Positions 1-64,000 of a DNA stretch of 64,000 bases are shown here, piece after piece; position 1 is the first letter of the stretch, and every line of letters begins with the position of its first letter. The notes under the pieces are model-generated. The model was not told the DNA's origin. It did not search any database and saw only the letters and a list, made by a program, of their open reading frames with translations. Made by a program: the position numbers and the translations under genes. This DNA is from a virus (taxonomy: Duplodnaviria > Heunggongvirae > Uroviricota > Caudoviricetes). The stretch is from the IMG/VR virus record IMGVR_UViG_3300045988_149737. The stretch is one strand, 5' to 3'.

Positions 1-2
1 TG

Positions 3-695
3 CAGTCGATAAAACTGATCAATGGGCATACTTCCAATGGTGCGGCTCCACGTATTCTGTGGGGCAGCAACAATATTGACGGAGTACAATTCGCCGCGTT
101 GCTTGGTCTAATATCCGAGACACCATTGATGCAAAGTTTGAAATCACTACCACCTGGATGTATTGCGCCGATCCTGATTAATCCTTTTGTTGAGGGGGGA
201 TATCTTCCCAACGTCGGGCCTGGGTTTATTGCATCCCATGAAACTGAAGATCTTAACATTAATAGCGAAGGGTTCTTTGGGGGAATGGGTGCGCATCACT
301 GTATGGCTTTCACGAACCTTATTCGACTTGCCAATAAGCGGGTGGATAGTTTGGCATCGCCAGGTGATGCTTTTACTGGTTTCCTTATCCAAAGGAGGGA
401 TAAAAAGTACAGTGCGGACAAACTACAGTTTGTTGGTAAGTATGGGGAAATGGTGGAAATCGAACTTCAGCTCCCTCATGTTTTAGCAAACGATAGTGCA
501 GACAGTCGGAGGCTGTTGGGCATCATGCGTCATTTCATAGCAAGTGGCGTTAAACATGCCGTAGATAAACGTGTCACGCAGGAAAATGAGTATTCAGACT
601 TTGCAAACTATCCCCAACCAACGTTGCAAACGGCAATAGTAACCAATTCGTTGGAGGCGAGATTATTGGAAAACCCTATATGGGGAACATGGTAA
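3..695 (+). CDS. hypothetical protein, 3' portion (frame open to window start)
   Basis: Reading frame is open from position 3 to stop at 695 (ORF track shows first Met at 99); next gene starts 9 nt later with an RBS. No recognisable motif. Confidence 0.4.
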   Translation, partial: QSIKLINGHTSNGAAPRILWGSNNIDGVQFAALLGLISETPLMQSLKSLPPGCIAPILINPFVEGGYLPNVGPGFIASHETEDLNINSEGFFGGMGAHHCMAFTNLIRLANKRVDSLASPGDAFTGFLIQRRDKKYSADKLQFVGKYGEMVEIELQLPHVLANDSADSRRLLGIMRHFIASGVKHAVDKRVTQENEYSDFANYPQPTLQTAIVTNSLEARLLENPIWGTW

Positions 696-704
696 GGAGA
701 CTAT

Positions 705-1274
705 ATGAGTAAAAAAATCAGCGTAGTTGGTGTTGATCCCTCAATGAGCAACTTTGGGCTTGCTGTGGGCACTTTAGACCTTGAAACGGACGAACTTGAG
801 ATTCACGGCCTTACTCTTGTTGAGACTAAAGCGGGGAGTAACAAAAAGACCGTTCGTGTGAACAGTGACGATCTGCGCCGTGCCAGTGAAATATGGCGTG
901 TTGCGAAGCCAATCATTGATAAGGCAAATATGGTTTTTTGTGAGCTACCGGTTGGGAGCCAAAACTCTCGTTCGCAGACGTCTTACGGTATTTGCATCGG
1001 TGTACTTGCGTGCGTAGATAAGCCATTGATCCAGGTTACTCCAAACGAAATTAAACATTTTATCGGCAATAAACTTACAACATCGAAAGAAGAGATTATC
1101 CAGTGGGCTACGAAAAAACACCCTAAAGCACCGTGGCTGCGTCGTAAGCAATCTGGACAGGATGTTCTCGTGAACAAAAACGAACATTTGGCTGATGCGG
1201 TGGCTGCCATCCATACCGGTATGCAAACAGATCAGTTTCGCCAGGTGCGCGATGTTCTCAAGTCTCTCATTTGA
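705..1274 (+). CDS. RuvC-like Holliday junction resolvase
   Basis: N-terminal GVDPSMSNFGLAV resembles RuvC GIDPGSRVTGYGV; acidic Glu in FCELPV; C-terminal HLADAVAAIHTG resembles RuvC DAADALAIAITH. RBS aaggag upstream. Confidence 0.65.
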   Translation: MSKKISVVGVDPSMSNFGLAVGTLDLETDELEIHGLTLVETKAGSNKKTVRVNSDDLRRASEIWRVAKPIIDKANMVFCELPVGSQNSRSQTSYGICIGVLACVDKPLIQVTPNEIKHFIGNKLTTSKEEIIQWATKKHPKAPWLRRKQSGQDVLVNKNEHLADAVAAIHTGMQTDQFRQVRDVLKSLI

Positions 1275-1308
1275 TCTCATTGATAGGTAAGTGCTTATCT
1301 ATTAATAT

Positions 1309-1339
1309 GGGCCACTAAATATAGTGGCCCTCTTTATTT
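1309..1339 (+). terminator. rho-independent terminator-like hairpin
   Basis: gggccact-aaatat-agtggccc stem-loop followed by tctttattt. Confidence 0.5.
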
Positions 1340-1347
1340 GGTGATAC

Positions 1348-3663
1348 ATGATAAGCATCGTAAAACGTAACGGCCAAACAGAGCCGTTATCCGAAGATAA
1401 ATACAACCGCGTCGTAATGTATGGCGTAGAAGACATTCGTGGCGTAAGCGCATCCGCTGTAGCAATGGGAGCTGCGGCCAGCATTTTTGATGGGATTACC
1501 ACCAGCCAGTTGCATGAGGCTTTGGTTAAATCTGCCGCTGATTTGATCTCACCAGAAGCACCAAATTACTCACAGGTGGCTGCCCGCCTGAACATTTTTA
1601 AAATTCGCAAAGATGCCTTCGGTCGTTACGACTATCCGAACTTCTACCAACACATTGTCAAGAACGTTAACAAGGGCGTTTATGACAAGGATTTGCTGAC
1701 ACATTATTCATTTGAAGAGATCGAAGAACTCGGCAATTACATTAAGCCTAAACGTGACGATCTTTTTGGCTATGCAGCTACGGTGCAATTGCAAAGCAAA
1801 TACCTCGTTCAAAACCGCGTTACTGGTGAGATTCATGAGGGGCCGCAACATATCTATATGCTGGTAGGCATGTGTCTGTTCCAGAATTGGGAAGACGACT
1901 GCGCTGGCAAAACACGTATGGAGATGGTCAAAGGTTTCTATGACGTTACAAGTACGTTCAAACTGTCTCTGCCCACACCAATCATGGCCGGCGTCCGTAC
2001 TCCAACCCGTCAGTTCTCCAGTTGTGTGCTGATTGAGTCTGGCGATAGTCTGAAAGGGATTAGTGCAGCTTCAGCCGCAATTATCGACTACGTTTCACGT
2101 CGTGCTGGAATTGGTATTGGTTTTGGCCGTATCCGTGCGCTGGGCAGCGAGATCCGCAATGGTGAAGCCACACATACCGGAGTTACTCCATTCCTGAAGC
2201 ATTTCCAGACGGCTGTTAAATCTTGTTCGCAAGGTGGTGTTCGTGGTGGCGCAGCAACAGCGTTTTACCCGATCTGGCATCTTGAAGTTGAAAGTCTGCT
2301 GGTGGTGAAAAATAACCGTGGTATTGATGAAAACCGCGTTCGCCATCTTGATTACGGCGTCATGAGTAACCGTCTGATGTACCGTCGACTCGTCAGAAGC
2401 GAGAACATCACTCTGTTCAGCCCGCATGATGTGCCTGATATGTACGAAGCCTTCTTCACAGACCAGGATCTGTTTGAAAAGCTGTACCATGAATACGAAG
2501 CCGATGATTCAATTCGCAAGAAGTCAGTACCTGCCATTGAGCTGTTCTCATCTCTGATGCAGGAACGAGCGTCCACGGGCCGAATTTATATTGCGAACGT
2601 CGATCATATTAACGAGCATGGCGCTTTCATTCCTGCTCTTGCACCTGTTCGCCAGTCAAACCTGTGCATGGAGATCACTCTACCCACTCGTCCACTGGCA
2701 TTTACCGACGACCCGAACGGTGAGATCGCGCTTTGCACTTTATCCGCTTTTAACCTCGGAGCCATCCGTTCACTGGAGTCTCTTAAAGAGGTGGCGTTCT
2801 ATGCCGTTGCTGCACTGGATTCGTTACTGGATTATCAAGACTATCCGATGGAGGCAGCCGAAGTGCCAGCCAAAGCTCGCCGTAGCCTGGGAATCGGTGT
2901 AACCAACTTTGCTTATTACCTGGCAAAGAATGGCGTTCGTTATTCTGATACCGCTGGCAATAAACTGGTGCATGAAACGTTCGAAGCTATCCAGTATTAC
3001 CTTCTTGATGCCAGCTGCCGACTTGCTGAAGCAAAAGGTGAGTGTGACTGGTTTGAGCAGACCAAGTACGCAATTGGTCAGTTGCCGATCGACCATTATC
3101 GTTCTTCATTAGACGAAAGTGGCGAAACCAACTTTGAGTTAAAGATGCCGTGGGAAGAACTGCGTGAACGTATTGCAAAATACGGTCTTCGCAACTCCAC
3201 ACTGACGGCACAAATGCCATGCGAGACTTCCAGCCAGATCACTAATTCCACCAACGGCATCGAGCCGCCTCGTGGCCCGGTGTCGGTGAAATCTTCTAAG
3301 GACGGCATCGTTAAGATGGTCGTGCCTGAGTTTGAAAAACTGAAGGAACAGTATGAATACCTGTGGGATATGCCGGACAACCGCGGCTATCTGACAAAGG
3401 TGGCGATCATCCAGAAGTTCTTTGACCAGGCTATTTCAGCCAATACCAACTATGACCCTTCTCGCTTTGAAGGCGATAAAGTCCCAATGATGACGCTACT
3501 GTCAGATTTGCTTCTCGCCTACAAGATGGGAGTTAAAACGCTTTACTACCACAACACCAGAGATGGTGCAGGAAAGCGTGATGACGACGAAGCGCAGAAT
3601 CCACTTACGCAAGCTGTAGCCGTCGAGCCAGAAGATGAGTGCGACGGAGCCTGCAAAATCTGA
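1348..3663 (+). CDS. nrdA: ribonucleoside-diphosphate reductase alpha subunit (class Ia)
   Basis: 771 aa; N-terminal ATP-cone-like VKRNGQTEPLSEDKYNRV; RNR large-subunit-like sequence throughout; immediately followed by nrdB. Confidence 0.95.
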   Translation: MISIVKRNGQTEPLSEDKYNRVVMYGVEDIRGVSASAVAMGAAASIFDGITTSQLHEALVKSAADLISPEAPNYSQVAARLNIFKIRKDAFGRYDYPNFYQHIVKNVNKGVYDKDLLTHYSFEEIEELGNYIKPKRDDLFGYAATVQLQSKYLVQNRVTGEIHEGPQHIYMLVGMCLFQNWEDDCAGKTRMEMVKGFYDVTSTFKLSLPTPIMAGVRTPTRQFSSCVLIESGDSLKGISAASAAIIDYVSRRAGIGIGFGRIRALGSEIRNGEATHTGVTPFLKHFQTAVKSCSQGGVRGGAATAFYPIWHLEVESLLVVKNNRGIDENRVRHLDYGVMSNRLMYRRLVRSENITLFSPHDVPDMYEAFFTDQDLFEKLYHEYEADDSIRKKSVPAIELFSSLMQERASTGRIYIANVDHINEHGAFIPALAPVRQSNLCMEITLPTRPLAFTDDPNGEIALCTLSAFNLGAIRSLESLKEVAFYAVAALDSLLDYQDYPMEAAEVPAKARRSLGIGVTNFAYYLAKNGVRYSDTAGNKLVHETFEAIQYYLLDASCRLAEAKGECDWFEQTKYAIGQLPIDHYRSSLDESGETNFELKMPWEELRERIAKYGLRNSTLTAQMPCETSSQITNSTNGIEPPRGPVSVKSSKDGIVKMVVPEFEKLKEQYEYLWDMPDNRGYLTKVAIIQKFFDQAISANTNYDPSRFEGDKVPMMTLLSDLLLAYKMGVKTLYYHNTRDGAGKRDDDEAQNPLTQAVAVEPEDECDGACKI

Positions 3664-3668
3664 CATAT

Positions 3669-3700
3669 GGTGGGGTATATCCCCACCTTATCTTTGATTT
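3669..3700 (+). terminator. terminator-like hairpin after nrdA
   Basis: ggtgggg-tatat-ccccacc followed by T-rich ttatctttgattt. Confidence 0.5.
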
Positions 3701-3763
3701 GTAAGCCTTGTTTAAACACATAAGATAACAACTTGTTTAAACACATCAAAAAAGGAAAAACAC

Positions 3764-4906
3764 ATGTCATATTCAACGTTCCGTTTGGGTGCTAATGATG
3801 CAACCAAAGAGCCTATGTTCCTCGGACAATCTGTCAACGTGGCACGTTACGATCAGCAAAAATACCGTGATTTTGAAAAGTTGATTGAACGTCAATTGTC
3901 TTTCTTCTGGCGGCCGGAAGAAGTTGATATTTCGAGCGATCGTATCGACTTCAACACGAAGCTGCGAGACCACGAACGTCACATTTTTCTGAGCAATCTC
4001 CGTTATCAAACGTTACTCGATTCAGTTCAGGGACGTAGCCCAAATGCAACGCTGCTGCCGCTTATCTCTATTCCTGAACTGGAAACGTGGGTTGAAACAT
4101 GGTCTTTCTCTGAGACTATCCATAGCCGCAGCTACACCCACATTATTCGTGGCATGGTGGACGATCCGAGCATTGTTTTTGACGGTATTGTTACGGATGA
4201 AGAAATCATCAACCGAGCGATCAGTATCTCTGCTGAATATGACAGGCTTTATGGGATGACCTGCGAGCGCCAGTCGTTAGGTGAGAAAGAGTTTGAACGT
4301 CTGTACGTAAATGAATATGGCTGGGAGCCATACCCTTTGCATCGTCAGCTTTTCCGCACGTTGGTGTCCATTAATGCGCTTGAGGCGATCCGTTTCTATG
4401 TAAGTTTTGCATGTACGTTTGCCTTTGGCGAACGGAAGTTGCTTGAGGGTAACACCAAAATTATGCGCTTTATTGCCCGTGATGAAGCTCTGCATTGCGA
4501 AGGAACTGAACGCATGATCCGCTTCATGCGTACCGGTCGCGAAGGTTTATTGTGGAAAGAGATTGCTGCTGATGAAGAAAACGTCATTTACGACACCATG
4601 AAATCAGTCGCCGAACAAGAAATGAACTGGGCAGACTATCTCTTCAAAGACGGTTCGATGATTGGTTTAAACGCGGATATTCTGAAGACCTATGTAAAAT
4701 ACCGAACCAATCTGGCTATGAATCGTCTTGGCCTGAAGGCTTTATTTCCAGAAGTTACCACAGATCCGCTGGTCTGGATGAACAAGTGGTTGTTAACCGA
4801 CACACTGCAAATTGCACCACAAGAGGCAGAGCAAAGCACATATCTGGTAGGTCAGATCGATTCTACCGTGGATAAGGCTTCTCTAAGCCAGTTTGCAGAC
4901 CTGTAA
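3764..4906 (+). CDS. nrdB: ribonucleoside-diphosphate reductase beta subunit (class Ia)
   Basis: 380 aa; [13 protein letters not shown] matches the iron-ligand region of class Ia small subunits; RBS aaaaggaaaaa upstream. Confidence 0.95.
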
Positions 4907-4983
4907 ACCGATACAAAGCATTATGTGGCCTGGCAACGCTGGGTCACAATGGATCACAAGAATTAAGAAGGAACAAAACTAGC

Positions 4984-5853
4984 ATGAACTTTACCAAACT
5001 GACTGACCACCTGAAACTTGCCACCGATCGACTCATTGGATTTAAGCCAGAACCATATGAGTTGCATGAAGGCCATGGTGTAGCCACTGAAAGTATTTAC
5101 AAGATGGTCGATCAGTTTCATGAACTCTTCCAGCATCCGAGACGCGTTATGCCGACACCAGAGCTGCTTCGTCTCCGTGCAAGCCTGATTCATGAAGAAG
5201 CTGTAGTGGAAGGGATTCCAGCCGCAATGAATGGGGATATTGAGCAACTGCTGGATGCAATGGCCGACTTTTTATACGTTGGTGTTGGTACGATGGTCTC
5301 CATCAAAGGTGGTATTTCTACCGGCATGACCTATTACACGCAGGAACAGAGCATTGATCGCTTTATGCAGACAATTTTTGTGCCCGGTAACACTGTTTTC
5401 GATGATATGGCAATGCCATTTCAGGAAGCTCGTGAGGCGTCATGTATGCTCGAAGAGCTGGCAGATAAACTTGAGAAGAAGGCTGTTAAGGATTCTGAGC
5501 TGATTCAGGAACTGCGCCGTGTAATGAACAAAATCTATGTGGCGTGCATGATGACTTATCGACTGGCTGATTTCCTCGGTATCAATGTCGTCGAGCTGGT
5601 TGGCGAAATTCATCGGTCTAACATGACAAAATTATGGCCTGCTGATGTTGAGGAACGTCGCCAGGCTGTGGCCAACTGCAAATACGACTCTTCAGATCTG
5701 GGATTCCGCCATGCTGATGGCACCGATAAGATGATCGGTTTTCGAATTTCCGATGGAAAGATTCTGAAGTCTCCAACCTATAGTGATGTCGATTTATCCT
5801 CCTTTGTTGAGCAAGCTAAAGCCTCAGCAATGTACGGAATGATCAAAAAATAA
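4984..5853 (+). CDS. hypothetical protein, possible MazG-like NTP pyrophosphohydrolase N-terminal domain
   Basis: 289 aa; segment LIHEEAVVEGIPAAMNGDIEQLLDAMADFLYV resembles the EExxE...D helical motif of MazG/HisE-type enzymes; sits in the nucleotide-metabolism cluster. Function not established. Confidence 0.5.
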   Translation: MNFTKLTDHLKLATDRLIGFKPEPYELHEGHGVATESIYKMVDQFHELFQHPRRVMPTPELLRLRASLIHEEAVVEGIPAAMNGDIEQLLDAMADFLYVGVGTMVSIKGGISTGMTYYTQEQSIDRFMQTIFVPGNTVFDDMAMPFQEAREASCMLEELADKLEKKAVKDSELIQELRRVMNKIYVACMMTYRLADFLGINVVELVGEIHRSNMTKLWPADVEERRQAVANCKYDSSDLGFRHADGTDKMIGFRISDGKILKSPTYSDVDLSSFVEQAKASAMYGMIKK

Positions 5854-5920
5854 TTGTAGGTAGTTATCTATCTATGTATATTTAACATGCGTAATAAAAC
5901 TCTGGAATGACTATTCGTTT

Positions 5921-5947
5921 TGGTGGCCTATGGCCACCATTTTTTTA
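5921..5947 (+). terminator. rho-independent terminator
   Basis: tggtggcc-tat-ggccacca hairpin followed by ttttttt. Confidence 0.55.
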
Positions 5948-6023
5948 TCTGTCTGGTCTTGTTCTCTCAATGAATGTAAACTCACATGATGAATAAGTAA
6001 TTACTTATCTTTGTGAGGTTTTT

Positions 6024-7127
6024 GTGTCACTACTTTTGAATCGAGAGCATACGAACGGTCAGGTAACAAACGCATCGTATGCAAAAGTTATTGAGACGGT
6101 GCTTAAAAGCGGCGTGCAGGCTGATGATCGCACAGGCACTGGTACTTTAAGCACCTGCTACGTTCCCTCTTATTACATGCTTACTGGTGGGACTGTGCCG
6201 CTTATTTCTGGAAAGGCGGTAAATCTTAAGCCACTGCTTGTCGAACTTGAGTGGTATCTGAAAGGCACGGGCAACATCCAATTTCTCAAGGATAACGGCG
6301 TTAAGATTTGGGATGCATGGGCCGATGAGAATGGCGATTTGGGGCCGGTTTACGGTAAGCAGTGGCGTCGATGGGAAGATACCCGCATCGTGAGCCATAG
6401 TGAATATCTGAGCAAGATCGCTACTTTCCGTGAACGCGGGTACAAAGTCGAGGGATACCTGGGTATCAGTGAAGATCGCGTAGTGCTGTCCCGTGAAATC
6501 GATCAGCTACAGCGTATTGTCGATACACTGCGCACGAACCCTACCGATCGTCGCATCATGCTTAACGCATGGAACGTAGGCGAGCTTGAGGATATGAAAC
6601 TGCCACCTTGCCACTTTGTCTTCTCTTTGTGGAGTCGTGAGCTGGATTTTGAAACCCGTTTAACGATGGCAACTGACATTGGTCTTCAACACAGTCGCCT
6701 CGGTTACGAGTCTATCTACACCAAGATGCTATACGATCTGGAGGTGGACGGCAGTGTTACTGAAGCTGAACTGGATGAACTTGGAATCCCCAAACGCATC
6801 CTCAACTCCTGCCTCGTACAGCGTAGCGTAGACACTTTTGTTGGTATGCCATTCAATATTGCTGGCTATGGCATTCTCACTCATTTTCTCGCGAAGATTA
6901 CGGGTCACATGGCCGGTGCATTTGTGCATTTTGGCTTTGACGTGCATTTGTACAACAACCACATGGAAGGTGTGTGTGAGCTAATGAAACGACAGGCTCC
7001 AGAGCATTCAGATCCGGTCGTTATTTTCCCTCATGAATGGTCAGAGTTGGATGATTTCAAATGGGACGAGGTTTTAATTCTTGGCTATGACCCTCTATCG
7101 TGGATCAAGGTTCCAGTGGCGGTGTGA
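6024..7127 (+). CDS. thyA: thymidylate synthase family protein (ThyA-like, 367 aa with two insertions)
   Basis: DRTGTGTLS, IWDAWADENGDLGPVYGKQWR, catalytic LPPCH and MPFNIAGY (uracil-specifying Asn) are present; GTG start with RBS gagg; about 100 residues longer than canonical ThyA. Confidence 0.85.
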   Translation: MSLLLNREHTNGQVTNASYAKVIETVLKSGVQADDRTGTGTLSTCYVPSYYMLTGGTVPLISGKAVNLKPLLVELEWYLKGTGNIQFLKDNGVKIWDAWADENGDLGPVYGKQWRRWEDTRIVSHSEYLSKIATFRERGYKVEGYLGISEDRVVLSREIDQLQRIVDTLRTNPTDRRIMLNAWNVGELEDMKLPPCHFVFSLWSRELDFETRLTMATDIGLQHSRLGYESIYTKMLYDLEVDGSVTEAELDELGIPKRILNSCLVQRSVDTFVGMPFNIAGYGILTHFLAKITGHMAGAFVHFGFDVHLYNNHMEGVCELMKRQAPEHSDPVVIFPHEWSELDDFKWDEVLILGYDPLSWIKVPVAV

Positions 7128-7128
7128 T

Positions 7129-7542
7129 ATGGCAAGAGGTATGTATGTCTTATGCGAAATTGAAGGTGTGCTGGCAAATGCCAGCCATCGTAAATCAGTA
7201 TCTGACGCGGATGCAGGCCAGCTCATTGCCGGTGATGAACTCATTTTCCCCACTAGCCGTATGTTGCGTGGTTTTGCTCGCTCAGGGGCTGAAGTGGTGC
7301 TTATCAGTAGCCGCTCTGAAACTCTTGAAGCGCCCACTAAACGATGGCTGAAAGATTTTGGCGTTGATTACGACTGGCTTTATCTCGTACCGAATGGCAC
7401 CAGTTATGAGAAGCATATTAAGCGCACATTAGCGGAGCATAAAGGCGATCTGCTTATCGCTGCGCTGGTGCACGATCCTCGACTCCGTGCCGCTTTAGCC
7501 GACTCTCACCATCGACCGGTCATCTATGAGGTGAGCAAATGA
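7129..7542 (+). CDS. hypothetical protein
   Basis: ATG overlaps thyA stop (tgatATGg); ORF track shows a longer version from 7081 overlapping thyA. No confident motif. Confidence 0.45.
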   Translation: MARGMYVLCEIEGVLANASHRKSVSDADAGQLIAGDELIFPTSRMLRGFARSGAEVVLISSRSETLEAPTKRWLKDFGVDYDWLYLVPNGTSYEKHIKRTLAEHKGDLLIAALVHDPRLRAALADSHHRPVIYEVSK

Positions 7543-8015
7543 AGATGATCGCTGCTGTTGGCCGTAACTATGAGATCGGCATAGCGAATGAACTCCCCTG
7601 GCGTTGTTCTACCGATCTGAAGCTATTTAAGAGACTCACCAAAAACGCCACTGTCGTTATGGGGCGTAAAACGATGGAAAGTCTCAAACGCCCTCTTCCA
7701 GAGCGTCATAACCTCGTTTTGACGCGCTCTCATGGCTTTGTACCAAATGGATTCTACCCTGCTGGTGTGGATGATGTGTTGCGATTACCAGAGCCTGTGT
7801 GGGTGATTGGCGGGGAACAAATTTACTCGCTATTCATGCCGCATGTTGAAGAGATTTGGCTCTCCCACATCGGCGTTGATGTACCAAACGCCGATGCATT
7901 CTTCCCGGCAAGCATGATGCGTAACTTAGGCTTTGTGCCTGTTGAAACAGCTTATACCCAACGAGCCAGCGAGGAAGAGCCTGGCTTTTCGCAGATCGTA
8001 TACAGAAGGTCGTAA
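7539..8015 (+). CDS. folA: dihydrofolate reductase
   Basis: 158 aa; collinear with bacterial FolA (IAAVGRNYEIG..LPW, MGRKTMESL..PLPER.NLVLTRS, WVIGGEQIY); start overlaps upstream stop. Confidence 0.9.
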   Translation: MKMIAAVGRNYEIGIANELPWRCSTDLKLFKRLTKNATVVMGRKTMESLKRPLPERHNLVLTRSHGFVPNGFYPAGVDDVLRLPEPVWVIGGEQIYSLFMPHVEEIWLSHIGVDVPNADAFFPASMMRNLGFVPVETAYTQRASEEEPGFSQIVYRRS

Positions 8016-8659
8016 TGGATTACCGGATTGGGATCACTGGTGCTCAGGGCAGTGGGAAAACAACCCTGGCTAAATATATCGACAAACATTACGGAATCCC
8101 TTACGTGGATGCTGGTGTCGGAAGTTTGATGAGCCGCCTCGGTGTTCGAGTAGGTGATTCTATGCCTCTATATGAGCGGCTTCAGATTCAAATGGAAATA
8201 GCAAAGCATATAGAGCTACTTACGCGTGGTGTTGAAGGCTTTGTTATCGATCGCACACCTGCTGATGTTATGGCCTACACGTTGGATTTGGTCGGCCATA
8301 CCAATGAAGATCGGTGTATTGAGTTAGCCCTCGATATCGAAAAGTTTTGCCACAAAACTGCTATTTCAAACTTTAACGCCATTGCTGGCTTACGCCCGGG
8401 AGTCGCTCTCTCAGAGCGAGATTACTTGCGATCACAACGAGCATCATTAGACCGTCTGTATGTCGCTCGTATTGATGCGTTGATGTGCGGGGAACTGACA
8501 AAAATTCACCTGCATCCGCAAAGGGGAGATCTGCAAACCTTCGTCGTTTCCAACCGATATCGCACAGTTGAAGCAAGAGCCAGATCAGTAATGAGAATGC
8601 TCGATAACGCGGTAGAAAAGATAGAAAACCTCTTCTGTGGCCGAGTGACCGTTCATTAG
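8015..8659 (+). CDS. P-loop NTPase, putative (deoxy)nucleotide kinase
   Basis: Walker A GITGAQGSGKTT near N-terminus; size and context (after DHFR/TS/RNR) fit a dNMP-kinase-like enzyme. Exact activity unknown. Confidence 0.55.
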   Translation: MDYRIGITGAQGSGKTTLAKYIDKHYGIPYVDAGVGSLMSRLGVRVGDSMPLYERLQIQMEIAKHIELLTRGVEGFVIDRTPADVMAYTLDLVGHTNEDRCIELALDIEKFCHKTAISNFNAIAGLRPGVALSERDYLRSQRASLDRLYVARIDALMCGELTKIHLHPQRGDLQTFVVSNRYRTVEARARSVMRMLDNAVEKIENLFCGRVTVH

Positions 8660-8720
8660 AAATTGTTCGCCTCTTCGACATTGCGACAATAAAACTCTCA
8701 AAATGGGTTAAGGATAAAAA

Positions 8721-9140
8721 ATGTTTAGTGAAATGTTGCTTGAAGATGAACTGGATCGGAAAACAACAGAGGCTTTGATTCGTGTAGCGGACGAACATTC
8801 CCGGTCGCTTATGAGCGATCGAGAGGCTCGTCTGGCTATTCGTGCCATATTCGAAACTGTGCAGGGGCTTGTTGGCGCACAAGTAGGTGAAGCCATTAAC
8901 ATCGCCATGTCTCAGTTCAGTGAAGACAGTAAAAAGCCTCTGTTTCCTATGCATTTGATGCTGGCTGGTGGCACGGTGCTTTATATCTCTGTTTGTCTGG
9001 ATAGCAACCAAATCAACATTCTCAACACGGCGTCAGGTAAGTGGAAAGATCCGGTTGTCTGTGAAACCAGTGAAGAAACTTTGAAAAAAGCGGCTCAATT
9101 TGTACGTAGCGCACTACTTAAGGGCGCTAAGAAGTTGTAA
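8721..9140 (+). CDS. hypothetical protein
   Basis: 139-aa ORF with RBS aaggataaaaa; no motif recognised. Confidence 0.45.
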   Translation: MFSEMLLEDELDRKTTEALIRVADEHSRSLMSDREARLAIRAIFETVQGLVGAQVGEAINIAMSQFSEDSKKPLFPMHLMLAGGTVLYISVCLDSNQINILNTASGKWKDPVVCETSEETLKKAAQFVRSALLKGAKKL

Positions 9141-9149
9141 GGAGTTCTG

Positions 9150-9707
9150 ATGACAACGATTGTTGCAGGCATCGATATCGAGTCTACGGGACTGGATTTC
9201 CTTGCTGGTCATAAAATTATTGAAATCGCAATTACCCGCTATGAACTGGAGACACAGAGACATATTGATAGTCTGGAGATGCGTTTTAACCCTCGCAGAA
9301 ACATAGATCCGAAAGCTCAAGCCGTTCATGGCATTTCATTGGAACAGCTCGCAGCTGAACCTTTGTTGTCAAATCATGCCAGCGAAATTGGCGCTTATAT
9401 GGGGGCATGTAGTGCGTGGATTGCTCATAACGGCGAAGCGTTTGATATACCATTTATTCGACACGAGTTTTCAGGGTATGGAGTAAGACTGCCAGACGTT
9501 CCTGTTATAGATACTATGTTATCGGGATTGTGGGCCACAGAAGACGGTAAACGTCCACGCCTTGAAGAGTTGGCCTTCTCTCTTGGCTTTATATACGATC
9601 ATGCCAAAGCACATAGTGCCTTATATGACACAAAATTAATGATGCAATGCTTCTTTAAGGCACGTAATAAGTACGGATTTTTTAAATTACCCTCTGAAAT
9701 TGTGTAA
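9150..9707 (+). CDS. DEDDh 3'-5' exonuclease (DnaQ/epsilon-like)
   Basis: Exo I GIDIESTGLD, Exo II HNGEAFDIPF, Exo III HSALYDT; RBS aaggag. Confidence 0.8.
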   Translation: MTTIVAGIDIESTGLDFLAGHKIIEIAITRYELETQRHIDSLEMRFNPRRNIDPKAQAVHGISLEQLAAEPLLSNHASEIGAYMGACSAWIAHNGEAFDIPFIRHEFSGYGVRLPDVPVIDTMLSGLWATEDGKRPRLEELAFSLGFIYDHAKAHSALYDTKLMMQCFFKARNKYGFFKLPSEIV

Positions 9708-9712
9708 AACAA

Positions 9713-9749
9713 AAGCCTACTTTAAAAAGTTTAAAGTAGGCTTTCTTTT
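9713..9749 (+). terminator. terminator (14-bp perfect stem)
   Basis: aagcctactttaaa-aag-tttaaagtaggctt followed by tctttt. Confidence 0.55.
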
Positions 9750-9865
9750 AAAGAACAGTCGCCTTTCAATCATTTCCTGCCTGTATTTAATACTTTTCCG
9801 CCTGATAGGTTTAGTCAAAATGTAGCCATCGAAACGCAAATGTAACCAAACAGAAGGAGACTTAC

Positions 9866-10675
9866 ATGAGTTCGGTTGAAAATGTAATGACAAATGATGA
9901 TCTGGACGAGCTGACAGCCATGTTGCAATCACTTGATGAACCAGTAAAAAAAGCTGCACAGGTTGAAAATACTGATGATATTGACGATCTGCTGCTCGGC
10001 CTAGATGCTGGCGTAGCCATGAGTTCTGATGATGTTGCCGAAGAACTGTTCAATGAAGAAAAAGCAGGTGATTTCAGCTCTGCTTTAAATGAGTTGGAGT
10101 TAGCGCATGAGCCTATAAACGTAATTAACGCTGAAAGTGTTGAAGCTGCCGAAAACGAGCCAGAACAATTGGGATTTATTGAGGTTGAAGAGTGTGTTGA
10201 GGTTAATGATGAATTAAAAGTTCAACAGTCAAATGATAGCAATACAAATAAAAAAGCTCGTACTGCAAGAGGTCCTCGTTTTACTTTAAGTGATAAAGAT
10301 GATTCGTTTTTCAATAAAGCGGGCTTAGAAAAAGATATTTTCTTAGACGCTTACGATAACGCGCCTGTCAAAGCAAAGGATAAGATATTAAACCTTCTTA
10401 ATTGGTTTAGCGGAGGTCCAGATATTAGTGTTTACACGGTAATTTCCATGAGACACCTTCTCACAGAAAAGAAGGCTACAAGTAATAGTATTAAGATTGC
10501 TTTAATGAGCAATCCAGAAAAACCGTATCCGCTTAACACTGCGTCAACTCAGGCTGGGCAAATGATGGCTGTATTTCCAGCGACAAGAATTGCTGTTAGA
10601 GACGGTGGAAATCTAACATTGAACGAAGAATCACCGATCGTTAAGAAGTTTGTCGCGGAGTACACTATTGGATGA
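9866..10675 (+). CDS. hypothetical protein with highly acidic N-terminal half
   Basis: 269 aa; first ~120 residues dominated by D/E; RBS aaggag. Confidence 0.5.
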   Translation: MSSVENVMTNDDLDELTAMLQSLDEPVKKAAQVENTDDIDDLLLGLDAGVAMSSDDVAEELFNEEKAGDFSSALNELELAHEPINVINAESVEAAENEPEQLGFIEVEECVEVNDELKVQQSNDSNTNKKARTARGPRFTLSDKDDSFFNKAGLEKDIFLDAYDNAPVKAKDKILNLLNWFSGGPDISVYTVISMRHLLTEKKATSNSIKIALMSNPEKPYPLNTASTQAGQMMAVFPATRIAVRDGGNLTLNEESPIVKKFVAEYTIG

Positions 10676-10751
10676 CGTTCCCCTACTGAAAATAAAGCCC
10701 ATAGAGAGCTTTATATTGCTGGGTAAGCCAATCACATACCCAGCACCACAA

Positions 10752-10797
10752 AAACGCGCCAGAGAGCTTCTCGTTTGCATTTCTGGCGCGTTTTATT
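10752..10797 (+). terminator. terminator-like hairpin
   Basis: aaacgcgccaga ... tctggcgcgttt 12-bp stem with ~18-nt loop, then tatttg. Confidence 0.45.
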
Positions 10798-10827
10798 TGA
10801 TTGCCAGACATAAAATCAAATGCAAAA

Positions 10828-10847
10828 ATAGGTAATCACTTACCTAT
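10828..10847. promoter_or_regulatory. palindrome ATAGGTAA-tcac-TTACCTAT (family 2 site)
   Basis: Perfect 8-bp arms, 11 nt upstream of the methyltransferase start; same family recurs at least 10 times in the window. Confidence 0.45.
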
Positions 10848-10858
10848 CGAGAAAGAAG

Positions 10859-11452
10859 ATGATTGCAGCCGAAAAAATCAAACAGCGAAAGCGCGACAAC
10901 TCTCTTCGTGACCTCTGGAGAACACCTGACTGGCTGTTTTCTGCCATTCAACGTTATCTTGGGGTGACATTTGATGTTGACGTTGCCTGCAACAAGGACA
11001 ATGCAAAGCTGCCTAATTTCATAGGCGTTGAGCGTGATGCTTTGAAATCTGAATGGGGACAGCCAGGTACAATTGCCTTCCTCAATCCCCCCTACTCCAA
11101 AATCTCCCCCTGGATTGATGCGGCTATACGTGAGCAGGCTCGCGGAGTTACAACAGTGATGCTAATTCCTCAATCCCTAGATACAAAGTGGTATGAGCGT
11201 GCAACAGAGTGTGCGAATGAGACGATTATTCTGTCTGGTGGCCGCGTAGCGTTTGTCGAGCCTGACGTCAATCTGGGTCAGGTAGAAGTAAACATCAACC
11301 CAGGTGGCAGTATGCTCGTTGTTTTTCGAGGATTCTGTCAGGACGCTGGGCACTCTATAAGCAAGATCCCTTTGGACGTCATGAAAAGTCTGGGAGGGTA
11401 TGATCCTGCGAATGTGATCAGGAAAAAAAGACCATCAAAGAAGGCTGCTTAG
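10859..11452 (+). CDS. DNA N6-adenine methyltransferase (phage Dam-type)
   Basis: TPDWLF near N-terminus and FLNPPYSK catalytic motif. Confidence 0.85.
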   Translation: MIAAEKIKQRKRDNSLRDLWRTPDWLFSAIQRYLGVTFDVDVACNKDNAKLPNFIGVERDALKSEWGQPGTIAFLNPPYSKISPWIDAAIREQARGVTTVMLIPQSLDTKWYERATECANETIILSGGRVAFVEPDVNLGQVEVNINPGGSMLVVFRGFCQDAGHSISKIPLDVMKSLGGYDPANVIRKKRPSKKAA

Positions 11453-11473
11453 TTTGTTCTGGCGTCTGTAATT

Positions 11474-11532
11474 AGCCTGCTTCTGTATATATAAATAACT
11501 ACATATTAATTATTAATATACGGAAGCAGGCT
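11474..11532. repeat. long inverted-repeat hairpin element, copy A
   Basis: agcctgcttctgtatata ... tatacggaagcaggct arms around an AT-rich loop; a second near-identical copy at 41167-41225. Confidence 0.6.
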
Positions 11533-11637
11533 GTTTTGTATCAGAGACTCCAGACCTGAACATCACTACAGAATCCACTAGAACCCCTTCCCAGACGCTT
11601 TAAAATCGATTTTATGAATCACTTTAAGGAAACTAAC

Positions 11638-11868
11638 ATGTCATACCCGACTAATGTCGTTGCGCTCGTAGAGAGCGATTTTCTGGCCCAGGCCCGTGAA
11701 ATGATGAAAGATCGCGAGCAGGCTTTCAACTTGTACGAATGGGCAATTAAGTGCTTGCATCTTGGGGAGCATCGCGAACTTGTTGAACAGCTTTTAGGTG
11801 AGTTGATTAACGAGGTGTTTGCCTTGAATGTTCAACTACATGGTCGAGAAAATAATCAATCGAAATGA
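11638..11868 (+). CDS. hypothetical small protein
   Basis: 76 aa from ATG at 11638 (RBS taaggaaa); ORF track begins 8 codons earlier without an RBS. Confidence 0.4.
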   Translation: MSYPTNVVALVESDFLAQAREMMKDREQAFNLYEWAIKCLHLGEHRELVEQLLGELINEVFALNVQLHGRENNQSK

Positions 11869-12388
11869 TAGATAAGTACAAACTATTCATAAAGTGAATT
11901 GTAAGTGCTAAGATCTGATAGTTTCCAGTCGTAGACTGGAGACTCGACCTGATGGGTGGGGGATAGCGTCACTGGCGTCAGGTTTAAAAAAGCTCACTAC
12001 CAGCGTAGAACCGGCACCGTTTAGGGGTTGGGGAAGGGGGAACCAAAGTGGGCAGAGAGAAGGGTCACTTTATGATTGTCGAGTCTGGAGTGTTTAGAGA
12101 GGTTGAATCCAGTGCTCCCCTTCATAAAGTGTGGGAAGATCTCGGTTCTGGGGTGCTGTCATCCATAACTTCCCAAGTCTAAGCTGGCAGTAGACTTAGG
12201 CCATAACTTTTCAGGTTATGAAACGACCAGGTTGGTGAGGGATTTTTATACTCACCTCCCTGGGAGAGTATTACCTGAAAAGACAACCTCTCACTTCGTT
12301 CGAGGTGAACTTCACTCACTTCGTTCGTTCAGTTCAGGTTTATAAAAACCTGTTCTGGGAAGTAATTTGTTTATTTTAATAATTATTA

Positions 12389-12413
12389 ACACGCACGCGT
12401 GTGCGCACGCGCG
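12389..12413. repeat. 25-nt perfect alternating purine/pyrimidine tract
   Basis: acacgcacgcgtgtgcgcacgcgcg alternates R/Y without interruption; contains palindromes cacgcgtg and gtgcgcac. Confidence 0.7.
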
Positions 12414-12453
12414 AGGAAAAAAAATCGGCGCGGCGCTTGATTCAGGAGTTTAT

Positions 12454-13047
12454 ATGACGACGAAGACACCAGCCCGATCGCAAGCAAAAACTCGCAAAAA
12501 AGCCAAAAACAAAAATTCTCCCCGCACCAATTACACAACGCCTGTCGTAGAGTTCAATCCCCAGCTTAAAACCGTGAAAATCTTCAGTGATGGATCTTGC
12601 CTTAAAAATCCGGGTGGCCCGGGCGGTTACGGTATCGTTCTTCAGTATCGTGGAGAGGAACGCGAGTTCTCAGATGGTTTTCATAGCACCACCAATAACC
12701 GCATGGAGATGATGGGGGCACTTATCGGGCTGGAGCGTTTGAAATATCCATGCAACGTTATTTTACACTCTGATAGCCAGTATCTGAAAAACGGCATGAC
12801 ACTGTGGATGAAATGGTGGAAACGCAATGGATGGATGACTTCTGACAAAAAACCGGTAAAGAATGTTGATCTGTGGAAGCGTCTGGATGAGGCTGCAAGT
12901 CGACATAATGTTCGCTGGAAGTGGGTTAAAGGTCACGCCGGGCATCGTGAAAATGAAATATGTGATCGACTCGCGAAGATCGCAGCTTTTTCCGCAGCAG
13001 ATATGCCTCACAAGAAAGATATTGGTTTTGTTTACAACAAACGGTAG
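12454..13047 (+). CDS. rnhA: ribonuclease HI with basic N-terminal extension
   Basis: [51 protein letters not shown] collinear with E. coli RnhA; ATG at 12454 with RBS caggag (ORF track start 12367 lacks RBS). Confidence 0.9.
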
Positions 13048-13062
13048 GTAAGTGTTTACCTA
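13045..13062. promoter_or_regulatory. palindrome TAGGTAA-gtgt-TTACCTA (family 2 site)
   Basis: Overlaps the rnhA stop codon. Confidence 0.4.
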
Positions 13063-13192
13063 TCATTTTAAATCATGTATCTTATCGGCGTCAGGATGAC
13101 AATGTGTCGGTAAGACACAGTTCCAGGATGGAACGAGAAAGGCGGCTGGCGATTGCCAGCCGCAACTCTTTCTGACACTGGATGGAGTCCAC

Positions 13193-13687
13193 ATGGCACG
13201 TCAAACCTATTTCACTTCTGCAACTAAACGTCCTCGTTCACTACGTCAAATTTTGGCCGAATTATTTAGTGGTCGTGTTCTGTCACGTCTTGATGAACTG
13301 GAGACTACCGTTCGGTTGCTGAATGAACGTTTAGATAAGCAAGCGTCAGTTGTTGCGAACGTGGGGGCGATTGTTACCTCTGGTTCTTCACACCAAGCGA
13401 AAAATGCACGGCCTTTAGTGAAGGAGAAAAACAACAAGGACAGTTCGAATGGAAAATTTTCAAAGAAAGAGGCTGAAACCAATGGCCTACGTTCTCATTA
13501 TAGTTTCACTGGCGACGGTAGCCGTTCCAGCCGGCCAGAGCCTTTTGATGCCGGGTTCACCCATCACCACACCTCCGTCGACGACAATTACCACCACTCC
13601 AGTAGAGCGACCTGTCACTCTGGATGGGATGACGGTGGATGCGATACCTCAAGTTCATCCAGTTACTCAGGATCATGCTGTGACTAA
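13193..13687 (+). CDS. hypothetical protein (C-terminal half low-complexity; boundary uncertain)
   Basis: 164-aa ORF; S/H/C-rich tail overlaps an alternative frame (13482-13700) that encodes a hydrophobic helix. Confidence 0.3.
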   Translation: MARQTYFTSATKRPRSLRQILAELFSGRVLSRLDELETTVRLLNERLDKQASVVANVGAIVTSGSSHQAKNARPLVKEKNNKDSSNGKFSKKEAETNGLRSHYSFTGDGSRSSRPEPFDAGFTHHHTSVDDNYHHSSRATCHSGWDDGGCDTSSSSSYSGSCCD

Positions 13688-13696
13688 GGCGGTTGT

Positions 13697-13885
13697 ATGA
13701 ACTGGTTTTCAAATAACTTTGGAAAAATTTGGCTGGCAATTCTGGCCCTCATGGCCGCCGGTTGGGTATCGAACATTGTAAAACTCGTTTGCTCTGGTGA
13801 TCTCCAGTTTCAGGCTGGTATGACCTTGGCTCGTGTTGTTGGGATTTTTGTTTTTCCGGTCGGTTCGGTACTTGGTTATTTCTGA
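13697..13885 (+). CDS. small membrane protein (two predicted TM helices)
   Basis: 62 aa, hydrophobic stretches WLAILALMAAGWV and VVGIFVFPVGSVLGYF. Confidence 0.4.
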   Translation: MNWFSNNFGKIWLAILALMAAGWVSNIVKLVCSGDLQFQAGMTLARVVGIFVFPVGSVLGYF

Positions 13886-13940
13886 CGGTTGTTAGTGCAT
13901 ATGCATTGACCGTCTTTTCGTAAGCAATTCATGTAACTAG

Positions 13941-13955
13941 AAAACAACTTGTTTT
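13941..13955. promoter_or_regulatory. operator-like palindrome AAAACAA-c-TTGTTTT (family 1 site)
   Basis: Perfect inverted repeat 24 nt upstream of the TerB-like gene start; same motif precedes about 12 genes. Confidence 0.5.
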
Positions 13956-13978
13956 AACAAATAACAAAAGGAAAGCAC

Positions 13979-14404
13979 ATGTTAGGTTTATTCAAAAAGA
14001 AAACTCGTAAAGCTGTTATCGAGGTCAAAAAAATGGAGAACCGAGATGCGGTTGAAGCCACCGTGTGGGGCGCGTACATGATCTCCTATGCCGATGGCAC
14101 ATGCGACGCAAAGGAAATTTCCATTCTTGAGAAAACAATTGCAGCTCTGCCTGCGTTTTCTCCGTTTGCTGGTGAGATTGCCCAAATGAGCGCCAATATC
14201 CGTGCTCAATACGAAGCCTCACCGCGCCGCGCTAATGCCCAGGCTTTACGTGAGCTGGCTGATGTGGCCGGGACTAATGATGCAGTAGATGTACTGTGTC
14301 TGTGCCTTGATATTGCCGACCAAGACGGTATTGGCGAACAAGAAGAGCTGGCCCTGAAAAAGATCGCACAGGCGCTTCAGTTGTCACTGGATGCTTATCT
14401 CTAA
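13979..14404 (+). CDS. TerB-like domain protein
   Basis: 141 aa; paired Asp-rich helices (ADGTCDAKEISILEK and DIADQDGIGEQEELALKKIA) resemble the TerB fold. Confidence 0.55.
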   Translation: MLGLFKKKTRKAVIEVKKMENRDAVEATVWGAYMISYADGTCDAKEISILEKTIAALPAFSPFAGEIAQMSANIRAQYEASPRRANAQALRELADVAGTNDAVDVLCLCLDIADQDGIGEQEELALKKIAQALQLSLDAYL

Positions 14405-14562
14405 TGCTTGAGAGATTCCGGCTTGTGACCGTCATTGCTCTTCTGGTGATGGCGGTGTTGGTGGATTTTACGGGAAAGATGATGTCTGTCATTTCTGATG
14501 GCGTCCTCATTGGTCTGGCGATCTACTTCGCTTATCCGCTAGTCCGTAAAGCAACGTGTTAA
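14404..14562 (+). CDS. small hydrophobic protein (52 aa, two predicted TM segments)
   Basis: ATG overlaps TerB-like stop (taATG); translated by hand as MLERFRLVTVIALLVMAVLVDF...LIGLAIYFAYPLVRKATC; below the ORF-track length cut-off. Confidence 0.4.
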   Translation: MLERFRLVTVIALLVMAVLVDFTGKMMSVISDGVLIGLAIYFAYPLVRKATC

Positions 14563-14565
14563 TGA

Positions 14566-14592
14566 CAAGGGCCAAATGGCCCTTGTGTTTCG
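14566..14592 (+). terminator. rho-independent terminator
   Basis: caagggcc-aaat-ggcccttg followed by tgtttcgtt. Confidence 0.5.
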
Positions 14593-14701
14593 TTGACCGA
14601 AATAGAGAGTTTGCACCTTTACGTTTAGCTTGCTCCCCTTTTATGCCACATCACAATAAAGCCAATAAGAAAACAACTTGTTTAAGCATTAGGAAAAACA
14701 C

Positions 14702-15271
14702 ATGTGCAAGAAATGCAAAGCGATAGCTGATGAACAAAACGCCTTATTCGAAGAAATGGATGCTAATGAACTGGTCAAAATGTTAGCCATTCTTCGAGGA
14801 ATAGAAGACGTTTCCATATTTGAGAGAGTGGTTACAGCACTTAATTTTGAGTCCACCTTTGAAGAGCCAACTCAGGTTGTAGCTTTAGCACATCATTTCG
14901 GTGTTCATTATCTTGCTGAAAAAGAGCGCGCTGATAAGTTGCAGGCGACTTTGGATATGGTGAGCGAGACTCAACGAACTGATGACACTAACAAGAGTGA
15001 GGCGATTATTGCCAGCAAAGATCGTGAAATTGCTGGGCTTAAATCCTCTCTAACGATGTTGATGTCTGCGTTCAATCTTATGTCTTCTCAGGCGGGTTAT
15101 AAAATGCCATCACTAAACAGCGATGATCCGATGGCCGTTCGTCAGCTTTTGGGAGCAATGGCCGACCAACTCGACGACACAAAGAGTCGGCTTGAAGACA
15201 TGATGCGTGAGTTAAGCCATCGACATAACCTCGCAACACAGCCACACAAAGCCTTTCAAAGCTCTAATTGA
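14702..15271 (+). CDS. hypothetical protein
   Basis: 189 aa; preceded by family-1 operator and RBS aggaaaaa. Confidence 0.5.
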   Translation: MCKKCKAIADEQNALFEEMDANELVKMLAILRGIEDVSIFERVVTALNFESTFEEPTQVVALAHHFGVHYLAEKERADKLQATLDMVSETQRTDDTNKSEAIIASKDREIAGLKSSLTMLMSAFNLMSSQAGYKMPSLNSDDPMAVRQLLGAMADQLDDTKSRLEDMMRELSHRHNLATQPHKAFQSSN

Positions 15272-15326
15272 TCTGATATGGCCGCATGATCGGCCATATT
15301 GTGTTGATAAAAAACAAGGATGAAAA

Positions 15327-15608
15327 ATGGCATACGGTACAGGGATTTACAACAATAAAGGAATTAACGTTACTGGCTTCCTTACTCCTATTTTTTTTCT
15401 TGATCGATTTACTGCGTCATCAGGCTCTAAGACGTACTCCAATCCGCCACCGGGTAAATCGCTACATGCCGTGTGGTCATTGATGCCTCTTAACAACGAC
15501 AACTACATTAATTTACCTGTTCCAACAGTTACTATTAATGGAAATACGGTTAGTTGGTCAAATTTATATACGGGGCTTGGTTCTTACATATACACATACT
15601 GGGGATAA
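15327..15608 (+). CDS. hypothetical protein
   Basis: 93 aa; RBS aaggatgaaaa. Confidence 0.4.
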   Translation: MAYGTGIYNNKGINVTGFLTPIFFLDRFTASSGSKTYSNPPPGKSLHAVWSLMPLNNDNYINLPVPTVTINGNTVSWSNLYTGLGSYIYTYWG

Positions 15609-15610
15609 TT

Positions 15611-16225
15611 ATGTTCGGGATGTCAATTACTCAATCAGATGGAAGTTTGTGGATGAGTCCAGAATTTACTCCGCAAAATCTGATTAATAAAGGGACAATG
15701 TCTACATCTAAAGGTTCTGTTTTTCAAACATCAATCCCATCAAACAAATCATGCTTTTTCTTCATAAAAAGCAGTAATAAGGCGAACATGATGTTTATTC
15801 ATGAGCATAGTAACGGATACAATGCTCTCAGATTGCATCAGGTAAATGGTAGCCCCGGAACAATAACAGTTTATGCTTTTTCTGATATGGTGTTACCACA
15901 TTCTGGCTATGGCATTGCCATGTATAACAGCGCAGGCGCAATGGTGTATCACGGTGAGATGATGCCCCTTGATGCGAAACTTATCACTATTTCTGACCCT
16001 CAATTTACAATAGATATGGGGTATCCATGTGCGGTAATGCCTGCTATGGTTGGGGTATATAACTATAGACGAACCGATTACGACAGACCTGTCTATGTAA
16101 CAATGACAGGTGCAACTGGAAACCAAGTATATAACGGTCAATGGTATTCCGGTAATGTCACATGGGATATTAAGAAGATTTATACAAACAAAATTCTGGT
16201 GATAAATACCTCCAAGTATGATTAG
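15611..16225 (+). CDS. hypothetical protein
   Basis: 204 aa from ATG at 15611, 2 nt after the upstream stop; ORF track start at 15554 overlaps the upstream gene. Confidence 0.45.
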   Translation: MFGMSITQSDGSLWMSPEFTPQNLINKGTMSTSKGSVFQTSIPSNKSCFFFIKSSNKANMMFIHEHSNGYNALRLHQVNGSPGTITVYAFSDMVLPHSGYGIAMYNSAGAMVYHGEMMPLDAKLITISDPQFTIDMGYPCAVMPAMVGVYNYRRTDYDRPVYVTMTGATGNQVYNGQWYSGNVTWDIKKIYTNKILVINTSKYD

Positions 16226-16286
16226 CCAATGCCTTTATTTGAAGGATTGCCTGTTTATTTCTATTTAGTACCTTTTCATTTTTGAA

Positions 16287-16330
16287 ATAATTGCACCATT
16301 AAACAAATCACTTCTTAATGGTGCAATTAT
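16287..16330. promoter_or_regulatory. 16-bp-arm inverted repeat embedding the start codon of the downstream methyltransferase
   Basis: ataattgcaccattaa-(12 nt)-ttaatggtgcaattAT; right arm ends in the ATG at 16329. Confidence 0.5.
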
Positions 16331-18014
16331 GAATACAGCCCTTTCCATCATCGACGATGCCAACTCAAACACTGCTATCGACTATCGGCAGGAAATGAAC
16401 GTCATCCACGAAATTGTGGCCGAGTGCGAGAAAGAGATCGCCTTCATGTATCAGGTACACGACTTCGTTTATGGCGACGAACGCCACAACATGATTAATC
16501 GCCTGCTGAGACTAAACCATCGACCAGATGAAGATCGCTCGCGTTTAAATCGAGGTTGGTTGGATAAAGTCGATCTGGAATGGGTGAAACAGAATATTTG
16601 GGCCGAGTACTGGAGGAAGGTCACGGACATGACTAACGTTTTGCTGATCATGCCAGCTTCCCGTCGAGATGAGTGGCGCGAGCAGTTTATAGAGGGCAAA
16701 CAGGAAGTCATCAAAACTGACAGAACCGGCTACCAGATGAAGGTTAAAGAGTTCGTTGGTGTACCGGAGTTCAAAGCAGAAACGGTCATACCCACGATGC
16801 TTAATTTGCTGAATGACAGGCACAAATATCTCTCTGAGCGCGTGTATGGCTTGTTTAAGGCGCTGAGTCCTGCGCACAAGACAAATAAGACAAACGGTTT
16901 CAGCGAACGTCTGATAATCGCTGACTGCATTTCTGATTTCTGGCGGGACAGCGTTAGTGTGAACTATCGCAAAGAGGACTATATCGACGATCTGCGTGTC
17001 TTGCTTCATTTCTTCGCGCACAAAGAATTTATTACCATCAACCGCACTGCTGAGGTGCTATCAGCTGCGTATCGGGCAAACGACTGCCAGACCGGTGACT
17101 GGATGAACGTCGATGGAAATCTGATGCGCGTGAAGATGTTCAAGAACGGCAACGTTCACTTTGAAATACATCCTGACGTGGCCTGGAAGTTGAATGAGGT
17201 GCTGGCTTACAGTATGCCTGCTGCAATCCCCGCGCCATGTCGCACCGCGCCAAAAACACGGGCACCAAAGCAGTTCGGGTTAATCCAGAAGACGATCTCC
17301 GTGCCGGTTCGCACTGCGCTTCGTGACGGGCGATTGAGCAAAGACAAAGGCGTATGGTACTTCTCTGATTCAGCTCTCCAGAAGTCGCAGGTGGAAGAGC
17401 TTGAGCGCACACTGAGCTTCATTGGCGGCGTGCAGGAGAAAAAGCACTGGCAGTTCCCGTATGACATCGTCCATACGCTAAATACGATTGTGGCTACCGG
17501 TTTAATACCGGATACAAAATCACACCAGTTCTACCCTACCCCACGCTTGATTGCTGAGTACGTTGCCAGAGCCACTGAATTGAAGCCTGGTGAGAAGCTG
17601 CTGGAGCCTCAAGCCGGACGTGGGGATCTTCTGGCCTATATTAACGCCGATCTGGAAGATGTTACCTGCATAGAAATCGCACCTCTCTTCGCTGATATCC
17701 TGCGTGGAAAAGGGTATACGAACACGATTTGCTGCGACTTCATAAAGTGGTCTGAGGACAACGTAGGTTATCAGTTCGACAAAATCGTTATGAACCCGCC
17801 GTATTCGCTTGGTCGTCATAGAGAGCACACGCTGGCTGCGCTGGGGCATCTGAAAGTCGGCGGGCGTCTTGTAGCAGTATTGCCGGGCACTGCGCCAATA
17901 CTGGACTGGATGACGATGGATAATTACGTTTATGCCAGAGGGAAGTCGTTTACCAACGAGTTTGAAGACACAGGGATCACAGTCAGCGTATACGTTTTCA
18001 AACGCGTTAAATGA
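16329..18014 (+). CDS. two-domain protein: unknown N-terminal domain + C-terminal amino-methyltransferase (N6A/N4C type)
   Basis: 561 aa; C-terminal YPTPRLIAEYV, LEPQAGRGDLL (SAM-binding motif I) and VMNPPYS (motif IV); N-terminal ~380 aa without recognised motif. Confidence 0.8.
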   Translation: MNTALSIIDDANSNTAIDYRQEMNVIHEIVAECEKEIAFMYQVHDFVYGDERHNMINRLLRLNHRPDEDRSRLNRGWLDKVDLEWVKQNIWAEYWRKVTDMTNVLLIMPASRRDEWREQFIEGKQEVIKTDRTGYQMKVKEFVGVPEFKAETVIPTMLNLLNDRHKYLSERVYGLFKALSPAHKTNKTNGFSERLIIADCISDFWRDSVSVNYRKEDYIDDLRVLLHFFAHKEFITINRTAEVLSAAYRANDCQTGDWMNVDGNLMRVKMFKNGNVHFEIHPDVAWKLNEVLAYSMPAAIPAPCRTAPKTRAPKQFGLIQKTISVPVRTALRDGRLSKDKGVWYFSDSALQKSQVEELERTLSFIGGVQEKKHWQFPYDIVHTLNTIVATGLIPDTKSHQFYPTPRLIAEYVARATELKPGEKLLEPQAGRGDLLAYINADLEDVTCIEIAPLFADILRGKGYTNTICCDFIKWSEDNVGYQFDKIVMNPPYSLGRHREHTLAALGHLKVGGRLVAVLPGTAPILDWMTMDNYVYARGKSFTNEFEDTGITVSVYVFKRVK

Positions 18015-18015
18015 T

Positions 18016-18032
18016 AGGTAAATACTTACCTA
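18016..18032. promoter_or_regulatory. palindrome TAGGTAA-tac-TTACCTA (family 2 site)
   Basis: 2 nt after the methyltransferase stop. Confidence 0.4.
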
Positions 18033-18075
18033 ATTTGTGTAAGAATGTAGTTACTAAACGATAAGAGAAAAACAC

Positions 18076-18780
18076 ATGAACAACCTCCAGTTAGAGCATT
18101 TTAACGTCACAGGCCATTCTGATTTTCCTTTCAAGTTTACATTGAAAGGTTATGCAGAGGATGCGGTAGGCCAGATCATTATTGATAAAGGCATCGTTAA
18201 GTTTGAGGGGGATTTTGATGAATCCGCGAAAACATTCATAGACTTCGTTGCCAAACGTTGGAGCGAGCAATGGAAAAACCTGGAAAAGCGCGCCAATGAG
18301 TTTGATCGGTTCATGGATGCAATGGATACAGCAAAAGAGGCTCTTGATGCCGGGACTCCGTTAGATCTGGAGTCACTTTTCAACGGCGAAGTGGCCTCTG
18401 CGATGTTTGCCACCATGTTCGCGGGTGAGTTCGTCCGCAGCGGTGCCAAAAACTACCTTGAGCTGGATTACAACGTCCCTGCAATTGGCGATTTCGTCGT
18501 TACCATCCAACGCAAAGAAGGTAAGACGCCAGGTGAACGCGTCGCAGAGCTTGAGGCCGTTGTGGATCAGCGTAACGGAGAGTGTGACCGTTTGATCAAC
18601 GAGCTTCATGCACTTCGGGAAGAAAGAATATGCGCGGGTAGTAATACACGTAATGCAGCGGATATCTACTTCCAGTTAGTTGAGGAATGCCAGATTCCAC
18701 CAGGTGGCTCTCTTGTCGATTACGTAAGACATTTAATGGCGGAAGTTAGCTCCAGCCATAAAGATGGTGAGGTGCGCTGA
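18076..18780 (+). CDS. hypothetical protein
   Basis: 234 aa; RBS agagaaaaa. Confidence 0.5.
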   Translation: MNNLQLEHFNVTGHSDFPFKFTLKGYAEDAVGQIIIDKGIVKFEGDFDESAKTFIDFVAKRWSEQWKNLEKRANEFDRFMDAMDTAKEALDAGTPLDLESLFNGEVASAMFATMFAGEFVRSGAKNYLELDYNVPAIGDFVVTIQRKEGKTPGERVAELEAVVDQRNGECDRLINELHALREERICAGSNTRNAADIYFQLVEECQIPPGGSLVDYVRHLMAEVSSSHKDGEVR

Positions 18781-19160
18781 TGTTTGGCATTGACGCACAG
18801 CGTATAGCCGCTTTTGCAAAAAGCCCTCTTGATAATCCCTTGTCTCGTAGTGAGCAAATGGAGTTGGCAAGGCTTTTTCTTCACATTCAAAAACAGGCAG
18901 ACATTTTCAATAACATGCCTAATCAACCTATTCTGGATGGTCACATCCAGATGGTCATTAACAGTCATGAGAAAGGCTGGGCTGCAATCGTCCCCAGCAC
19001 AATTACATACAAGTTGGCGAAAGAGGTTCAAGAGTTTCGAAAAGCCAGTGTCGAATCTGAGTCTACCAAAGCCGCAATAAACACTCTTATTCGCATGGGA
19101 TTCACATGGAACGGTGGAGCCTACTGGCAAGCACCTCACCCCATTTTATCCGGCAATTAG
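18780..19160 (+). CDS. hypothetical protein
   Basis: 126 aa; start overlaps upstream stop. Confidence 0.45.
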   Translation: MFGIDAQRIAAFAKSPLDNPLSRSEQMELARLFLHIQKQADIFNNMPNQPILDGHIQMVINSHEKGWAAIVPSTITYKLAKEVQEFRKASVESESTKAAINTLIRMGFTWNGGAYWQAPHPILSGN

Positions 19161-19279
19161 ACGCTACAAATCCTTCTGCGTGAATAAATAAAGGCCATAA
19201 GTTGTGGCCTTAAATAAATTGTTTTCTGCCTTTTCTTATTTGTGAAAATAACCACAACTAGAAAACAACGGAGTTAAGA

Positions 19280-19921
19280 ATGTCTAGTATTTCCGAAGCA
19301 CATATGTTCGCCGCTGGCGCTCATGGTGGCGTTGGTCAGAAAAGAAAATATACCGGCGAAAACTACATCAACCACCCGGTTGCTGTCCGAGAGATTGTTG
19401 CATTGCATGACGGAACCGTGGAGATGCAAATCGCGGCGCTTCTGCATGATGTGGTCGAAGACACCCATGTAACCATAGAGATGGTTCGTGATCACTTCGG
19501 TGAGCGCGTAGCTGAAATGGTTCAGGCTCTGACCAACATTGCAAGGCCAGAAGACGGCAATCGAATACAGCGTTTCATCATCAATGTCCGGGAGCTGGAG
19601 CAAAATCTCGACATGCAGACGCGCATGATCAAGCTGGCTGACCTGCTCGACAATACCTCTTCTATCGTGAGTCGCGATCCTGAGTTTTCAGCTATCTACC
19701 TTGCAGAGAAAGAGCTGATGCTGGACGTACTTTTTAACGGGAAGGAGATTGGTGCCAACGCTGATGTTGTCGAGTACATGGAGAGGATAGGTATAGAACA
19801 CCCGTTGTTATTAAGCGCAAAGGCGAAAGTCACTGAAGGTATTGCGCTTCTGAAACCGGTACACATCAAACGTTATGAAAAACACAAATCGCTGATCTGG
19901 AGCGCGTGGGAGGCTGCATGA
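19280..19921 (+). CDS. Rel/SpoT-like HD-domain hydrolase (putative (p)ppGpp hydrolase)
   Basis: YINHPVAVREIVALHDG ... AALLHDVVEDT ... EMVRDHFGERVAEMVQALT is collinear with the hydrolase domain of Rel/SpoT enzymes; no synthetase domain. Confidence 0.8.
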   Translation: MSSISEAHMFAAGAHGGVGQKRKYTGENYINHPVAVREIVALHDGTVEMQIAALLHDVVEDTHVTIEMVRDHFGERVAEMVQALTNIARPEDGNRIQRFIINVRELEQNLDMQTRMIKLADLLDNTSSIVSRDPEFSAIYLAEKELMLDVLFNGKEIGANADVVEYMERIGIEHPLLLSAKAKVTEGIALLKPVHIKRYEKHKSLIWSAWEAA

Positions 19922-20460
19922 AGGTCGAAAAAATAGATGTTCTTTCCTTTGTGCTGACGGATCTGGAACGCCTCGATCCGGTTCGAGTGATGATTGAAAA
20001 CTACGAACCTGGTAAGGGAAGAATCACCATCACCTGCTACGGAAAAGCGTGGACTGCGGCTTGGTTTGCTATGGGCGGTGATGATGTGCAGACGTTCATT
20101 AAGCGAGTTAGCAACGATTATCTAATCGACAATTTCGACCCTCAACTGCTAAGCACGGTCGACGATGACAACGATGCAAATCTGCTTTTCGTAAAGTCAG
20201 AAATCATAAAGTTACGAAGAGAGAGAGAAATAGACGCCGTACTGGCTCGCGAAATGTGGGACGAGGCGGAAAACGCCGATGACGTAAAAGAAAGCTGCTG
20301 TTGTTTCGGCGTCGGTAACAAACTGCTGAATCTCTTTGGTGATGATCCGTGGTATGCCGACTGGCCAACGGTACCAAACCCGAAATACCAGTATCTGGAA
20401 CGCATTGTGAACGCGGTACGTGAAGGGCTGAAAGAGTTAGATAAGTTAGAGGCATCGTAA
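19918..20460 (+). CDS. hypothetical protein
   Basis: ATGA overlap with upstream stop. Confidence 0.45.
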   Translation: MKVEKIDVLSFVLTDLERLDPVRVMIENYEPGKGRITITCYGKAWTAAWFAMGGDDVQTFIKRVSNDYLIDNFDPQLLSTVDDDNDANLLFVKSEIIKLRREREIDAVLAREMWDEAENADDVKESCCCFGVGNKLLNLFGDDPWYADWPTVPNPKYQYLERIVNAVREGLKELDKLEAS

Positions 20461-20903
20461 TGAGAGAGAAAATCAAGAACCCGGTCGTCGTATTGTATAA
20501 ACGGGAAACCAGCGATTCTTATGCGGTATCCATCACTGATGGAAGCCAGAACATGCACGATGGTCTGCTAATGGCCTCCGTATCTCCTGATGATTCTGAC
20601 TACCCTTTCGCCACTTTCGCTATGGTTGGTTACTACATGGCTGCCGAAATTGAGAAGTTGCGTGTTGAGCTGGAGACCGTTAAACAGCGGGAAAAGGATC
20701 TGTTTATGGAAAATGTTCGACTTAAGTCAGGTATAGCAGGTCTGATACACCTCGGTATTCGATATGCGGATGTCGAAGTCATGAAAATAGCTGGAGATGC
20801 CCAGCTTTCTACTCCCTGTACTGACAGCATCATAAACAGTATTGCATCAGGCGTTTTCACCAAAGAGGGTCAGCATGATGAGAACAGTAGAAGTTCGCGC
20901 TGA
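20460..20903 (+). CDS. hypothetical protein
   Basis: 147 aa; start overlaps upstream stop. Confidence 0.45.
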   Translation: MREKIKNPVVVLYKRETSDSYAVSITDGSQNMHDGLLMASVSPDDSDYPFATFAMVGYYMAAEIEKLRVELETVKQREKDLFMENVRLKSGIAGLIHLGIRYADVEVMKIAGDAQLSTPCTDSIINSIASGVFTKEGQHDENSRSSR

Positions 20904-21063
20904 AGATGTAATCCCAGGTGATGTGGTCATAACATCTAAAGGCAAACGATGTGCGGTTAAATCTTTCTGGATGGAAGGTGACAAAGTGACTCTGTTCGGT
21001 ACAGATGGTTCCGAAACGGATTATGACTACGACGAATTGCTTGTTGTTGAGAGAGCTGCCTAA
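20875..21063 (+). CDS. hypothetical small protein
   Basis: 62 aa from ATG at 20875 with RBS agaggg; overlaps end of upstream gene. Confidence 0.35.
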   Translation: MMRTVEVRAEDVIPGDVVITSKGKRCAVKSFWMEGDKVTLFGTDGSETDYDYDELLVVERAA

Positions 21064-21716
21064 TGACCACCGTTAACAATAAGAAATGCTACCCAAGCGA
21101 GAAATATCTTAATGAGCTGATCACCAACATTGAGTTTGCTGCAAGGGCACCAGTTGAAGTCGTGAGAGCGATTGCAGCAGAGCTACAGAAGCACCGTAAG
21201 GCCTATGCCAATACAGCCGCATCTAAGGATGGTTGGATAAGCTGTAGTGAGCGAATGCCTGTAATTGGCGAGCTAAATTGGAGAACTAGTTTTCCTTTAC
21301 TGGTTACGTGTGAGATCGGCGTTATACCTGCTTATTACGGCTTTGTGAGCGTTAATGGTGATAGGCATTATGGCTTTATGGAGAGTCTTAAATACGGAGA
21401 CGATAACGGCAACCATCCTCAAACTAATGAATATGGTCTGATTAGCAATGTCACACACTGGATGCCACTACCAGAACGCCGCAGGAGTCGAACAGTGAAT
21501 AATGCAGAGTTATTTCAGAAAATATCGGCTCTCGCGACTGAATGCCACGCTATAGCATCTGAGCTTGATGTTGGCGATGAACGAACCGAGATGTTCGAAA
21601 TATACAGTGTGCTGCGCAATCTCTGTCGGCGTGGCTACGCCACTCAAGTAGGGCGAATGACTAACCCACTACTCTCATCCTGTGATGAGGATGATTCGGA
21701 TGAGGATGACGAATGA
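21063..21716 (+). CDS. hypothetical protein with acidic C-terminal tail
   Basis: 217 aa ending CDEDDSDEDDE. Confidence 0.5.
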   Translation: MTTVNNKKCYPSEKYLNELITNIEFAARAPVEVVRAIAAELQKHRKAYANTAASKDGWISCSERMPVIGELNWRTSFPLLVTCEIGVIPAYYGFVSVNGDRHYGFMESLKYGDDNGNHPQTNEYGLISNVTHWMPLPERRRSRTVNNAELFQKISALATECHAIASELDVGDERTEMFEIYSVLRNLCRRGYATQVGRMTNPLLSSCDEDDSDEDDE

Positions 21717-22378
21717 TGCATAAATCAGTAGCCGGTGAGTTTCAGAAGGAAGTCGATAATACTACCGTTCTATTGGACGATATTTTAAGCATTCTCGCGC
21801 TTCTTGAGGCTGGCGATTGGTCAGAACATTGCACTAAAACAGAGCTAGGCGGTCGGCTTGAAAGAGAGATTACACGACTTATTGGTGATGCGCAGGAAGC
21901 TACAGTCACTAGTTATGAGTTAATCGCTGAAGCCTGGCGTTTGATGGATGGACAAGATCCTAAAACCAGCGATTGGCATAGCAAGGCTTCGAAGTATTTA
22001 AATTCCGATAGGGTAGAAAAAGTTGATGATGTGAAACCGAAGCCAGTAGACCACGGTTTCCGCGATAACTGCGAATGCTCTAGTTGCCAGACCACGGCCC
22101 GTATTTGTTCTGAATTGACAGATAAGTCCAGCCTAATCTACGAAGTTAATGTAGGCGGTAATACATGGGTCGAATGCACAAGAGCTGCATACGTAAGAGC
22201 AAAAGACAAGGGTGAATTAACCAGAGTTGTTACCAATCACCCAAATAATGAGCTTAAAGATCACCAGATTCGAGAACTGGTGAACGAGTTGAGAGATATT
22301 GCGGTTCAGTACCACGGAACGCAGCAATTGCGGGAGAAGATTGCCAGAGCAGTGAACAACTCAGTCCGTAAAAAATAA
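21713..22378 (+). CDS. hypothetical protein
   Basis: 221 aa; contains CECSSCQ cysteine cluster. Confidence 0.5.
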   Translation: MMHKSVAGEFQKEVDNTTVLLDDILSILALLEAGDWSEHCTKTELGGRLEREITRLIGDAQEATVTSYELIAEAWRLMDGQDPKTSDWHSKASKYLNSDRVEKVDDVKPKPVDHGFRDNCECSSCQTTARICSELTDKSSLIYEVNVGGNTWVECTRAAYVRAKDKGELTRVVTNHPNNELKDHQIRELVNELRDIAVQYHGTQQLREKIARAVNNSVRKK

Positions 22379-22820
22379 GCAATAGTACGATAAAGAGGCC
22401 CCATGCTCTTGATGGGGCCTGTAGCAACTAGCGTTATGGACGCTGGTTTACGTACTCAATGATCGCTTTGATAATCGCGAACATCGGCGGCACGATTTTG
22501 AACAGTAAGTTAACCATAACAGGCCTCACTTAGTTTTATCGCGCCTAGCTGCAAATACCTTTGGGCTTGCCTTTGCAGTTGCAATATCTGTAGTCGCCAG
22601 ATACTTACGGCACGATTTCGAGTTAAGGTAAGGTTTTAGAGTCACCAAAAACCTGGACTTAAATCTTCTTTGAGAACAACGATGTTTAGTAAATGGTCAT
22701 TATTACCTGGTATGACCACTCAACGCTTCTTGATGAATCCAGTACATTCGGTTAATCTTAATTCAGTCGCCAGATACTTATGGCTCAGGAACAGAGACGC
22801 AAACTCTGTTTCCTTTTAAA

Positions 22821-22848
22821 AAGCCCAGCCTAGTCAACTGGGCTTTTT
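22821..22848 (+). terminator. rho-independent terminator
   Basis: aagcccag-cctagtcaa-ctgggctt followed by ttttt. Confidence 0.5.
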
Positions 22849-23145
22849 AACGTCTGTTTTTTAACCCAACACACCCTCAATACTGCAACATCAGTGTCTT
22901 GCAACCTAAGATAGTGTCTGTAGGTTCTTCATGCAAGTGCATAACTCAGTGGATAACTCATGAAGGAAAAAGTAGCTTCCGCGCAATTTAGACCAGACAA
23001 GGTCTTCGCAAAAGTCAACGGAAAGAGAAAAATTTGTTAAAAATAACGTTTGTTGGAATTGTATATATTTATGCCTTTCAATAGTTAGCATCTTATTAAC
23101 ATCTTTTTTAAGAGATAGAGTTCAAAAATATATAGCTTCAACATA

Positions 23146-23165
23146 TACTGTATGTATATACAGTG
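23146..23165. promoter_or_regulatory. LexA (SOS) box
   Basis: TACTGTATGTATATACAGTG fits CTGT-N8-ACAG, 17 nt upstream of the UmuD'-like gene. Confidence 0.7.
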
Positions 23166-23181
23166 TTAAGAGGCGAGTATT

Positions 23182-23571
23182 ATGGGCTTCCCTTCTCCTG
23201 CGGCGGATTATGCTGAGAGCCGTATTTCTCTTGATCAGCAGATAATTAGACATCCTTCAGCGACCTACTTCATGAGGGCAGCTGATAGTCATCATCGTGA
23301 GGGAATATTACAGGGTGCATTGCTGGTGGTCGATTCCTCACTTACCCCGGTTGATGGTTCTCTGCTTGTATGCGCTCTGGATGGGGAATATCGCGTAAAA
23401 AGATACCGGAAGTATCCACGTCAGCATCTGGAGGATTTAAGAACCGGTAAGAAGGAAGCATTGCCAAAGGATGACGATGGATGCACGGGCAGCAATGCCG
23501 TGTTTGGTGTGATCACTCACATTATCAACGACGCAAGAAGTGGCGAGTTTGATGATTGTCCCGTGATGTAG
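23182..23571 (+). CDS. UmuD'-like peptidase S24 protein (HumD-like, lacks N-terminal arm)
   Basis: 129 aa; begins MGFPSPAADY, i.e. at the position of the UmuD Cys-Gly self-cleavage site; Ser (AADSH) and Lys (VKR) at the catalytic dyad positions; SOS box upstream; no umuC-like gene follows. Confidence 0.75.
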   Translation: MGFPSPAADYAESRISLDQQIIRHPSATYFMRAADSHHREGILQGALLVVDSSLTPVDGSLLVCALDGEYRVKRYRKYPRQHLEDLRTGKKEALPKDDDGCTGSNAVFGVITHIINDARSGEFDDCPVM

Positions 23572-23583
23572 GAGAACTGATTA

Positions 23584-23608
23584 GGCGGTGCATTGCACCG
23601 CCTTTTTA
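23584..23608. terminator. bidirectional terminator between UmuD'-like gene and apbC
   Basis: ggcggtgca-t-tgcaccgcc hairpin, T-run on plus strand, A-run before it. Confidence 0.55.
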
Positions 23609-24709
23609 TCACACTGCGCGGAATGCGATTTCGCCAGGTATTACTTCACCTTGCCAATACATTTGGGCAGCAACGCGATCTGCGAGGTCACGATAAATAG
23701 CCGTAAATTCGCTATCTGGACGACTAATAACGGTTGGTGTTCCGTTATCCAGATCTTCACGAAGTGAGATATGAAGTGGCATTTGGCCTAACAACAGCGT
23801 GTTGTATTTCTCGGCCAGTTTCTGTGCGCCACCAGTGCCAAAAATTGGCTCGTGATGACCGCAGTTACTGCAAATATGCACACTCATGTTTTCGACGATA
23901 CCCAGTACCGGCACTTCGACTTTTTCGAACATCACAATGCCTTTCTTCGCATCGATCAGCGCGATGTCTTGCGGCGTAGTTACCACAACCGCACCAGTTA
24001 CAGGAATGTTCTGCGCCAGCGTCAACTGAATATCACCAGTGCCCGGCGGCATATCGAGAACGAGATAGTCCAGATCAGGCCACAGTGTTTCTTGCAACAT
24101 TTGCATCAACGCCTTGCTCGCCATAGGGCCACGCCACACCATCGCGTTGTCGTCAGTGACCAGATAACCAATTGAATTGGTTGCCAGGCCATGAGACATA
24201 ATAGGTGCCATGTGAGTACCGTCTGGTGAGGTTGGACGTTGGTTTTCCGCGCCCAGCATGGTTGGAATTGATGGCCCGTAGATATCGGCATCAAGAATGC
24301 CAACTTTCGCACCTTCAGCGGCTAACGCCAGCGCAAGGTTTACCGCCGTGGAAGATTTACCTACCCCACCCTTGCCTGAGCTGACGGCGATAATGTTCTT
24401 AACGCCATTAATGCCTGGTTGGTTTTTAACGCGCTTCAGCGTGGCAATGTTGTGAGACAGCTTCCAGTCGATAGCCTTTGCACCAGTGATACGGAGCAGA
24501 TCACCACTACATTGCTCTTTCAGGTCTTCAAAAGGCTTATTCCACACGAAAGGCATGATTAGTTCGACATGCAGTGTGTCATCCATCAACGCAACATGGT
24601 GTAACGCTTTAAGCGTAGTCAGGTTGTGTTTCAGGGTTGGGTGCTGAAAATTAGCCAGCGTACCGGCTACCATTGCTCTCAGGGCATCCGGCGATTTGGA
24701 CTCGCTCAT
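23609..24709 (-). CDS. apbC: iron-sulfur cluster carrier ATPase ApbC/Mrp
   Basis: 366 aa; P-loop SSGKGGVGKSS, CxxC (CSNCGH); collinear with my recollection of enterobacterial Mrp; divergent from metG as in E. coli; RBS aggag. Confidence 0.9.
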   Translation of the reverse strand: MSESKSPDALRAMVAGTLANFQHPTLKHNLTTLKALHHVALMDDTLHVELIMPFVWNKPFEDLKEQCSGDLLRITGAKAIDWKLSHNIATLKRVKNQPGINGVKNIIAVSSGKGGVGKSSTAVNLALALAAEGAKVGILDADIYGPSIPTMLGAENQRPTSPDGTHMAPIMSHGLATNSIGYLVTDDNAMVWRGPMASKALMQMLQETLWPDLDYLVLDMPPGTGDIQLTLAQNIPVTGAVVVTTPQDIALIDAKKGIVMFEKVEVPVLGIVENMSVHICSNCGHHEPIFGTGGAQKLAEKYNTLLLGQMPLHISLREDLDNGTPTVISRPDSEFTAIYRDLADRVAAQMYWQGEVIPGEIAFRAV

Positions 24710-24866
24710 CCCGTCTCCTTTATTTTAATTTGCGCAATTGTCGCCTTGTAGTGTACTCCAGCTACGACATTTAATCATTTATGAGAAATGCTGTTATCAC
24801 ATGGCAGACATAAGGCCATTTTGTTACTATCAAGCCCCTTTTCACTACAAAGAAGTAATGCCTACT

Positions 24867-26900
24867 ATGACCCAAGTCGCGAAGAAAATTCTGGTGACGT
24901 GCGCGCTGCCGTACGCTAACGGCTCAATCCACCTCGGCCATATGCTGGAGCACATCCAGGCTGATGTCTGGGTTCGTTACCAGCGAATGCGCGGCCACGA
25001 GGTTAATTTCATCTGTGCCGACGATGCCCACGGTACGCCGATCATGCTGAAAGCACAGCAGCTTGGTATCACACCGGAGCAGATGATTGGCGAAATGAGT
25101 CAGGAACACCAGACTGATTTCGCAGGCTTTAACATCAGCTATGACAACTATCACTCGACGCACAGCGAAGAGAACCGTCAGTTGTCTGAGCTTATCTATA
25201 CTCGCCTGAAAGAGAACGGTTTTATTAAAAACCGCACTATCTCTCAGTTGTACGACCCGGAAAAAGGCATGTTCCTGCCGGATCGTTTTGTAAAAGGCAC
25301 CTGCCCGAAATGTAAAGCGCCAGATCAATACGGCGATAACTGTGAAGTCTGCGGCGCAACATATAGCCCGACTGAATTGATCGAGCCGAAATCGGTGGTT
25401 TCTGGCGCTACCCCGGTAATGCGTGATTCCGAACACTTCTTCTTTGATCTGCCTTCTTTCAGCGAAATGCTGCAGGCATGGACCCGCAGCGGCGCGTTGC
25501 AGGAGCAGGTGGCGAACAAAATGCAGGAATGGTTTGAATCCGGCCTGCAACAGTGGGATATCTCCCGCGATGCGCCTTACTTCGGTTTTGAAATTCCGAA
25601 CGCGCCGGGCAAATATTTCTACGTCTGGCTGGACGCGCCGATTGGCTACATGGGTTCCTTCAAGAATCTGTGCGACAAGCGCGGCGATACCACCAGCTTC
25701 GATGAATACTGGAAGAAAGACTCCACCGCCGAGCTGTACCACTTCATCGGTAAAGATATTGTTTACTTCCACAGCCTGTTCTGGCCTGCCATGCTGGAAG
25801 GCAGCAACTTCCGCAAGCCGACCAACCTGTTTGTTCATGGCTATGTGACGGTGAACGGCGCGAAGATGTCCAAGTCTCGCGGCACGTTCATTAAAGCCAG
25901 CACCTGGCTGAATCATTTTGACGCTGATAGCTTGCGCTACTACTACACCGCGAAACTCTCTTCGCGCATCGATGATATCGACCTGAACCTGGAAGATTTC
26001 GTTCAGCGCGTGAATGCCGATATCGTCAACAAAGTGGTTAACCTGGCCTCCCGTAATGCAGGCTTTATCAACAAGCGTTTTGACGGCGTGCTGGCAAGCG
26101 AACTGGCTGACCCTGAACTGTACAAAACCTTTACCGATGCCGCTGAAGTGATTGGCGAAGCATGGGAAAGCCGCGAATTTGGTAAAGCTATCCGTGAAAT
26201 CATGGCATTGGCTGACCTGGCTAACCGCTATGTCGATGAACAGGCTCCGTGGGTGGTGGCGAAGCAGGAAGGTCGCGATGCCGATCTGCAAGCGATTTGC
26301 TCTATGGGCATTAACCTGTTCCGCGTGCTGATGACGTACCTGAAACCGGTACTGCCGAAACTGACTGAACGTGCGGAAGCGTTCCTGAATACGGAACTGA
26401 CCTGGGATGGTATCCAGCAACCGCTGCTGGCACATAAAGTGAATCCGTTCAAAGCACTGTATAACCGCATCGACATGAAGCAGGTTGAAGCACTGGTGGA
26501 AGCATCCAAAGAAGAAGTGAAAGCCACCGCCGCGCCAGTTACTGGCCCGCTGGCTGATGATCCGATTCAGGAAACCATCACCTTTGACGACTTCGCCAAA
26601 GTTGACCTGCGTGTGGCACTGATTGAAAACGCGGAGTTTGTTGAAGGCTCTGACAAACTGCTGCGTCTGACACTGGATCTCGGTGGTGAAAAGCGTAATG
26701 TCTTCTCCGGCATCCGTTCTGCTTATCCAGACCCACAGGCACTGATTGGTCGTCACACCATTATGGTGGCTAACCTGGCTCCGCGTAAAATGCGCTTCGG
26801 TATCTCCGAAGGCATGGTGATGGCTGCTGGCCCTGGCGGAAAAGACATCTTCCTGTTAAGCCCGGATGCCGGTGCTAAACCAGGCCACCAAGTTAAGTAA
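24867..26900 (+). CDS. metG: methionyl-tRNA synthetase
   Basis: 677 aa from ATG at 24867 ([30 protein letters not shown]); matches E. coli MetG as I recall it; ORF track start at 24738 is an upstream in-frame extension. Confidence 0.95.
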
Positions 26901-26919
26901 CTAAACAATCATTCTTCAC

Positions 26920-26948
26920 AATGCCCGGCAACACGCTGGGCATTTTCA
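26920..26948 (+). terminator. terminator after metG
   Basis: aatgccc-ggcaacacgct-gggcatt followed by ttcat. Confidence 0.45.
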
Positions 26949-27034
26949 TATAGACACAATCCCTCCTGATTTACACAATCCCTAAAACAATTTGTTTTCT
27001 ACCTTTTGTTGATTGAGATAATAAGCCACATAAG

Positions 27035-27048
27035 AAAACAAATTGTTT
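27035..27048. promoter_or_regulatory. operator-like palindrome AAACAA-at-TGTTT (family 1) in a promoter region
   Basis: Lies after TTTTCT(-35)-17 bp-ATAATA(-10); a second copy aaaacaatttgtttt at 26985-26999 overlaps the -35. Confidence 0.45.
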
Positions 27049-27053
27049 AGGAG

Positions 27054-27302
27054 ATGAAGATGTTTGGAACAGCAAAAGAAATCATCGAGAAACTGAAAAA
27101 CTATCCAGAAGACGAACCCTTACTCATGGTTATGTGGCACAAAGAAGATATTGCTGAAGTAAGGACAGATCTCACTGATGAACAATGCGTACAGGTGATG
27201 CAAAAAATCAGACAATGCCATAACGCTGATGTCGGCGTTAATTGGGAGGTTATATCCACTACGGCGAATGAGTTGTTTCCAAACGGGGAGAGGGGATGTT
27301 AA
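27054..27302 (+). CDS. hypothetical small protein
   Basis: 82 aa; RBS aggag; alternative start 27060. Confidence 0.45.
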   Translation: MKMFGTAKEIIEKLKNYPEDEPLLMVMWHKEDIAEVRTDLTDEQCVQVMQKIRQCHNADVGVNWEVISTTANELFPNGERGC

Positions 27303-27595
27303 ATATTACTCAATCCTACCAGGTGGCATTGATCAGTTCATCTCATACATCAGAGGAAGATGCTCGCCGATTCATGATCGCAAGCAATGAGCTGGATTGG
27401 GTTTCACAAATTGAGTACGGTTGCATAGTTCACGCCGGGTTACAGGACGATGACTGGAAAGATAACTTGCGTCGATATGGTATATCCGAGGGCGCGATTT
27501 CGAACATTCAGAAGGTACTTGATGTAGGCTTTGACTCTGTACATTTTGATTGTGGCGCACCGGTCGTTGAAGGGCTTGAGTGCTGGAACTGGTAA
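27296..27595 (+). CDS. hypothetical small protein
   Basis: 99 aa; overlaps upstream stop; RBS ggggagagggg. Confidence 0.45.
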   Translation: MLNITQSYQVALISSSHTSEEDARRFMIASNELDWVSQIEYGCIVHAGLQDDDWKDNLRRYGISEGAISNIQKVLDVGFDSVHFDCGAPVVEGLECWNW

Positions 27596-27699
27596 ATCTG
27601 AAAACATATTCAAACCGTTGATAATGGCGGTCACAATTTGATTCTTTTCTATAAGAATCCGTTGATCGCCACTACCCCCATTCCATACCCGCAATCACA

Positions 27700-28500
27700 T
27701 CCTTAAATTTCAATAAGTTATAGTTGTTTATACAATCAAGAAAACAACTGAATAACAGATCAACGAAACATCAACGCTTTCACCCGATTTGGTCTAAAAA
27801 ATTGACGTTTTCACACATCACTGCTTATACCCGTAATCCCACGCAGCAGATAGCGCCACAGCGTCCAAATTTCACCACAGACGACCCAACACACTACCAA
27901 CAAAAACACACGCTCAAAATCGCTCTCGTTGCGTTACACAACCATATAAACAACTTATTTTCAGGCATAACAAAACAACTAAATAACACATGTGCCATTA
28001 CCAAAAACAACCAACCTCTTTATGGCAGGCTACCGAAAAGACCCACCTCTTCTTCCCAGGCTACCGGACAACCAACCTAACTTTCACAGGCAATCCGAAA
28101 ACATTCATACGCGCGATACCCACGACACGCCATTCCCCAAACAGCGAAGAAACACCAGAATCACTGAAACCCCAACGAAGCCTGTAACCGCAAGGATTCT
28201 CTCAATCCCAAAAGACACGAAACAGAACAATCACGGGAAACGCCATTACCCAATACACGAATAACTACAAAAGCCTTTCACACACTCCAGACAAACAACT
28301 CAAACACAATAACGAAAGGAATCGCCCACCTGCCATTACTCCATACACGGAGAAGAACAATCACCAAAACGACGAGAACACCCCATAGAAGAACCACTGC
28401 AAAACGAACGAAACCACATACACCGACAGAGAGAACAACACACCCAATTCACCAACAGAAATAGTCGCCGTATAGAACATTCTGGAAGGAGTGAGCATTA
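27700..28500. other. ~800-bp non-coding tract with extreme strand compositional skew (A+C-rich, G- and T-poor on plus strand)
   Basis: By eye G is only around 10% on the plus strand; the only ORF (27724-28080) is low-complexity. Confidence 0.6.
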
Positions 28501-28584
28501 ACGCCTATAGAGAGGTTGAAACAGATAAAACACGAAGAAAACACAACATGTATAGCGAAGAAGCCAGGTATGTATAAGTGGGGA

Positions 28585-28615
28585 GGGAAGGAGGGGTGTC
28601 GCCTCCTTTTTCGTA
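28585..28615 (+). terminator. terminator-like hairpin inside the non-coding region
   Basis: aggagg-ggtgtcg-cctcct followed by ttttcg. Confidence 0.4.
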
Positions 28616-28674
28616 TTTATTCAACTCCTGATTTTATCCCCCGTAACACCCCTACGGTCAGCCTTCGGTCCATA

Positions 28675-28815
28675 CAGGGAAAAGGCTGCATCCCGCTACA
28701 GAAACGGCTGGGTTGCCTTCGGGGAACGGCTGGAGGTTTTCAGGGAAACGGTCGAGTTGCCTGTGTGGATTTCGGGAAAAGGCTCGATGCCGGTTCAGGA
28801 ACGGCGGCGTACCGG
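28675..28815. repeat. six tandem ~22-bp iteron-like repeats (core GGGAAA[A/C]GGC)
   Basis: cagggaaaaggctg / cagaaacggctgg / ggggaacggctgg / agggaaacggtcg / gggaaaaggctcg / aggaacggcggcg in head-to-tail order. Confidence 0.65.
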
Positions 28816-29188
28816 TATAGCGTGAGGGAGAGTTGCGGCTACCCACCTGTAATGTGCGGGAAGAAGAGAGGCGCTAACGTGCAGGCGAACTTACTTACCG
28901 CTGGATTCCCTCTGAATGCCCAACTACAGCGTAATTGTGCCAGACAGCCAACGGGTCACAATCGATTTCAGTAGGTTTTCGGGGAGAGGATTATTCTGCC
29001 CACCAGCCACTTTCGGCCACCAAATCAGAATAATGTAAAAAGTGTACTCGGTACTGAACCTGAAAACTCACTGCCAAAACAACATTCACCGGAATAAAAT
29101 CCTTTTTCGCCTTTGCGTTATTGCGATAATAACGCCAACAAGAAAACAACATATTTAGACGTTGTAGAAACGAAGTGAGGATGAAGAG

Positions 29189-29407
29189 ATGATTAAGATG
29201 CCTGTGACGGTTGAGGTGTGGGGCGTGGATTCCCTGGCTGAGTGTCTGGATGCAGTGGGGCCGGAGTTGTACCGCAAGTTGTGGTCGTTCGTCCCGGCAG
29301 AAGGGGAATCGCCCAAAGGGAAGGATATCTGGCACCTGCTGAGTGAAGATGAAAAGCGGGAGCTGGTGGGCGCGGTACACAGCGAGTTCCCGGACGACGA
29401 AGATTAA
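29189..29407 (+). CDS. hypothetical small acidic protein
   Basis: 72 aa; family-1 operator and RBS upstream; hairpin terminator downstream. Confidence 0.45.
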   Translation: MIKMPVTVEVWGVDSLAECLDAVGPELYRKLWSFVPAEGESPKGKDIWHLLSEDEKRELVGAVHSEFPDDED

Positions 29408-29546
29408 GAGTGAGGCCACCAGCACGGTGGCTTTTGTCGCTATTAACCTCCGGGGCAGCGCAGCACCGTAACGATATACTTTGTGGCCGTTTTCTTACTG
29501 GTATTGTTTACGCAATTCAGAAAACATGTTGTTTAAGGATTGCTTT

Positions 29547-29876
29547 ATGTTTGCAAATATCGACATCAACCAAATCAAGAAATTAACTCAAAAAGAGTTT
29601 GATCAGTTTTATGAGTTAGAAGGTTGGTCTTCCACTCTGATCAATTCGCGGTGGGTGCTTGAGCTGATGACTCGTGATGACGCACCTGCTTTGATGATTT
29701 GCGACATGGGTGAAGATGCTGACTTTATGGATATGAGCGAATTTTGTGTGGACACATACAACCGCAGCCAGAAGTACTACTTCACATGCGATAGCGAAAA
29801 TGACGTGATTTCTAAGGTCTATCTTCACCTCGTCCAGCATTGGGACGTTCAGGAGTTTCTTGAGGTATTCGCGTAA
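29547..29876 (+). CDS. hypothetical small protein
   Basis: 109 aa from ATG at 29547 (RBS aagga); promoter and operator upstream; hairpin aagccagc-att-gctggctt downstream. Confidence 0.45.
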   Translation: MFANIDINQIKKLTQKEFDQFYELEGWSSTLINSRWVLELMTRDDAPALMICDMGEDADFMDMSEFCVDTYNRSQKYYFTCDSENDVISKVYLHLVQHWDVQEFLEVFA

Positions 29877-30030
29877 TCCCAACCAAAGCCAGCATTGCTG
29901 GCTTAACTTAATCTGTAGCCGCAGGGAAGAACCTGCATATCGCTCATGCGCCTGATCAATATGCTTTGTAGCCGTTTTCTTACTGGTATTATTTACGCCA
30001 TTGAGAAAACAAGTTGTTTACGGAGTTGTG

Positions 30031-30342
30031 ATGAAAAGTTCATTGGTTCTTGGTCTGGACAAAGACCAGAAGAGAAAAGAGAAGCCTGCACTGGTTGCTC
30101 AACTAACTTTGCTGGACATCGTTGCCAATGGAACATCTATTCGTCTGTTCCGTGAAACAGCGGTGTCTTTCGATAAAAACACCTTTACTCGTTATGTAAT
30201 GAATGTTCGCCGCCAGCGTGGAAAAGGCTGGATGGCGTTTCAAAGAATGTGGCCGGAACATCAGCTCGAACTGGCCTTGATGGAAGTTAACCGCGTGGCC
30301 CAGCAAGAGATTCAGAGAGCATCAGTGATGGCAATAGCCTGA
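30031..30342 (+). CDS. hypothetical small protein
   Basis: 103 aa from ATG at 30031; ORF track start 30001 is a TTG inside the operator. Confidence 0.45.
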   Translation: MKSSLVLGLDKDQKRKEKPALVAQLTLLDIVANGTSIRLFRETAVSFDKNTFTRYVMNVRRQRGKGWMAFQRMWPEHQLELALMEVNRVAQQEIQRASVMAIA

Positions 30343-30377
30343 TAATGTGCAAGTGGTAATTAGTCGACAGTACGACA

Positions 30378-30408
30378 GCCCCGCCATCCTTACGGGGCTT
30401 TTTTGTTT
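30378..30408 (+). terminator. rho-independent terminator
   Basis: agccccg-ccatcctta-cggggct followed by tttttgtttt. Confidence 0.6.
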
Positions 30409-30468
30409 TGTAAGTACATACTTACGATCATAGAATATAAAAATAACCAATACACTACGGAGAGTGAA

Positions 30469-30864
30469 ATGACCGTTAAACGCGAAAAACTGACAGTTGA
30501 TGTTTACTATGCCTCTGAAACCGCCGAAGGTAAGAATGTGGCAAAAATCACCGTTGTTACGTACAACACCGAAACTGGTGCCGAAGTACAGGCCAGTACG
30601 ATCGTGCGTAAAGGTGATGCCTCCGGCGGCGAGTACGCGACTCAATACCAGTCCATTCTCGATGCAACTGACCCGCTGCTGCTGAAAATCGAGAACTACT
30701 TCCGCCAGGTTGATGAAGAGGTGTTTGAAACCATGATGAATATGGTTAATTCCGTATTCGCCTCCAGCCTGAACACCAGCACCACCTGGATTGGCCAGTA
30801 CGGTCTGCGTATTACCTCCGGCATTCCTGCTGATACCTTAATCCCTGAAAGCGTATTCGCTTAA
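30469..30864 (+). CDS. hypothetical protein
   Basis: 131 aa from ATG at 30469 (RBS acggagag); family-2 palindrome gtaagta-ca-tacttac at 30410-30425 upstream. Confidence 0.45.
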   Translation: MTVKREKLTVDVYYASETAEGKNVAKITVVTYNTETGAEVQASTIVRKGDASGGEYATQYQSILDATDPLLLKIENYFRQVDEEVFETMMNMVNSVFASSLNTSTTWIGQYGLRITSGIPADTLIPESVFA

Positions 30865-30981
30865 TCCTCTTTAAATGGCGCGTAAACCGCGCCATTTTCT
30901 TATGCCCGATAATAATTTGTTTTCTGCCTTATCTGATTTGTGAAAATGATTTCACTGAAGCAACTTAATAAGGAAACCATC

Positions 30982-31356
30982 ATGGGACTTGATATCTACA
31001 TCGAGACGCAGCCAAAAAACGATCTGAATAATGAGGCATCCAGAAAGCGGGTTGCTCACTTCCGTAAGTTCAATGCGCTCGTTGGGTGGATGGAGCGCAA
31101 CGTAGGTGAAGTCGAAAATTGTGAGCTTTTAGAATTAACGATGAATGACATTTGTTTTCTGAAGGCTCATTTGATGCACATAAACGAAAGCAATTGCGAA
31201 GAGTACTTGCCTACTCGGGAAGGTTTTTTCTTCGGCAGTCAGGAGTACGATGAAGGTTACTGGCATGATGTGGGGGAGTTGAAAGAGCTTGTGGAAGATC
31301 TGATTAAGAACCACGACTTTCACAATAACAGACTGACCTTCTGCGCCTGGTGGTAA
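30982..31356 (+). CDS. hypothetical protein
   Basis: 124 aa from ATG at 30982 (RBS aaggaaa). Confidence 0.45.
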   Translation: MGLDIYIETQPKNDLNNEASRKRVAHFRKFNALVGWMERNVGEVENCELLELTMNDICFLKAHLMHINESNCEEYLPTREGFFFGSQEYDEGYWHDVGELKELVEDLIKNHDFHNNRLTFCAWW

Positions 31357-31357
31357 A

Positions 31358-31501
31358 TATGGGCGATTTCAAGAAACGCCTGAAGGAAAGAGCCGAGATG
31401 GCCAGAAAGCAAAACGCCTCTTCTGTCATCAGATACGCAAGGCAGTTTAGTCGCAACAACAAATCAGTTGAGGAAAAGATCCTTAGCGTAATCGAGCGAT
31501 A
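31358..31501 (+). CDS. hypothetical small basic protein (47 aa)
   Basis: ATG 1 nt after upstream stop; below ORF-track cut-off; followed by a terminator. Confidence 0.3.
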
Positions 31502-31507
31502 ATTATT

Positions 31508-31531
31508 AAGACCACCAGCATTGGTGGTCTT
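31508..31531 (+). terminator. hairpin terminator (shared sequence family)
   Basis: aagaccacca-gca-ttggtggtctt; near-identical hairpins at 29414-29437 and 31979-32002. Confidence 0.5.
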
Positions 31532-31691
31532 AAATGACTTTTAATAACCGAAGGTTAATTTTAAACCTGGCTATCAACTTCCAGAACCTTTCTTGTGTAT
31601 TCAGCCTGAATTAACTTCTTTTCTGCCTTATCTACACTGCGATAATTACACCAACAAGAAAACAACATGTTTACGCAGTGAGGATATGCAC

Positions 31692-31973
31692 ATGACTGAT
31701 TTCACCATTACCCCAAAAGCACAAAATGTATTCCTTGAATCATGGCTGGACTTGCCGGAAACAGAACAGCAAGAAATGGATCATGTGGAATATGACGAGC
31801 AGGTAAGCACGCGATTCTTCCACTTTGAGGGCTGCGTTTACGATATTGCCGACTTCATGAGAGATGACCGCTTCCCTGGATGGCACGCAAGCTATCCACT
31901 TAACGCCTTCGCCATGCTGATGATCCGTGTGGGTGATTCAGGGGATACCATCGACATCGGTCTGCTCCACTAA
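31692..31973 (+). CDS. hypothetical small acidic protein
   Basis: 93 aa from ATG at 31692 (RBS tgaggat 7 nt upstream). Confidence 0.45.
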   Translation: MTDFTITPKAQNVFLESWLDLPETEQQEMDHVEYDEQVSTRFFHFEGCVYDIADFMRDDRFPGWHASYPLNAFAMLMIRVGDSGDTIDIGLLH

Positions 31974-31978
31974 AGACT

Positions 31979-32002
31979 AAGGCCACCAGCATTGGTGGCC
32001 TT
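31979..32002 (+). terminator. hairpin terminator (shared sequence family)
   Basis: aaggccacca-gca-ttggtggcctt. Confidence 0.5.
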
Positions 32003-32177
32003 AAATGACCATCTTGTTTCCCGCAGGCTAAAAACACCAACCTCTTACCTCCAGGCAACCGACAAACCCACCTGTTCCCGTCCGGCTACCGCAACTTTCC
32101 ACTTTGACGCCTTATTCGTACAACGATAATTAACACCAACAAGAAAACAATTTGTTATTTACGATAAGGAATTAATC

Positions 32178-32660
32178 ATGAATTTTATCGCTACTGTAAA
32201 CGCACCCGCACATGGCAATATCGCTGTAACGTTCTCTGACATTGAAAAACGAGTACTTGGTGCATGGCGCGACAATGAGACGGTAGAACTGTCAGAACAA
32301 GAAAAATGCATTATTGCACGCGACATCATTGGCAATCGTCGTTACTCGCGGGTATTTGAGAAAGCATATGTGGTAAATTCTGGATTCGGAACGTTCGTCT
32401 TCCCGGTACGCTCCGGGCGATTCTGCCAGTCCAAGCTGATTGAGTTCGCTACGCAGATTTCTGTCTGGATTAAAACTCAATCGTCGTTCAAATTTTCCGA
32501 CGATGAAGCAGTATCGCAGGGGATGCGGATCGCCAACAATGCGATTAAATGCAAAAATATTACGTATACCGCTGGCGTTGACACATGGAAACTGTTTTGC
32601 GCTAACTTTATGCTGAATGTATACGCAAGCAACCGCATCCACATCCTTGATGGCGTGTAA
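32178..32660 (+). CDS. hypothetical protein
   Basis: 160 aa; TTTGAC-17 bp-ATAATT promoter and operator aaaacaatttgtt upstream; RBS aagga. Confidence 0.5.
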   Translation: MNFIATVNAPAHGNIAVTFSDIEKRVLGAWRDNETVELSEQEKCIIARDIIGNRRYSRVFEKAYVVNSGFGTFVFPVRSGRFCQSKLIEFATQISVWIKTQSSFKFSDDEAVSQGMRIANNAIKCKNITYTAGVDTWKLFCANFMLNVYASNRIHILDGV

Positions 32661-32709
32661 CTGAGAAGAGGGCCAGAAACGGCCCTTTCTCTATAGCCAC
32701 CAGCTGCCG

Positions 32710-32800
32710 CAGGGAAATTTTCAGAAACGGCGAGGAACGCATTCATGAGCCGACGGGGAACGGCCAGGATTTTTTCGGGAAACGGCTGCATTCGCCTTTA
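32710..32800. repeat. second array of GGGAAACGGC-type repeats
   Basis: cagggaaatttt / cagaaacggcg / ggggaacggcc / gggaaacggctg; same core as 28675-28815. Confidence 0.55.
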
Positions 32801-33274
32801 TATAGAAAAAACATCGGGAAGCTGGTGGAATCCAACCAGCGGTTGTCGGACAGGTGAGCGGGGAAAATTATGATGACTTTCGTCGCCTGAGACATCCAGA
32901 TTTCTTTCGTAGCGTAATCACATATGTGATTAAGTGGTGTGATTATGTGAAAAATCACGCGCACATAATACGCGAGCGGATACGGAACAAAACAAAATGC
33001 CGATCCGCGCCGACAATTAAACGCGGATCATAAAGCAAGAATAAAAGCCAATGATTAACCATACACCATAGCGCAATATAACGCGTTTTAAGCGCGTTAA
33101 TGTGTTGAGTAATGGGTATGTACTGGTAAGGATATAAAAGCGCGTCTGTGGCGTTATTTTGGCGCTTATTTTATGTTGTTGGAGTGAGTCAAAGACAATA
33201 AAAAAGCGCCATCATTGGCGCGTTATGGTGGAAGTATTAGAAACGAAAAAAGCGCCCATAGTGGGCGCTAGATT

Positions 33275-33505
33275 TTATTTATGTAAACTGATTTCAAATC
33301 CCATTTCTACAAACGCTTTTAACATTAAAAATATATCAGCGTCATTCACGTCTGCTTTTTTTCGCTCCTGGTCGCTCAATAAGTCAATTTTGCGCGTCGT
33401 TTCATCGATAAACTCGACTGCGCGCCCAGCGTAACCAGCGATCCCAGCGATGCGATTAACAAAATATTCATTGCGCACGTTAACGCCAGAGATAAGAATA
33501 AACAT
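33275..33505 (-). CDS. hypothetical small protein
   Basis: 76 aa; flanked on both sides by minus-strand hairpin terminators (gcgccca-tag-tgggcgc at ~33250 and ~33525). Confidence 0.45.
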   Translation of the reverse strand: MFILISGVNVRNEYFVNRIAGIAGYAGRAVEFIDETTRKIDLLSDQERKKADVNDADIFLMLKAFVEMGFEISLHK

Positions 33506-33552
33506 GATTAAGCTCCTTAAAAGCGCCCATAGTGGGCGCCAGATTCCATTAA

Positions 33553-34203
33553 TTACGCTTTGAAAGCATCAGCCAGATAGTTATAGAAATCATTTTTAAT
33601 AAAGCGATATTGCTGCGTACCAGCTTTTGCGCTTCCCATTCCTTTGACTTTCTCAACAAGTCCAAGACGTTCGCAAAGATTGATAAGCTGGTTGGCTTGA
33701 GTGTATCCTGCGTCTAATTTTATTTCGTTGGCTTTTTTCGCTTCATTCATTAAATCGAAAACAGCGCCATTTGTGAACGTCTCGATCTCGTCGTTAATCA
33801 TATCGATTAATGCGAATACACGAGATCCGGACATATCAGCGACGGAATAAACACACTTTCCAGCTTTAATGGATTTAACCAGATAAACCAGTTTTTCCAG
33901 AGAGTAACTATTAGCCATTGCATCACGGAAAAATACTTCTGGCGCTTGTTTGCTTGCTTTGATCGCATAGTAGAAAACAGAGCACAATTTTTCGTCTTCT
34001 ACAGCGTTTACAACGTTGTTGATGAAGTAAGCAAGTTTAGTGGTCGCAGCTTGCATATTTGCTTTATCTGCTTTGGTGTGCGTACCATTTTTATAATGTT
34101 CGTTATATGTTTGAGTTGCCAGATCTGCTTTTTCGCGCAGTTCATCGGATACAATGGAAGCAGCTTCAACGATGGATTTTTTAGAAATGATAATGTTAGC
34201 CAT
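33553..34203 (-). CDS. hypothetical protein
   Basis: 216 aa; RBS aaggaaa 7 nt upstream on minus strand; lower GC than surrounding phage genes. Confidence 0.55.
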   Translation of the reverse strand: MANIIISKKSIVEAASIVSDELREKADLATQTYNEHYKNGTHTKADKANMQAATTKLAYFINNVVNAVEDEKLCSVFYYAIKASKQAPEVFFRDAMANSYSLEKLVYLVKSIKAGKCVYSVADMSGSRVFALIDMINDEIETFTNGAVFDLMNEAKKANEIKLDAGYTQANQLINLCERLGLVEKVKGMGSAKAGTQQYRFIKNDFYNYLADAFKA

Positions 34204-34486
34204 GATAATTTTTCCTTATGTAAATTTAAAATTTATTGTCGTTAGCGTCTTCGCTTTCGACGAGTTCAATTATCGATATGCGAAAAAAGATTGCAAGTGT
34301 TTTTTTAAAATTTTTTGCAGGGATGAAAGTCCTAGAAATAAAAGCGAGATCGTCGAAGGTGTTCCCTAAATAAATAATCGATTCCGGCTTTAGACCTTAT
34401 ATATATTTAGGTTATTTGATTTATAGATATAAAGAAGTGATGTGAAAAATAATAACCGGACTTAGCCGGTTATTAACCTTATAGAT

Positions 34487-34795
34487 TTATTGAACAGACT
34501 CTACAGCCTTACGATTGGTGTCAAATAGCGCATCAACGAACTGTGCCGATGACTCGCTAGATTCGCAATCCAACATTGCCCGTTCTTCATTTGCCACTTT
34601 CTTACACAGTTCCACACTCTCACCTATCGCTTTTCCTGCTTTTACGGCTGCCGAAAATTGATACATGCAAACTGATACATTCTGAGACGTTGAGCACACG
34701 TCATTCATCAGCGACTGAATGACAGGCTTATAGTCCATTGCATTTGCCGCAACTGAGCAAAGTAAAAATAATGGTGGTAACAATATCGATTTCAT
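34487..34795 (-). CDS. small secreted protein (predicted signal peptide)
   Basis: N-terminal MKSILLPPLFLLCSVAANA; start overlaps upstream stop; terminator hairpin taaccgg-acttag-ccggtta downstream. Confidence 0.5.
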   Translation of the reverse strand: MKSILLPPLFLLCSVAANAMDYKPVIQSLMNDVCSTSQNVSVCMYQFSAAVKAGKAIGESVELCKKVANEERAMLDCESSESSAQFVDALFDTNRKAVESVQ

Positions 34796-34798
34796 AAC

Positions 34799-35323
34799 TC
34801 AAAAAGGCAAAATTCGTTCAACCCAATCGAACAAAACAACTATTTTTCTACCGTTCTCGACACGTAGTGTAACCTGACAAGCATCTGCGCCTGCTGACAC
34901 CCCCTCAATTTCACGGCCATCCGCCATGTACACCCTTATAGATTTGTTTGCTTTGTAGGCTTGGTTGCAAATTGCAAAAAAATCGCGGCGTGATGGCCGA
35001 TTATCGACATAATCAGGGTGAACTGTTAGTCGACCTTTGAAATCGTGAGCGATACTGTCAACCACACCTGATTCAATTGTACTAATGCGTTCAAGTGGGA
35101 GCCTTATACGATTTTCTTTGTCAAAAGGGGCTGGGCAAAGGTCAACTTTGTTACGAGATGGCATGAGGCCATAAACGTACATGCAAAACGCCTGGCCATC
35201 TTCGAGAGTGACCCTTACAGGAATTTGTTCTCTGCGCCAGAACATCAGTAGTTTTTCAACGTTAGTGTAATCTCGCGGCCAGAGTTCAGCTTGGATACCG
35301 TAGGTAATATCTTTGGTTGTCAT
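34799..35323 (-). CDS. hypothetical protein
   Basis: 175 aa from ATG at 35323, 4 nt after the lipoprotein stop; ORF-track version to 35401 overlaps the lipoprotein gene. Confidence 0.5.
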   Translation of the reverse strand: MTTKDITYGIQAELWPRDYTNVEKLLMFWRREQIPVRVTLEDGQAFCMYVYGLMPSRNKVDLCPAPFDKENRIRLPLERISTIESGVVDSIAHDFKGRLTVHPDYVDNRPSRRDFFAICNQAYKANKSIRVYMADGREIEGVSAGADACQVTLRVENGRKIVVLFDWVERILPF

Positions 35324-35327
35324 GTCA

Positions 35328-35792
35328 TCACAGAGTTGTTGGCAGAATGTCGATGTCACCAGAATTGCTGGTGAACACCCTGAACGCTTTTGTGTCTCCA
35401 TTCTTCAGAGTCGTTTCTCGCTCTTGACGAGCGGGGTTTAGAGCACATAAACCTGCACCTTCAAGAGATGCACCCACAATTAATTCTCCGGCATTTAAAT
35501 GAAAAGTCGCTTTTTCGCCTGTAGCCAGTTTTGCGACAGTTTCGCCATTGATGAAAATGGAAGCATCACATCCAGCTCCTACAAAACCTGTGTCTCTCAT
35601 TACCACCAACGTAGCTGGCGCTGCGCTTTGATACTTGAACACTTTGGCCTGCGGTGCTGGTTTGGCGTCATGGATTGATATTGGACGTGATTGGCACGCG
35701 GTAAGCATCAACACTGGTAACGTTAGTAGAGGGAGAAGCGAGTGTTTCATGTTAGTTTTAGAACAGAAAGTGAACAGTATGGGAGACTTCAT
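35328..35792 (-). CDS. putative lipoprotein
   Basis: Lipoprotein signal MKHSLLPLLTLPVLMLTAC (lipobox LTAC) if started at internal Met (35750); RBS agggaga supports the upstream Met at 35792. Confidence 0.55.
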   Translation of the reverse strand: MKSPILFTFCSKTNMKHSLLPLLTLPVLMLTACQSRPISIHDAKPAPQAKVFKYQSAAPATLVVMRDTGFVGAGCDASIFINGETVAKLATGEKATFHLNAGELIVGASLEGAGLCALNPARQERETTLKNGDTKAFRVFTSNSGDIDILPTTL

Positions 35793-35818
35793 CTTTGTCT
35801 CCCTAATTGATAGCGTGA

Positions 35819-36097
35819 TTATTTTAATCTGCTTAATAGCGTTTCGAGATCTTCCTTTGTCATATTAGAGTTCTCATAGATACGCATGATTTTCTCACGA
35901 GTCTTAGCGGAAGCCCCGACAGAAGATATAACCTTGTCAAAGTCGGCCATTGTCAATTGTTCCAGAATGGTATTTATGACTTCAGCCTTAGACATTTTGA
36001 TATTTTTTTCTTTTAGTTTCACTTGAAACTTTCCAAGTTTGTCATTGGCCTTATCAGACAATGCTACCTGACAGTAAGTTGTTTTCTTTTCACTCAT
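35819..36097 (-). CDS. hypothetical small protein
   Basis: 92 aa, directly downstream of the helicase gene. Confidence 0.5.
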   Translation of the reverse strand: MSEKKTTYCQVALSDKANDKLGKFQVKLKEKNIKMSKAEVINTILEQLTMADFDKVISSVGASAKTREKIMRIYENSNMTKEDLETLLSRLK

Positions 36098-36099
36098 AA

Positions 36100-37659
36100 C
36101 TAATCTCGTTTCAGAACTCCAAAATCGAATGCTCCATCAATAGGCAATACACCTTCTGCAAAGCCAGGTGTGGTGTCGATGATGTGTTTTCGCTCATAAG
36201 AGTGAGACAACAGGTATTTGTTGCTAATGTCAATGAAATCAGTGATAAAACACACGTTTGCCTGATTTTTTTTTGCTCGTAAGCCACGACCGACACGCTG
36301 TCTCATTTCAACTTCTGCTTTCCCACCACCAGCAAGAATGACCGCACCAACGCTTGGCACATCAACACCGACATCCAGAATAGTCGAGCCTATTAAAACA
36401 TCTATTTCACCAGACGCTAAACTATTCAGCTTTGCTTGCCTTGTCGTCTGGTTAGATTCCCCATAGATGAAATCAACTTTAAGACCTGACTCCTTCATCA
36501 TCTCCATCAGGATTTGCCCGTGGCGTTTAAGACGAACCAGAGTCATGCAGTTGAGTGAATGTTGCTTATAAAGCAATGCCTCGCGCACTATGGCCTCGTT
36601 ACGTCCCAAATTATACACGATCCCCAACTGATAAGCCTTTTGGTAGGCGGTGCTCATACCAACTCTAAAATTGAGGTGTTTGTTGGCAAGTTCGGCCTTG
36701 ATTCTGGCCTCGTCTGGCTTGTAGGCAACTTTATGATAAAGGAAGTACGGCTTTGCCAGAATGCCTCGATCAATCAGGTACTTTTCTGTGACTTTAATTT
36801 CAATTCGCCCGGCCACCGCCATCAGGCGCATGTTGGCTTCCGTCGAATCCTTCATGAACGGCGTGGCTGTAAGCGCCAGACGATAGTCTGCGTTCACACA
36901 TAATCTGGCGATGTCATAGAAATTTGAGCCTGAAGACTCATGCGCCTCTTCCAGAATAAGAAGAGAGACACTTGAAAGGAAGCGTTTCACCAACTCCCGA
37001 CGTTTGAGGTGGTAGCTTTTCTTATCTGGTGTTGCATCGCGTGGTGGTTCTTCGAGGAAACTTGCAAGAGTTTGAACTGTAGCGACGTTGATATGTCGTG
37101 ATACCTGGAACTCACCCGAGCCAATGACTCCAACCTTTTGGTCTTTTAACCACGGTTCGCCATTTTCGGCGCGGTAGTCGATGGATCTCTGGAAGTTTTC
37201 GGCCATTTGAAACATCAGAACAGAGCGGGTTGTTAAAAATAATGTCATTCGACCGATACGTGCAGCTGCTTTGCAGGCAACGTTAGATTTCCCGCCACCA
37301 GTAGCGATCTGCGCAATCATCATTCCCTCTCGAACCAGTGTTTCCACAGTCTGATCCTGATACGCATAATCAGGATTGTATGGGAATGGGTTAACCGCTG
37401 GATTTGGTTTACCAAGCGCCGGGGCTTTGTCTTTGCGGATATGAACACATTTGATGCCCGCCTTGTTCAAGTTCGCCGCTACAGGCTTGGCAAAGCCAGC
37501 AGGGAACGAGTTTTTACTCCAGTTGAACATCGTGCTTGTGCCCTTCCAGTCGCCAGTCTCGACTTCGTAGCTCAACATTTGCTGCACCAGTTGCTTTACC
37601 TTGTCATCTGCGCCAGAAATAAGCGCATTTACTGCGTTAGATACAATCCGAACAGTCAT
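36100..37659 (-). CDS. superfamily 2 helicase (DEAD/DEAH-box-like)
   Basis: Walker A IATGGGKS, motif II LILEEAHE, motif III TATP, motif VI RVGRGLR; RBS aaggaaagagg. Confidence 0.8.
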   Translation of the reverse strand: MTVRIVSNAVNALISGADDKVKQLVQQMLSYEVETGDWKGTSTMFNWSKNSFPAGFAKPVAANLNKAGIKCVHIRKDKAPALGKPNPAVNPFPYNPDYAYQDQTVETLVREGMMIAQIATGGGKSNVACKAAARIGRMTLFLTTRSVLMFQMAENFQRSIDYRAENGEPWLKDQKVGVIGSGEFQVSRHINVATVQTLASFLEEPPRDATPDKKSYHLKRRELVKRFLSSVSLLILEEAHESSGSNFYDIARLCVNADYRLALTATPFMKDSTEANMRLMAVAGRIEIKVTEKYLIDRGILAKPYFLYHKVAYKPDEARIKAELANKHLNFRVGMSTAYQKAYQLGIVYNLGRNEAIVREALLYKQHSLNCMTLVRLKRHGQILMEMMKESGLKVDFIYGESNQTTRQAKLNSLASGEIDVLIGSTILDVGVDVPSVGAVILAGGGKAEVEMRQRVGRGLRAKKNQANVCFITDFIDISNKYLLSHSYERKHIIDTTPGFAEGVLPIDGAFDFGVLKRD

Positions 37660-37706
37660 AAACCTCTTTCCTTAGTGCCTTTTGTATGTTATTTGGCTAT
37701 TATAAT

Positions 37707-37722
37707 AAGTAAGTGATTACTT
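37707..37722. promoter_or_regulatory. palindrome AAGTAA-gtga-TTACTT (family 2) in divergent intergenic region
   Basis: Between minus-strand helicase and plus-strand ParB-like gene. Confidence 0.4.
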
Positions 37723-37741
37723 AGTGGATTGTAGCAATAAA

Positions 37742-38422
37742 ATGGATGTAAAAATCACGATTTTGCAGGTTGATGTTGCCAACCTTCGCCCGAATACCTG
37801 GAACACCAATTCGGTTGGTGCGCAGAATTTTGAAAAACTGAAAGGTTCTATCGAAAAATTGGGCTTTTTTAAGCCAATTTTGGCTCGTGAACTTGAAGAT
37901 GGATTTTTTGAAATCCTCGGCGGCGAACATCGCTGGCGTGCCGCTATTGAGCAAGGAATTTCAACGGTTCCGGTGCTTTCTGTGGGCAAAATTAGCGATG
38001 TCGTAGCTAAACAGATGTCACTGGTGGACAACGAGCGATACGGTGAAGACGACCAAATCGCATTGCAACGCTTCATTGAAGAAATTCAGTCAGAACTTGA
38101 CTATCAACTGTCTGAAATCGCCCCGTATGACGACGAAATCTCGATGGTTTTAGCAAAAGAGGCTGCAATCGACCTTGAAGCACTGGAGGCGTTGTCTCGT
38201 GGTAGTGATGAGCCTGTCGATACCGACAAACGAGAGAAAACCGAACGTGTGGGTGCGGAACATCAGACCATGCGCTTCAAAGTAACTTTCGATGCGTCAG
38301 ATCGTGTTGCAGAAACCATAAAAAACATCATCAAAGAGCAGGCTATTAACACCGGTAATGAAATGGAGAACGCTGGTGAGGCTCTGGTGTGGCTGGTCGA
38401 CTACTACAAGGAGCGTATGTAA
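37742..38422 (+). CDS. ParB/Srx-like N-terminal domain protein 1
   Basis: FEILGGEHRWRAAIEQGISTVPV matches the ParB N-domain arginine-rich motif; ATG at 37742 (ORF track GTG at 37724). Confidence 0.7.
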   Translation: MDVKITILQVDVANLRPNTWNTNSVGAQNFEKLKGSIEKLGFFKPILARELEDGFFEILGGEHRWRAAIEQGISTVPVLSVGKISDVVAKQMSLVDNERYGEDDQIALQRFIEEIQSELDYQLSEIAPYDDEISMVLAKEAAIDLEALEALSRGSDEPVDTDKREKTERVGAEHQTMRFKVTFDASDRVAETIKNIIKEQAINTGNEMENAGEALVWLVDYYKERM

Positions 38423-39090
38423 TGACCAAAAAGTTTGAAATCGTATATCGCGACCCGGCAGATCTTATTCCCTATGAGATGAATGCCAAAAAGCATGATG
38501 AACAGCAGATCAGAGATCTGGCCGCAGCCATTAAAAAGCGCGGATTTGACCAGCCAATTACGGTCGATAAGAACGACGTAATTATTACTGGCCACGGCCG
38601 CCGTGAGGCTGCAATTTTTGCTGGACTTGAGCGTGTACCGGTTATTGTTCGTGATGATCTGAGTGATGACGAGGTACGTGCAAAGCGCCTTGAAGATAAC
38701 CGACTTGCCAGCATTGATTACGATGCAATTAAGCTACAGAAAGAGCTTGAGTCGCTTGTTCTGGACGATATCGAGGTTTTCGGCTTTGAAGAGCGTGAGT
38801 TGAATGTTCTTGTTGGCAGTATGACAGAAGAAATGGACACCGACTCGCTAGTTATCGATCTTGGCGAAGAAACTAAACGACAGAAGGATGAACACACCGA
38901 GATCAGTCGCGAAGTTGCAGCGGAAGAAGTACGTGTTGTCGACGTATTGGGCTTTAAAACGCTTCCTGCTGGCTCTGCCATTGTTGTTGGTGATTTGCTT
39001 GCCCACATGGAAGAAATGACGGGAGAAAGCGGGGTAGACGCATTTGTGGCATATGCGGAGAAGATCTCTTCCGGGGAGATGGCTGCATGA
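38422..39090 (+). CDS. ParB/Srx-like N-terminal domain protein 2
   Basis: IITGHGRREAAIFAGLERVPVIV; taATG overlap with upstream gene, RBS aaggag. Confidence 0.7.
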   Translation: MTKKFEIVYRDPADLIPYEMNAKKHDEQQIRDLAAAIKKRGFDQPITVDKNDVIITGHGRREAAIFAGLERVPVIVRDDLSDDEVRAKRLEDNRLASIDYDAIKLQKELESLVLDDIEVFGFEERELNVLVGSMTEEMDTDSLVIDLGEETKRQKDEHTEISREVAAEEVRVVDVLGFKTLPAGSAIVVGDLLAHMEEMTGESGVDAFVAYAEKISSGEMAA

Positions 39091-39725
39091 GCAAATACAT
39101 CATCAACGTATCGTTTCAGACTCGCGTAAATAAAACCACGCGCACGCTGGAAATCGCCGAGTCGTTCGGGCTTGGTCTGGACGAAAAAGAGTGGGCGCTT
39201 TACGACAATCTGGAGCTGGAAGTAAAGCAGGGCGATGTGGTGTACATCACCGGCCAATCCGGTTCAGGTAAATCCGTTGTGTTGCGCGAGCTGCAACGCC
39301 AGATGAAGGATGAAGGGCTTTCTGTAGCTTCTATTGATGACTTTACCTTCGATAATGAGGTTAACGTCATTGATCAACTGGGCAAAACTACCAGTGATGC
39401 GCTTGGGTTGTTATCTATGGCCGGATTGAATGACGCCTATCTCTTTGTGCGTAAGCCATCCGAGATGTCTGACGGCCAGAAATACCGTCTCAAGATCGCC
39501 AAGCTGATCGAGTCCGGCGCGAAAGTCTGGGCTGCCGACGAATTTGGCGCTGTTCTCGACCGTGTAACCGCCCAGGTTGTGGCGTCGAACCTCCAGCGTG
39601 CCGCCCGTAAGGTTGGTGCGACGGTAATGGTGGCGACGACCCACGAAGACCTGAAGAACGCGCTGCGCCCGGATATGCAGATCACCAAGCACTACAAAGA
39701 ACGCGTGAAGGTGGAATATGCCTGA
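39087..39725 (+). CDS. soluble ABC-type ATPase
   Basis: Walker A GQSGSGKS, signature-like SDGQKYR, Walker B/D-loop VWAADEFGAVLD, H-loop TTHED; no permease gene adjacent. Confidence 0.7.
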   Translation: MSKYIINVSFQTRVNKTTRTLEIAESFGLGLDEKEWALYDNLELEVKQGDVVYITGQSGSGKSVVLRELQRQMKDEGLSVASIDDFTFDNEVNVIDQLGKTTSDALGLLSMAGLNDAYLFVRKPSEMSDGQKYRLKIAKLIESGAKVWAADEFGAVLDRVTAQVVASNLQRAARKVGATVMVATTHEDLKNALRPDMQITKHYKERVKVEYA

Positions 39726-39972
39726 TTTGAAGATCGTAGAGCTGAAGCCATCGAAAGAGGCTGACAACAACAACGTTGAAGTCATCCGCCTGCTGGAAGA
39801 AGCACTCCAGTACGCCAGAGAAGGCAAAAGCCAGAGCCTGGCACTGCTGATGATCAACAACGACGGCAGTGTGCTGGATTGCTGGCATAACGGTGGGCGT
39901 CCATACGTCATGGTTGGGGCGATGGAATCGCTTCGCCTGGACTTCATCAATGCCAATATCGAGCGTAGGTGA
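39718..39972 (+). CDS. hypothetical small protein
   Basis: 84 aa; start overlaps upstream stop. Confidence 0.4.
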   Translation: MPDLKIVELKPSKEADNNNVEVIRLLEEALQYAREGKSQSLALLMINNDGSVLDCWHNGGRPYVMVGAMESLRLDFINANIERR

Positions 39973-40868
39973 TCGACATGACAGGCATCATCATCAAACG
40001 CTACCGCCCGGAAGAGTTCCCGCGTCATCTGGACTTTCTGGAGCGTATGACCGTTACCAAAGGCACGGTTGAAGACTGGCACGCGCTGAAGTCGCTGCAC
40101 TACAAGACGGATGGTAAGCCGTTCGCGCCAACGTATTATCGCTGCGAACTGGACGACCGGCTGGTGGGCGTAGTGGTTATGGCTTACCCGAAACTGCTGC
40201 TGGCGCCTCGCCATCGCATGTTTCCTAAGCTGAAGCCAACCACCAATACCACCGTGGCCAACCAGTATTGGGGCCGGTACGTGAACAACAACTTTGCCGT
40301 GATCAGCCGTTCCGTTGTTGACACTCAGTACCGCGGTGTCGGCGTCTCCTATCGAATGATTAACCTGGTTAGCAGGATGCACGACCGGCCAATCATCGAG
40401 ATCCAGTCGTCGATGAGCAAATACAACCCGTTCGCCATGAAAGCAGGGTTCCAGTTCATCCGTCCGGAGCGTCCGAAGAGCTATGAGAGTGCGTTGCGCG
40501 TCTTCCAGCGTCATTTCCGTTCTGACCCTGGCGACAACGAAGCGATCGTCAAAGAGCTGTTCGCCATGAGTGAGTCTCGCCGTCGTCGTGCGCTGCGTGA
40601 TCTGGTCGCTGACTACCACAAGAACAGTTCCCTGGCCAAAGCCGGGCGTAATCGTGGCACGACGATTCAGGACATTGCCGACAGCCTGGTGGACGAGGCC
40701 AGCATTGTGAAGCTGCTCAAGGACATTCACAACCTGAGCTTTACGTCTCCGTTGTATGGTGTGTACCGAAACCCTGACTTTGGTCGTCGACTGCCTGACA
40801 CGCTGCCACTGCTGGCATTCGACAAACAACCTTTGGATAAACCGTTAGAAATTGCTTTACCGGCATAA
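39969..40868 (+). CDS. hypothetical protein, possible GNAT-like fold
   Basis: VVDTQYRGVGVSYRMINLV resembles the GNAT acetyl-CoA-binding motif; weak. GTG start, alternative ATG at 39978. Confidence 0.4.
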   Translation: MIDMTGIIIKRYRPEEFPRHLDFLERMTVTKGTVEDWHALKSLHYKTDGKPFAPTYYRCELDDRLVGVVVMAYPKLLLAPRHRMFPKLKPTTNTTVANQYWGRYVNNNFAVISRSVVDTQYRGVGVSYRMINLVSRMHDRPIIEIQSSMSKYNPFAMKAGFQFIRPERPKSYESALRVFQRHFRSDPGDNEAIVKELFAMSESRRRRALRDLVADYHKNSSLAKAGRNRGTTIQDIADSLVDEASIVKLLKDIHNLSFTSPLYGVYRNPDFGRRLPDTLPLLAFDKQPLDKPLEIALPA

Positions 40869-40877
40869 GGATTTGCC

Positions 40878-41144
40878 ATGACGTTAACCGATAAACAAAA
40901 GGACATCATCAAAACGCTCAATCTAGGTTATGAGCGAGGTCATCTACTTGATCTGGACGAATTGCTTGAAGTTTTGCCGTACAAGACAACAAAGCAAAGT
41001 ATCCAGTTCTCAATTCGCGCTCTGATAAAAAAGGGGCTGGTGGAGAAAGGGCATACGCGCCAACGCATTGACAATCGCTATCACCGCCGAACTCTTGGGT
41101 TAACCACTTTAGGTCGAGCCAAAGCGAAGTTACTGGTGATGTAA
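40878..41144 (+). CDS. hypothetical small protein, possible winged-helix DNA-binding
   Basis: 88 aa; RBS aagga. Confidence 0.4.
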   Translation: MTLTDKQKDIIKTLNLGYERGHLLDLDELLEVLPYKTTKQSIQFSIRALIKKGLVEKGHTRQRIDNRYHRRTLGLTTLGRAKAKLLVM

Positions 41145-41166
41145 TCGGTCTGGGAGCTTATTTAAA

Positions 41167-41225
41167 GACCTGCTTCTGTATATATAAATAATAAGTAACT
41201 TATTAAATATATACGGAAGCAGGCT
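41167..41225. repeat. long inverted-repeat hairpin element, copy B
   Basis: cctgcttctgtatata ... tatatacggaagcagg; near-identical arms to copy A at 11474-11532. Confidence 0.6.
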
Positions 41226-41340
41226 TAATAAGACATGCCCAGACCTAATTAAACACCCCAGAAAACAAGTTGGTTAGCAGATGCAGTAAACAAGTTGTTT
41301 TAGAGCGCATGGACGCGCTCTGTGTGTTTTAGAGGGATCT

Positions 41341-41973
41341 ATGACGGTCGAAAAAGACGAGGTAAAAACTCGCCTGACACCAGCGGAGTGGGCCGAAGCT
41401 GAAGCCAAATGGACGTCAGGCGAATATACACTCTCAAAGCTGGAGGAAGAGTACGGCATTCGTCGTGAAACACTCTCCAGACATTTCAAAAAGCGAGGAT
41501 TAGAGAAAGGCGCGGACTCTGTTGGGAAGATGGTTCGTGAGTCTCTTAAATCTGACGCAGAGCTTCGCGCTAAAGCCCGTGCGGAAAAGATAGAAGAACG
41601 TCGTACACGTTATGACGGCTGGGCGTATGCGTTGGGGCAGATGGTGATGGTCGAAGTCACTACGGCCAAACGTGAGGGTAAGCCTTTAGGGGCGATTGAG
41701 GATTCTCTCAAGAGCTTACAGAGAGCAAGTAATACCCTTGCAAAATGCTTTGAAGTTTCGTCCAAAGCATTGGGCATGGATCATGCGGAAAATGACGAGG
41801 AAGAAATTCCGAACCTGGTATTTGGTGAGCTTACGCCTTCCCAGGTGGCGAAATTACGTCAGGAAGACGACGAGCCTGAAATCATCGATGACGAATTGCT
41901 TGAGACGTTGGAAGAAGAAGCTCTAAGCGAATTTGATGCGACAGATGATGGAAGTGAAGGGGAGGACGAATAA
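41341..41973 (+). CDS. putative terminase small subunit
   Basis: 210 aa immediately upstream of terL; N-terminal helix-turn-helix-like segment; acidic C-terminus; two family-1 operators and a hairpin upstream. Confidence 0.55.
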   Translation: MTVEKDEVKTRLTPAEWAEAEAKWTSGEYTLSKLEEEYGIRRETLSRHFKKRGLEKGADSVGKMVRESLKSDAELRAKARAEKIEERRTRYDGWAYALGQMVMVEVTTAKREGKPLGAIEDSLKSLQRASNTLAKCFEVSSKALGMDHAENDEEEIPNLVFGELTPSQVAKLRQEDDEPEIIDDELLETLEEEALSEFDATDDGSEGEDE

Positions 41974-43229
41974 TGGCAATCCCGTCCTCGCTCAGTCTTG
42001 TGCAACTGCATTCTGGACAGATGAAAGTCTTCCAGTCTCCGCATCGATTTAAAGTTGTTTGTGCTGGTCGACGCTGGGGAAAATCCCGGTTGTCGATCTC
42101 CACTATTATTCGTGCGGCGGCAAAGAAAAAAAAGCAAAGGGTCTGGTATGTCGCTCCTACTTACCAGATGGCTCGCCAGATTTTGTGGGACGATCTACAG
42201 GAAGTTCTGCCTCGTAAGTGGGTTAGGAAAAAGAACGACACCACGATGACAATCGTGTTGAAGAACGGTTCGGAGATCGCTCTCAAAGGTGCTGATAAGC
42301 CTGACACTCTGCGCGGCGTAGCGTTGCATTTTGTAGTGCTTGATGAATTTCAGGATATGAAGGCTGACACCTGGTACAAGGTGTTACGACCTACTCTTTC
42401 ATCGACACGCGGCGGTGCACTGATCATTGGTACGCCAAAAGGCTTCTCGGAATTTCACAAACTGTGGACTATAGGCCAGAACGTAGAGCTGCAAAGAAAG
42501 GGACAGTGGAAGAGCTGGCAGTTTGTAACTGCCGATTCTCCGTTTGTGCCTACGGCGGAAATTGAAGCTGCTAAGAACGATATGGATCCTAAATCGTTCG
42601 CTCAGGAGTACCTGGCGAGCTTTGAGAACATGTCCGGGCGCGTTTACTACCCGTTCGATCGTAACGTGCATGTAAAACCGCTTCAGTTCAACCCTCGGTT
42701 GCCTATATGGGTAGGGCAGGACTTCAACATTGACCCGATGTCTTCCGTAATTTTGCAACCTCAGCCAAATGGTGAGCTATGGGCAATTGATGAATTGGTG
42801 CTCTTTTCCTCTAACACGGCAGAAGTTTGTGATGAGCTTGAGAGACGCTTCTGGCGCTGGAAATCACAGATAACGGTATTTCCAGATCCGGCAGGTGCTT
42901 ATCGCCAACATGCTCGCGGGGAGTCTGACGTCGACATATTCAAAGAGAAGGGATTCTTACGTGTCGATTATTCGAAAAAGCACCCGCCAATTGCGGATCG
43001 TGTTAATGCTGTTAACCGAATGCTGATGACTGCATCTGGAGATATCCGGCTGTATATCGATCCGAAGTGCAAGCATTTGATTGATTCACTGGAAAAAGTC
43101 ATCTACAAGCCTGGAACACGAGATATGGATAAGACAGGTGGCATTGAGCATAGTGCAGACGCATTGGGCTATCCAGTACATCGTAGGTATCCAGTCAAAA
43201 ACCGTGTTATTCTTGGTGGTTCTCGATAG
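41973..43229 (+). CDS. terminase large subunit
   Basis: 418 aa; Walker A-like VVCAGRRWGKS, Walker B VVLDEF; followed by the portal gene. Confidence 0.85.
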   Translation: MAIPSSLSLVQLHSGQMKVFQSPHRFKVVCAGRRWGKSRLSISTIIRAAAKKKKQRVWYVAPTYQMARQILWDDLQEVLPRKWVRKKNDTTMTIVLKNGSEIALKGADKPDTLRGVALHFVVLDEFQDMKADTWYKVLRPTLSSTRGGALIIGTPKGFSEFHKLWTIGQNVELQRKGQWKSWQFVTADSPFVPTAEIEAAKNDMDPKSFAQEYLASFENMSGRVYYPFDRNVHVKPLQFNPRLPIWVGQDFNIDPMSSVILQPQPNGELWAIDELVLFSSNTAEVCDELERRFWRWKSQITVFPDPAGAYRQHARGESDVDIFKEKGFLRVDYSKKHPPIADRVNAVNRMLMTASGDIRLYIDPKCKHLIDSLEKVIYKPGTRDMDKTGGIEHSADALGYPVHRRYPVKNRVILGGSR

Positions 43230-43255
43230 GTAAGTAATTATCTAAGGTTATTCAA

Positions 43256-44830
43256 ATGGAATTGAACGACAAACAAATTAAGGATCTGGTGGCGCGACGC
43301 CACCCGGAATACGAAAAGAAAAAAGAACATTGGGACTTCCTCGCCAGCACTTACGCTGGCGGGCGTGGTTGGTTTACAGACAATATCTTTCGTTACTTTA
43401 AAGAGGGAGATCAGGAGTTTAAGGAGCGAGTTGAGCGTGCTTATCGCTTCAACCACACTCGTGAGGTGGTAAACCTCATCAACAAATATCTCTTTAAAGA
43501 AGACATTCATAGAAATATCGAAGAGGCACCAGAGCAGATCCGCAATTTCTGGAAACGTGCGACTCGCCAGAATGCCTCTATTGACTCATTTATGGCCGCT
43601 ATTGATTTGCAGTCGTCTATTTACGGTCGCATATGGGTTGTTGTCGATAGCACGATGAGTGGTGATGTTGAGTCAGTAGCTGACGAGAAAAAGAAAGATG
43701 CTCGCGCCTACGCCTACTGGATTTCACCTCAGCAAATGCTGGATGTGGCATGGGACGACGACGGGAATATGTTGTGGGCGTTAATTGTGGAAGTCGCTCG
43801 TGATGACGAAGATCCTTTTACTTCTACAGGTCAGGAATACCAACGTTATCGTCTGTGGACACAAAACGAGTGGTATCTGTTCCGTGAGGAAGTGAAGAAG
43901 GGCGCTGGTGGAGCAGGTCGCCGTCAGGCAAAAGTTATTTTAGAGGACAGCGGCGCGCATAATCTCGGCGTAGTTCCTGTGTTTCCTGTTGATTGTATTG
44001 GAGAAAGTGAATCACCGTATTTCAGCCCATCGTTGATCGATGATATCGCTTATCTTGATCGTGCGGTTGCAAACTATCTGTCAAACCTTGATGCCATTAT
44101 TCAGGATCAGACATTTAGCCAGTTGGCTATACCGGTACAGTCGCTTTTACCTGGTGATGAAAACCACACTAAAGTGCTTGAAATGGGCACAAAGCGAGTC
44201 TTCACCTACGATTCTGAAGGTGGAAACCAGCCGTTTTATCTGTCACCAGACCCGAAACAAGCTCAGATGATCATCACTACGATTAAGACGGTGATTAACG
44301 AAATCTACCATTCAGTTGGTGTAGCTGGTGAGCGAACGAAGCAGGACAACGCACAGGGAATCGATAATTCATCTGGTGCCGCAAAAATGTATGACTTCCA
44401 GCGTGTAAATAGCTTGCTTGTCACAAAAGCAGAGCGTCTGGAAAGGGCTGAACGCCAAATCATGCTACTGGTTGCGAAATGGATGGGGGTAGATCTGAAC
44501 GAAGACCACTCTTTAATTGCGTATCCAGAAAGTTTCGATATTCGTGGCCTTACTGATGAATTTTCTGTTGCCGAGAAACTGTCATTACTTCAGGCACCGG
44601 ACTCTGTACGTCGTCACCAGATGGAAATGCTTATTGAGAAGATTTTCCCGAACATTACTGAGGCGATGAAAAAGGAATTTGATAAAGATCTCTTGAATTT
44701 TCCGCCAAAAAATGATCTAAATACCCTTGAAAATAAGTCAGTACTTACTTATGATCGTGGTGCAGCCCAAGAAAGCGGGCAAGATCAACCCCGAGGGAAT
44801 GGGGACTCATCTACTCAAGAGAACGAGTGA
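43256..44830 (+). CDS. portal protein
   Basis: 524 aa between terL and scaffold/capsid genes; assignment by position and size. Confidence 0.7.
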   Translation: MELNDKQIKDLVARRHPEYEKKKEHWDFLASTYAGGRGWFTDNIFRYFKEGDQEFKERVERAYRFNHTREVVNLINKYLFKEDIHRNIEEAPEQIRNFWKRATRQNASIDSFMAAIDLQSSIYGRIWVVVDSTMSGDVESVADEKKKDARAYAYWISPQQMLDVAWDDDGNMLWALIVEVARDDEDPFTSTGQEYQRYRLWTQNEWYLFREEVKKGAGGAGRRQAKVILEDSGAHNLGVVPVFPVDCIGESESPYFSPSLIDDIAYLDRAVANYLSNLDAIIQDQTFSQLAIPVQSLLPGDENHTKVLEMGTKRVFTYDSEGGNQPFYLSPDPKQAQMIITTIKTVINEIYHSVGVAGERTKQDNAQGIDNSSGAAKMYDFQRVNSLLVTKAERLERAERQIMLLVAKWMGVDLNEDHSLIAYPESFDIRGLTDEFSVAEKLSLLQAPDSVRRHQMEMLIEKIFPNITEAMKKEFDKDLLNFPPKNDLNTLENKSVLTYDRGAAQESGQDQPRGNGDSSTQENE

Positions 44831-44851
44831 TAAGTAACAAAGGGAATTTTT

Positions 44852-45739
44852 ATGAAACTGTGGCAAATGCTTTTGGCCCGTCGTGGTCTGATGGATGTTG
44901 CTGAAGCGCATGAGCGTGGGGGCGCTGGCGGTGTAGCTGCTGATAATGAGCAGAGTACACAAGATCCTGACAAGCAGGGTGAACAAAAAGAGCAGCCGAA
45001 GGGTGATGACGAATACGCTGGCATGACTCATGAAGAGTTACTGGTCGAACTTCGCAAAACCAAGAAAGCTGGTGCTGAACTGCTGAAAGAGAACATGAAG
45101 CGCAAAGAGAAAGAGCGCACATTGGCCGATCAGCTTGCTCAGTACGGTGATATCGACCCGGCGCGTGCTCGCCAGCTTTTAGAAGCTGAACAGGCCGCAG
45201 AAAACGCACGTCGTGAGGCGGAGCAAGCTGAACTGGAGCGTCGTGGTGAGTTCGATGCTGTTAAAAAACAGATGATCGAAGCACACCAGGCAGAGCTGGC
45301 ACAGCGTGACGAACGTTATGCAGCACTGGAAAGTGAAAACGCATCACTGAAATCTCAATTAGTCGAGATGACCGTGGGCGCTTCCTTCAGTAACTCTCTC
45401 TTCCTACGTGACAAAGTTCTAATGACTCCGGCAAAAGCCCGCGTGATCTACGGTTCTCATTTTGAAGTGGGTGAAGACGGTAGCGTAGTGGGTTATGACA
45501 AACCGGCAGGTCATAAAGAACGAGCTGTTCTGGTTGACGGTGAAGGTAAGCCGTTGCCGTTTGAATCCGCGATTGAACGCATTGTGCGGGCAGATCCGGA
45601 AGCTGACGCATTGATGCGTAGCGAAGCCAAGCAGGGTGTAGGCTCACATTCCAAATCGACCTACACAATATCCCAACCGAAGAACAAGTCGACTATGGAT
45701 AAGTTGGCCTCCGGTCTGGGGAAAATTGGACTTAAGTAA
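44852..45739 (+). CDS. putative scaffolding protein
   Basis: 295 aa, charged helical stretch (QLLEAEQAAENARREAEQAELERR); between portal and capsid genes. Confidence 0.5.
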   Translation: MKLWQMLLARRGLMDVAEAHERGGAGGVAADNEQSTQDPDKQGEQKEQPKGDDEYAGMTHEELLVELRKTKKAGAELLKENMKRKEKERTLADQLAQYGDIDPARARQLLEAEQAAENARREAEQAELERRGEFDAVKKQMIEAHQAELAQRDERYAALESENASLKSQLVEMTVGASFSNSLFLRDKVLMTPAKARVIYGSHFEVGEDGSVVGYDKPAGHKERAVLVDGEGKPLPFESAIERIVRADPEADALMRSEAKQGVGSHSKSTYTISQPKNKSTMDKLASGLGKIGLK

Positions 45740-45764
45740 CATCTAAATCAAAGGGAATTGATAG

Positions 45765-46640
45765 ATGCCATTACTGCGTGAAGAAGCTGAAAAGCTGTCT
45801 AACAACGAACTTGAACAGGGTGTGATCGAAACTATCATCGATCGCGATGACCTGTTTGCCATCCTGCCTTTTATGAAAATTAATTCAAAGGCATATCTGT
45901 ACAACCGTGAAAAAACGCTGAGTGAAGCTACCTTCATCGACGTTAACGACACCATCACTGAAGGTGCAGCAACCTTCGAAGAATGCGTTGCGAAACTGCG
46001 TATTCTGGCTGGTGACGTAGACGTTGATAAATTCCTGGCAACCACTATGGCCGACACCAATAACCAGTTGGCTATTCAGGTTCGTCAGAAAGTTAAAGGT
46101 CTGGCTCGTGCGTTCCGTCGCAACCTGATTTTGGGTGACTCCAGCTCCAACACCAAAGCGTTCGACGGCATTCCACGCCTGATGCACACAGATCAGAAGA
46201 TCGACATCGCAGGTGCATCTATGACTTTCTCTATGTTCGACGAACTGGTCGATGCGGTGAAAGATCTTGGTGCTGACTGCATCATGATGCGTTCAGAGCA
46301 CCTGCGTGCTTACCGTGCGCTGCTGCGTACAGTAAACGTAGGCCCGTCTGAAATCATGATGGAGAACTTCGGTCGTCCGATGCTGTGTCATAACGGCGTT
46401 CCGTTCATCATCAACGACTTCATCCCGACCGATTCTGGCAAAGCAAGCATCTACTGCCTGCATCTGTCAGAAGAGAACGGCGTTACTGGTCTGTATGGCG
46501 GCGACAACGCAGGTATCGTTGTTGAAAACATTGGTACTGTACAGAACAAAGACGCAGTACGTACCCGTGTGAAGTGGTACTGCTCTCTGGCGAATAAGCA
46601 CGATAAGGCTATCGCTGCACTGACCAATGTAAAAATTTAA
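45765..46640 (+). CDS. major capsid protein (HK97-fold type, by position)
   Basis: 291 aa after scaffold; RBS aaagggaa; strong terminator follows. Confidence 0.7.
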   Translation: MPLLREEAEKLSNNELEQGVIETIIDRDDLFAILPFMKINSKAYLYNREKTLSEATFIDVNDTITEGAATFEECVAKLRILAGDVDVDKFLATTMADTNNQLAIQVRQKVKGLARAFRRNLILGDSSSNTKAFDGIPRLMHTDQKIDIAGASMTFSMFDELVDAVKDLGADCIMMRSEHLRAYRALLRTVNVGPSEIMMENFGRPMLCHNGVPFIINDFIPTDSGKASIYCLHLSEENGVTGLYGGDNAGIVVENIGTVQNKDAVRTRVKWYCSLANKHDKAIAALTNVKI

Positions 46641-46674
46641 TCAGTGAAGTAGATAAGTAATTATCTATGTTAAA

Positions 46675-46700
46675 GGGTGGGCTATACGCCCACCCTTTTT
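46675..46700 (+). terminator. rho-independent terminator after capsid gene
   Basis: gggtgggc-tatac-gcccaccc followed by ttttt. Confidence 0.65.
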
Positions 46701-46713
46701 GTAGGAGCGAGAA

Positions 46714-47634
46714 ATGCCAGAACAAAAGATGAAGATTACGGAAGAGGCATTTTCGGATTTTACGGGGCATATGTGCCGTGCCGGATTTACCAATTCTATC
46801 TCCGATGAACCTTTAACCGAGCGACAACAAAGTCAGCTATCTGCTTGTTTGCAGGCGGTTCCCTTCTCCCAATCCGTAGACATAACCCCGGCTTCACCGT
46901 CAGTTTTGGTTGGGAAAACTGTTCAACTTAGTGCAGGTATTACTATGGGTAAGAGTGCCAGTTCATTCACCTGGAAGTCAGCCAATGATCAAATTGCAAC
47001 CGTCAACGGCACTGGATTAGTAACTGGCGTAGCACCAGGCAAAGTGAAAATTACCGCAACTGATCAGGAAACCCAGCTTTCCGCGTCAGTGGAAGTCACC
47101 GTAAATCCGGTAGCCGTTCAATCCGTAACGGTAACGCCAGACTCAACCTCTGTTGAGAAAGGGAAATCAGTCAGTCTGAAAGCGAATGTTCAGCCGTCAA
47201 ATGCGACGAATAAGGCAGTTACTTGGTCTTCCAAAAATGAAGACAAGGCAACGGTAGACCAGAGCGGGAACGTTACTGGTGTAGAAGTTGGCACTGCGAC
47301 GATTGAGATCGTTTCCCAAGATGGCAGCAAAAAGGCAACTGCAACGGTGGAAGTAACTGCGCCTGTTGTGGCTGTTACTGGTGTCGAAATCGACCCAAAT
47401 AGCACAACCGTTGAGGCAAACAAAACTGTTCAGCTGACCGCAAATGTCGAGCCGGCAGGAGCCACAAATAAAACCGTTACTTGGGAATCCAAAAATACCG
47501 AGTTTGCAACGGTTGACAGCGAAACCGGTGTTGTAACTGGTGTTGCGGCTGGTACTGCCACAATCGAGGTTACTACCCAAGATGGTAGCCACAAAGCGAC
47601 AGCAACTGTAGAAGTTACTGCCGCACAGGAATAA
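46714..47634 (+). CDS. Ig-like (Big_2-type) repeat protein, putative capsid decoration
   Basis: Three repeats of the pattern TV...V.A.V.P..ATNK.VTW.S.N...ATVD..G.VTGV..GTATI. Confidence 0.7.
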   Translation: MPEQKMKITEEAFSDFTGHMCRAGFTNSISDEPLTERQQSQLSACLQAVPFSQSVDITPASPSVLVGKTVQLSAGITMGKSASSFTWKSANDQIATVNGTGLVTGVAPGKVKITATDQETQLSASVEVTVNPVAVQSVTVTPDSTSVEKGKSVSLKANVQPSNATNKAVTWSSKNEDKATVDQSGNVTGVEVGTATIEIVSQDGSKKATATVEVTAPVVAVTGVEIDPNSTTVEANKTVQLTANVEPAGATNKTVTWESKNTEFATVDSETGVVTGVAAGTATIEVTTQDGSHKATATVEVTAAQE

Positions 47635-47678
47635 CCGATATTGGGCGGCTTTCGCCGCCTAAGTGGAGAGAAAGCGTT

Positions 47679-48113
47679 ATGAAACCAGCAAAAATTGTTT
47701 TATTAGAACCGCAATTTTCCGGTTATTCGGGAATGCTGTGTGGCGTTCATTTCGAGAACGGGGTATCCGTAGCGGAGTTGCCTTTTATCGATCAGCAGAG
47801 GATTTGTGCTTCAATGCGAGCGTCAACAGTAGAGGGCAAAAATGTTTCTCCGTCTGCTGCATACAGTGATCGTGGTGAATTGACCGCAGACATGATTACC
47901 GAGCCAACAGCGCCTGACATTGTGCCAATGAAACGTGGGACACCAGATGAACCGGCCAAACAGATTCAGACTTTCACACGAGAAGAGTTGGAGTCAATTG
48001 CAGACAATGAAGGCATTGCCGGTCTACGTGTGATTGGTAATCAGGTTGGTGTCAAAGCGAAAGGAATTGTCGAGATGATTGAAGGCATCCTGAAAGCACA
48101 AGGCGGTGAGTAA
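47679..48113 (+). CDS. hypothetical head/connector protein
   Basis: 144 aa in the head-tail joining region. Confidence 0.45.
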   Translation: MKPAKIVLLEPQFSGYSGMLCGVHFENGVSVAELPFIDQQRICASMRASTVEGKNVSPSAAYSDRGELTADMITEPTAPDIVPMKRGTPDEPAKQIQTFTREELESIADNEGIAGLRVIGNQVGVKAKGIVEMIEGILKAQGGE

Positions 48114-48946
48114 TGGCGCAGATCGACTCGTATCGTAGCGGTGAAGCTGTTTCCCTTTCATTTGCCTTCAACGTGCTGGATATCGAATCTGCTACCTACA
48201 CAGTAAAGGACAGCACCGGGGCTATTCTCGTTGATGGCGAGCCGCTAGAAATTACCAGCGGTCAAATGTCGATTCCGGTTGTCGTGTCGGCTGAATATAA
48301 CCAGCTCTCTGAGAAAGAACGCGATCTGCGGTACGTCATTGTGAAGGCTGTTGCATCGGGTCTGACGCATGAAGAGCGGCAAATGTATGTTCTGCTGAAT
48401 AGTTTTGAACTGTCGATACCAGAACAGTCGTTTGCAACTGTCGCTGATGCTCAAATGCAGGCGATCGATATGCTGAATGGGGACACTTTGCTGTCGGATG
48501 GTGAAGGCTTAATGCGCAAGCGTCTCATTGAGGCTACCAGACGTATTAAAACTTTACCGTTCTCAATCCGCAAAATTCTACGTATCGACTTTGACCGATA
48601 CGATCGCCCTCAAAATATGCTGAATGTGTATGACATTCCGTGGGGAGCAGACGGAGCGTACCGGCATGATTTAGTCGATTGGGAAAAGATGACGCAGGAG
48701 AAGTTTGAAGAGTTACCTGACTACTTCAAAGAAGCGTTGATGCTTGCCGTTGTCAACGAAGCGTGTGAGATCGCAAATGGCAATGATGTAGCCTCAGCAC
48801 GAGAGGATGGCATTTTGTCAGAGTCCATCGGTGAAACAACCAACATGTACCGTACCGGTAAAGCTGCAAACGTGCATGTGGCTCGTAGTACCTGGCGCTT
48901 GCTGGTCAGTTACATTAACAACCGTATGATTGTTCGCCGTGCGTAA
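48113..48946 (+). CDS. hypothetical head/connector protein
   Basis: 277 aa; taATG overlap. Confidence 0.45.
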   Translation: MAQIDSYRSGEAVSLSFAFNVLDIESATYTVKDSTGAILVDGEPLEITSGQMSIPVVVSAEYNQLSEKERDLRYVIVKAVASGLTHEERQMYVLLNSFELSIPEQSFATVADAQMQAIDMLNGDTLLSDGEGLMRKRLIEATRRIKTLPFSIRKILRIDFDRYDRPQNMLNVYDIPWGADGAYRHDLVDWEKMTQEKFEELPDYFKEALMLAVVNEACEIANGNDVASAREDGILSESIGETTNMYRTGKAANVHVARSTWRLLVSYINNRMIVRRA

Positions 48947-49025
48947 CGCCAGTCGCATTATTTACTTTTGGTCTAAAGGGTTTTTGGCCAGTAATGAGAG
49001 CGACCGACAACAACAGGGAGAGAGC

Positions 49026-49370
49026 ATGAATATTTCATGGCAAACAGAAATTGCGATCTACCGCTTTGGCGCAAAGAACGTTTACGGTGAGGCGCAATTA
49101 CAATTCGTCAGGAAGACGAATGTCGGCGTGGTTAAGTTCGAACAGAGTAATGAGAAATCGTCAGTTCGTGCTGATAGCTCTGGTAGTCGTGGTAAGGCGA
49201 GTCTGGAGCTGTTTGATGCTGTGTTAGTTGTCCCTTTAGAAGCGGCTGTACAACTTGATGATGTGCTGATCCTTGAAGGTCAAAAATTAAAGGTGTCCAG
49301 TGTTCATCGCCGCTGGGGGCTACGAGGAAGACCTGGGCATCTTGAAGTGGGGGCGAATATATGGGTCTGA
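49026..49370 (+). CDS. hypothetical head-tail connector protein
   Basis: ATG at 49026 with RBS gggagaga; ORF track start 48930 overlaps the upstream gene. Confidence 0.45.
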   Translation: MNISWQTEIAIYRFGAKNVYGEAQLQFVRKTNVGVVKFEQSNEKSSVRADSSGSRGKASLELFDAVLVVPLEAAVQLDDVLILEGQKLKVSSVHRRWGLRGRPGHLEVGANIWV

Positions 49371-49834
49371 AATACGATGCGCATCAGTTCAAACGTGCGG
49401 GGAATAGACTCAACAACAGCCAGAAAGCATTTAAGCGATATCTTATTCGGGACATGGAAAAGCTGGCGCGTTTGGTTGAGCGTCTCAGCCGTGCAATGGC
49501 TCCGCTGGAAACCGGATCTCTGGAGACAGCTATCTTTGCCAGGGTGATTAAAGAAGGTTATTCAGGGCTGCGCATTGAGCTTTCTGTGTCTGGAGCAAAA
49601 CCACGTCAGGGGCATCCGGGCGTAGAAGTAGGTGACTATGCTAAGTACATGGAGCTGGGTAAATACCGACTCGGTTATCTTTCTCGAATGAAGAACGTGA
49701 CAAACCCACCAATTGCCGGTGTTAAACCCCGTGTTGGGCCACACTTTCTGGAAAGAGCGGTGGAAATTAGCGAGAAGCAGTTCTCAGAAGCGATTCTTGA
49801 GGCTGCCAGAAAAGCCGGTTTTACGAGAGGTTAA
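49361..49834 (+). CDS. hypothetical head-tail joining protein
   Basis: 157 aa; overlapping start. Confidence 0.45.
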   Translation: MGLKYDAHQFKRAGNRLNNSQKAFKRYLIRDMEKLARLVERLSRAMAPLETGSLETAIFARVIKEGYSGLRIELSVSGAKPRQGHPGVEVGDYAKYMELGKYRLGYLSRMKNVTNPPIAGVKPRVGPHFLERAVEISEKQFSEAILEAARKAGFTRG

Positions 49835-49835
49835 T

Positions 49836-50219
49836 GTGTTTATTGAAGCGTTTGCAAGTTTGATGCAGAAGGCAAAGATTGGCACGGTCGGGACTGATAT
49901 TTTCTGTCACTACTTGCCTGCCAATGTGAAATCTGGCGTCCTGCTTATTAACCCAAATACCGGTATCAGCATCGATCATGAGCTACAGGGCTTTTACCAC
50001 GAATCATTCACAATAATTGTGCGTGGTTCGTCAATTACTACGACGGTTGAGAAAGCCAATAAAATCATTGAGATGTTTCCAGTAGAGGAAACGGAATCTG
50101 GTGGTGTTTATTTTCGACTGGTACGACCGATGGCGATGCCAATCATTTATCCCAAAAATGATGGAGCATTAATAGAAGCAGGCATTCCAGTTGAATTTGC
50201 TGGCTATTTATTGAATTAA
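49836..50219 (+). CDS. hypothetical tail completion protein
   Basis: GTG at 49836 with RBS gagagg; ORF track start 49713 overlaps the upstream gene. Confidence 0.4.
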   Translation: MFIEAFASLMQKAKIGTVGTDIFCHYLPANVKSGVLLINPNTGISIDHELQGFYHESFTIIVRGSSITTTVEKANKIIEMFPVEETESGGVYFRLVRPMAMPIIYPKNDGALIEAGIPVEFAGYLLN

Positions 50220-50293
50220 GTTAATCGGTAAGTATATACTTACTGTTAGCGCAATGAATGCGTAGAATTAACGGAAAAAGGAGTTTTCCATCA

Positions 50294-51040
50294 ATGTCTA
50301 ATACCCATGTAAAAAACATCAAACTTGGTGCCTGTAAGGTGTCGTTTGGTGGTGTGGATTTGGGTTACACCAAAGGTGGTGTTCAGGTTGAAGTAGCCAC
50401 TGAAACGCTGAAAGTCACCGTCGATCAGTTGGGGCAGACCGTAATTTCCGAATTAGTTCAGGGGCGCAACATTACCATCACCGCGCCTCTGGCTGAGTCT
50501 GTACTCCAAAACATGGTTGACCTGATGCCTGGTTCTACTCTGAGCGAAGATGACAACTCTGTCACGATCACATCTGCACAGGGCGTTAACCTGATTGATG
50601 TGGCGAAGGAGCTGGTTCTGACTCCGCAGGACACCACCGACTATGTGTTGACCATCCCGAAAGCGGCAACCGCGGGCAACTTCACTATGACCTACCAGTC
50701 TGATGATGTTCGTGTGTTCTCTGTTCAGTTCAGCGCATACCCGGATGATGAAGGCGTTCTGGGCAAAATGAGCGGCCCTAAACCGGTAAAAACCGTGTCG
50801 ATCAAACCGGAATCTCCAAATGTAAAAGCAGGGGAGACTGTGCAACTGACAGCCGAAATCACTCCAGCTGATGCCGCAGACAAAACCGGTGTTTGGGAAT
50901 CCGAAGACCAGGAAAAGGCCACGGTAGATCAAACGGGTCTGGTACGTGGTGTGGCGCAGGGTTCTACAAATATCTCCTTCACCAGCAATAGCGGTGGTAA
51001 GAAGGCAACGAAGTCAGTAACGATTAACCCCGCAGATTAA
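50294..51040 (+). CDS. major tail protein with C-terminal Ig-like domain
   Basis: ATG at 50294 with RBS aaggag; C-terminal ~90 aa repeat the Big_2 pattern; position before chaperone and tape measure. Confidence 0.75.
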   Translation: MSNTHVKNIKLGACKVSFGGVDLGYTKGGVQVEVATETLKVTVDQLGQTVISELVQGRNITITAPLAESVLQNMVDLMPGSTLSEDDNSVTITSAQGVNLIDVAKELVLTPQDTTDYVLTIPKAATAGNFTMTYQSDDVRVFSVQFSAYPDDEGVLGKMSGPKPVKTVSIKPESPNVKAGETVQLTAEITPADAADKTGVWESEDQEKATVDQTGLVRGVAQGSTNISFTSNSGGKKATKSVTINPAD

Positions 51041-51095
51041 TCAGTAATTAAGCAGAGGCTCAGGATGGGCCTCTCTTTTAAAAGGATTTTAACCA

Positions 51096-51413
51096 ATGAC
51101 CAAATTACTCGATCTAGATTCCATTCTGCCTCCGAAGAAAAGCATCAAATTTGGCGGTCAGGAATATCCCATCGTTGAAATGACGGTAGGTCTGTTCGTT
51201 TCCATCAAGCAGATGGAAGGCAAAGATCTCATGAACATGTCTCCTGTTGAGCAAGTGACAGCTTATGCAGATCTGGTTCGTAAGGTTATCCCTTCAGTGC
51301 CTGATGAAGTTCTTGAAAAACTGACTGTTCCGCAACTCCAGCAGATCTTCACCTTCGCTATGGAAGTGATTGATGAAGAAAACGAAAAAGCGGCTGGCGA
51401 AGGGGCAAAGTAA
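51096..51413 (+). CDS. tail assembly chaperone (lambda gpG-like)
   Basis: 105 aa, acidic C-terminus, directly upstream of the tape measure gene. Confidence 0.6.
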   Translation: MTKLLDLDSILPPKKSIKFGGQEYPIVEMTVGLFVSIKQMEGKDLMNMSPVEQVTAYADLVRKVIPSVPDEVLEKLTVPQLQQIFTFAMEVIDEENEKAAGEGAK

Positions 51414-51763
51414 TTTCCCGCGATGAATCCGGGACAAGGACCGTCTCAATAGATCTCGGATTCTATTTCAGTCGTGTAGTTGCTCACTACGCCGTGTCGC
51501 CATTAGAGCTACTGAACGTTCCTCTCACGATGTTCTGGATGCTCAGTCGCAATATAGACCGTCTGCGTGCGGAAGAGGATGTCCGCAACTTACAAGTCGC
51601 TCGTGCGTCCCAGGCGGATGGCGAGGCTGTGAAGGCGTTCATGGAGGGTTTGCAACTCAGGATTGGAAGACCAGTCGTAACAGATAAAGTCTACGATCCA
51701 AGCCAGGATAAGGCAGACCCTGACGCCAAAGAGCAACTGATGCAAATATTTGGCAGAGGATGA
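51377..51763 (+). CDS. -1 frame extension of the chaperone (gpT-like; predicted frameshift product)
   Basis: The -1 frame is open from 51377 across the chaperone stop to 51763; candidate slip sites gaaaaag (51384-51390) and caaag-taa at the stop. Confidence 0.4.
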   Translation, partial: RKRKSGWRRGKVISRDESGTRTVSIDLGFYFSRVVAHYAVSPLELLNVPLTMFWMLSRNIDRLRAEEDVRNLQVARASQADGEAVKAFMEGLQLRIGRPVVTDKVYDPSQDKADPDAKEQLMQIFGRG

Positions 51764-54700
51764 CAAGGGAATGTCACAAAACGTAGAGTTTATCCTGTCG
51801 CTGGAAGACAAACAGTTTACAGCGTCAATCGATCGTGCGGGGAAACTGCTTACTCGATTTGGTGAGCAGGTAACAAAGCCTGCTCAAAAAATCCAAACCT
51901 TTGAACGCTCTTTGGGTTCGGTCGCCCGTATCATTGGCGTTCTGGAAAGCAAGCTCGATTCTACGGCAGATAAACTACAGGATGTAGCTGCCGGTTTTGA
52001 GCTTGCTTCAGATGCTACGCGTAAAATGCGTGGCAACATCACCAGCCTCAATTCTGGTCTTAAATCCCTGATTGAGCGCGTCGATACGACAACTTCTTCA
52101 GTAGATAAACTCACCGCGTCATTACGTAAAGTGCAATCAGAGCTAAATGATTTCTCTGATTGGGCGACCTATGCAAGCAAAAGCGCAAGCCGCTTTGGTA
52201 CGGAGGTCAAAGAAGCCTCTGCGTCCGTGAGTGGCATGAATACGCGCCTTAATACCACGACGAAGCGACTCAGTAATTGGGGTGTCACAACGAGTCAGGC
52301 TGCCGAGGGACTGAAAAAGGTTCGTGAGCAGATGGACGAAGTTATCGGACGTCAGCAACTGATTAGCAAGCCGGTACGCGTTCGTACATCTGGAAGTGGC
52401 GATGGTGGTAGCGGGCGGCGTAGCGGCGCTTCTGGCCATAGCGGTAAAAGTAACGAAGGAGGTATGTTCTCTGGCCTTCGTGGCAACATTTTCCTGCTTG
52501 GCGAGATCGGAGATGCAGCCAGAACGGTTACTGACATCATGTTTGGGTGGCAGAAGCCTATTGTTGAAGCTGCGGCCGAAATGGAACGTATGCGGGTGAT
52601 GCTTCGAGGGTTGAATAAGGAGAAGTCCAACCCGGGCCAGGCTGCCGCTGATGATATGAAGTACATCGTAGACATGGCGCAAAATGCGCCGTTCGCGATG
52701 CAGGCGTTAACAGATTCCTTCGTGAAGTTTCGTTCTGCTGGCTTAGATCCAACCGATGGTTCTCTGAAGGCGCTGGTGGACTCCGTTGCTCGTTTTGGTG
52801 GTGATAGTGAGCTGTTGAAACGTGCGGCTGTGGCCGTTCAGCAGATGTCCGGTAAGGGCGTTGTGTCAATGGAAGAGCTACGTCAGCAATTAGGTGAAGC
52901 CGTTCCTAACGCGATGCAGGCAATGGCAGACGCCGCAGGCATCACTATGGGGGAACTGACTAAAGCCGTTGCCAGCGGTACGGTTGAGGCAAAACAGGCG
53001 TTGTCTCTGATGTTTGTTGGTCTGCGTGCGGAGAATGAGAACGCAGCGAAAGACATGATGCAAACCTACACAGGTGCGCTGGCGCAACTTCAGACGTCAT
53101 TCACGTTATTTGCTGATCGGGTTGGTCAGGCCGGATATCTGGATTCTCTATCGAAGGGGATGAAAGAACTGGCTTCAATCATGAATAGCGCCGAAGGGAT
53201 TTCGTTTGCCAATTCTTTAGGCTCGGGGTTAACGACGGCAATCGATGGGTTGCGTCAGCTTGCTCAATGGTTAGCAAAGAACCAAGAGCTGGTAATTAAT
53301 CTCGGTAAGGTCGTGGCCGCGATGGTTGCGTTCAAACTGATGCGAGCAGGGATCATGGGGGTAGTTGGCGCAGGCAGCCAGATGGTTAGCACCTTTGCCA
53401 CGATGGCGACCGCCATACAGACTCCATTTAACCTCGGCGCTACAGCAGTAACCCGATTCAATCGTGCGGCACGTATGGGGCTGGCTCCGATCCCCTCTCT
53501 TATTTTCGCCATCCGTGGGGCGATTACGGGGCTTAAAGGCGCTTTTGCTGGATTAACGGCGTTCATTGCAGCAAACCCTATAGGGGCAGCATTTACAGTT
53601 GCCACTGTAGCTGTTGCTGGCCTAATCACGTACATGACCATGCTCCGCAGCGAAACTTCAAAGGTCGTTGACGAGATTAGGAAAATACCAGAGGCGATGA
53701 CGGCGGCCAAACGTGCACAAATGGCCGACCGCGCAGAAAAGCTCGAAAAGCAGATTCTTGCTGATCAACGAGCATTAAAAACTGGTGAGGGTGTTAATTA
53801 CGTATCTAACTCTGCCGGTGTTATTACTCACAAAGAGTCGAAGGCTGACATCGAAGCACGCCTGAAAAAAAATCAGGAGGAGTATCAAAAGATAACCGGC
53901 ACGATAGCTCTTGGTGACGGCGCTGTAGCAAAGCGTTTGGCTAAAGAGGCTGCCGAATCTCAGATTGAGAAAATTCGAGCGGAAAACCAGGTTTTCGCGG
54001 CAACATTCGTGAAAGCCCGGCAGGAGGCTCTGGATAAGATCCAGAAAATCAATGATGACGGTTCACTTTCAGATGACGAAAAGAACAAGCTATTGGCACC
54101 GTTACGTGAAACGGTAAACAAAAGCTATCTGGAGCCTGCGCAAAAACTGGTTGATTCACTTTCTTCTCGTAAGAATGCGACAGAGAAGCAAATTGCGACT
54201 CTTAATGATCAGCTTGAAAAAGCCAAAAAGGATGGAAATACCGAGCAGATCCAGAAACTGCAAGGCAGTATTCGTGGTTATCAGGAGCATTTGGAAGCCG
54301 TTGCTCAGGAGCTGACTCAGGCAGAGTTCGAGAGAGATAACGCGGCCAAAACTGGTAAGGGCGTAATGTCAAACCAGGGGACTGTTCTTGGGTTAGGTAC
54401 AACTGATAAAGCTGCTCAGAAGGCGTTGGCGCAATATATGCGAAACCAGATGGATTCTGCGACTTATCAGCGTACTTTGCCTGACGGCACTCCGATGATG
54501 GACTTCGAAGGTAAGCCGATTATTGGGCCTAAACAACTCAAGACGCAGCTTAATTTGCAGAAAGCATCCAGTGCCAGCTCTCTGGAGAAAATGAGCGATG
54601 AAGAGCGTGCCGCAGCCATTGCCGCACTTACTAAAGCTCGTGAACAGGATGCAGCAGCTGCCGAGAAAGCAGCCCAACGATCAGCTAACGCCTCGCAGCG

Positions 54701-56342
54701 TGCGGCCAAGAAGGAACAGGCAGCGCAACAGAAACTGGCAGCCGGATACCAGAAGGCTCTGGACAAAGCTGATCAGCTTATGGGGCAAATGGGTGAAAGC
54801 TCTAAGGCTACGGTATCGTTTGATCAGTCTCTTCGCGATACAACGAAATCGCTGACAGATTTGGCTAATGCGGTACCTAACGAGTTCATCACTCAAGAGA
54901 TGATCGACAAGGCGAAAAAACGTCTTGAAGACCTCAAAAATGCGACACCTGAATATCGCGAGATGTTTAATCGCCGCAATGTTGAGCAGATGATCTCCAC
55001 TTGGGCACCGGAGGCGGATTCCATTGTTAGTGCTGGCTATACGCCGTCTCGCGAAGAGAAAGTTGCTGATTTCGAAGACACCTACAACCGCAATCTCAAA
55101 GCGTTGATAGAACTTCGTGATAAGGCGTCTGATCCTAAAGTTGTGGCGCTTTATACAAAGAAAATCAATCAACTGATTGCTGCTGGCAATACCGCGCTTA
55201 TTAAAGAGACGGGGACTGCGACGCAGAAGTTGGCACTGGAATACGAAAATCTGGCAGAGCAGATCGAAAGCACCTGGACTGATTTGTTTAGTGGCTTAAC
55301 TGATGTCCTGACTGATTTCGTTATTAACGGGAAGATGAGCTTCTCCAGCCTATCTCAGTCCATTTTGAAAGATATCACCAATATGGTCGTGAAGTCGCAG
55401 ATCACGCTGCCTCTAATGAACATGTTGGGGATGGGAACCACCGCAGCTGGTAGTTCACAGAGTGGTAATTTGCTCACCGGGGTTGCTTCCGCAGTTGCCA
55501 ATCAAGGTGTGCGCATAAGCAACACTGTTAATGGCGACAAGTCGGTAGGAGAAGCCACGAAGGAGACGTCCAGTTCGGTAACTGGATTGGGGCAAACGAC
55601 ACAGCAGACCACCAGCGCAATTGGCACAGCAACAAATGCGATTGGTAGCTGGGTATCAGGGCTATTTAATAGCACCGAAGCCAAAGATGCTGAGACAAAA
55701 GCAGTGAAGGACTCCATCTTCTCGATGCAGAACCTCAGCTCTGTTACCGGCGCTCTGTCTGCCGCGTTTGCAATGCTTGGAGCTAATGCTTCCGGCTCTG
55801 GTAATAAGTGGTTGAATTTCGGCGCGACAGTTGCATCTGGTTTGGTTTCAGTATGGGCTGGTGGTGGATTCGATGGATTGATGTCCGGTTCTTCTGGCTC
55901 AACTTCCGGGTTCAACAATCTGACCAGTTCTGCTGCCGATGGCACGAATGGTATTCCTGCAATTCCGAAGTTTGCAAATGGTGGCATATTCGGAAAAGAC
56001 GGCGTGATCCCGCTCCGGGCATACCAGAAAGGCGGTATCGCCAACTCACCTCAATTGGCGTTGTTTGGGGAAGGCGATATGAATGAGGCGTATGTTCCAT
56101 TGCCTGATGGTCGAACAATCCCTGTAACGCTCAGTACCGATGGTATGAGTGGAGGAGGAAATGTTCTTTCTCCTGTATCAATTGAGATCAACGTCCATAG
56201 TGACGGTAGCACAACTGAATCCGGCGATACAGAAAGCATATGGAACAATGCCGCTCAACGGATGAAAGCAATCGCGCTTGAGACTATCGCTCAAGAGAAA
56301 CGCCCTGGCGGATCACTCAACCCAAACACTCAACGTAACTAA
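51750..56342 (+). CDS. tail tape measure protein
   Basis: 1530 aa, helix-rich and Ala/Gly-rich; between chaperone and gpM/L/K/I/J-like genes. Confidence 0.9.
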   Translation: MAEDDKGMSQNVEFILSLEDKQFTASIDRAGKLLTRFGEQVTKPAQKIQTFERSLGSVARIIGVLESKLDSTADKLQDVAAGFELASDATRKMRGNITSLNSGLKSLIERVDTTTSSVDKLTASLRKVQSELNDFSDWATYASKSASRFGTEVKEASASVSGMNTRLNTTTKRLSNWGVTTSQAAEGLKKVREQMDEVIGRQQLISKPVRVRTSGSGDGGSGRRSGASGHSGKSNEGGMFSGLRGNIFLLGEIGDAARTVTDIMFGWQKPIVEAAAEMERMRVMLRGLNKEKSNPGQAAADDMKYIVDMAQNAPFAMQALTDSFVKFRSAGLDPTDGSLKALVDSVARFGGDSELLKRAAVAVQQMSGKGVVSMEELRQQLGEAVPNAMQAMADAAGITMGELTKAVASGTVEAKQALSLMFVGLRAENENAAKDMMQTYTGALAQLQTSFTLFADRVGQAGYLDSLSKGMKELASIMNSAEGISFANSLGSGLTTAIDGLRQLAQWLAKNQELVINLGKVVAAMVAFKLMRAGIMGVVGAGSQMVSTFATMATAIQTPFNLGATAVTRFNRAARMGLAPIPSLIFAIRGAITGLKGAFAGLTAFIAANPIGAAFTVATVAVAGLITYMTMLRSETSKVVDEIRKIPEAMTAAKRAQMADRAEKLEKQILADQRALKTGEGVNYVSNSAGVITHKESKADIEARLKKNQEEYQKITGTIALGDGAVAKRLAKEAAESQIEKIRAENQVFAATFVKARQEALDKIQKINDDGSLSDDEKNKLLAPLRETVNKSYLEPAQKLVDSLSSRKNATEKQIATLNDQLEKAKKDGNTEQIQKLQGSIRGYQEHLEAVAQELTQAEFERDNAAKTGKGVMSNQGTVLGLGTTDKAAQKALAQYMRNQMDSATYQRTLPDGTPMMDFEGKPIIGPKQLKTQLNLQKASSASSLEKMSDEERAAAIAALTKAREQDAAAAEKAAQRSANASQRAAKKEQAAQQKLAAGYQKALDKADQLMGQMGESSKATVSFDQSLRDTTKSLTDLANAVPNEFITQEMIDKAKKRLEDLKNATPEYREMFNRRNVEQMISTWAPEADSIVSAGYTPSREEKVADFEDTYNRNLKALIELRDKASDPKVVALYTKKINQLIAAGNTALIKETGTATQKLALEYENLAEQIESTWTDLFSGLTDVLTDFVINGKMSFSSLSQSILKDITNMVVKSQITLPLMNMLGMGTTAAGSSQSGNLLTGVASAVANQGVRISNTVNGDKSVGEATKETSSSVTGLGQTTQQTTSAIGTATNAIGSWVSGLFNSTEAKDAETKAVKDSIFSMQNLSSVTGALSAAFAMLGANASGSGNKWLNFGATVASGLVSVWAGGGFDGLMSGSSGSTSGFNNLTSSAADGTNGIPAIPKFANGGIFGKDGVIPLRAYQKGGIANSPQLALFGEGDMNEAYVPLPDGRTIPVTLSTDGMSGGGNVLSPVSIEINVHSDGSTTESGDTESIWNNAAQRMKAIALETIAQEKRPGGSLNPNTQRN

Positions 56343-56384
56343 CTATCGACTGCCCCGACCGGGGCAGTCTCACAAGGATGTGAG

Positions 56385-56720
56385 ATGGAAAGACAAACGT
56401 TTAATTGGTATCCAGATTACGAATCTGAAAAAAGCGTAAAACCGAATGTAACGGTACTTAATTTTGGTGATGACTACGAGCAGCGACAGGCTCAAGGTCT
56501 TAATCGTATTAAAGAAGAATGGTCGTTAACCTTTACCAGATCATACAACGAAATTAATGCAATCGATGACTTCCTGACTGAGCGATCAGGCGTTGAATCG
56601 TTCTATTGGGTTAATCCAAGAGGCAAGCAGATTGTAGTTGTATGTGACAGTCATACGGTCAAGAGATATCAGGGGTACTGTGTCTTAACTGCTACATTCA
56701 GACAAGTATTTGAGGCTTAA
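56385..56720 (+). CDS. minor tail protein (lambda gpM-like)
   Basis: 111 aa; FGDDYEQRQAQGLN and SFYW resemble lambda M FGDGYSQRAPAGLN and SFLW. Confidence 0.6.
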   Translation: MERQTFNWYPDYESEKSVKPNVTVLNFGDDYEQRQAQGLNRIKEEWSLTFTRSYNEINAIDDFLTERSGVESFYWVNPRGKQIVVVCDSHTVKRYQGYCVLTATFRQVFEA

Positions 56721-56811
56721 GCATCTGGATAAGTAAGTACTAATTTACTATCATTGTGGCGCTGACAGGATGTTAGCGCCTACTTATTTCAAGGATGAAA
56801 CAATGGGAATT

Positions 56812-57501
56812 AAAGCTGATATTCAGAGCTTATCTCCCTCTGCACTCATTGAGTTGTTCGTACTGGATATGTCGAACACAACTTCAGGGGGGAAGCTATT
56901 CTTCCACGCCGGAACAAACGAACTGATGCAACCGGTCGTCTGGCAAGGAGTGACATATGAGCCGTGGCCAATAAAAGCATCAGGCTTTGACAAAACGGGC
57001 CAGGGAACGTTGCCACGTCCAAAAATTCAGGTATCGAACTTTGCCGGAACCGTCTCTGCGGAAGTTCAGGCGAACGACGATCTTGTTGGCTGCCGCATTA
57101 TTCGCAAGATGACGCTGGCTCGCTTCCTCGATGCCGTTAATTTTAAAGACGGCAACCCAACAGCAGATCCAAACCAACATTTCCCGGATGAAATGTGGTT
57201 TATCGAACAGAAAACTCTCGAAACTCATCAGGTTGTCGAGTTTGAATTGTCCAGTGTGTTCGATTTGATGGGGGTGCAACTGCCGTATCGTCAGATCATT
57301 AAAAACACCTGCCCGTGGAAATACCGAGGGCCAGAATGCGGCTATACCGGCCCATATTTCGACAAAAATAACCAGCAGACGTCTATGTCTGGTGCTGATT
57401 ACTGCACAAAACGTTATGACGCCTGTAATGCGCGTCGGAATTATTTTGCCAACGGTGTGATCCATTTTGGCGGATTTATTGGAGCTACGCGGTATGGGTA
57501 A
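56812..57501 (+). CDS. minor tail protein (lambda gpL-like)
   Basis: ATG at 56812 with RBS aagga; conserved C-terminal CPWKYRGPECGY cysteine motif. Confidence 0.8.
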   Translation, partial: KADIQSLSPSALIELFVLDMSNTTSGGKLFFHAGTNELMQPVVWQGVTYEPWPIKASGFDKTGQGTLPRPKIQVSNFAGTVSAEVQANDDLVGCRIIRKMTLARFLDAVNFKDGNPTADPNQHFPDEMWFIEQKTLETHQVVEFELSSVFDLMGVQLPYRQIIKNTCPWKYRGPECGYTGPYFDKNNQQTSMSGADYCTKRYDACNARRNYFANGVIHFGGFIGATRYG

Positions 57502-58291
57502 TAAAGCAATTCCTGAGCTTGGCTCTGACGTTATGCAGCAAATCTATCTCTGCGCCATAAATCGCTACCCTAATGAAGCGTGTGGCTTTCTGGTTAGAAC
57601 TAATGGCGACAAATATCGCTTTATGGAAGCGCGGAATGTATCGGAGAACCCGCAGAACACTTTTGTAATGCACGTTGACGACATTATAGCGGCAGAGGAT
57701 GCAGGTGACGTAATTGCAATCTGGCATTCACATACTGATGAATCAGCAGAAGCATCTGATGCCGATCGTGCTGGCTGTGAAGCGACGGAAGTTCCGTGGA
57801 TGATTCTGGCTATTCGCAAGAATGTTGAGGGAGATGCCCCTTTCCATTTTAGCGAGATGAATGTGATCACACCTGATGGTTTCGAAATGCCATACCTGGG
57901 CAGACCGTATGTATTTGGCGTATTCGATTGCTGGATGTTGTGTCGGGACTATCTGAAGCGTGAGTTTAACGTCGAGCTTAACCCGAACGCACACCTGCAT
58001 ATCCCATCATGGTACACCGGCGATAACGACATTCTCGACAAGAACTACCGAAACGAAGGATTGGTACGGCTTGCGCCCGGAACAGAGCCTCAACGTGGGG
58101 ACGTCTTCTTTATCCAATACGGAAAAATGCCTGACCACTGTGCGGTTTATATCGGCGATGGAATGATTCTTCATCACCAGATCGACCGCCTTAGTTGTCG
58201 TGCTTATTACGGCGGGATGTATCAGAAACATACGACGCATCACTTGCGTCACAGAGACTTGCTCAAGGGAGATGAGACGTGTCTGAGTTAG
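57467..58291 (+). CDS. tail assembly protein (lambda gpK-like; MPN/JAMM + NlpC/P60-like)
   Basis: JAMM-like IWHSHTDESAEASDAD; Cys (FDCWMLCRDY) and His (HCAVYIGDGMILHH) of an NlpC/P60-like domain; alternative start 57494. Confidence 0.8.
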   Translation: MADLLELRGMGNKAIPELGSDVMQQIYLCAINRYPNEACGFLVRTNGDKYRFMEARNVSENPQNTFVMHVDDIIAAEDAGDVIAIWHSHTDESAEASDADRAGCEATEVPWMILAIRKNVEGDAPFHFSEMNVITPDGFEMPYLGRPYVFGVFDCWMLCRDYLKREFNVELNPNAHLHIPSWYTGDNDILDKNYRNEGLVRLAPGTEPQRGDVFFIQYGKMPDHCAVYIGDGMILHHQIDRLSCRAYYGGMYQKHTTHHLRHRDLLKGDETCLS

Positions 58292-58872
58292 TTCATGTGC
58301 AGCTTGGCGGCCCTATGGCCAAACATTTTGGCCGCCACTGGCATCTAAAGGTGCGCAATACAAAACAGGCTCTGGATTTAATTGAGGCCAACAAGCCAGG
58401 GTTTAAAGCATGGATGAAGCGCAACATCAAAACCTATGACAGATACCACATCCAGATCACCAATAAACAGGGCCACAAGTGGTCTGTGGACGAGAGTGAA
58501 TATCAGATGATGGGGCAGTCTGACAACATTGCCAAAATCCGCATTACCCCTGTTCCGCGAGGAAGCGGTGGATCTGCTTTTGGGTGGTTTCAGACGGTAG
58601 TAGGGGCCGCTTTGTTGGTTGTATCGGCGGTAATGATGCCTGCTTTAGCACCTCTAGGTTTGTCACTAATGATGGGCGGCATATCACAAATAATATCGCC
58701 GCAAGCCACTAACGAAAGTGTGAGACAGGCAGATAACTCGAACTCTTATTATTTCGACGGCCCTCAAAATACAGAAAACCAGGGCAACCCAGTACAACTT
58801 ATCTATGGCGAGGAAATTCTGGTTGGCTCACAGGTTGTGAGTTCTTCAATCACGATTGACCAGCTAATGTAA
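58279..58872 (+). CDS. tail assembly protein (lambda gpI-like)
   Basis: 197 aa; hydrophobic C-terminal half; position between K-like and J-like genes; GTG start. Confidence 0.65.
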   Translation: MSELVHVQLGGPMAKHFGRHWHLKVRNTKQALDLIEANKPGFKAWMKRNIKTYDRYHIQITNKQGHKWSVDESEYQMMGQSDNIAKIRITPVPRGSGGSAFGWFQTVVGAALLVVSAVMMPALAPLGLSLMMGGISQIISPQATNESVRQADNSNSYYFDGPQNTENQGNPVQLIYGEEILVGSQVVSSSITIDQLM

Positions 58873-58883
58873 ACAAGGATTTT

Positions 58884-61800
58884 TTGAACATGGAACAGTT
58901 CAAGAAGAAAAAGCTACCGCTGTTTATTGCCGGTGCGGGTGGTAAAAAAAGCAGCAAAAGCTCCAGCCGTACACCGGTTGAAGCCGACGATACCGTAAAT
59001 TCTCGTGCAATGGCCGCTATCCTCGATCTTCTTGGGGAAGGGGTAATTGGCGGTTTAGTAAATGGCGCAAGATCTATTTTTATCGACGATCTGCCGATTG
59101 TAAATGAAGACGGTTCCTCCAACTTCAGCGGAATCACATGGGATTTTCGCGACGGTTCACAAGACCAGACTCCAATGTCTGGCTTTGATTTCGTTGAAAC
59201 GCCTAAATCCGTCAATATCCAGTTAAAAAAAACACATTATGTAACGGTTTCAATCGATAACGATGAAGCTGATCGGGTTCGTGTCATCATGAAGTTTCCT
59301 TCTTTGCGAAGCATAGATAAAAAAACTGGTGACACGAACGGTACAACCGTTGAGTACAAGTTCCAGATAGCAAATGGCGACTCAACATTTGTAGATGTGG
59401 TCGCAGAAGGTGAAAAAAGCGTTGGCATTAAGCTAACAGCAAAGAAGACAGGTGTTTATTACCGTAGCTATGAGCTGAAGCTGCCTAAGCCTGGACGCGC
59501 ATACAAGGTTCGTGTAGTCCGTATTACCGATGATAACAGCAGCCAGTATCTCTATAACGATACATGGGTGGATTCAATAGGTGAGATTGTCGATACACCG
59601 ATGAACTACCCAAACTCTGTGCTGGTGGGGTTGAAGGTTAATTCTGAGCAGTTCGGCAGCACTATGCCTTCTCGCTCTTATCTGGTGCGTGGCCTAAAAA
59701 TTCGTGTGCCATCAAACTATAACGAATCCAGTAACACTTACGTTGGAGTATGGGACGGTACGTTTAAGCTGCTGTCTTCATCCAATCCAGCCTGGATTCT
59801 TTTCGACCTGTTAACGAATGAACGATATGGGCTTGGCCAATTTGTATCAGAGTCCATGATTGATCTCGGCCAGCTGTACCAGATCGGTCGATATTGTGAC
59901 GAAGAGGTTGATGATGGCTTTGGTGGCAAAGAGAAACGTTTTGCAATCAATACGCAGATTACCAGTCGACAGGACGCATACCGACTAATTCAGGATATTG
60001 CTGGAGCATTCCGCGGCATGGTGTTTTGGGCTGGTGGCATGGTTAACATCATGCAGGATAGCCCGTCAGATCCGGTAATGATGTTTACCAACTCTAACGT
60101 CAAAGATGGATTGTTTACCTATAAAGGTTCTGCGCGTAAAGATCGCCCATCCGTTGCGCTCGTAACCTACAACAACAAGGAGGACGGTTATAAGCAAAAC
60201 ATCGAGTACGTTGAAGATCAGGACGCAATGCGCCGTTATGGTGAGCGTAAGACAGAAGTCGTAGCATTTGGCTGTACAAGCCGAGGCCAGGCCCACCGAG
60301 TTGGTTTATGGCTTTTGTATACAGCCAGAATGGAGTCGGATGTAATTACATTTACTGCCGGCTTAGATGCGTCATTCCTGATGCCTGGTGAAACCGTTCT
60401 GATTCAGAACAAATATCGCGCAGGCAAACGTAACTCAGGTCGAATTGTGGCGTTTACCAAAAACAGCGTCACACTCGATGCGCCTGTGTCGTTAGCCAAA
60501 GGCGGCTGCTTTATTCGAATACTGAATCAGGAAGGCAAAATCGTTGAACGCGATGTTCTTGAAACTGGCGAAAATATAACAAAAGTTACGTTTTCAAAAG
60601 CCCTGTCTTCGGCTGAAACGCCTGTTTTGAACGGCGTCTGGACTATTACAGAACCAGACCTCGAACCTATGCGCGTTCGCATTGTTAACATAGCACAGGG
60701 GGAAACGCCGGGTAGCTTTGACATCACCGCTGTTGAGAACAATCCGTCTAAATATGAGGCGATCGATAATGGTGCAACGCTTATCCCGCAGAATACGACG
60801 GTATTGGACCCGACTTATTCCAAGCCGTCTAATTTGCAAATCACTGAAGGGACTTATCTCTCAAGCCCTGGCAACCTGTCAGTAAAACTGACTGCAACAT
60901 GGGAAGGGAAATCTCCAGAGTATTGGATCAGTTGGCGACGTTCTGATGAAAACAATGTATCGAACTGGCAATCGGCGCGTGTAACCGAAGAGCAATACGA
61001 AATCGTTAATGTTGCGGAGAATGGACGCTACGACTTCCAGCTGTATGCGGTTTCATTCAACGGTAAAAAAACAGAGATTATCAGTACCGTTTATCAGGTG
61101 CTGGGCACAATGACACCGCCAGATGCCCCAACGTCATTAACGGCCGTTGGAGACTATCGTAATGTGATACTGAATTGGGTTAATCCAGATTCGGTAGACC
61201 TTGATCACATTAATGTTTACGCATCCCAGGCCAACAATCTGGATACAGCGAAACTGATCGCAGAGTCTGCAAGCACCACCTTTACACATGCTGGTCTTGG
61301 GGATAGCGAAACGTGGTATTACTGGGTTCGTGCGTCAAACAAGCGCGGTATGTTGAGTCCTCCGAACTCAAACTTGGGTACAGAGGCGACGACTCGCGAT
61401 GTGCTGTCGTTCCTGACAGGCAAAATTACGTCTTCTGAACTTGGCCAGACTTTACTTGAGGAAATCGACTCAAAAGTATCTCAGGAGGCGGTGGATTCCA
61501 TCTATCAACAGATGGAAGAAAGTCTGAAAATCCTCGATGACAAATTTACAGATGCCGATCAGCGGCTTGAAGAAGCTCAAAACAATCTTAAAACGGAAGT
61601 TTCCGGTACTGTCAGCAAGGTGGAACACGCACTTAAGGAGGTTGCAAACTCTAACGCTGCCTTAATTCAGTTGCAGGAAACTGTATCAGAGCAGGGTAAA
61701 GCTGTAGCTGGAGCTGTTGAGGCGGCAAATGCAGCACTTGACAATTCATCGGCTTTAATTGCGGAGGAGCGTGAAGCACGAGTTGAGGGTGACTTGGCAA

Positions 61801-63050
61801 ACGCGAAAGAAATCGAGGCGATGAAGTCAACTGTAGATAGCAGTTTAGCCACCATTGAAGAAATGAAAAAAACCGTGGCTGAAGTTGAACGTTCTAGTGC
61901 CGAAGTTACGACAAATATTGAGGCATTGGCTAAAACAAACATCGATCTTGCTTTGCGTCAGGATGAAGATCAGCACAAGCAGATGGTGAGTAATGCGAAG
62001 ATCACCACAACTCAGAAGGCTTTTGCAGACGATATATCTGCAATGGCTACGAAAATGGAGGAAATTCGCGCTGAAATAAATGAGGATATCAGAGCTTCAA
62101 TCACTGAAGAAACAACGGCTCGTGTAGATGCTGATAATGCTATTGCAAGCAGAATCACCAAACTTGAATCAAAGATTAACGATGATATTTCTGCCGCAAT
62201 TGTGAGTGAACAAGAGGCACGAGCTAGTGCCGATGAAGCACTTTCAAAAGAAATACTATCGTTACAAGCCAAAATTGAAGGCGATATTAGTGCAGCTATA
62301 TCTGAAGAAAAAATTGCCCGAGCAACTGCTGATGAATCTTTAGCACAACAGATAACCACATTGAAGAGCCAGACGGGTAAAGATATTAAGGCGGCTGTAG
62401 CAGAAGAGACGAAAGCCAGAACTGACGCTGATTCGGCTTTGGCTTCTAGCATCACTAATCTACAGGCGCAAACGAGCAAAGATATTAATGCCGCGATTAC
62501 GTCTGAGGCGACTGTGCGCACAAACGCCGACAATGCTCTAAGTGGACGAATTGACACCTTAAAAGCATCAGTTGATGGAAATACAGCGACAATTCAAGAG
62601 CAGGCAACTGCTATTGCTGATACTAACAAAAAGGTTTCAACCGCGTGGACGTTGAAGATGGAAACGTCAACAAGTGGTGGGCAAAAATATGTCGCAGGTA
62701 TTGCGCTTGGAATTGACACCACGGGGCTTTCCCAGTTTTTGGTGCAAGCAGATCGATTTGGTCTAGTCAACTCAGTTAACGGAAAGATCACCACACCATT
62801 TGTTATCGAAAACAGCGTTGCATACATGAATGGTGCGTATATTAAGGATGGTACTATCACAAATGCAAAGGTAGGTGACTTGCAATCAACAAACTTCGTA
62901 AGCGGACGAGCCGGATGGCGATTTGGTAAAAATGGAACGCTTGAGATCAACGGCAATAGTGGCGGCAATGGGAGATTGGTTATAAATGGTCAGAGGATTG
63001 ACGTTTATGATGACAATAATGTCCTTCGAGTGAGGATTGGTCGGCTTTGA
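58884..63050 (+). CDS. central tail fibre / host specificity protein (lambda gpJ-like)
   Basis: 1388 aa; order M-L-K-I-J conserved; C-terminal third carries periodic ~26-aa helical repeats. Confidence 0.85.
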   Translation: MNMEQFKKKKLPLFIAGAGGKKSSKSSSRTPVEADDTVNSRAMAAILDLLGEGVIGGLVNGARSIFIDDLPIVNEDGSSNFSGITWDFRDGSQDQTPMSGFDFVETPKSVNIQLKKTHYVTVSIDNDEADRVRVIMKFPSLRSIDKKTGDTNGTTVEYKFQIANGDSTFVDVVAEGEKSVGIKLTAKKTGVYYRSYELKLPKPGRAYKVRVVRITDDNSSQYLYNDTWVDSIGEIVDTPMNYPNSVLVGLKVNSEQFGSTMPSRSYLVRGLKIRVPSNYNESSNTYVGVWDGTFKLLSSSNPAWILFDLLTNERYGLGQFVSESMIDLGQLYQIGRYCDEEVDDGFGGKEKRFAINTQITSRQDAYRLIQDIAGAFRGMVFWAGGMVNIMQDSPSDPVMMFTNSNVKDGLFTYKGSARKDRPSVALVTYNNKEDGYKQNIEYVEDQDAMRRYGERKTEVVAFGCTSRGQAHRVGLWLLYTARMESDVITFTAGLDASFLMPGETVLIQNKYRAGKRNSGRIVAFTKNSVTLDAPVSLAKGGCFIRILNQEGKIVERDVLETGENITKVTFSKALSSAETPVLNGVWTITEPDLEPMRVRIVNIAQGETPGSFDITAVENNPSKYEAIDNGATLIPQNTTVLDPTYSKPSNLQITEGTYLSSPGNLSVKLTATWEGKSPEYWISWRRSDENNVSNWQSARVTEEQYEIVNVAENGRYDFQLYAVSFNGKKTEIISTVYQVLGTMTPPDAPTSLTAVGDYRNVILNWVNPDSVDLDHINVYASQANNLDTAKLIAESASTTFTHAGLGDSETWYYWVRASNKRGMLSPPNSNLGTEATTRDVLSFLTGKITSSELGQTLLEEIDSKVSQEAVDSIYQQMEESLKILDDKFTDADQRLEEAQNNLKTEVSGTVSKVEHALKEVANSNAALIQLQETVSEQGKAVAGAVEAANAALDNSSALIAEEREARVEGDLANAKEIEAMKSTVDSSLATIEEMKKTVAEVERSSAEVTTNIEALAKTNIDLALRQDEDQHKQMVSNAKITTTQKAFADDISAMATKMEEIRAEINEDIRASITEETTARVDADNAIASRITKLESKINDDISAAIVSEQEARASADEALSKEILSLQAKIEGDISAAISEEKIARATADESLAQQITTLKSQTGKDIKAAVAEETKARTDADSALASSITNLQAQTSKDINAAITSEATVRTNADNALSGRIDTLKASVDGNTATIQEQATAIADTNKKVSTAWTLKMETSTSGGQKYVAGIALGIDTTGLSQFLVQADRFGLVNSVNGKITTPFVIENSVAYMNGAYIKDGTITNAKVGDLQSTNFVSGRAGWRFGKNGTLEINGNSGGNGRLVINGQRIDVYDDNNVLRVRIGRL

Positions 63051-63143
63051 TTGTGGAAAAAAATAATCATTTCTGTAAAAATAGGTAGGTACTAACTTAA
63101 TGGTGGGCATGGAACGCCCACCATATCTAGGAGCAAAGGATAA

Positions 63144-64000
63144 ATGTGGTACAGGGAAGGTACAATAAATCTCACTAAAGGAAATAAAGCTGTAGTGGGA
63201 ACAGGCACAGCCTGGGGAGTGACGGCGAACGGCGTCCTTCCAGGTATGATATTGATTGGCCCCGATAATAAGTTATATGAAATAAAATCAATCGAGAGTG
63301 ACACTTCGTTAACTCTTGTTGAAGCCTACGGTGGCAGCACCCAAACAAATGTTCCGTGCAGAATAATTACGACCTATGAAGGTGATTTGACCCAATTTAG
63401 TGCTCGTTTTACTGCGCTTATGTCTCGCATGTCAGCCGATTCAAAAATGATGCGTAGTTGGCTGACTGCTGTGGATGAAATAACAATTGAGCGTGAAGAT
63501 GGCACGGAATTAACCGTAAAATCCCTTACGCAGATCGTTAATGAGCACAATGAGAACCTAGAATGGTATAAAGAAAATACTCCCATAATTAACACCGCTG
63601 CACAAAAAGCTAAAGAGGCGGCAGCGAGCGCAACAGCGGCCAAAAAATCAGAAACTAACTCAAAAGCGAGTGAGACAGCTTCAAAGACCAGCGAAACTAA
63701 TGCGAAAAATAGCGAGGTAGCTGCAAAATCGAGTCAGAGTGCTGCCGCCAACTCCGCTACCGCAGCAAAAAACAGTCAGGATGCAGCAGCCGAAAGCGAG
63801 AGTGCTGCAGCTGGTTCTGCGACTTCAGCAGCTGGATCAGCAACTGCTGCGGCTAACAGCCAGAAAGCCGCGAAGACGAGCGAAACTAACGCAAAGTCCA
63901 GCCAGACGGCAGCGAAGACCAGCGAAACGAATGCTAAAGCCAGCGAAACTGCGGCGAAAAGCAGTCAGGATGCAGCGGCTCAAAGCGAGAGTGCCGCAGC
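63144..64000 (+). CDS. side tail fibre protein, 5' portion (runs off window end)
   Basis: ATG at 63144 with RBS aaagga; translated by hand: MWYREGTINLTKGNKAVVGTGTAWG..., then tandem Ser/Ala/Thr-rich SETNAK/SQDAAA repeats; no stop before position 64000. Confidence 0.7.
   Translation, partial: MWYREGTINLTKGNKAVVGTGTAWGVTANGVLPGMILIGPDNKLYEIKSIESDTSLTLVEAYGGSTQTNVPCRIITTYEGDLTQFSARFTALMSRMSADSKMMRSWLTAVDEITIEREDGTELTVKSLTQIVNEHNENLEWYKENTPIINTAAQKAKEAAASATAAKKSETNSKASETASKTSETNAKNSEVAAKSSQSAAANSATAAKNSQDAAAESESAAAGSATSAAGSATAAANSQKAAKTSETNAKSSQTAAKTSETNAKASETAAKSSQDAAAQSESAA

Follow-up and report, generated by a model that had tools for sequence, protein, structure and literature searches.

The question raised by this locus is whether an unusually long thymidylate synthase (TS) homologue is still a classical ThyA, or whether its additional residues accompany a change in chemistry. 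The stretch of viral DNA analyzed, referred to here as the window, is 64,000 nucleotides long (IMGVR_UViG_3300045988_149737) and carries at positions 6024..7127 (+ strand, as are all features described below) a gene for a ThyA-type protein of 367 aa, with a GTG start and its stop codon at 7125-7127, which makes it 103 residues longer than E. coli ThyA. An earlier note on this DNA had described an intact ThyA core with an N-terminal extension and two in-frame insertions without intein termini; it had also proposed that these could alter oligomerisation and had raised the possibility of a dUMP-modifying enzyme such as a hydroxymethylase.

The thyA gene and its neighbourhood

The boundaries of thyA are identical to those annotated in Escherichia phage Cyrano (OV696614.1 72630-73733), and direct reading of the sequence places a Shine-Dalgarno-like GAGG (6015..6018) 5 nt 5' of the GTG. 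Positions 5000-9000 of the window share 98.8% identity with phage Cyrano, compared with about 76% for Salmonella phage SSU5; judged by this nucleotide similarity, the window is an SSU5-like phage-plasmid. The Cyrano record names its copy of the gene "ThyX Thymidylate synthase", which is a misannotation, ThyX being an unrelated, flavin-dependent family.

The gene is part of a cassette (positions 3764-8659) encoding, in this order, NrdA, NrdB, a MazG-like protein, ThyA, a HAD-family protein, dihydrofolate reductase (DHFR) and a P-loop kinase. Upstream of thyA lies the gene for the MazG-like nucleotide pyrophosphohydrolase (4984..5853, 289 aa; PF01503 E=1.3e-8, phrog_671), in which the PRA-PH match covers residues 42-105 only and about 180 C-terminal residues are without a Pfam match. 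Between both genes there is a terminator-like hairpin followed by a T-run (5921..5949), recognized by consensus match only: the hairpin itself (5921-5939) has an 8-bp stem with 6 GC pairs and is followed by TTTTTTTATC. Downstream, a HAD-family PNKP-phosphatase-like protein is encoded at 7129..7542, its ATG being 2 nt past the thyA stop; the mechanically called ORF begins at a TTG (7081) inside thyA, while the start annotated in Cyrano is the ATG at 7129. The DHFR gene (7539..8015; PF00186 E=1.6e-34) has a start that overlaps the stop of the HAD gene, and this overlap at 7539 suggests translational coupling. The last member, at 8015..8659, encodes a P-loop kinase whose similarity to thymidylate kinase is weak (PF13521; phrog_2107 E=5.4e-10).

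The same order of genes was found in a Photobacterium ganghwense locus (5569-12629 of the fetched region), while a 127-kb metagenomic contig (1319-7065) carries NrdAB, a PRA-PH protein and ThyA without a DHFR or kinase match.

Architecture of the window protein

The alignment with E. coli ThyA (Ec in residue numbering) falls into three blocks, in which residues 18-118, 156-203 and 261-367 of the window protein correspond to Ec 3-102, 106-153 and 160-264. Using hmmalign against a 264-column core we obtained 17 N-terminal residues and net gains of 34 residues at Ec 104-106 and of 51 at Ec 153-158. The ORF, the Pfam match and the alignments thus bear out the earlier description of a ThyA homologue with an intact core, two in-frame insertions and an N-terminal extension. 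The length it gave for the first insert, about 35 residues following GKQWRRW, agrees with the net +34 of residues 119-155. The second had been put at about 45 residues immediately after PCH, and here the description needs correction: 57 residues (204-260) replace 6, and the insert begins 7 residues past PCH, once the whole beta-strand PCHFVFSLW has been completed.

The absence of intein termini was likewise borne out, as the inserts, of 37 and 57 aa, do not end in His-Asn and belong to the fold itself in the model. Mini-inteins are far larger than this. An intein-interrupted ThyA, for which we looked for a segment of at least about 130 aa with a Cys/Ser/Thr start and a His-Asn plus Cys/Ser/Thr end, was rejected for both inserts; an intron and a frameshift artefact were also weighed as sources of the inserts and rejected.

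The N-terminal extension (residues 1-17, 6024..6074) has, according to the alignment and the model, a disordered tip and then lengthens helix A; residues 1-10 are poorly ordered in the model (pLDDT 59). Depending on the alignment it measures 15-17 aa. The extension is real: SSU5-like relatives keep one, also with non-ATG starts; its length and sequence vary among relatives, and its pN is 0.22-0.36 against a pS of 0.62-0.85.

Conservation of the catalytic core

The window protein matched Pfam PF00303 (Thymidylat_synt) with E=6.6e-78 and 262 bits, the cut-off being 24.3; it scored 217.2 bits against the NCBIfam ThyA equivalog TIGR03284 (cut-off 108.35) and matched PHROG 160 in one stretch, residues 2-367. 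Its identity to ThyAs of 264 aa is 44-48%, with 44% in a full-length alignment to E. coli ThyA. A single-chain AlphaFold2 model, built from a 48-sequence alignment of long forms, had a mean pLDDT of 93.8 and a pTM of 0.92. Compared with the PDB by Foldseek, this model displayed the TS fold, with a target TM-score of 0.94 and a query TM-score of 0.68 for E. coli TS. The latter enzyme (264 aa; PDB 1AN5, 2TSC) has the same fold, C-terminal tail and residues for catalysis and ligand binding as the window protein. It covers only 68% of the query model and has neither the 17 additional N-terminal residues nor the two inserts (+34 aa for insert 1, +51 aa for insert 2).

At 23 of 26 key positions the residue is the same as in E. 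coli ThyA, the exceptions being H51N, L172V and I264V. Residue alignment places the catalytic nucleophile at Cys196 (codon 6609..6611; C146 in E. coli) and the counterpart of N177 at Asn278 (codon 6855..6857); N177 sets the specificity for dUMP rather than dCMP (PMC8670742). The dUMP-binding set is complete, comprising C196 within PCH together with R36, R176, R177, R267, S268, H308, Y310 and N278 (R21, R126', R127', R166, S167, H207, Y209 and N177 in E. coli numbering). In TS, the arginines R21, R126', R127' and R166 bind phosphate. Also kept are the residues for folate binding and hydride transfer E74, I95, W96, W99, Y110, L193, D270 and F277 (Ec E58, I79, W80, W83, Y94, L143, D169 and F176), as well as those identical to Ec H147 and Q165, and the protein ends in PVAV, the C-terminal tail whose carboxylate closes the active site in TS.

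Taken at the level of sequence, the gene is a bona fide ThyA, and its chemistry is almost certainly unchanged: its product would convert dUMP and 5,10-methylene-THF into dTMP and DHF by an unchanged catalytic core. A dCMP hydroxymethylase or dCMP methylase was also considered and was discarded, as these need Asp at Ec 177, where the window protein has Asn.

Insert 1

Insert 1 (residues 119-155, 6378..6488; 37 aa, net +34) is located in the "interface loop" (Ec 100-110). It is modelled as a small beta-meander with strands 117-124, 141-146 and 152-159 and two short helices, and is characterized by the motif DTRxV...RG(Y/F)...VVxxR. Neither insert alone retrieved anything from Pfam at E<=1, nor did the bare insert sequences retrieve anything from the PDB by phmmer at E<=10. 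Once short flanks were included, a profile of insert 1 matched residues 109-173 of PDB entry 3V8H in one continuous stretch (E=1.2e-10), whereas E. coli-type TS was split around the insert in the alignments shown and the other listed PDB matches comprised only one or both flanks. By this profile match, insert 1 has a homologous segment in the TS of Burkholderia thailandensis.

That enzyme (BTH_I1680, 323 aa, of the NF010393/PRK13821 type) has, like the window protein, an interface loop elaborated by 35-45 aa, and 288 residues of the two could be aligned; they are only 28% identical, and W83, kept in the window protein, is replaced in 3V8H. With 137.7 bits against an NF010393 cut-off of 576, the window protein is not a member of that family and shares insert 1 only. 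Five further sequences considered as NF010393 members (P0191, P0200, P0206, P0253 and P0266) turned out not to belong to it either. The B. thailandensis TS is listed among putative essential Burkholderia proteins (PMC3561365); the presence of insert 1 in a putatively essential cellular TS thus indicates that it is compatible with ordinary TS function.

Insert 2

Insert 2 (residues 204-260, 6633..6803) replaces a hairpin turn, VADGK in E. coli ThyA. The model shows three helices (209-225, 231-242 and 247-253) on a lengthened beta-hairpin (197-206/258-266), and the insert carries the motif E(L/M)xxxER...LDxxx(I/V)PxR. Two of its residues, R212 and P256, are invariant in the 48 long forms compared. 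When a profile of insert 2 with short flanks was compared with the PDB, the matches listed (best 60 of 120) were to the flanks only and the alignments shown were split; 3V8H was not among these best 60 of 120. Thus, among the PDB matches listed, insert 2 appears to be without a counterpart in solved TS structures.

Classical enzymes with lineage-specific insertions are found elsewhere, as in the TSs of L. casei (316 aa) and human (313 aa). The human interface-loop insert, of about 8 aa, lies in the same loop as insert 1; the 50-aa insert of L. casei TS is in the small domain near Ec 88-89, a site other than those of the window inserts. Neither enzyme has anything at the tip of the hairpin where insert 2 stands.

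Distribution of the two-insert form

A match to thyA was found in 203 of 5,426 complete E. coli genomes; 206 of the 208 matching places were on plasmids, the eight listed plasmids measuring 107-113 kb, and the matches listed carry the annotation "thymidylate synthase". In PLSDB, 818 plasmids had a match, of which 726 were at least 60% identical; Klebsiella, Escherichia, Enterobacter and Salmonella were the main sources. SSU5-like elements of Morganella, Providencia and Xenorhabdus encode relatives of 350-378 aa that are 50-88% identical.

Both inserts also occur at the same sites in proteins only 36-41% identical, from phage-like contigs and cultured jumbo phages. The latter include SPN3US gp037, 201phi2-1 B3FJL1, and the TSs of Erwinia phages Machina and Huxley and of Cronobacter phage CR5, whose tblastn matches ran in one piece through 95-98% of the query. 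In BFVD, the model for the 201phi2-1 protein spans the inserts (query TM-score 0.83). These proteins differ from the window protein in being only 37-41% identical to it, in the gene neighbourhoods in which they are found and, for SPN3US, in a divergent insert 1; forms of about 420-457 aa (201phi2-1 B3FJL1; P0161, 455 aa) have in addition a third large insert, located in the small domain. One phage-like contig, which carries P0129, has a two-insert ThyA beside a Thg1-like gene, an NAD-dependent DNA ligase, DHFR, a homologue of the anti-CBASS protein Acb1, and ClpP.

A profile search of 1.84 billion representatives returned 7,184 ThyA matches at E<=1e-30, and among the best 150 of these most were 300-590 aa long. 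We sampled 229 near-complete sequences, with a bias towards long forms: both inserts were present in 109, neither in 73, insert 2 only in 28 and insert 1 only in 19, and a further 36 also had a third insert in the small domain. Since either insert can occur alone, the two do not strictly depend on each other. The DTR motif within insert 1, whose dependence on insert 2 would be a proxy for contact between the two, was present in 56 of the 109 forms having both and in 3 of the 19 having insert 1 only.

Larger insertions were seen too, with 119-135 aa at the interface loop (P0163, P0179, P0195, P0197, P0245) or 75-95 aa in the small domain (P0125, P0130, P0141, P0174, P0177), and many ThyA forms of 430-590 aa were not alignable by hmmalign; these larger insertions and long forms could be inteins, homing-endonuclease insertions or fusions.

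Conservation and evolution of the inserts

HMMs built from the inserts of the SSU5 group gave distant long forms median scores of 27 and 21 bits, while the medians for short forms were 5.5 and 2.0. Within both inserts pN was 0.04-0.24 and pS 0.59-0.99; pN and pS were used since saturated synonymous sites mostly prevented the calculation of dN/dS. On the evidence of these profile scores and substitution values, the inserts are shown to be homologous across phage lineages and under purifying selection, hence ancient and constrained. Both are less conserved and faster evolving than the core, as is expected for surface elaborations. Their predicted structure is well defined, with 10-residue block means of pLDDT between 89 and 98 for residues 11-360, both inserts included.

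In a neighbour-joining tree computed from core columns, the distribution of insert 2 needed 31 Fitch changes, compared with about 71 after shuffling. Insert 2 is thus clustered, though not as a single clade in this crude tree, which does not resolve the monophyly of the long forms.

The earlier note would have seen its reading refuted if such insertions were common in ordinary phage ThyA proteins with demonstrated activity. The first part largely holds, as the inserts are common in phage ThyAs and insert 1 is present in the B. thailandensis TS; the second finds no support, since the literature searched contained no enzymology, complementation or structure for any two-insert ThyA, no description of the inserts and no report of TS activity from a jumbo phage or an SSU5 element.

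Location at the dimer interface

Residues 100-110 of the E. coli enzyme constitute the interface loop, where human TS also has an insertion (PMC4661567), and human Y202 is found on the edge of the contact between the two monomers (PMC9831607). Our alignment equates this tyrosine with Ec Y153 and with W203 of the window protein, the residue just before insert 2. With one site in the interface loop and the other directly after the residue equivalent to Y202, both are placed on the edge of the interface between the two TS subunits, which makes the proposal that they alter oligomerisation a plausible one.

The inserts would then be two folded surface modules grafted onto loops bordering the obligate dimer interface. 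Insert 1 would expand the interface loop, while insert 2, with its three helices, would cap the hairpin tip beyond the catalytic strand; together they would enlarge or cap the rim of the interface and perhaps dock partner enzymes, leaving the chemistry unaltered. Most plausibly, the role of the inserts is to stabilise or cap the dimer interface or to dock a partner. Overall, we consider it likely that the gene encodes a working classical TS within a phage-plasmid nucleotide-supply cassette, with two folded modules at the interface rim whose role is most likely structural.

Alternative explanations

With its MazG-like NTPase, TS homologue, phosphatase and kinase, the cassette bears a superficial resemblance to the toolkit by which SPO1 replaces thymidine with 5-hmdU (PMC8989533). 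By analogy, the hydroxymethylase brought up by the earlier note would be a dUMP-modifying enzyme feeding thymidine replacement, and the MazG-like, HAD and kinase proteins would be the dTTPase, the dTMPase and the HMdUMP kinase. The SPO1 enzyme gp29 (383 aa), used here as a control, is like the window protein a member of the TS superfamily longer than E. coli ThyA, and both have the catalytic Cys, R166, D169, N177, H207 and Y209 (E. coli numbering). However, they are only 19% identical (BLASTP E=0.023), and gp29 remains at 58.2 bits, below the TIGR03284 cut-off of 108.35 that the window protein exceeds with 217.2. It departs from TS at W80, W83, R127, L143, H147, Q165 and F176, all kept in the window protein, having instead M88, F91, Q140, D159, N163, N181 and A193 (gp29 residues); moreover, none of its residues aligned with the C-terminal tail of TS, present as PVAV in the window protein. 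It is also without inserts at the two sites, its extra length being C-terminal. In SPO1 gene 29 (14101-15252 of the locus fetched) these additional ~150 residues form an extension without a ThyA counterpart. Extra length in a ThyA, taken by itself, is no sign of base modification. The neighbourhood points in the same direction: DHFR is required only when DHF is formed, as happens with a synthase and not with a hydroxymethylase, so that a DHFR gene two genes away, within the operon-like block of thyA, makes the latter role unlikely. In the Cyrano record, which is 98.8% identical, no 5-HMUDK, aGPT-Pplase or dCMP deaminase was annotated in the 12 kb flanking the gene on each side, and about 4% of complete E. 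coli genomes harbour the element in plasmid form, which also speaks against a hydroxymethylase. With the TS-specific residues and the tail retained, we give a hydroxymethylase feeding thymidine replacement hardly any chance.

If the enzyme is a synthase, the inserts might serve phage-specific docking of DHFR or other enzymes of a dNTP complex, or might enforce phage-phage homodimers instead of mixing with host ThyA. Each active site of TS takes R126' and R127' from the partner subunit, thus a mixed dimer would matter, and with E. coli ThyA 44% identical such mixing is conceivable; both inserts are at the dimer-interface rim, and every context of a two-insert ThyA that we examined was a phage or a phage-plasmid. 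Finer-Moore et al. reportedly proposed in 1994 that surface inserts specific to T4 TS let the enzyme dock to the dNTP synthetase complex of that phage. On the other hand, the gene has different neighbours in SSU5-like elements and in jumbo phages, with no DHFR Pfam match beside the SPN3US gene, insert 1 is also present in a cellular housekeeping TS, and a single conserved partner fits poorly with the large differences in sequence and length at the centres of the inserts; we regard this explanation as improbable, although with a small chance of being right. The inserts might also be neutral, tolerated loop expansions without a selected function: both sites are known hot spots of TS length variation (human TS has its insertion in the interface loop), the extra residues in our sample range from 0 to 135 at site 1 and from 0 to 90 at site 2, and the inserts are less conserved than the core. 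Neutrality is nevertheless difficult to reconcile with recognizable motifs retained between lineages only 36-41% identical, with the invariance of R212 and P256, with a pN well below pS and with a confidently predicted fold, making it very unlikely.

Implications

The likely reading, that of a classical TS carrying two probably structural modules at its interface rim, makes the window ThyA a modest structural variant and not a new function. The two-insert architecture is common among phage-type ThyAs and appears to be undescribed in the literature searched. It defines a recognizable "long" phage-type form by the motifs of insert 1 and insert 2, in proteins that databases label simply as thymidylate synthase. 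Insert 2, with no solved counterpart among the PDB matches listed and situated beside a region homologous to the druggable Y202 pocket of human TS, is a target for structural work. If docking or self-recognition were true, the retention of the inserts in phage-plasmids and jumbo phages would reflect conflict with, or insulation from, host nucleotide metabolism. The practical value of the finding is modest; still, thyA is carried, along with a DHFR gene, on phage-plasmids of about 110 kb that are common in clinical Enterobacterales, and thus the activity of its product could bear on the thymidine metabolism of the host and on its responses to antifolates.

Follow-up and report, generated by a model that had tools for sequence, protein, structure and literature searches.

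Three-copy long palindromes at gene-block boundaries of SSU5-type phage-plasmids and their lytic relatives

Two matching hairpins in a 64,000-nt stretch of viral DNA (here called the window) are members of a three-copy family of long palindromes. The family is located between gene blocks of SSU5-type phage-plasmids and of lytic relatives. The window itself is an SSU5-like phage-plasmid, matched by Escherichia phage Cyrano (pLF82) at 97-98% identity. Most likely, the palindromes end or process transcripts at the block boundaries; readings as a cos site, a centromere or a mobile element are disfavoured. A description of the element was not found in the literature searched.

Layout and distribution of the palindromes

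Copies A (11474-11532; AGCCTGCTTCTGTATATATAAATAA ... ATATACGGAAGCAGGCT) and B (41167-41225; GACCTGCTTCTGTATATATAAATAA ... ATATACGGAAGCAGGCT) have arms of 23 nt (left) and 17 nt (right) in common; none was predicted by chance. Even with 3 mismatches allowed, the 23-mer CCTGCTTCTGTATATATAAATAA occurs exactly 2 times in the window at a shuffle expectation of 0.00, and a chance repeat was ruled out because 0 matches were expected from shuffles. The 57-nt units of A and B are 82% identical, with the differences located in the AT-rich middle. This confirmed the initial annotation, which had described near-identical arms with different loops at two loci, one following a Dam methylase gene and one preceding terS; both neighbours were identified as stated (Table 1). 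Its outline of a two-copy hairpin was too narrow: the hairpins are real, and the larger composite with outer repeats, the third copy and the wide phylogenetic spread had been missed. Copy C, found by the search for additional copies outside the window that had been proposed, is positioned ahead of the helicase/primase block and brings the number of copies per genome to three.

In each copy, an outer inverted repeat encloses pyrimidine-rich/purine-rich inner arms, which surround an AT-rich centre. In copy B, partly complementary spacers are situated between the outer repeat and the inner arms, and the outer repeat is kept across B sites. Within the E. coli lineage, B and C have the same 55-nt core. 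Within the window, no extra half-sites were detected above chance. The motif TATAAATA is restricted there to the two elements and thus is not a general late-promoter motif; the idea of a T4-type late promoter was dropped for this reason.

Table 1. Coordinates of the palindromes and adjoining features in the window
Feature	Position	Strand	Remarks
Dam-family methylase gene	10859..11452	+	Pfam PF05869, E = 2.5e-38; last gene before copy A
Copy A extended dyad	11456..11557	+	outer imperfect inverted repeat GTTCTGGCGTCTG (11456-11468) / CAGAGACTCCAGACC (11543-11557) around inner hairpin
Copy A inner hairpin	11474..11532	+	left arm AGCCTGCTTCTGTATATAT, AT-rich centre, right arm ATATACGGAAGCAGGCT
T-tract GTTTTGTAT	11533..11541	+	directly 3' of copy A; read from the sequence
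88-aa gene phrog_900	40878..41144	+	annotated DNA-binding in Cyrano; final gene ahead of copy B
Copy B full composite palindrome	41147..41245	+	outer repeat GGTCTGGG (41147-41154) / CCCAGACC (41238-41245)
Copy B inner hairpin	41167..41225	+	near-complete 59-nt palindrome; without T-tract; tail CTTAATAAGA
Canonical terminator-like hairpin TAGAGCGCATGGACGCGCTCTG plus TGTGTTTTAG	41301..41332	+	75 nt past copy B, just before terS ribosome-binding site
terS	41341..41973	+	phrog_867 'DNA binding domain'; in Cyrano annotated as terminase small subunit; first gene downstream of copy B
terL	41973-43229		after terS

The core is present in ~800 PLSDB plasmids. Among 5,426 complete E. coli genomes it was found in 258, at 402 places with 1-3 copies per genome; all were on plasmids of ~105-115 kb and 0 were chromosomal. 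SSU5-like phage-plasmids are common in clinical Enterobacteriaceae and also carry resistance genes. Conservation was 86-100% for the arms and 81-92% for the centre, versus 50-76% for 100 nt of flanking sequence. In Escherichia, Salmonella, Klebsiella, Xenorhabdus and Pseudomonas phage nickie, the three copies occupy orthologous positions. Nickie, a lytic phage, has equivalents at all three gene-order positions, with a phrog_900 homologue preceding the B equivalent, and Rhizobium phages RHEph10 and B1VFA have an equivalent upstream of terS. In Stenotrophomonas phage BUCTxx99, no clear palindrome was seen upstream of terS. Far more distant equivalents, matching in gene-order position, differ in their arms but fold strongly (RHEph10: -49.9 kcal/mol, z = -8.1; B1VFA: -61 kcal/mol, z = -8.0; nickie C: -39.5 kcal/mol, z = -6.4). 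The element also provides a noncoding marker for the wider phage group, from phages of Enterobacteria to those of Pseudomonas and Rhizobium.

Hairpin folding and transcript levels at block boundaries

As RNA, the core of copy A folds with -26.9 kcal/mol (z = -6.5) and that of copy B with -28.8 kcal/mol (z = -8.4), both on the + strand and with no shuffle as stable. Folding of 11440-11580 gave -44.5 kcal/mol (z = -5.1) with the outer segments of copy A paired, and folding of 41140-41260 (copy B with its outer repeat) gave -50.6 kcal/mol (z = -10.1). The copy B duplex combines an inner stem of 17-19 bp with a 7-bp apical and an 8-bp outer helix, set apart by internal loops; copy C of Cyrano has a 25-bp stem. 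The apex measures 21-25 nt in the window copies and ~50-100 nt in Xenorhabdus and Moellerella. Copy A of Xenorhabdus, another of the distant equivalents with different arms, folds with -57.1 kcal/mol (z = -7.8). B sites include compensatory pairs (AU to GC in 8 sequences; CG to UA via UG). In some lineages one arm is degenerate and folding does not exceed that of shuffles (z = +1.0 for L163, -0.25 for X. szentirmaii C and +0.8 for nickie A). Wobble and mismatch patterns revealed no + strand preference. A strand call from G-T versus A-C mismatches was dropped, because both types occur and hence permit no strand inference. Rfam searches of the whole window at gathering thresholds gave no match, and at a permissive E-value only generic microRNA-precursor-like hairpins far under threshold.

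Copies A, B and C are each flanked by co-directional + strand genes, and nearly every gene is encoded on that strand. The B-to-C block contains virion genes, lysis genes and cargo, the C-to-A block genes for replication, recombination and nucleotide metabolism, and the A-to-B block small accessory genes and ParB-like genes. CCTGC, conserved in the arm, begins 24 nt past the methylase stop codon at copy A and 25 nt past that of the phrog_900 gene at copy B; in the window lineage this distance from the upstream stop codon is 24-25 nt at A, B and C alike.

The number of T residues after the stem depends on strand and copy. At A sites (22 unique), a mean of 5.3/8 on the + strand was counted versus 2.5/8 on the - strand, with GTTTTGTA as the tract. 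C sites had 4.7/8 on the + strand versus 3.6/8 on the - strand, with TCTTTTAAAA as the tract. B sites of Escherichia, Salmonella and Klebsiella are devoid of a T-tract (2.9/8 T, the same on both strands), so that copy B in these lineages is not a canonical intrinsic terminator. T-runs are present at B sites in several distant lineages (L162, L163, L133). Since the nickie, RHEph10 and B1VFA equivalents are likewise without a T-tract, canonical intrinsic termination is not the family-wide function. The position of the backup terminator past B is kept with differing stems (GGCGC/GCGCC in L122; GGCGTC/GATGCC in L162).

Transcript levels were taken from RNA-seq of strain LF82 (PMC9928086). There, CYRAN_28-30 reach a log2(FPKM+5) of ~10, and CYRAN_31 is at the floor (2.3-4.2). 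Across copy C, from CYRAN_30 to CYRAN_31, RNA thus drops at least 100-fold (gene-level, lysogenic state, 97-98% identical pLF82/Cyrano; PMC9928086). CYRAN_31 starts 193 nt downstream, and copy C is the sole strong hairpin in this interval. From CYRAN_123 to CYRAN_1, across B plus the backup terminator, the drop is 3-5-fold (gene-level; PMC9928086). All these values are at the level of genes and refer to the lysogen of a near-identical plasmid rather than to the window sequence, and the drop is strong for copy C only; at copy A the values are uninformative.

Compared with intrinsic terminators, the element is alike in its stable GC-containing, GC-clamped stem-loop (A, B and Cyrano C) placed ~24 nt past a stop codon, in the T-tract confined to the coding strand at A and C, and in the steep gene-level fall of RNA across C. 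It is unlike them in dimensions: the stem comprises 17-25 bp instead of 5-10 bp, and in place of a compact stem with a 3-8 nt loop there is an AT-rich, partly paired apex of 20-100 nt (21-25 nt here, up to ~100 nt in Xenorhabdus). Further differences are the extra outer inverted repeat, the absence of a T-tract at B and in the lytic equivalents, and arms conserved across genera. A scanner for the consensus terminator pattern reported none of A, B and C. The role of terminator or processing site, one of those put forward in the initial annotation, stood in part: stop-codon spacing, the + strand T-tract at A and C and the drop of at least 100-fold at C speak for it, whereas B is not a canonical intrinsic terminator. 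The attribute 'bidirectional' found no support: copy A has no - strand T-tract (2.5/8 vs 5.3/8), and the genes are nearly all + strand.

From the anatomy, copy number, position and conservation of the element, together with the T-tract asymmetry and the gene-level drop at C, we infer that transcripts end or are cut in the hairpin. Our preferred reading, held tentatively and at a little less than even confidence, is a family of transcript-boundary hairpins in which A and C are unusually long intrinsic terminators and B, without a T-tract, is followed by a canonical terminator 75 nt downstream. The + strand transcript of a block would fold into a 17-25 bp stem just past the last stop codon of that block. 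Where a U-tract follows the hairpin (A and C), it would constitute a very strong intrinsic terminator shielding the next block from read-through. Termination at C would keep the lytic replication genes silent in the lysogen while the upstream parA operon is expressed. Without a U-tract, B would more likely be a hairpin for pausing, processing or 3'-end stabilisation (an RNase III-type substrate), for which the canonical terminator past it may serve as backup. So understood, the element would mark where plasmid-maintenance operons that are on in the lysogen meet lytic blocks that need silence. A three-copy boundary element would also be a testable handle on how ~100 kb of near-entirely co-directional genes are split into lysogenic and lytic programmes.

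Alternatively, the hairpins might be RNase III processing sites at which long polycistronic transcripts are cut into block-sized mRNAs with protective 3' hairpins, as in T7 early mRNA, termination being secondary. This role appears distinctly unlikely. The duplexes are long enough: stems of 17-25 bp plus the 7-bp apical and 8-bp outer helices provide the ~20 bp of dsRNA of an RNase III site, in B through its inner, apical and outer helices and in Cyrano C through its 25-bp stem. The T7 RNase III sites within one genome resemble each other, as the copies here do. The T7/T3 sites (R0.3, R1.1) are also long irregular intercistronic hairpins with internal loops, present in several paralogous copies between gene groups on one strand. 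Consistent with processing, B is the most stable hairpin despite having no U-tract, and a long hairpin is kept in relatives without T-tracts. The element differs from the T7/T3 sites in its number of only three copies, its variable AT-rich apex and the loss of pairing in some lineages, and cleavage here is only a candidate activity. Loss of the hairpin in these lineages and the lack of a + strand wobble bias argue against processing sites, and the drop of at least 100-fold at C exceeds the usual effect of processing alone.

Arm conservation and possible recognition of the DNA

The sequence of the arms is kept beyond the need for pairing. Parallel changes at several copies of the same genome were found in X. 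szentirmaii, in Morganella and in L182/L189; in the Raoultella/K. michiganensis lineage the B and C arms differ, i.e. no concerted change occurred. Repeats of the E. coli type (GGTCTGGGAG / CCTGCTTCC) and of the Xenorhabdus type (CCGCAGTGT / GCCTTGCTCCC) differ in both the outer and the inner parts, with the dyad symmetry kept. Spacing between the arms ranges from ~20 to ~100 nt, and the right arm is retained where the left one is lost. In nickie (57% GC), the three sites rank within the top six 60-nt windows for AT content. Copy C is directly upstream of the phrog_2500 - DnaB helicase - primase genes in all lineages. Conservation at the level of arm sequence hints at a putative trans-acting reader and/or at gene conversion between copies.

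Such a reader would be a putative conserved phage DNA-binding protein, and the palindromes would be its DNA-level sites, with two inverted half-sites (plus outer ones) around an easily melted AT-rich centre. They might function as dispersed lytic origins or unwinding elements, or as initiator or regulator sites heading the blocks. Precedents are SPP1 oriL/oriR, which are two distant initiator-bound sites, and the late promoters of P2 or Mu, which have a small set of dyad activator sites. We regard this possibility as rather unlikely. It would account for the conservation of arm sequence across genera, for lineage-specific variants common to several copies of one genome, for the joint change of outer and inner repeats under retained dyad, and for variable spacing and survival of the right arm alone. 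The position of C ahead of the helicase and primase genes, the AT-richness of the nickie sites, the restriction of TATAAATA to A and B in the window and the lack of T-tracts in the equivalents of lytic relatives point in the same direction. Against it, GC skew gave no origin signal (GC or AT skew was uninformative), B and C yielded no sigma-70-like promoter call, CYRAN_31 is silent in the lysogen, and concerted change is not universal, as the Raoultella/K. michiganensis arms illustrate. A purely DNA-level role also does not predict the T-tract bias towards the + strand and the constant spacing from the stop codon, both of which would be unexpected for origins of the SPP1 type or other origins with inverted initiator sites. 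What the element shares with those origins are multiple dispersed copies, all oriented alike, and inverted repeats with an AT-rich centre; in addition, one copy here adjoins helicase/primase genes. Should the element be read at the DNA level, it would represent a new class of cis-acting site in a large and little-studied phage group.

It is doubtful that the three palindromes are DNA sites recognised by a putative phage protein, possibly as extruded cruciform or hairpin, that start lytic DNA metabolism on the circular plasmid prophage. They could be three dispersed unwinding/priming origins, or programmed break sites feeding T4-like recombination-dependent replication. Programmed breakage, if true, would also explain whole-unit gene conversion between copies and the end of an assembly or record inside B. 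The phage-plasmid has a T4-like machinery of its own for such replication (UvsX/RecA, UvsY, gp32-like SSB, UvsW, SbcCD, RuvC).

Packaging, partition and mobility

Copy B might be a cos or pac site at which the terminase cuts in the AT-rich centre, with A and C as related pseudo-sites; this we consider improbable. B is 116 nt upstream of terS, the classic cos position, and as in lambda cosN-cosB it has a dyad around an AT-rich centre. The virion-derived GenBank record of SSU5 has both its start and its end within the centre of B (...CTTATTA / AATATATACGG), for which the chance is ~6e-4 (59 nt of 103,299 bp). B is moreover the most symmetric copy and without a T-tract, and a composite palindrome is found upstream of terS in nickie, RHEph10 and B1VFA as well. 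Unlike a single packaging site, the element has three copies per genome, of which only B adjoins terS, and the B and C cores of the E. coli lineage are identical. A long hairpin can by itself interrupt an assembly of 454 or short reads. The Cyrano record starts at the homologous point, shifted by 1 nt; since it is the re-annotated pLF82 sequence, compared by its authors with SSU5 and with no virion ends mapped, it was not counted as independent evidence for cos.

Termini of a related phage are apparently elsewhere. In B1VFA (TerL identity 54%), the direct terminal repeats are fixed, 3.6 kb long and apparently ~54 kb from terS; raised coverage is described in the terminal regions of its record, and no such palindrome is present at the record ends. 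Membership in a TerL family was uninformative with respect to packaging: TerL gave weak Terminase_6N/3 matches, its nearest relatives (54-58% identity) are from large siphophages, one with direct terminal repeats, and TerL of Jersey-like and Kagunavirus-like phages is ~25% identical, so that TerL typing is not predictive. A Photobacterium contig ending in a B-like site was rejected as cos evidence, as its hairpin architecture is different and a palindrome can break assembly. The record start of vB_KpnS_p4727 near A is merely the ATG of the next ORF. None of the IMG/VR contig ends coincides with the elements, and the literature searched contained no paper linking SSU5 to cohesive ends or PhageTerm. 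A protelomerase target (telRL, as in the linear N15-type plasmid prophages) was also discarded: none of the Cyrano genes is annotated as a protelomerase, the palindromes are imperfect and three in number, and the relative pJN2-26 is recorded as circular.

By analogy to N15, the copies could be dispersed plasmid centromere sites for a partition protein, which is very improbable. N15 reportedly has four dispersed SopB-binding inverted repeats, two of them flanking late-gene control elements. The phage-plasmid lifestyle and the handful of dispersed palindromes recall this arrangement, as does one copy ahead of the late operon with a terminator between it and the first packaging gene. Two ParB_N genes are located upstream of B, and parA is ~1 kb upstream of C. 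The sites IR1-IR4 of N15 are short, bound by SopB and tied to SopAB, whereas the elements here are ~60-100 bp and of unrelated sequence, without similarity to known parS or sopC sites. Homologous elements are present in lytic nickie (at all three positions) and in RHEph10 (upstream of terS), and hence are not tied to plasmid maintenance. The partition operon adjoining C encodes a small ParA and a 119-aa partner, whose C-terminus looks ribbon-helix-helix-like; type Ib partition systems of this kind normally use arrays of short repeats. In addition, the gene between the par operon and C differs among close relatives.

Equally remote is a selfish MITE- or REP-like mobile element inserted three times and functionless for the phage. 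Terminal inverted repeats, intergenic sites and near-identical copies would suit such an element, as would the left edge of copy C, which is a mosaic breakpoint between close relatives. Many non-orthologous copies, chromosomes included, as for MITE, REP or ERIC elements, were not found: 402 plasmid versus 0 chromosomal places in the 5,426 E. coli genomes, orthologous positions across genera and a conservation above that of the flanks argue against mobility. No recombination breakpoint was found at A in a mosaic genome, which has Klebsiella-type flanks on both sides. The positions of the elements suggest themselves as possible points of module exchange and as insertion sites for engineering.

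Palindrome copies and their distribution

The duplicated hairpin is real and biologically meaningful. Two long hairpins with nearly identical arms had been described in the initial annotation, copy A and copy B, and both sites matched that description in the sequence. Two matches to the 23-mer CCTGCTTCTGTATATATAAATAA, and no more, lie in the 64-kb window against a shuffle expectation of zero, so that the arms are shared beyond chance, and the count stays at two with up to three mismatches. The loops do differ: the 57-nt units of A and B are 82% identical, with the differences in the AT-rich centre. Folded as plus-strand RNA, the cores (inner hairpins) reached -26.9 kcal/mol (z = -6.5) for A and -28.8 kcal/mol (z = -8.4) for B; the minus strand folded about equally well. 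The gene context was also as annotated, with a Pfam Dam-family methylase gene before A and terS and terL after B.

The search for copies outside the window suggested there yielded a third, C. The window comes from an SSU5-like phage-plasmid and matches Escherichia phage Cyrano (pLF82, a plasmid of strain LF82), CMS-2020a and PhiR41_1 at 97-98% identity, and Salmonella phage SSU5 and Klebsiella relatives at about 79%. In Cyrano, in which one strand bears almost all genes, the three copies have one common orientation and spacings of about 31, 47 and 30 kb, which places C beyond the window. Each copy is built, from outside inward, of an outer inverted repeat, variable spacers, inner arms and an AT-rich centre. 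At B the outer repeat reads GGTCTGGG/CCCAGACC; its counterparts at A and C are weaker. The whole of B (41140-41260) gives a folding energy of -50.6 kcal/mol (z = -10).

A left-arm scan of IMG/VR returned 110 loci in three flank classes. About 800 PLSDB plasmids (Klebsiella, Escherichia, Enterobacter, Yersinia (pMT1), Salmonella, Citrobacter, Cronobacter) carry the core. So do 258 of the 5,426 complete E. coli genomes, at 1-3 copies each, with every copy on a plasmid and none on a chromosome. A free mobile palindrome is therefore ruled out. No description of the elements was found within the searchable papers.

Positions of the palindromes and of other features (window coordinates unless stated otherwise)
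Feature	Position	Context or content
Copy A	11474-11532; Cyrano 78,084	after dam
Copy B	41167-41225; Cyrano record junction	before terS
Copy C	Cyrano 31,159	CYRAN_30/CYRAN_31 intergenic, preceding helicase, primase and ligase genes
SSU5 record opening	NC_018843.1: L003 1-20, L004 1460-1500	B centre
Cyrano record opening	OV696614.1: L001 1-20, L002 2340-2380	B centre
Six-gene cluster	37724-41144	two ParB_N-domain proteins, ABC-type ATPase, small protein, 299-aa phrog_886, 88-aa phrog_900
Pre-terS hairpin and T-run	41301-41332	immediately before terS ribosome-binding site
AGAAAACAAnTTGTTT-type boxes	3707-3758, 13939-13974, 14668-14703, 19202-19276, 26969-27055, 29083-29157, 29463-29539, 29948-30024, 30894-30947, 31599-31673, 32129-32162, 41258-41300	
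TAGGTAAGTnnTTAyCTA	1284-1301, 13045-13062, 18015-18032, 43227-43244, 46650-46667	
Duplicated GC-rich hairpins	31500-31538 / 31971-32009; 33248-33282 / 33519-33553	
53-nt repeats	63696-64000	tail-fibre region

A proposed role at transcript boundaries

The best-supported mechanism, which we put forward tentatively, is a transcript-boundary hairpin that would act as terminator or insulator at A and C and as a processing or pause hairpin at B. In this lineage the CCTGC of the arm starts 24-25 nt past the upstream stop codon at all three copies, and a T-tract follows A and C on the plus strand, not on the minus strand. The earlier proposal of a terminator or processing site thus agreed with the stop-codon spacing, with these T-tracts and with a drop in RNA at C; as a terminator it was not matched at B, which is followed by no T-tract.

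The sole experimental evidence for a boundary role was the supplementary gene-expression table for LF82 (PMC9928086). The parA operon (CYRAN_28-30) is listed there at a log2(FPKM+5) of about 10 and CYRAN_31, 193 nt downstream and beyond C, at the floor (2.3-4.2), a drop of at least 100-fold from CYRAN_30 to CYRAN_31. C is the only strong hairpin in this interval, in which no other terminator-like sites were found. Across B together with the terminator-like hairpin at 41301-41322, expression falls only 3-5-fold. Genes on both sides of A are at background, so the table is uninformative at A. The pattern fits insulation of maintenance operons active in the lysogen, which the hairpins would separate from co-directional lytic blocks.

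The canonical terminator-like hairpin before terS has stems that differ among relatives yet still pair (GAGCGC/GCGCTC here; GGCGC/GCGCC and GGCGTC/GATGCC in the related loci L122 and L162, the latter without T-run); this suggests that the late operon has a conserved hairpin with a regulatory or terminator role.

The palindromes themselves are not simply filed as terminators, because no U-tract follows B or its equivalents in lytic relatives, the apices are variable as well as long, the arm sequence is conserved more than pairing requires, and the arms are altered alike at several copies in some genomes. Such features would be compatible with a sequence-specific reader, whether an RNA- or a DNA-binding protein, or with a function at the DNA level. 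The main rival, a protein-recognised DNA site, is unlikely by our estimate. At B, RNase III processing is a candidate role that fits particularly well.

Conservation, conversion and distant relatives

When the E. coli type is compared with the SSU5/Klebsiella types, arms are 86-100% and centres 81-92% identical, the flanking 100 nt 50-76% and neighbouring coding DNA 71-86%. Centres are site-specific among orthologous sites, so that in both lineages the A-type and B-type loops are unlike each other, which means that conversion between copies is not a constant process. To judge from the sequences, whole-unit gene conversion does happen: in the E. coli lineage B and C have the same 55-nt core, and in one Klebsiella-associated lineage about 75 nt are common to two copies, among them a left part whose pairing has been lost. 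Among 19 B sites the stem pairs are mostly unchanged, with compensatory changes at two positions (AU to GC in 8 sequences; CG to UA via UG). Stem mismatches (G-T and A-C) were found on either strand and so do not identify the functional one.

Distant loci were retrieved via homologues of terS and of phrog_2500, the gene just downstream of C. In the elements of Xenorhabdus, Morganella and Moellerella the inner arms have changed to GCCKTGCTCCCATA / TATGGGAGCAMGGC, and CCGCAGTGT / ACACTGCGG forms the outer repeat. All three positions of one X. szentirmaii contig bear this variant; the A site of the contig is a hairpin of -57 kcal/mol (z = -7.8) and its C site retains the right arm only. In Morganella B and C have one right arm in common; at C its pairing partner lies downstream, with a T-rich tail after it. 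Arms of B and C differ in the Raoultella/K. michiganensis lineage, so concerted change is not universal.

The lytic Pseudomonas phage nickie (TerL 55% identical, same gene order) has equivalents of B after the phrog_900 homologue and before terS, of C between phoH and the phrog_2500 and DnaB genes, and a third at about 98.1 kb; all three are among the six most AT-rich 60-nt windows of its 57% GC genome. Strong composite palindromes with different arm sequences lie upstream of terS in Rhizobium phages RHEph10 (-49.9 kcal/mol, z = -8.1) and B1VFA (-61 kcal/mol, z = -8.0). No T-tract follows the equivalents in these three phages, and the B site of related locus L163, X. szentirmaii C and nickie A fold no better than shuffles. 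Kept group-wide are the dyad, the AT-rich apex, and a pyrimidine-rich left and purine-rich right arm on the coding strand.

Possible roles in packaging, replication and partition

A packaging site (cos) at B is a possible but less likely reading. The SSU5 GenBank record opens inside B, where a record start would seldom fall by chance. The start of the Cyrano record, 1 nt off at the homologous point, was not counted as independent: this record is the re-annotated sequence of plasmid pLF82, which its authors compared with SSU5, and its ends are not mapped virion ends. Against cos, assembly can also break at a hairpin, each genome has three copies, the B and C cores coincide in the E. coli lineage, and the terminal repeats of the related B1VFA, 3.6 kb and fixed, apparently lie about 54 kb away from terS. 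The near-common start of the SSU5 and Cyrano records reflects a genuine DNA end or else an assembly broken by the hairpin, passed from one record to the other through the choice of start point.

The conserved six-gene cluster directly upstream of B keeps its order in Klebsiella and Moellerella elements and partly in lytic nickie, always just before terS; a role in packaging, partition or DNA modification is possible.

The AT-rich centres, and the helicase and primase genes adjoining C, would suit an origin, an unwinding element or a regulator-binding site, but skew was uninformative and a fold search on the neighbouring protein gave a weak result. The dispersed centromere reportedly found in N15 (Ravin & Lane 1999; Ravin et al. 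2008) is an attractive analogy; however, the element is present in lytic relatives, and the par operon beside C encodes a small ParA and a 119-aa partner whose C-terminus looks ribbon-helix-helix-like by eye. Type Ib partition systems of this sort normally rely on short repeats in arrays. A protelomerase site was excluded (no protelomerase gene, imperfect palindromes, three copies).

CYRAN_29 (L115 29975-30334, beyond the window), annotated 'RelE/ParE putative toxin', directly follows and overlaps the small ParA gene. Its product matched phrog_5111 (function unknown) only, with no Pfam hit, and its end ...KSRTMSLEDEYFELLEMM looks ribbon-helix-helix-like by eye; probably the protein serves as centromere-binding partner in a type Ib system.

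Between E. coli phage-plasmids otherwise 97-99% identical (L015 1-1343 vs L115 30331-31158, the left flank of C), homology begins exactly at the left edge of C, and the slot between par operon and C holds at least three different genes among such elements. On these alignments, C marks a cargo-exchange boundary.

The large family of AGAAAACAAnTTGTTT-type palindromic boxes, two of them between B and terS, often flanks a -10-like hexamer GATAAT or GAAAAT (TTGTTTTCTGCC...TGCGATAAT...AGAAAACAA); these look like operator-flanked early promoters under one phage regulator. Two or more among the five 18-nt TAGGTAAGTnnTTAyCTA palindromes overlap stop codons at gene junctions (RNase H gene end, 13047; terL end, 43229). 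The duplicated GC-rich hairpins with flanking A/T runs (AAGGCCACCAGCATTGGTGGCCTT; AAAAGCGCCCATAGTGGGCGCT) are short, unlike the long AT-centred palindromes, and resemble ordinary bidirectional terminators that recur in neighbouring intergenic regions. The tandem-like 53-nt repeats (ACTGCGGCGAAAAGCAGTCAGGATGCAGC...) run past the window end and probably encode a repetitive fibre domain.

Follow-up and report, generated by a model that had tools for sequence, protein, structure and literature searches.

An intergenic segment of an SSU5-like phage-plasmid

The window analyzed here, a 64,000-nucleotide stretch of viral DNA, belongs to an SSU5-like phage-plasmid of enterobacteria and covers 64 kb of an element of ~108 kb. 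A UvsW-like helicase is encoded at 36103-37659, and the neighborhood described below is a replication/nucleotide-metabolism module containing a DnaQ-like exonuclease and Dam, to which ThyX and DHFR are added in phage Cyrano. An initial sequence-only reading had marked a gene-free gap in this module between a small gene ending at 11868 and the rnhA start codon at 12454, and these borders are accurate. The gap contains a predicted RNA gene with its own promoter, followed by the leader of rnhA (Table 1). Footprint, ORF and tract comparisons were made across 62 distinct relatives.

Table 1 Features of the locus, in window coordinates.
Feature	Position	Strand	Description
Preceding 84-aa ORF (orf84)	ends 11868		Flanks the RNA locus on its 5′ side
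Predicted RNA gene including promoter	11886-12385	+	Promoter footprint, covariation, published RNA-seq
Sigma-70 promoter of the RNA	-35 TTCATA 11886-11891; TG 11906-11907; -10 TAAGAT 11909-11914	+	17-nt spacer; footprint in relatives
Predicted ncRNA, ~445-465 nt	11921-12385	+	Structure statistics, conservation, expression as 'CYRAN_81'; ends predicted
P0, 5′-terminal hairpin	11921-11943	+	GTTTCCAGT / ACTGGAGAC; 6/9 pairs changed on both sides
Hairpin H2 with first G-rich block	11946-11984	+	15 pairs, 100% paired; G-run GGGTGGGGG at 11953-11961
Domain H3-H6 with second G-rich block	11992-12053	+	Helices 3-6; G-run GGGGTTGGGGAAGGGGG at 12024-12040
44-aa GTG ORF, CYRAN_81 of phage Cyrano (OV696614.1)	12048-12182	+	Judged not a gene
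Central multi-helix domain	12055-12292	+	Predicted; H9 12066-12131, H11/H13 12132-12175, H14 12177-12201, H15/H16 12207-12282
Double hairpin module	12286-12334	+	Two 13-mers CTCACTTCGTTCG (12290-12302, 12315-12327); invariant in 62/62 relatives
3′ hairpin H19, then U/A-rich variable spacer	12329-12388	+	H19 12329-12358, spacer 12364-12388; presumed termination/3′-end region
R/Y tract	12389-12413		ACACGCACGCGTGTGCGCACGCGCG, (CG/CA)n; rnhA leader, outside the conserved RNA core
A8 homopolymer run	12417-12424	+	A5 to A9 among 62 relatives
Hairpin C of the rnhA leader	12423-12442	+	AATCGG-CGCGGCGC-TTGATT; 3/6 pairs changed on both sides, 87% of cells paired
rnhA	12454-13047	+	RNase HI with a basic ~40-aa N-terminal extension; Pfam RNase_H residues 40-178, E = 7.5e-44

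The RNA locus was found in 687 PLSDB plasmids (from Klebsiella, Escherichia, Enterobacter, Salmonella, and Citrobacter). Among 5426 complete E. coli genomes, 232 contain it, with no annotation beneath any match; RefSeq annotates nothing at the locus. No chromosomal homolog was detected in the 5426 complete E. coli genomes, and no second copy within the 64-kb window. Searches for distant homologs of the whole RNA through RNase H-anchored loci, as well as two IMG/VR motif scans, returned none outside the SSU5-like elements. One additional IMG/VR motif match (L425) was dismissed as a chance match, and the genome and metagenome scans gave, among the matches listed, mostly unrelated hairpin repeats. 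As judged from these searches, the RNA appears to be private to SSU5-like phage-plasmids of the Enterobacteriaceae.

The core of this RNA is 89.6-97.9% identical among relatives, compared to 71-81% for dam, orf84, rnhA, and orf164 in the same relatives, and evolves ~3.5-fold slower than its flanking genes. Pairwise core distances correlate with those of rnhA (r = 0.81) and of the genes upstream (r = 0.70), the slope being 0.28-0.29. The correlation speaks for vertical inheritance under stronger constraint, and recent horizontal spread was rejected as the source of the high conservation.

Promoter and predicted start of the transcript

A sigma-70 promoter footprint precedes the core. All 62 relatives retain a 17-nt spacer, a -10 element of the form TAnnAT, and a -35 element that starts with TT, and 52 of them carry an extended -10 (TGn); the spacer sequence is otherwise unalignable. 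A generic promoter scan did not call this promoter because it has fewer than 9 of 12 matches, and found no minus-strand promoter inside the RNA. The predicted start, G11921, forms the base of the covarying 5′ hairpin P0, which begins 7 nt past the -10 hexamer (a 6-nt gap) in 62/62 relatives. Transcription from this conserved extended -10 promoter would start at G11921, and the transcript would open with P0. Hairpins at the 5′ terminus stabilize bacterial RNAs against 5′-end-dependent decay.

Covariation and predicted fold

The sequence-only reading had listed a structured RNA among its candidates and a covariance search as a way to check it, and the outcome favors this candidate. The minimum free energy of the RNA region corresponds to z = -4.6. 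The predicted fold comprises 146 base pairs with 98.7% of cells paired, and 15 pairs and 189 cells are changed on both sides. Its covariation score of 0.095 lies above that of shuffles (0.059; 0/500 reach 0.095) and slid controls (0.013-0.028), with the method's own caveat that such controls can be exceeded by related, unstructured sequences. Compensatory changes are confined to six helices (1, 2, 3, 9, 14, and 19), and more than half of the predicted pairs never vary, among them the pairs of the 3′ module and the long-range helices that close the central domain. Dozens of G-U pairs, together with G-C to G-U and A-U to G-U switches, suit the plus strand only; the RNA is assigned to this strand because G-U pairs become A·C mismatches on the minus strand.

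At the 5′ end, the P0 stems are wholly different between lineages (GCTGGCAGA/TCTGCCAGC, GCTTCCGGA/TCCGGAAGC, and GATTTCGA/TCGAAATC). In H2, three pairs show compensatory changes (AU>GC, CG>UA) and several G-U pairs never change, and in helices 3-6, pair 139/197 is seen as UA, UG, and CG. The central domain is closed by predicted long-range pairs (12055-12065/12286-12292) or, alternatively, by a 9-bp helix (12097-12105/12284-12292). H9 and H14 show compensatory changes, while the closing helices are invariant, leaving covariation blind to them. No relative shows a change within 12130-12177 or 12270-12335. At the 3′ end, apical pairs of H19 covary (UA>GC, UA>AU), and a U-rich tract begins 6-8 nt past this hairpin in a spacer with indels of up to 18 nt among relatives. 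The simple terminator scan made no call here; the 3′ end of the RNA probably lies in the U-rich tract at 12364-12388. Several predicted pairings are mutually exclusive: 12097-12105/12284-12292 with hairpin 1, H18 with hairpins 1 and 2, and 12165-12175/12356-12366 with H11. Overall, the RNA would fold into a multi-domain structure that ends before rnhA.

The G-runs remarked on in the sequence-only reading are present in H2 and in the H3-H6 domain, and GC skew reaches +0.25 to +0.44 across 11900-12150. The second G-run pairs with CCGGCACC (helix 5). The first GGGG of the cluster reads GGTG in an E. coli sub-lineage, and the run is interrupted in about one-third of relatives. A conserved G-quadruplex is unlikely because the G-runs are mostly helical and one of them is broken in this third.

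Expression in the prophage state

Published RNA-seq bears out the expectation of a transcript. In the S1 Table and Table 1 of PMC9928086 (a reanalysis of GSE154648), CYRAN_81, the annotation that overlaps the RNA, has a value of 117 compared to 9.5 for CYRAN_80 and 8.4 for rnhA; the S1 Table counts come from featureCounts and may not be strand-aware, and the profiles in PMC9928086 are drawn per strand. In the prophage state of LF82, the locus exceeds both neighbors 12- to 14-fold, standing above both in 10/10 samples. In macrophages it reaches a log2 value of 10.3, similar to the phage repressor, after a rise of ~10-fold. The transcript level falls ~14-fold between the RNA locus and rnhA, which is at background level in lysogens. 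The locus is one of few expressed in the prophage state, and the data point to a discrete transcript, the ends of which are predicted. The RNA is made in the plasmid-prophage state, in which the replication and early genes around it are silent.

rnhA and its leader

The RNA is independent of rnhA, which is a neighbor and not a part of it. In three relatives (L155, L170, and L171), rnhA is replaced by a TIR-NLR protein, an IS3 element, or a lipoprotein-like protein and the RNA is kept, and two other phages (L066 and L067) carry an 80%-identical rnhA but lack the RNA.

The 25-nt perfect purine/pyrimidine (R/Y) alternation, ending 40 bp ahead of the rnhA ATG, had been noted in the sequence-only reading. 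It is present as described and is the longest such alternation in the window, the next being 15 nt; shuffling the mononucleotides 200 times gave longest runs of 16.2 nt on average and never above 25. The tract is not part of the conserved RNA, however: together with the A-run and hairpin C, it belongs to the rnhA leader, outside the RNA core. The alternating run is 21-29 nt long in 58/62 relatives and 14-18 nt in the other 4, with deletions of 10-15 nt as well as extensions. A 6-bp hairpin can be drawn in the tract, yet its pairing survives a slide of ±2, as expected for a dinucleotide repeat. In sequence terms it qualifies as a potential Z-DNA-forming tract. Like known Z-DNA-prone (CG)n/(CA)n tracts, it is an uninterrupted alternation of CG and CA/TG that is conserved in relatives; its length, in contrast, differs between relatives (14 to 29 nt), like that of a microsatellite prone to slippage. 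The G-U pairs of hairpin C suit the plus strand, and a Shine-Dalgarno sequence (AGGAG, 12444-12448) lies directly 3′ of this hairpin.

The double hairpin module and its 13-mer family

A direct repeat had been noted in the segment. It does occur twice, but the repeated unit is really the 13-mer of the double hairpin module (Table 1). Among the matches listed, relatives of this module occur only in T4-like phages, beside uvsW and uvsY, where a 45-nt portion is 93% identical in uncultured members; no cultured T4-like phage with the module was found. Its orientation relative to the predicted transcript is opposite in some of these phages, a hint that at least the module may function as DNA. The hairpin 1 stem shows covariation between families and, in copy 1 of the window, reads ACCTC/GAGGT.

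Of 352 instances of the 13-mer, 111 place it at the tip of a hairpin, compared to 9 of 352 with shuffled partners, a tip being scored when at least 4 of 5 flanking pairs are Watson-Crick and the stem varies in sequence. Positions 4 and 10 covary: when only variants not selected by the search are counted, 86 are Watson-Crick (G..C in 67, C..G in 19) versus 9 that are not. Under RNA parameters, the minus strand of the module folds into two GA-rich hairpins in which each 13-mer reads C-GA-AC-GAA-GT-GA-G, a C-G-closed GNA triloop with tandem G·A flanks that caps a stem of variable sequence; in this cap, the purine strand folds as ..((...))... In sequence, the family CTCRCTNCGYTCG (complement CGARCGNAGYGAG) fits the pattern of GNA mini-hairpins and hairpin-tip repeats. 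Mini-hairpins of this kind are found at primase and vRNAP recognition sites such as the G4 primase origin and RSF1010 ssiA, and their 'extraordinary' stability needs two G-C pairs closing the GNA loop (PMC13037366); in the window copies, ACGAAGT supplies one A-T and one C-G pair. What the module shares with GCGNAGC mini-hairpins and ssi signals is the GNA triloop on the minus strand at a stem tip, whereas the pyrimidine strand is the one transcribed within the SSU5 RNA. With REP elements the family shares a dispersed and tandemly repeated distribution: among the matches listed, prokaryotes carry it in every orientation and in tandem arrays, and it is very widespread in metagenomes. The motif-bearing loci have no gene family in common (the largest cluster holds 11/253, and a small GIY-YIG protein is found at 7/253), and an Rfam search of ten motif-bearing foreign loci returned nothing. 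Our literature search found no prior description of the motif, of spurious peptides derived from it, or of pHCM2/SSU5 ncRNAs.

Several explanations of the motif were tried and set aside. An 11-mer matches nucleotides 25-35 of tRNA-Pro(CGG), but this is only half an anticodon arm, and the match is probably a coincidence because the motif is ubiquitous in unrelated hosts. The motif also overlaps the Nanopore adapter by 11 nt; a sequencing-adapter artifact was rejected since SSU5 (JQ965645) and pHCM2 predate Nanopore technology. A type III toxin-antitoxin (ToxI-like) array, in which tandem repeats of roughly 30-40 nt precede an endoribonuclease toxin, does not fit a core of only 13 nt present twice, 25 nt apart, upstream of a protein that is RNase HI and gave no PADLOC hit. 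Finally, the 13-mer loop is complementary over 11 nt to a ribosome-binding site at 29169-29179, that of a 72-aa ORF, but an antisense function was rejected: SSU5 keeps this site, and Klebsiella relatives have lost it with no change in their RNA loops.

Known RNA families and origin signals

A search of the whole window with Rfam 15 (4227 models including GOLLD, ROOL, RNAI, riboswitches, ribozymes, 6S, and Y RNA) gave no match at the gathering threshold, and at E ≤ 10 only chance-level matches appeared in 11500-12600 (best 21 bits, compared to a gathering score of 56). ARAGORN detected neither tRNA nor tmRNA genes. No complementarity to the RNA longer than 13 nt exists elsewhere in the 64 kb of the ~108-kb element. 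The suggestion of origin-like DNA in the sequence-only reading found no backing in the form of a classical origin: no tandem repeats (iterons) occur near 12 kb, no DnaA box lies at the locus (the nearest DnaA-like box is at 9701, and the count in the window is below chance expectation), and there is no GC-skew switch at the locus, where cumulative skew rises monotonically.

Weighing the explanations

The locus at 11886-12385 is probably a discrete structured RNA gene. The overall best explanation, to which we assign a probability of roughly 0.7, is a stand-alone ~450-nt noncoding RNA gene on the plus strand with trans action through protein binding; taken by itself, the proposal that the RNA works in trans by binding a protein is tentative. 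That the segment instead encodes a small protein, the 44-aa 'moron' CYRAN_81 as annotated in Cyrano, is hardly credible. This ORF is annotated in OV696614.1, is intact in 47/62 distinct relatives, and is listed among the expressed morons. However, indels of 1-2 nt shift its frame in 14/62 relatives, covering the whole Klebsiella and L070-type lineages, while the nucleotides past the frameshift remain invariant; start or stop is lost in 1/62 more, bringing the broken copies to 15/62. The GTG start lacks an evident Shine-Dalgarno sequence, no PHROG family matches the ORF, and invariance spans all codon positions and extends far past the ORF boundaries. The sequence-only reading had held that no ORF fits the segment, which is inexact in that ORFs of 44, 37, 46, and 34 aa exist, but correct in that none is conserved: the 37-aa ORF is broken in 44/62 relatives, and the 46- and 34-aa ORFs on the minus strand are broken in 21/62 and 20/62, respectively. 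A protein-coding gene is rejected on disruptions of all four candidates in 15-44 of 62 relatives. A conserved ORF in homologs, which the sequence-only reading had named as the finding that would refute it, is absent.

A cis-acting leader or attenuator, which would terminate ahead of rnhA and the genes after it in the prophage state until a signal switches the 3′ structures toward read-through, is unlikely. It would explain why, in every genome examined, the RNA stands directly 5′ of rnhA or its replacement cargo and reads in the same direction, and the ~14-fold downstream drop fits a leader held off as well, as do the mutually exclusive pairings around the module and the U-rich tract after the last hairpins. 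Yet conservation of the RNA is far higher than that of its supposed target gene, and the RNA persists when that gene is swapped for the TIR-NLR, IS3, or lipoprotein-like cargo, and is missing beside the 80%-identical rnhA found elsewhere. With ~440 nt and at least five independent domains it is also much larger than known attenuators, it matches no Rfam riboswitch or leader family, and rnhA owns a conserved leader hairpin in hairpin C. An R-loop or pre-primer RNA of a transcription-dependent origin (ColE1 RNA II or T4 oriF type) we consider rather improbable; here the G-rich 5′ part of the transcript would stay hybridized to the DNA, and RNase HI of the element or host would process it, perhaps at the A-run, with priming toward rnhA. 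The G clusters and strongly positive GC skew right after the promoter, the RNase HI gene directly downstream, the setting in a replication/nucleotide-metabolism module, the UvsW-like helicase of the element, and the module relatives beside uvsW/uvsY of T4-like phages (among the matches listed) would all suit such an origin, and so would expression in the plasmid state, a length of ~450-550 nt resembling RNA II, and minus-strand mini-hairpins of the GNA type, as at the G4 primase origin and RSF1010 ssiA (PMC13037366). Against it stand the absence of a skew switch, iteron, or DnaA box at the locus; a repA replicon elsewhere, the qPCR target 'Cyrano repA' in PMC9928086; and the silence of rnhA in lysogens and its dispensability for RNA retention. 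The G-runs are also used in intramolecular helices, one being broken in about a third of relatives, a hairpin and U-tract separate the RNA from the A-run, and the RNAI/ColE1-related models of Rfam are unmatched. Very improbable is a purely DNA-level element (an ssDNA priming signal, cruciform, Z-DNA, or protein-binding array) whose transcript is incidental. The unfixed orientation of the module relative to transcription in T4-like phages, the more compact hairpins of its purine-rich minus strand, the Z-DNA-type R/Y tract, and the occurrence of the hairpin-tip family in all orientations and tandem arrays across prokaryotes (among the matches listed) speak for it. But the G-U pairs across the 420-nt core are tolerated only in plus-strand terms, the conserved promoter places the start at a hairpin base, the discrete RNA-seq signal would lack an explanation, and the varying lengths of the R/Y tract and the A-run are not what a precise binding site would show.

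Comparison with known systems and implications

Parallels with known systems help to place this RNA. Like ColE1 RNA II, it is a structured, G-rich plasmid transcript of several hundred nucleotides made in the plasmid state, and it adjoins an RNase HI gene; the fold of RNA II decides that RNA's fate. The two have no sequence or Rfam relationship, no RNA I-like antisense partner or promoter was detected here, the replicon is of the RepA type, and the RNA appears to end before the A-run. With the T4 origins oriF and oriG it shares a promoter-driven transcript in a replication/recombination cluster and a UvsW-like helicase encoded by the element, although no DNA-unwinding element was identified here; T4 UvsW removes origin R-loops, and oriF presumably lies beside uvsW/uvsY. 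The C4 RNA of P1, the CI RNA of P4, and the CB RNA of N15 are likewise plasmid or prophage ncRNAs made in lysogeny while lytic genes are silent. These are processed RNAs of less than ~100 nt that are antisense to defined targets, whereas the present RNA has ~450 nt and several domains, and no conserved target complementary to it turned up in the 64 kb. GOLLD and ROOL are closer in size class, elaborate structure, phage or prophage association, and very high conservation; the RNA described here differs in having no Rfam match, a host range of Enterobacteriaceae, and a position that is not beside tRNA genes.

As a stand-alone noncoding RNA, the molecule would most likely be stable, structured, and trans-acting, binding one or more conserved protein or nucleic-acid partners. 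Its contact surfaces would be the invariant hairpin at 12130-12177 and the double 11-nt-loop module at 12286-12334, and it would be closer to a scaffold, sponge, or decoy than to an antisense RNA. A broader proposal, which we consider unlikely, is that it is the founding member of a class of large structured phage-plasmid lysogeny RNAs that would use the double hairpin module to engage a conserved machine of the cell or the phage, and that the 13-nt tip CTCRCTNCGYTCG marks an undescribed hairpin family in Bacteria, Archaea, and phages that would be recognized by a single mechanism, for instance in priming or replication restart, as a barrier to nucleases, or by a dedicated binding protein.

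Clinical Enterobacteriaceae commonly contain SSU5-like phage-plasmids, which can carry resistance and defense genes. In this part of the phage-plasmid genome, the stretch with the highest conservation is an unannotated RNA, not a protein. The published 'moron protein' CYRAN_81 should be re-read as RNA, a candidate for lysogeny maintenance, copy-number control, or host manipulation that could also serve as a typing marker for SSU5-like plasmids. Its 3′ module links the RNA to T4-like phages and to a widespread hairpin family, and opens an undescribed repeat class to study in E. coli.

A conserved non-coding block upstream of rnhA

The segment between the 84-aa ORF (orf84) and rnhA, originally described as gene-free, is more than a generic gene-free stretch: it is a structured RNA gene, and its candidacy as a structured RNA is borne out by a promoter footprint, a partially covarying fold, strand-specific G-U pairs and published RNA-seq. 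Across 11400-13100, the window shares 97-98% identity with Escherichia phage Cyrano (the pLF82 phage-plasmid), phage CMS-2020a and PhiR41_1, a value that drops to ~82% for Salmonella phage SSU5 and ~78% for Klebsiella phage-plasmids. The surrounding block lies entirely on the + strand and carries replication and nucleotide-metabolism genes, including those for a DnaQ-like exonuclease and Dam; Cyrano's version also has ThyX, DHFR and Pnkp. Distant blastn searches recover the segment from 687 PLSDB plasmids (Klebsiella 310, Escherichia 195, Enterobacter 88, Salmonella 49, Citrobacter 24, and others), among which ~11943 to 12421 keeps 88-97% identity. Of 5426 complete RefSeq E. coli genomes, 232 carry the RNA, nearly always on plasmids of ~106-120 kb, and no annotated feature underlies any of these matches. 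IMG/VR scans with two different invariant motifs, together with RNase H-anchored loci, yielded SSU5-like contigs only. We found no paralogue within the window, no matching family in Rfam 15 and no prior description in the literature.

By sequence comparison, the non-coding RNA block is the most conserved part of its neighbourhood. In six diverse relatives, its core (11945-12366) is 89.6-97.9% identical to the window, compared with just 71-81% for dam, orf84, rnhA and orf164, and the 75 nt 5′ of this core are unalignable. In 1378 sequence pairs, distances within the core correlate with those of rnhA (Pearson 0.81, Spearman 0.87) and of the upstream genes (0.70), with slopes of 0.28-0.29. The block has therefore been co-inherited with its flanks while evolving ~3.5 times more slowly, and the same correlation rules out a recently spreading insert.

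The sequence-only reading held that no ORF fits here. Small ORFs do exist, one of which (the 44-aa ORF44, 12048-12182) carries the annotation CYRAN_81 in Cyrano, but none is conserved among 62 distinct relatives and all four are broken in some of them. ORF44 is intact in 47 of the 62 sequences; indels of 1-2 nt shift its frame in 14, and in one its start or stop is missing. Throughout the Klebsiella lineage it is frameshifted, while the nucleotides 3′ of the shift stay invariant. The remaining three are disrupted more often, and ORF44 has no match in PHROG. A coding gene is rejected on the basis of these disruptions, and a small protein product is the least probable of the explanations considered. 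The condition set by the sequence-only reading for its own rejection, an ORF conserved in homologues, thus turned out in favour of that reading.

Promoter, fold and strand

Phylogenetic footprinting of the 62 sequences reveals that the invariant positions of the otherwise variable spacer are exactly those of a sigma-70 promoter, with a 17-nt spacing in 62/62 and a TGn element in 52/62. Exactly 6 nt separate the -10 element from the first hairpin base in every sequence. This geometry places the predicted start at the invariant G11921, such that the RNA would open with a 5′-terminal stem-loop (P0) and no single-stranded leader. A 5′-terminal stem-loop stabilises bacterial RNAs in the context of RNase E/RppH-dependent decay. 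A partial duplication of an internal RNA segment (12121-12142; TTCATAAAGTGTGGGAAGATCT) makes up the promoter region 11886-11916 (TTCATAAAGTG...GTGCTAAGATCT) in the E. coli lineage alone, pointing to a promoter-proximal spacer that was rebuilt there from internal RNA sequence.

The 511-nt region folds more stably than its shuffles (z = -4.6), as does its reverse strand (z = -4.9); energy alone therefore cannot pick the strand. RNAalifold predicts a multi-domain fold from 18 and then from 62 distinct sequences. In the larger alignment, 98.7% of cells at the 146 predicted pairs are paired, and 15 pairs (189 cells) have changed on both sides. The covariation score of 0.095 exceeds that of shuffles (0.059 ± 0.002, 0/500 reaching 0.095) and falls to 0.013-0.028 once partners are shifted by 1-3 columns. 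Compensatory changes concentrate in P0, H2, H3, H9, H14 and H19, most strikingly in P0, where 6 of 9 pairs are compensatory and the stems differ entirely between lineages; the other helices never vary and are neither supported nor contradicted by covariation. Dozens of invariant G-U pairs, along with G-C to G-U and A-U to G-U switches, are acceptable on the + strand only, and an element acting purely as DNA is highly improbable. The G-runs noted earlier are present, with a strong positive GC skew across 11950-12150. Because they take part in helices H2 and H5, and the first GGGG of the cluster reads GGTG in the E. coli sub-lineage, a conserved G-quadruplex is unlikely.

Expression in lysogens

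In their reanalysis of strand-resolved LF82 RNA-seq (GSE154648), Misson et al. counted CYRAN_81 as one of 13 Cyrano "morons", with expression 12-fold over the prophage background (PMC9928086). Their normalised values (S1 Table) are 117 for CYRAN_81, 9.5 for CYRAN_80 (the 84-aa ORF), 8.4 for CYRAN_82 (rnhA) and 6.0 for Dam, and CYRAN_81 exceeds both neighbours by 3-5 log2 units in 10/10 samples (PMC9928086). Its log2 signal rises from ~6.9 in LB to 10.3 in macrophages at 6 h, in a profile resembling that of the phage repressor CYRAN_45 (PMC9928086). These values mark the locus as an independent transcription unit, whose signal is not upstream read-through and whose transcription does not extend into rnhA. 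These data fit the predicted promoter and a predicted 3′ end in the hairpin 12329-12358 and U-rich region, where a simple terminator scan did not call a canonical terminator. In the same dataset, the "hypothetical protein" CYRAN_43 (OV696614.1 40268-40822) gives by far the strongest Cyrano signal, 723-fold over background, and CYRAN_40 reaches 15-fold (PMC9928086); both are possibly RNAs too.

The 3′ module and a constant-tip hairpin family

The direct repeat reported previously does occur twice (12290 and 12315), but it is really a 13-mer, CTCACTTCGTTCG. The two-copy pattern also matches unrelated viral contigs, including a group of uncultured AT-rich T4-like phages carrying genes for UvsY, UvsW and gp46/47-like proteins and sharing with the window a 45-nt module at 93% identity (TCTCACTTCGTTCG-N6-AACTTCACTCACTTCGTTCGTTCAGT). 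Searching their intergenic region against 50,697 phage records returned SSU5-likes as the sole match. In these phages, next to uvsW or uvsY, a consensus sigma-70 promoter is followed by a ~250-nt conserved non-coding block (70-75% identity between phages) and then the module, which also occurs in the orientation opposite to that of the SSU5 RNA and in three loci (L095, L105, L173) appears as two inverted copies on either side of a 140-bp AT-rich centre. Such a region could encode an RNA or act as an origin. A 519-aa superfamily-2 helicase of the window (36103-37659, - strand; ResIII/DEAD/Helicase_C) is 22% identical to the UvsW of these phages and is the sole protein common to the window and those loci.

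Across families, the 11-nt TCACTTCGTTC lies within a hairpin loop on a covarying stem. Among the matches listed from genome and metagenome scans, the 13-mer caps variable stems in very many contigs, including isolates of Bacteria and Archaea, often in tandem arrays with a period of 18-50 nt; at least 4/5 flanking pairs are Watson-Crick in 111/352 listed instances, versus 9/352 with shuffled partners. Some tandem-array copies may be chance occurrences, given the size of the collections. Sister variants yield the consensus CTCRCTNCGYTCG for the constant tip, in which positions 4 and 10 of the 13-mer covary (86 Watson-Crick versus 9 not), and the hairpins are often framed by GAGAT...ATGAC. On the complementary purine-rich strand the sequence is C-GA-NC-GNA-GN-GA-G, in which tandem G·A pairs flank a GNA triloop closed by C-G, and ViennaRNA with RNA parameters folds it exactly so. 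GNA "mini-hairpins" are unusually stable DNA structures found at the G4 primase origin, RSF1010 ssiA and N4 promoters, but the review describing them requires G-C where the window copies carry A-T (PMC13037366). No gene family accompanies the motif in every motif-bearing locus, and we found no description of the hairpin family in the searchable literature.

The 11-mer CACUUCGUUCG (12292-12302 and 12317-12327) equals nt 25-35 of E. coli tRNA-Pro(CGG), a stretch that runs from the end of the D-stem region through the anticodon stem's 5′ strand into the first part of the anticodon loop. The chance of such a match to the E. coli tRNA set is roughly 7e-4; it is probably a coincidence, since the motif is ubiquitous in unrelated hosts.

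rnhA, its leader and neighbouring elements

Judged from its relatives, the RNA is independent of rnhA. In three of them, most of rnhA is replaced directly after the A-run of its leader while the RNA is intact, and all three junctions carry ...AATGTC(C/T)TCAATGTGCCAAAAGC; the site directly downstream of the RNA has the look of a hotspot for cargo insertion. In the other direction, a different phage context has an 80%-identical rnhA but no RNA.

The alternating purine/pyrimidine tract proposed at 12389-12413 is a perfect 25-nt run, the longest in the window (runner-up 15; shuffled maxima average 16). Its alternation is conserved, but it lies outside the RNA core, in the rnhA leader, and Z-DNA is a potential read from its sequence. 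Among relatives the run spans 14 to 29 nt, and its 10-15-nt deletions, like its extensions, are of the kind that dinucleotide slippage typically produces; the A-run of the same leader ranges from A5 to A9. Hairpin C (12423-12442), directly 5′ of the rnhA Shine-Dalgarno, has three compensatory pairs.

The encoded RNase HI begins with a Lys/Arg-rich extension of ~40 residues (12454-12573), a possible nucleic-acid-binding tail, ahead of the Pfam RNase_H match at residues 40-178. An inverted repeat 3′ of dam (11466-11532; GCCTGCTTC ... GAAGCAGGC) encloses a ~45-nt, extremely AT-rich loop (TATATATAAATAACTACATATTAATTATTAATATAC) and could be a terminator or other site. The palindrome GGTAAGTNNTTACC is strongly over-represented in the window (17 strand-matches at ~12 distinct sites, versus 2.7 expected) and intergenic wherever its position was examined, for instance directly 5′ of dam and directly 3′ of rnhA. 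A perfect copy (GGTAAGTACTTACC) adjoins the -35 element of the RNA promoter in non-E. coli lineages and is degenerate in the E. coli lineage. It may be a phage operator or terminator-like element.

Features of the RNA locus and of related loci
Feature	Location	Strand	Remarks
84-aa ORF	11614-11868	+	PHROG 5343, unknown function; left flank of RNA segment
-35 TTnnnn	11886-11891	+	phylogenetic footprint
-10 TAnnAT	11909-11914	+	62/62; TAAGAT, TAAAAT, TAGAAT, TACAAT, TAGGAT
rnhA	12454-13047	+	Pfam RNase_H, E = 7.5e-44; right flank of RNA segment
Palindrome GGTAAGTNNTTACC	1286, 5996, 10831, 13047, 18017, 37708, 43229, 46652		degenerate copy at 11872
rnhA replacement	L155:5600-8680	-	822-aa TIR-NLR defence protein, PADLOC E = 8e-166
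rnhA replacement	L171:7600-9408		IS3-family transposase
rnhA replacement	L170:880-2600		168-aa lipoprotein-like ORF
T4-like non-coding regions	L105:2834-3752; L150:1839-2457; L141:641-1138		also L095, L099, L118, L166, L173, L347
Hairpin-family loci	L302-L421; L179-L298; L084-L178		metagenomes; genomes; viral
Covarying stems around TCACTTCGTTC			ACCTC/GAGGT, CATC/GATG, AACAAC/GTTGTT, CTGGTC/GACCAG, GTCCAC/GTGGAC

Possible mechanisms

The promoter, strand, constraint, lysogenic expression, independence of rnhA and, in part, the fold of the RNA are established by these data. Its mode of action is more tentative: with a probability of about 0.35, we infer that the RNA would act in trans, as a stable structured molecule whose invariant surfaces bind conserved partners. 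This reading is preferred because the invariance spans 200 nt, loops included, because the RNA is unchanged in hosts as unlike as Klebsiella and Escherichia, and because no conserved antisense target was found in the window. One site, 29167-29179 (GAAACGAAGTGAG), has 11-nt complementarity to the 13-mer loop and overlaps the RBS of a 72-aa ORF (29189-29407); it is kept in SSU5 and PhiR41_1 but absent in a Klebsiella relative, and was rejected as a family-wide antisense target.

Two serious rivals are left. The RNA might be a cis-acting leader or attenuator of whichever gene sits downstream, which would account for its position and competing 3′ structures; such a role is unlikely, as it fails to explain the excess conservation and the size of the RNA. 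Slightly less likely still is a pre-primer or R-loop RNA of the ColE1 or T4-oriF kind, an idea that draws on the G-rich transcript start, the adjoining RNase HI gene, the UvsW-like helicase of the element and the T4-like relatives of the module. Set against this, origin signatures are absent at the locus, the element has a separate repA replicon, and rnhA is both silent in lysogens and dispensable for retention of the RNA.

These findings do not demonstrate a new mechanism. They describe a new and well-supported structured RNA gene with a wide distribution, which one genome annotates wrongly as a protein and the others leave without annotation. Its 3′ module has counterparts in T4-like phages and in a very widespread hairpin family.
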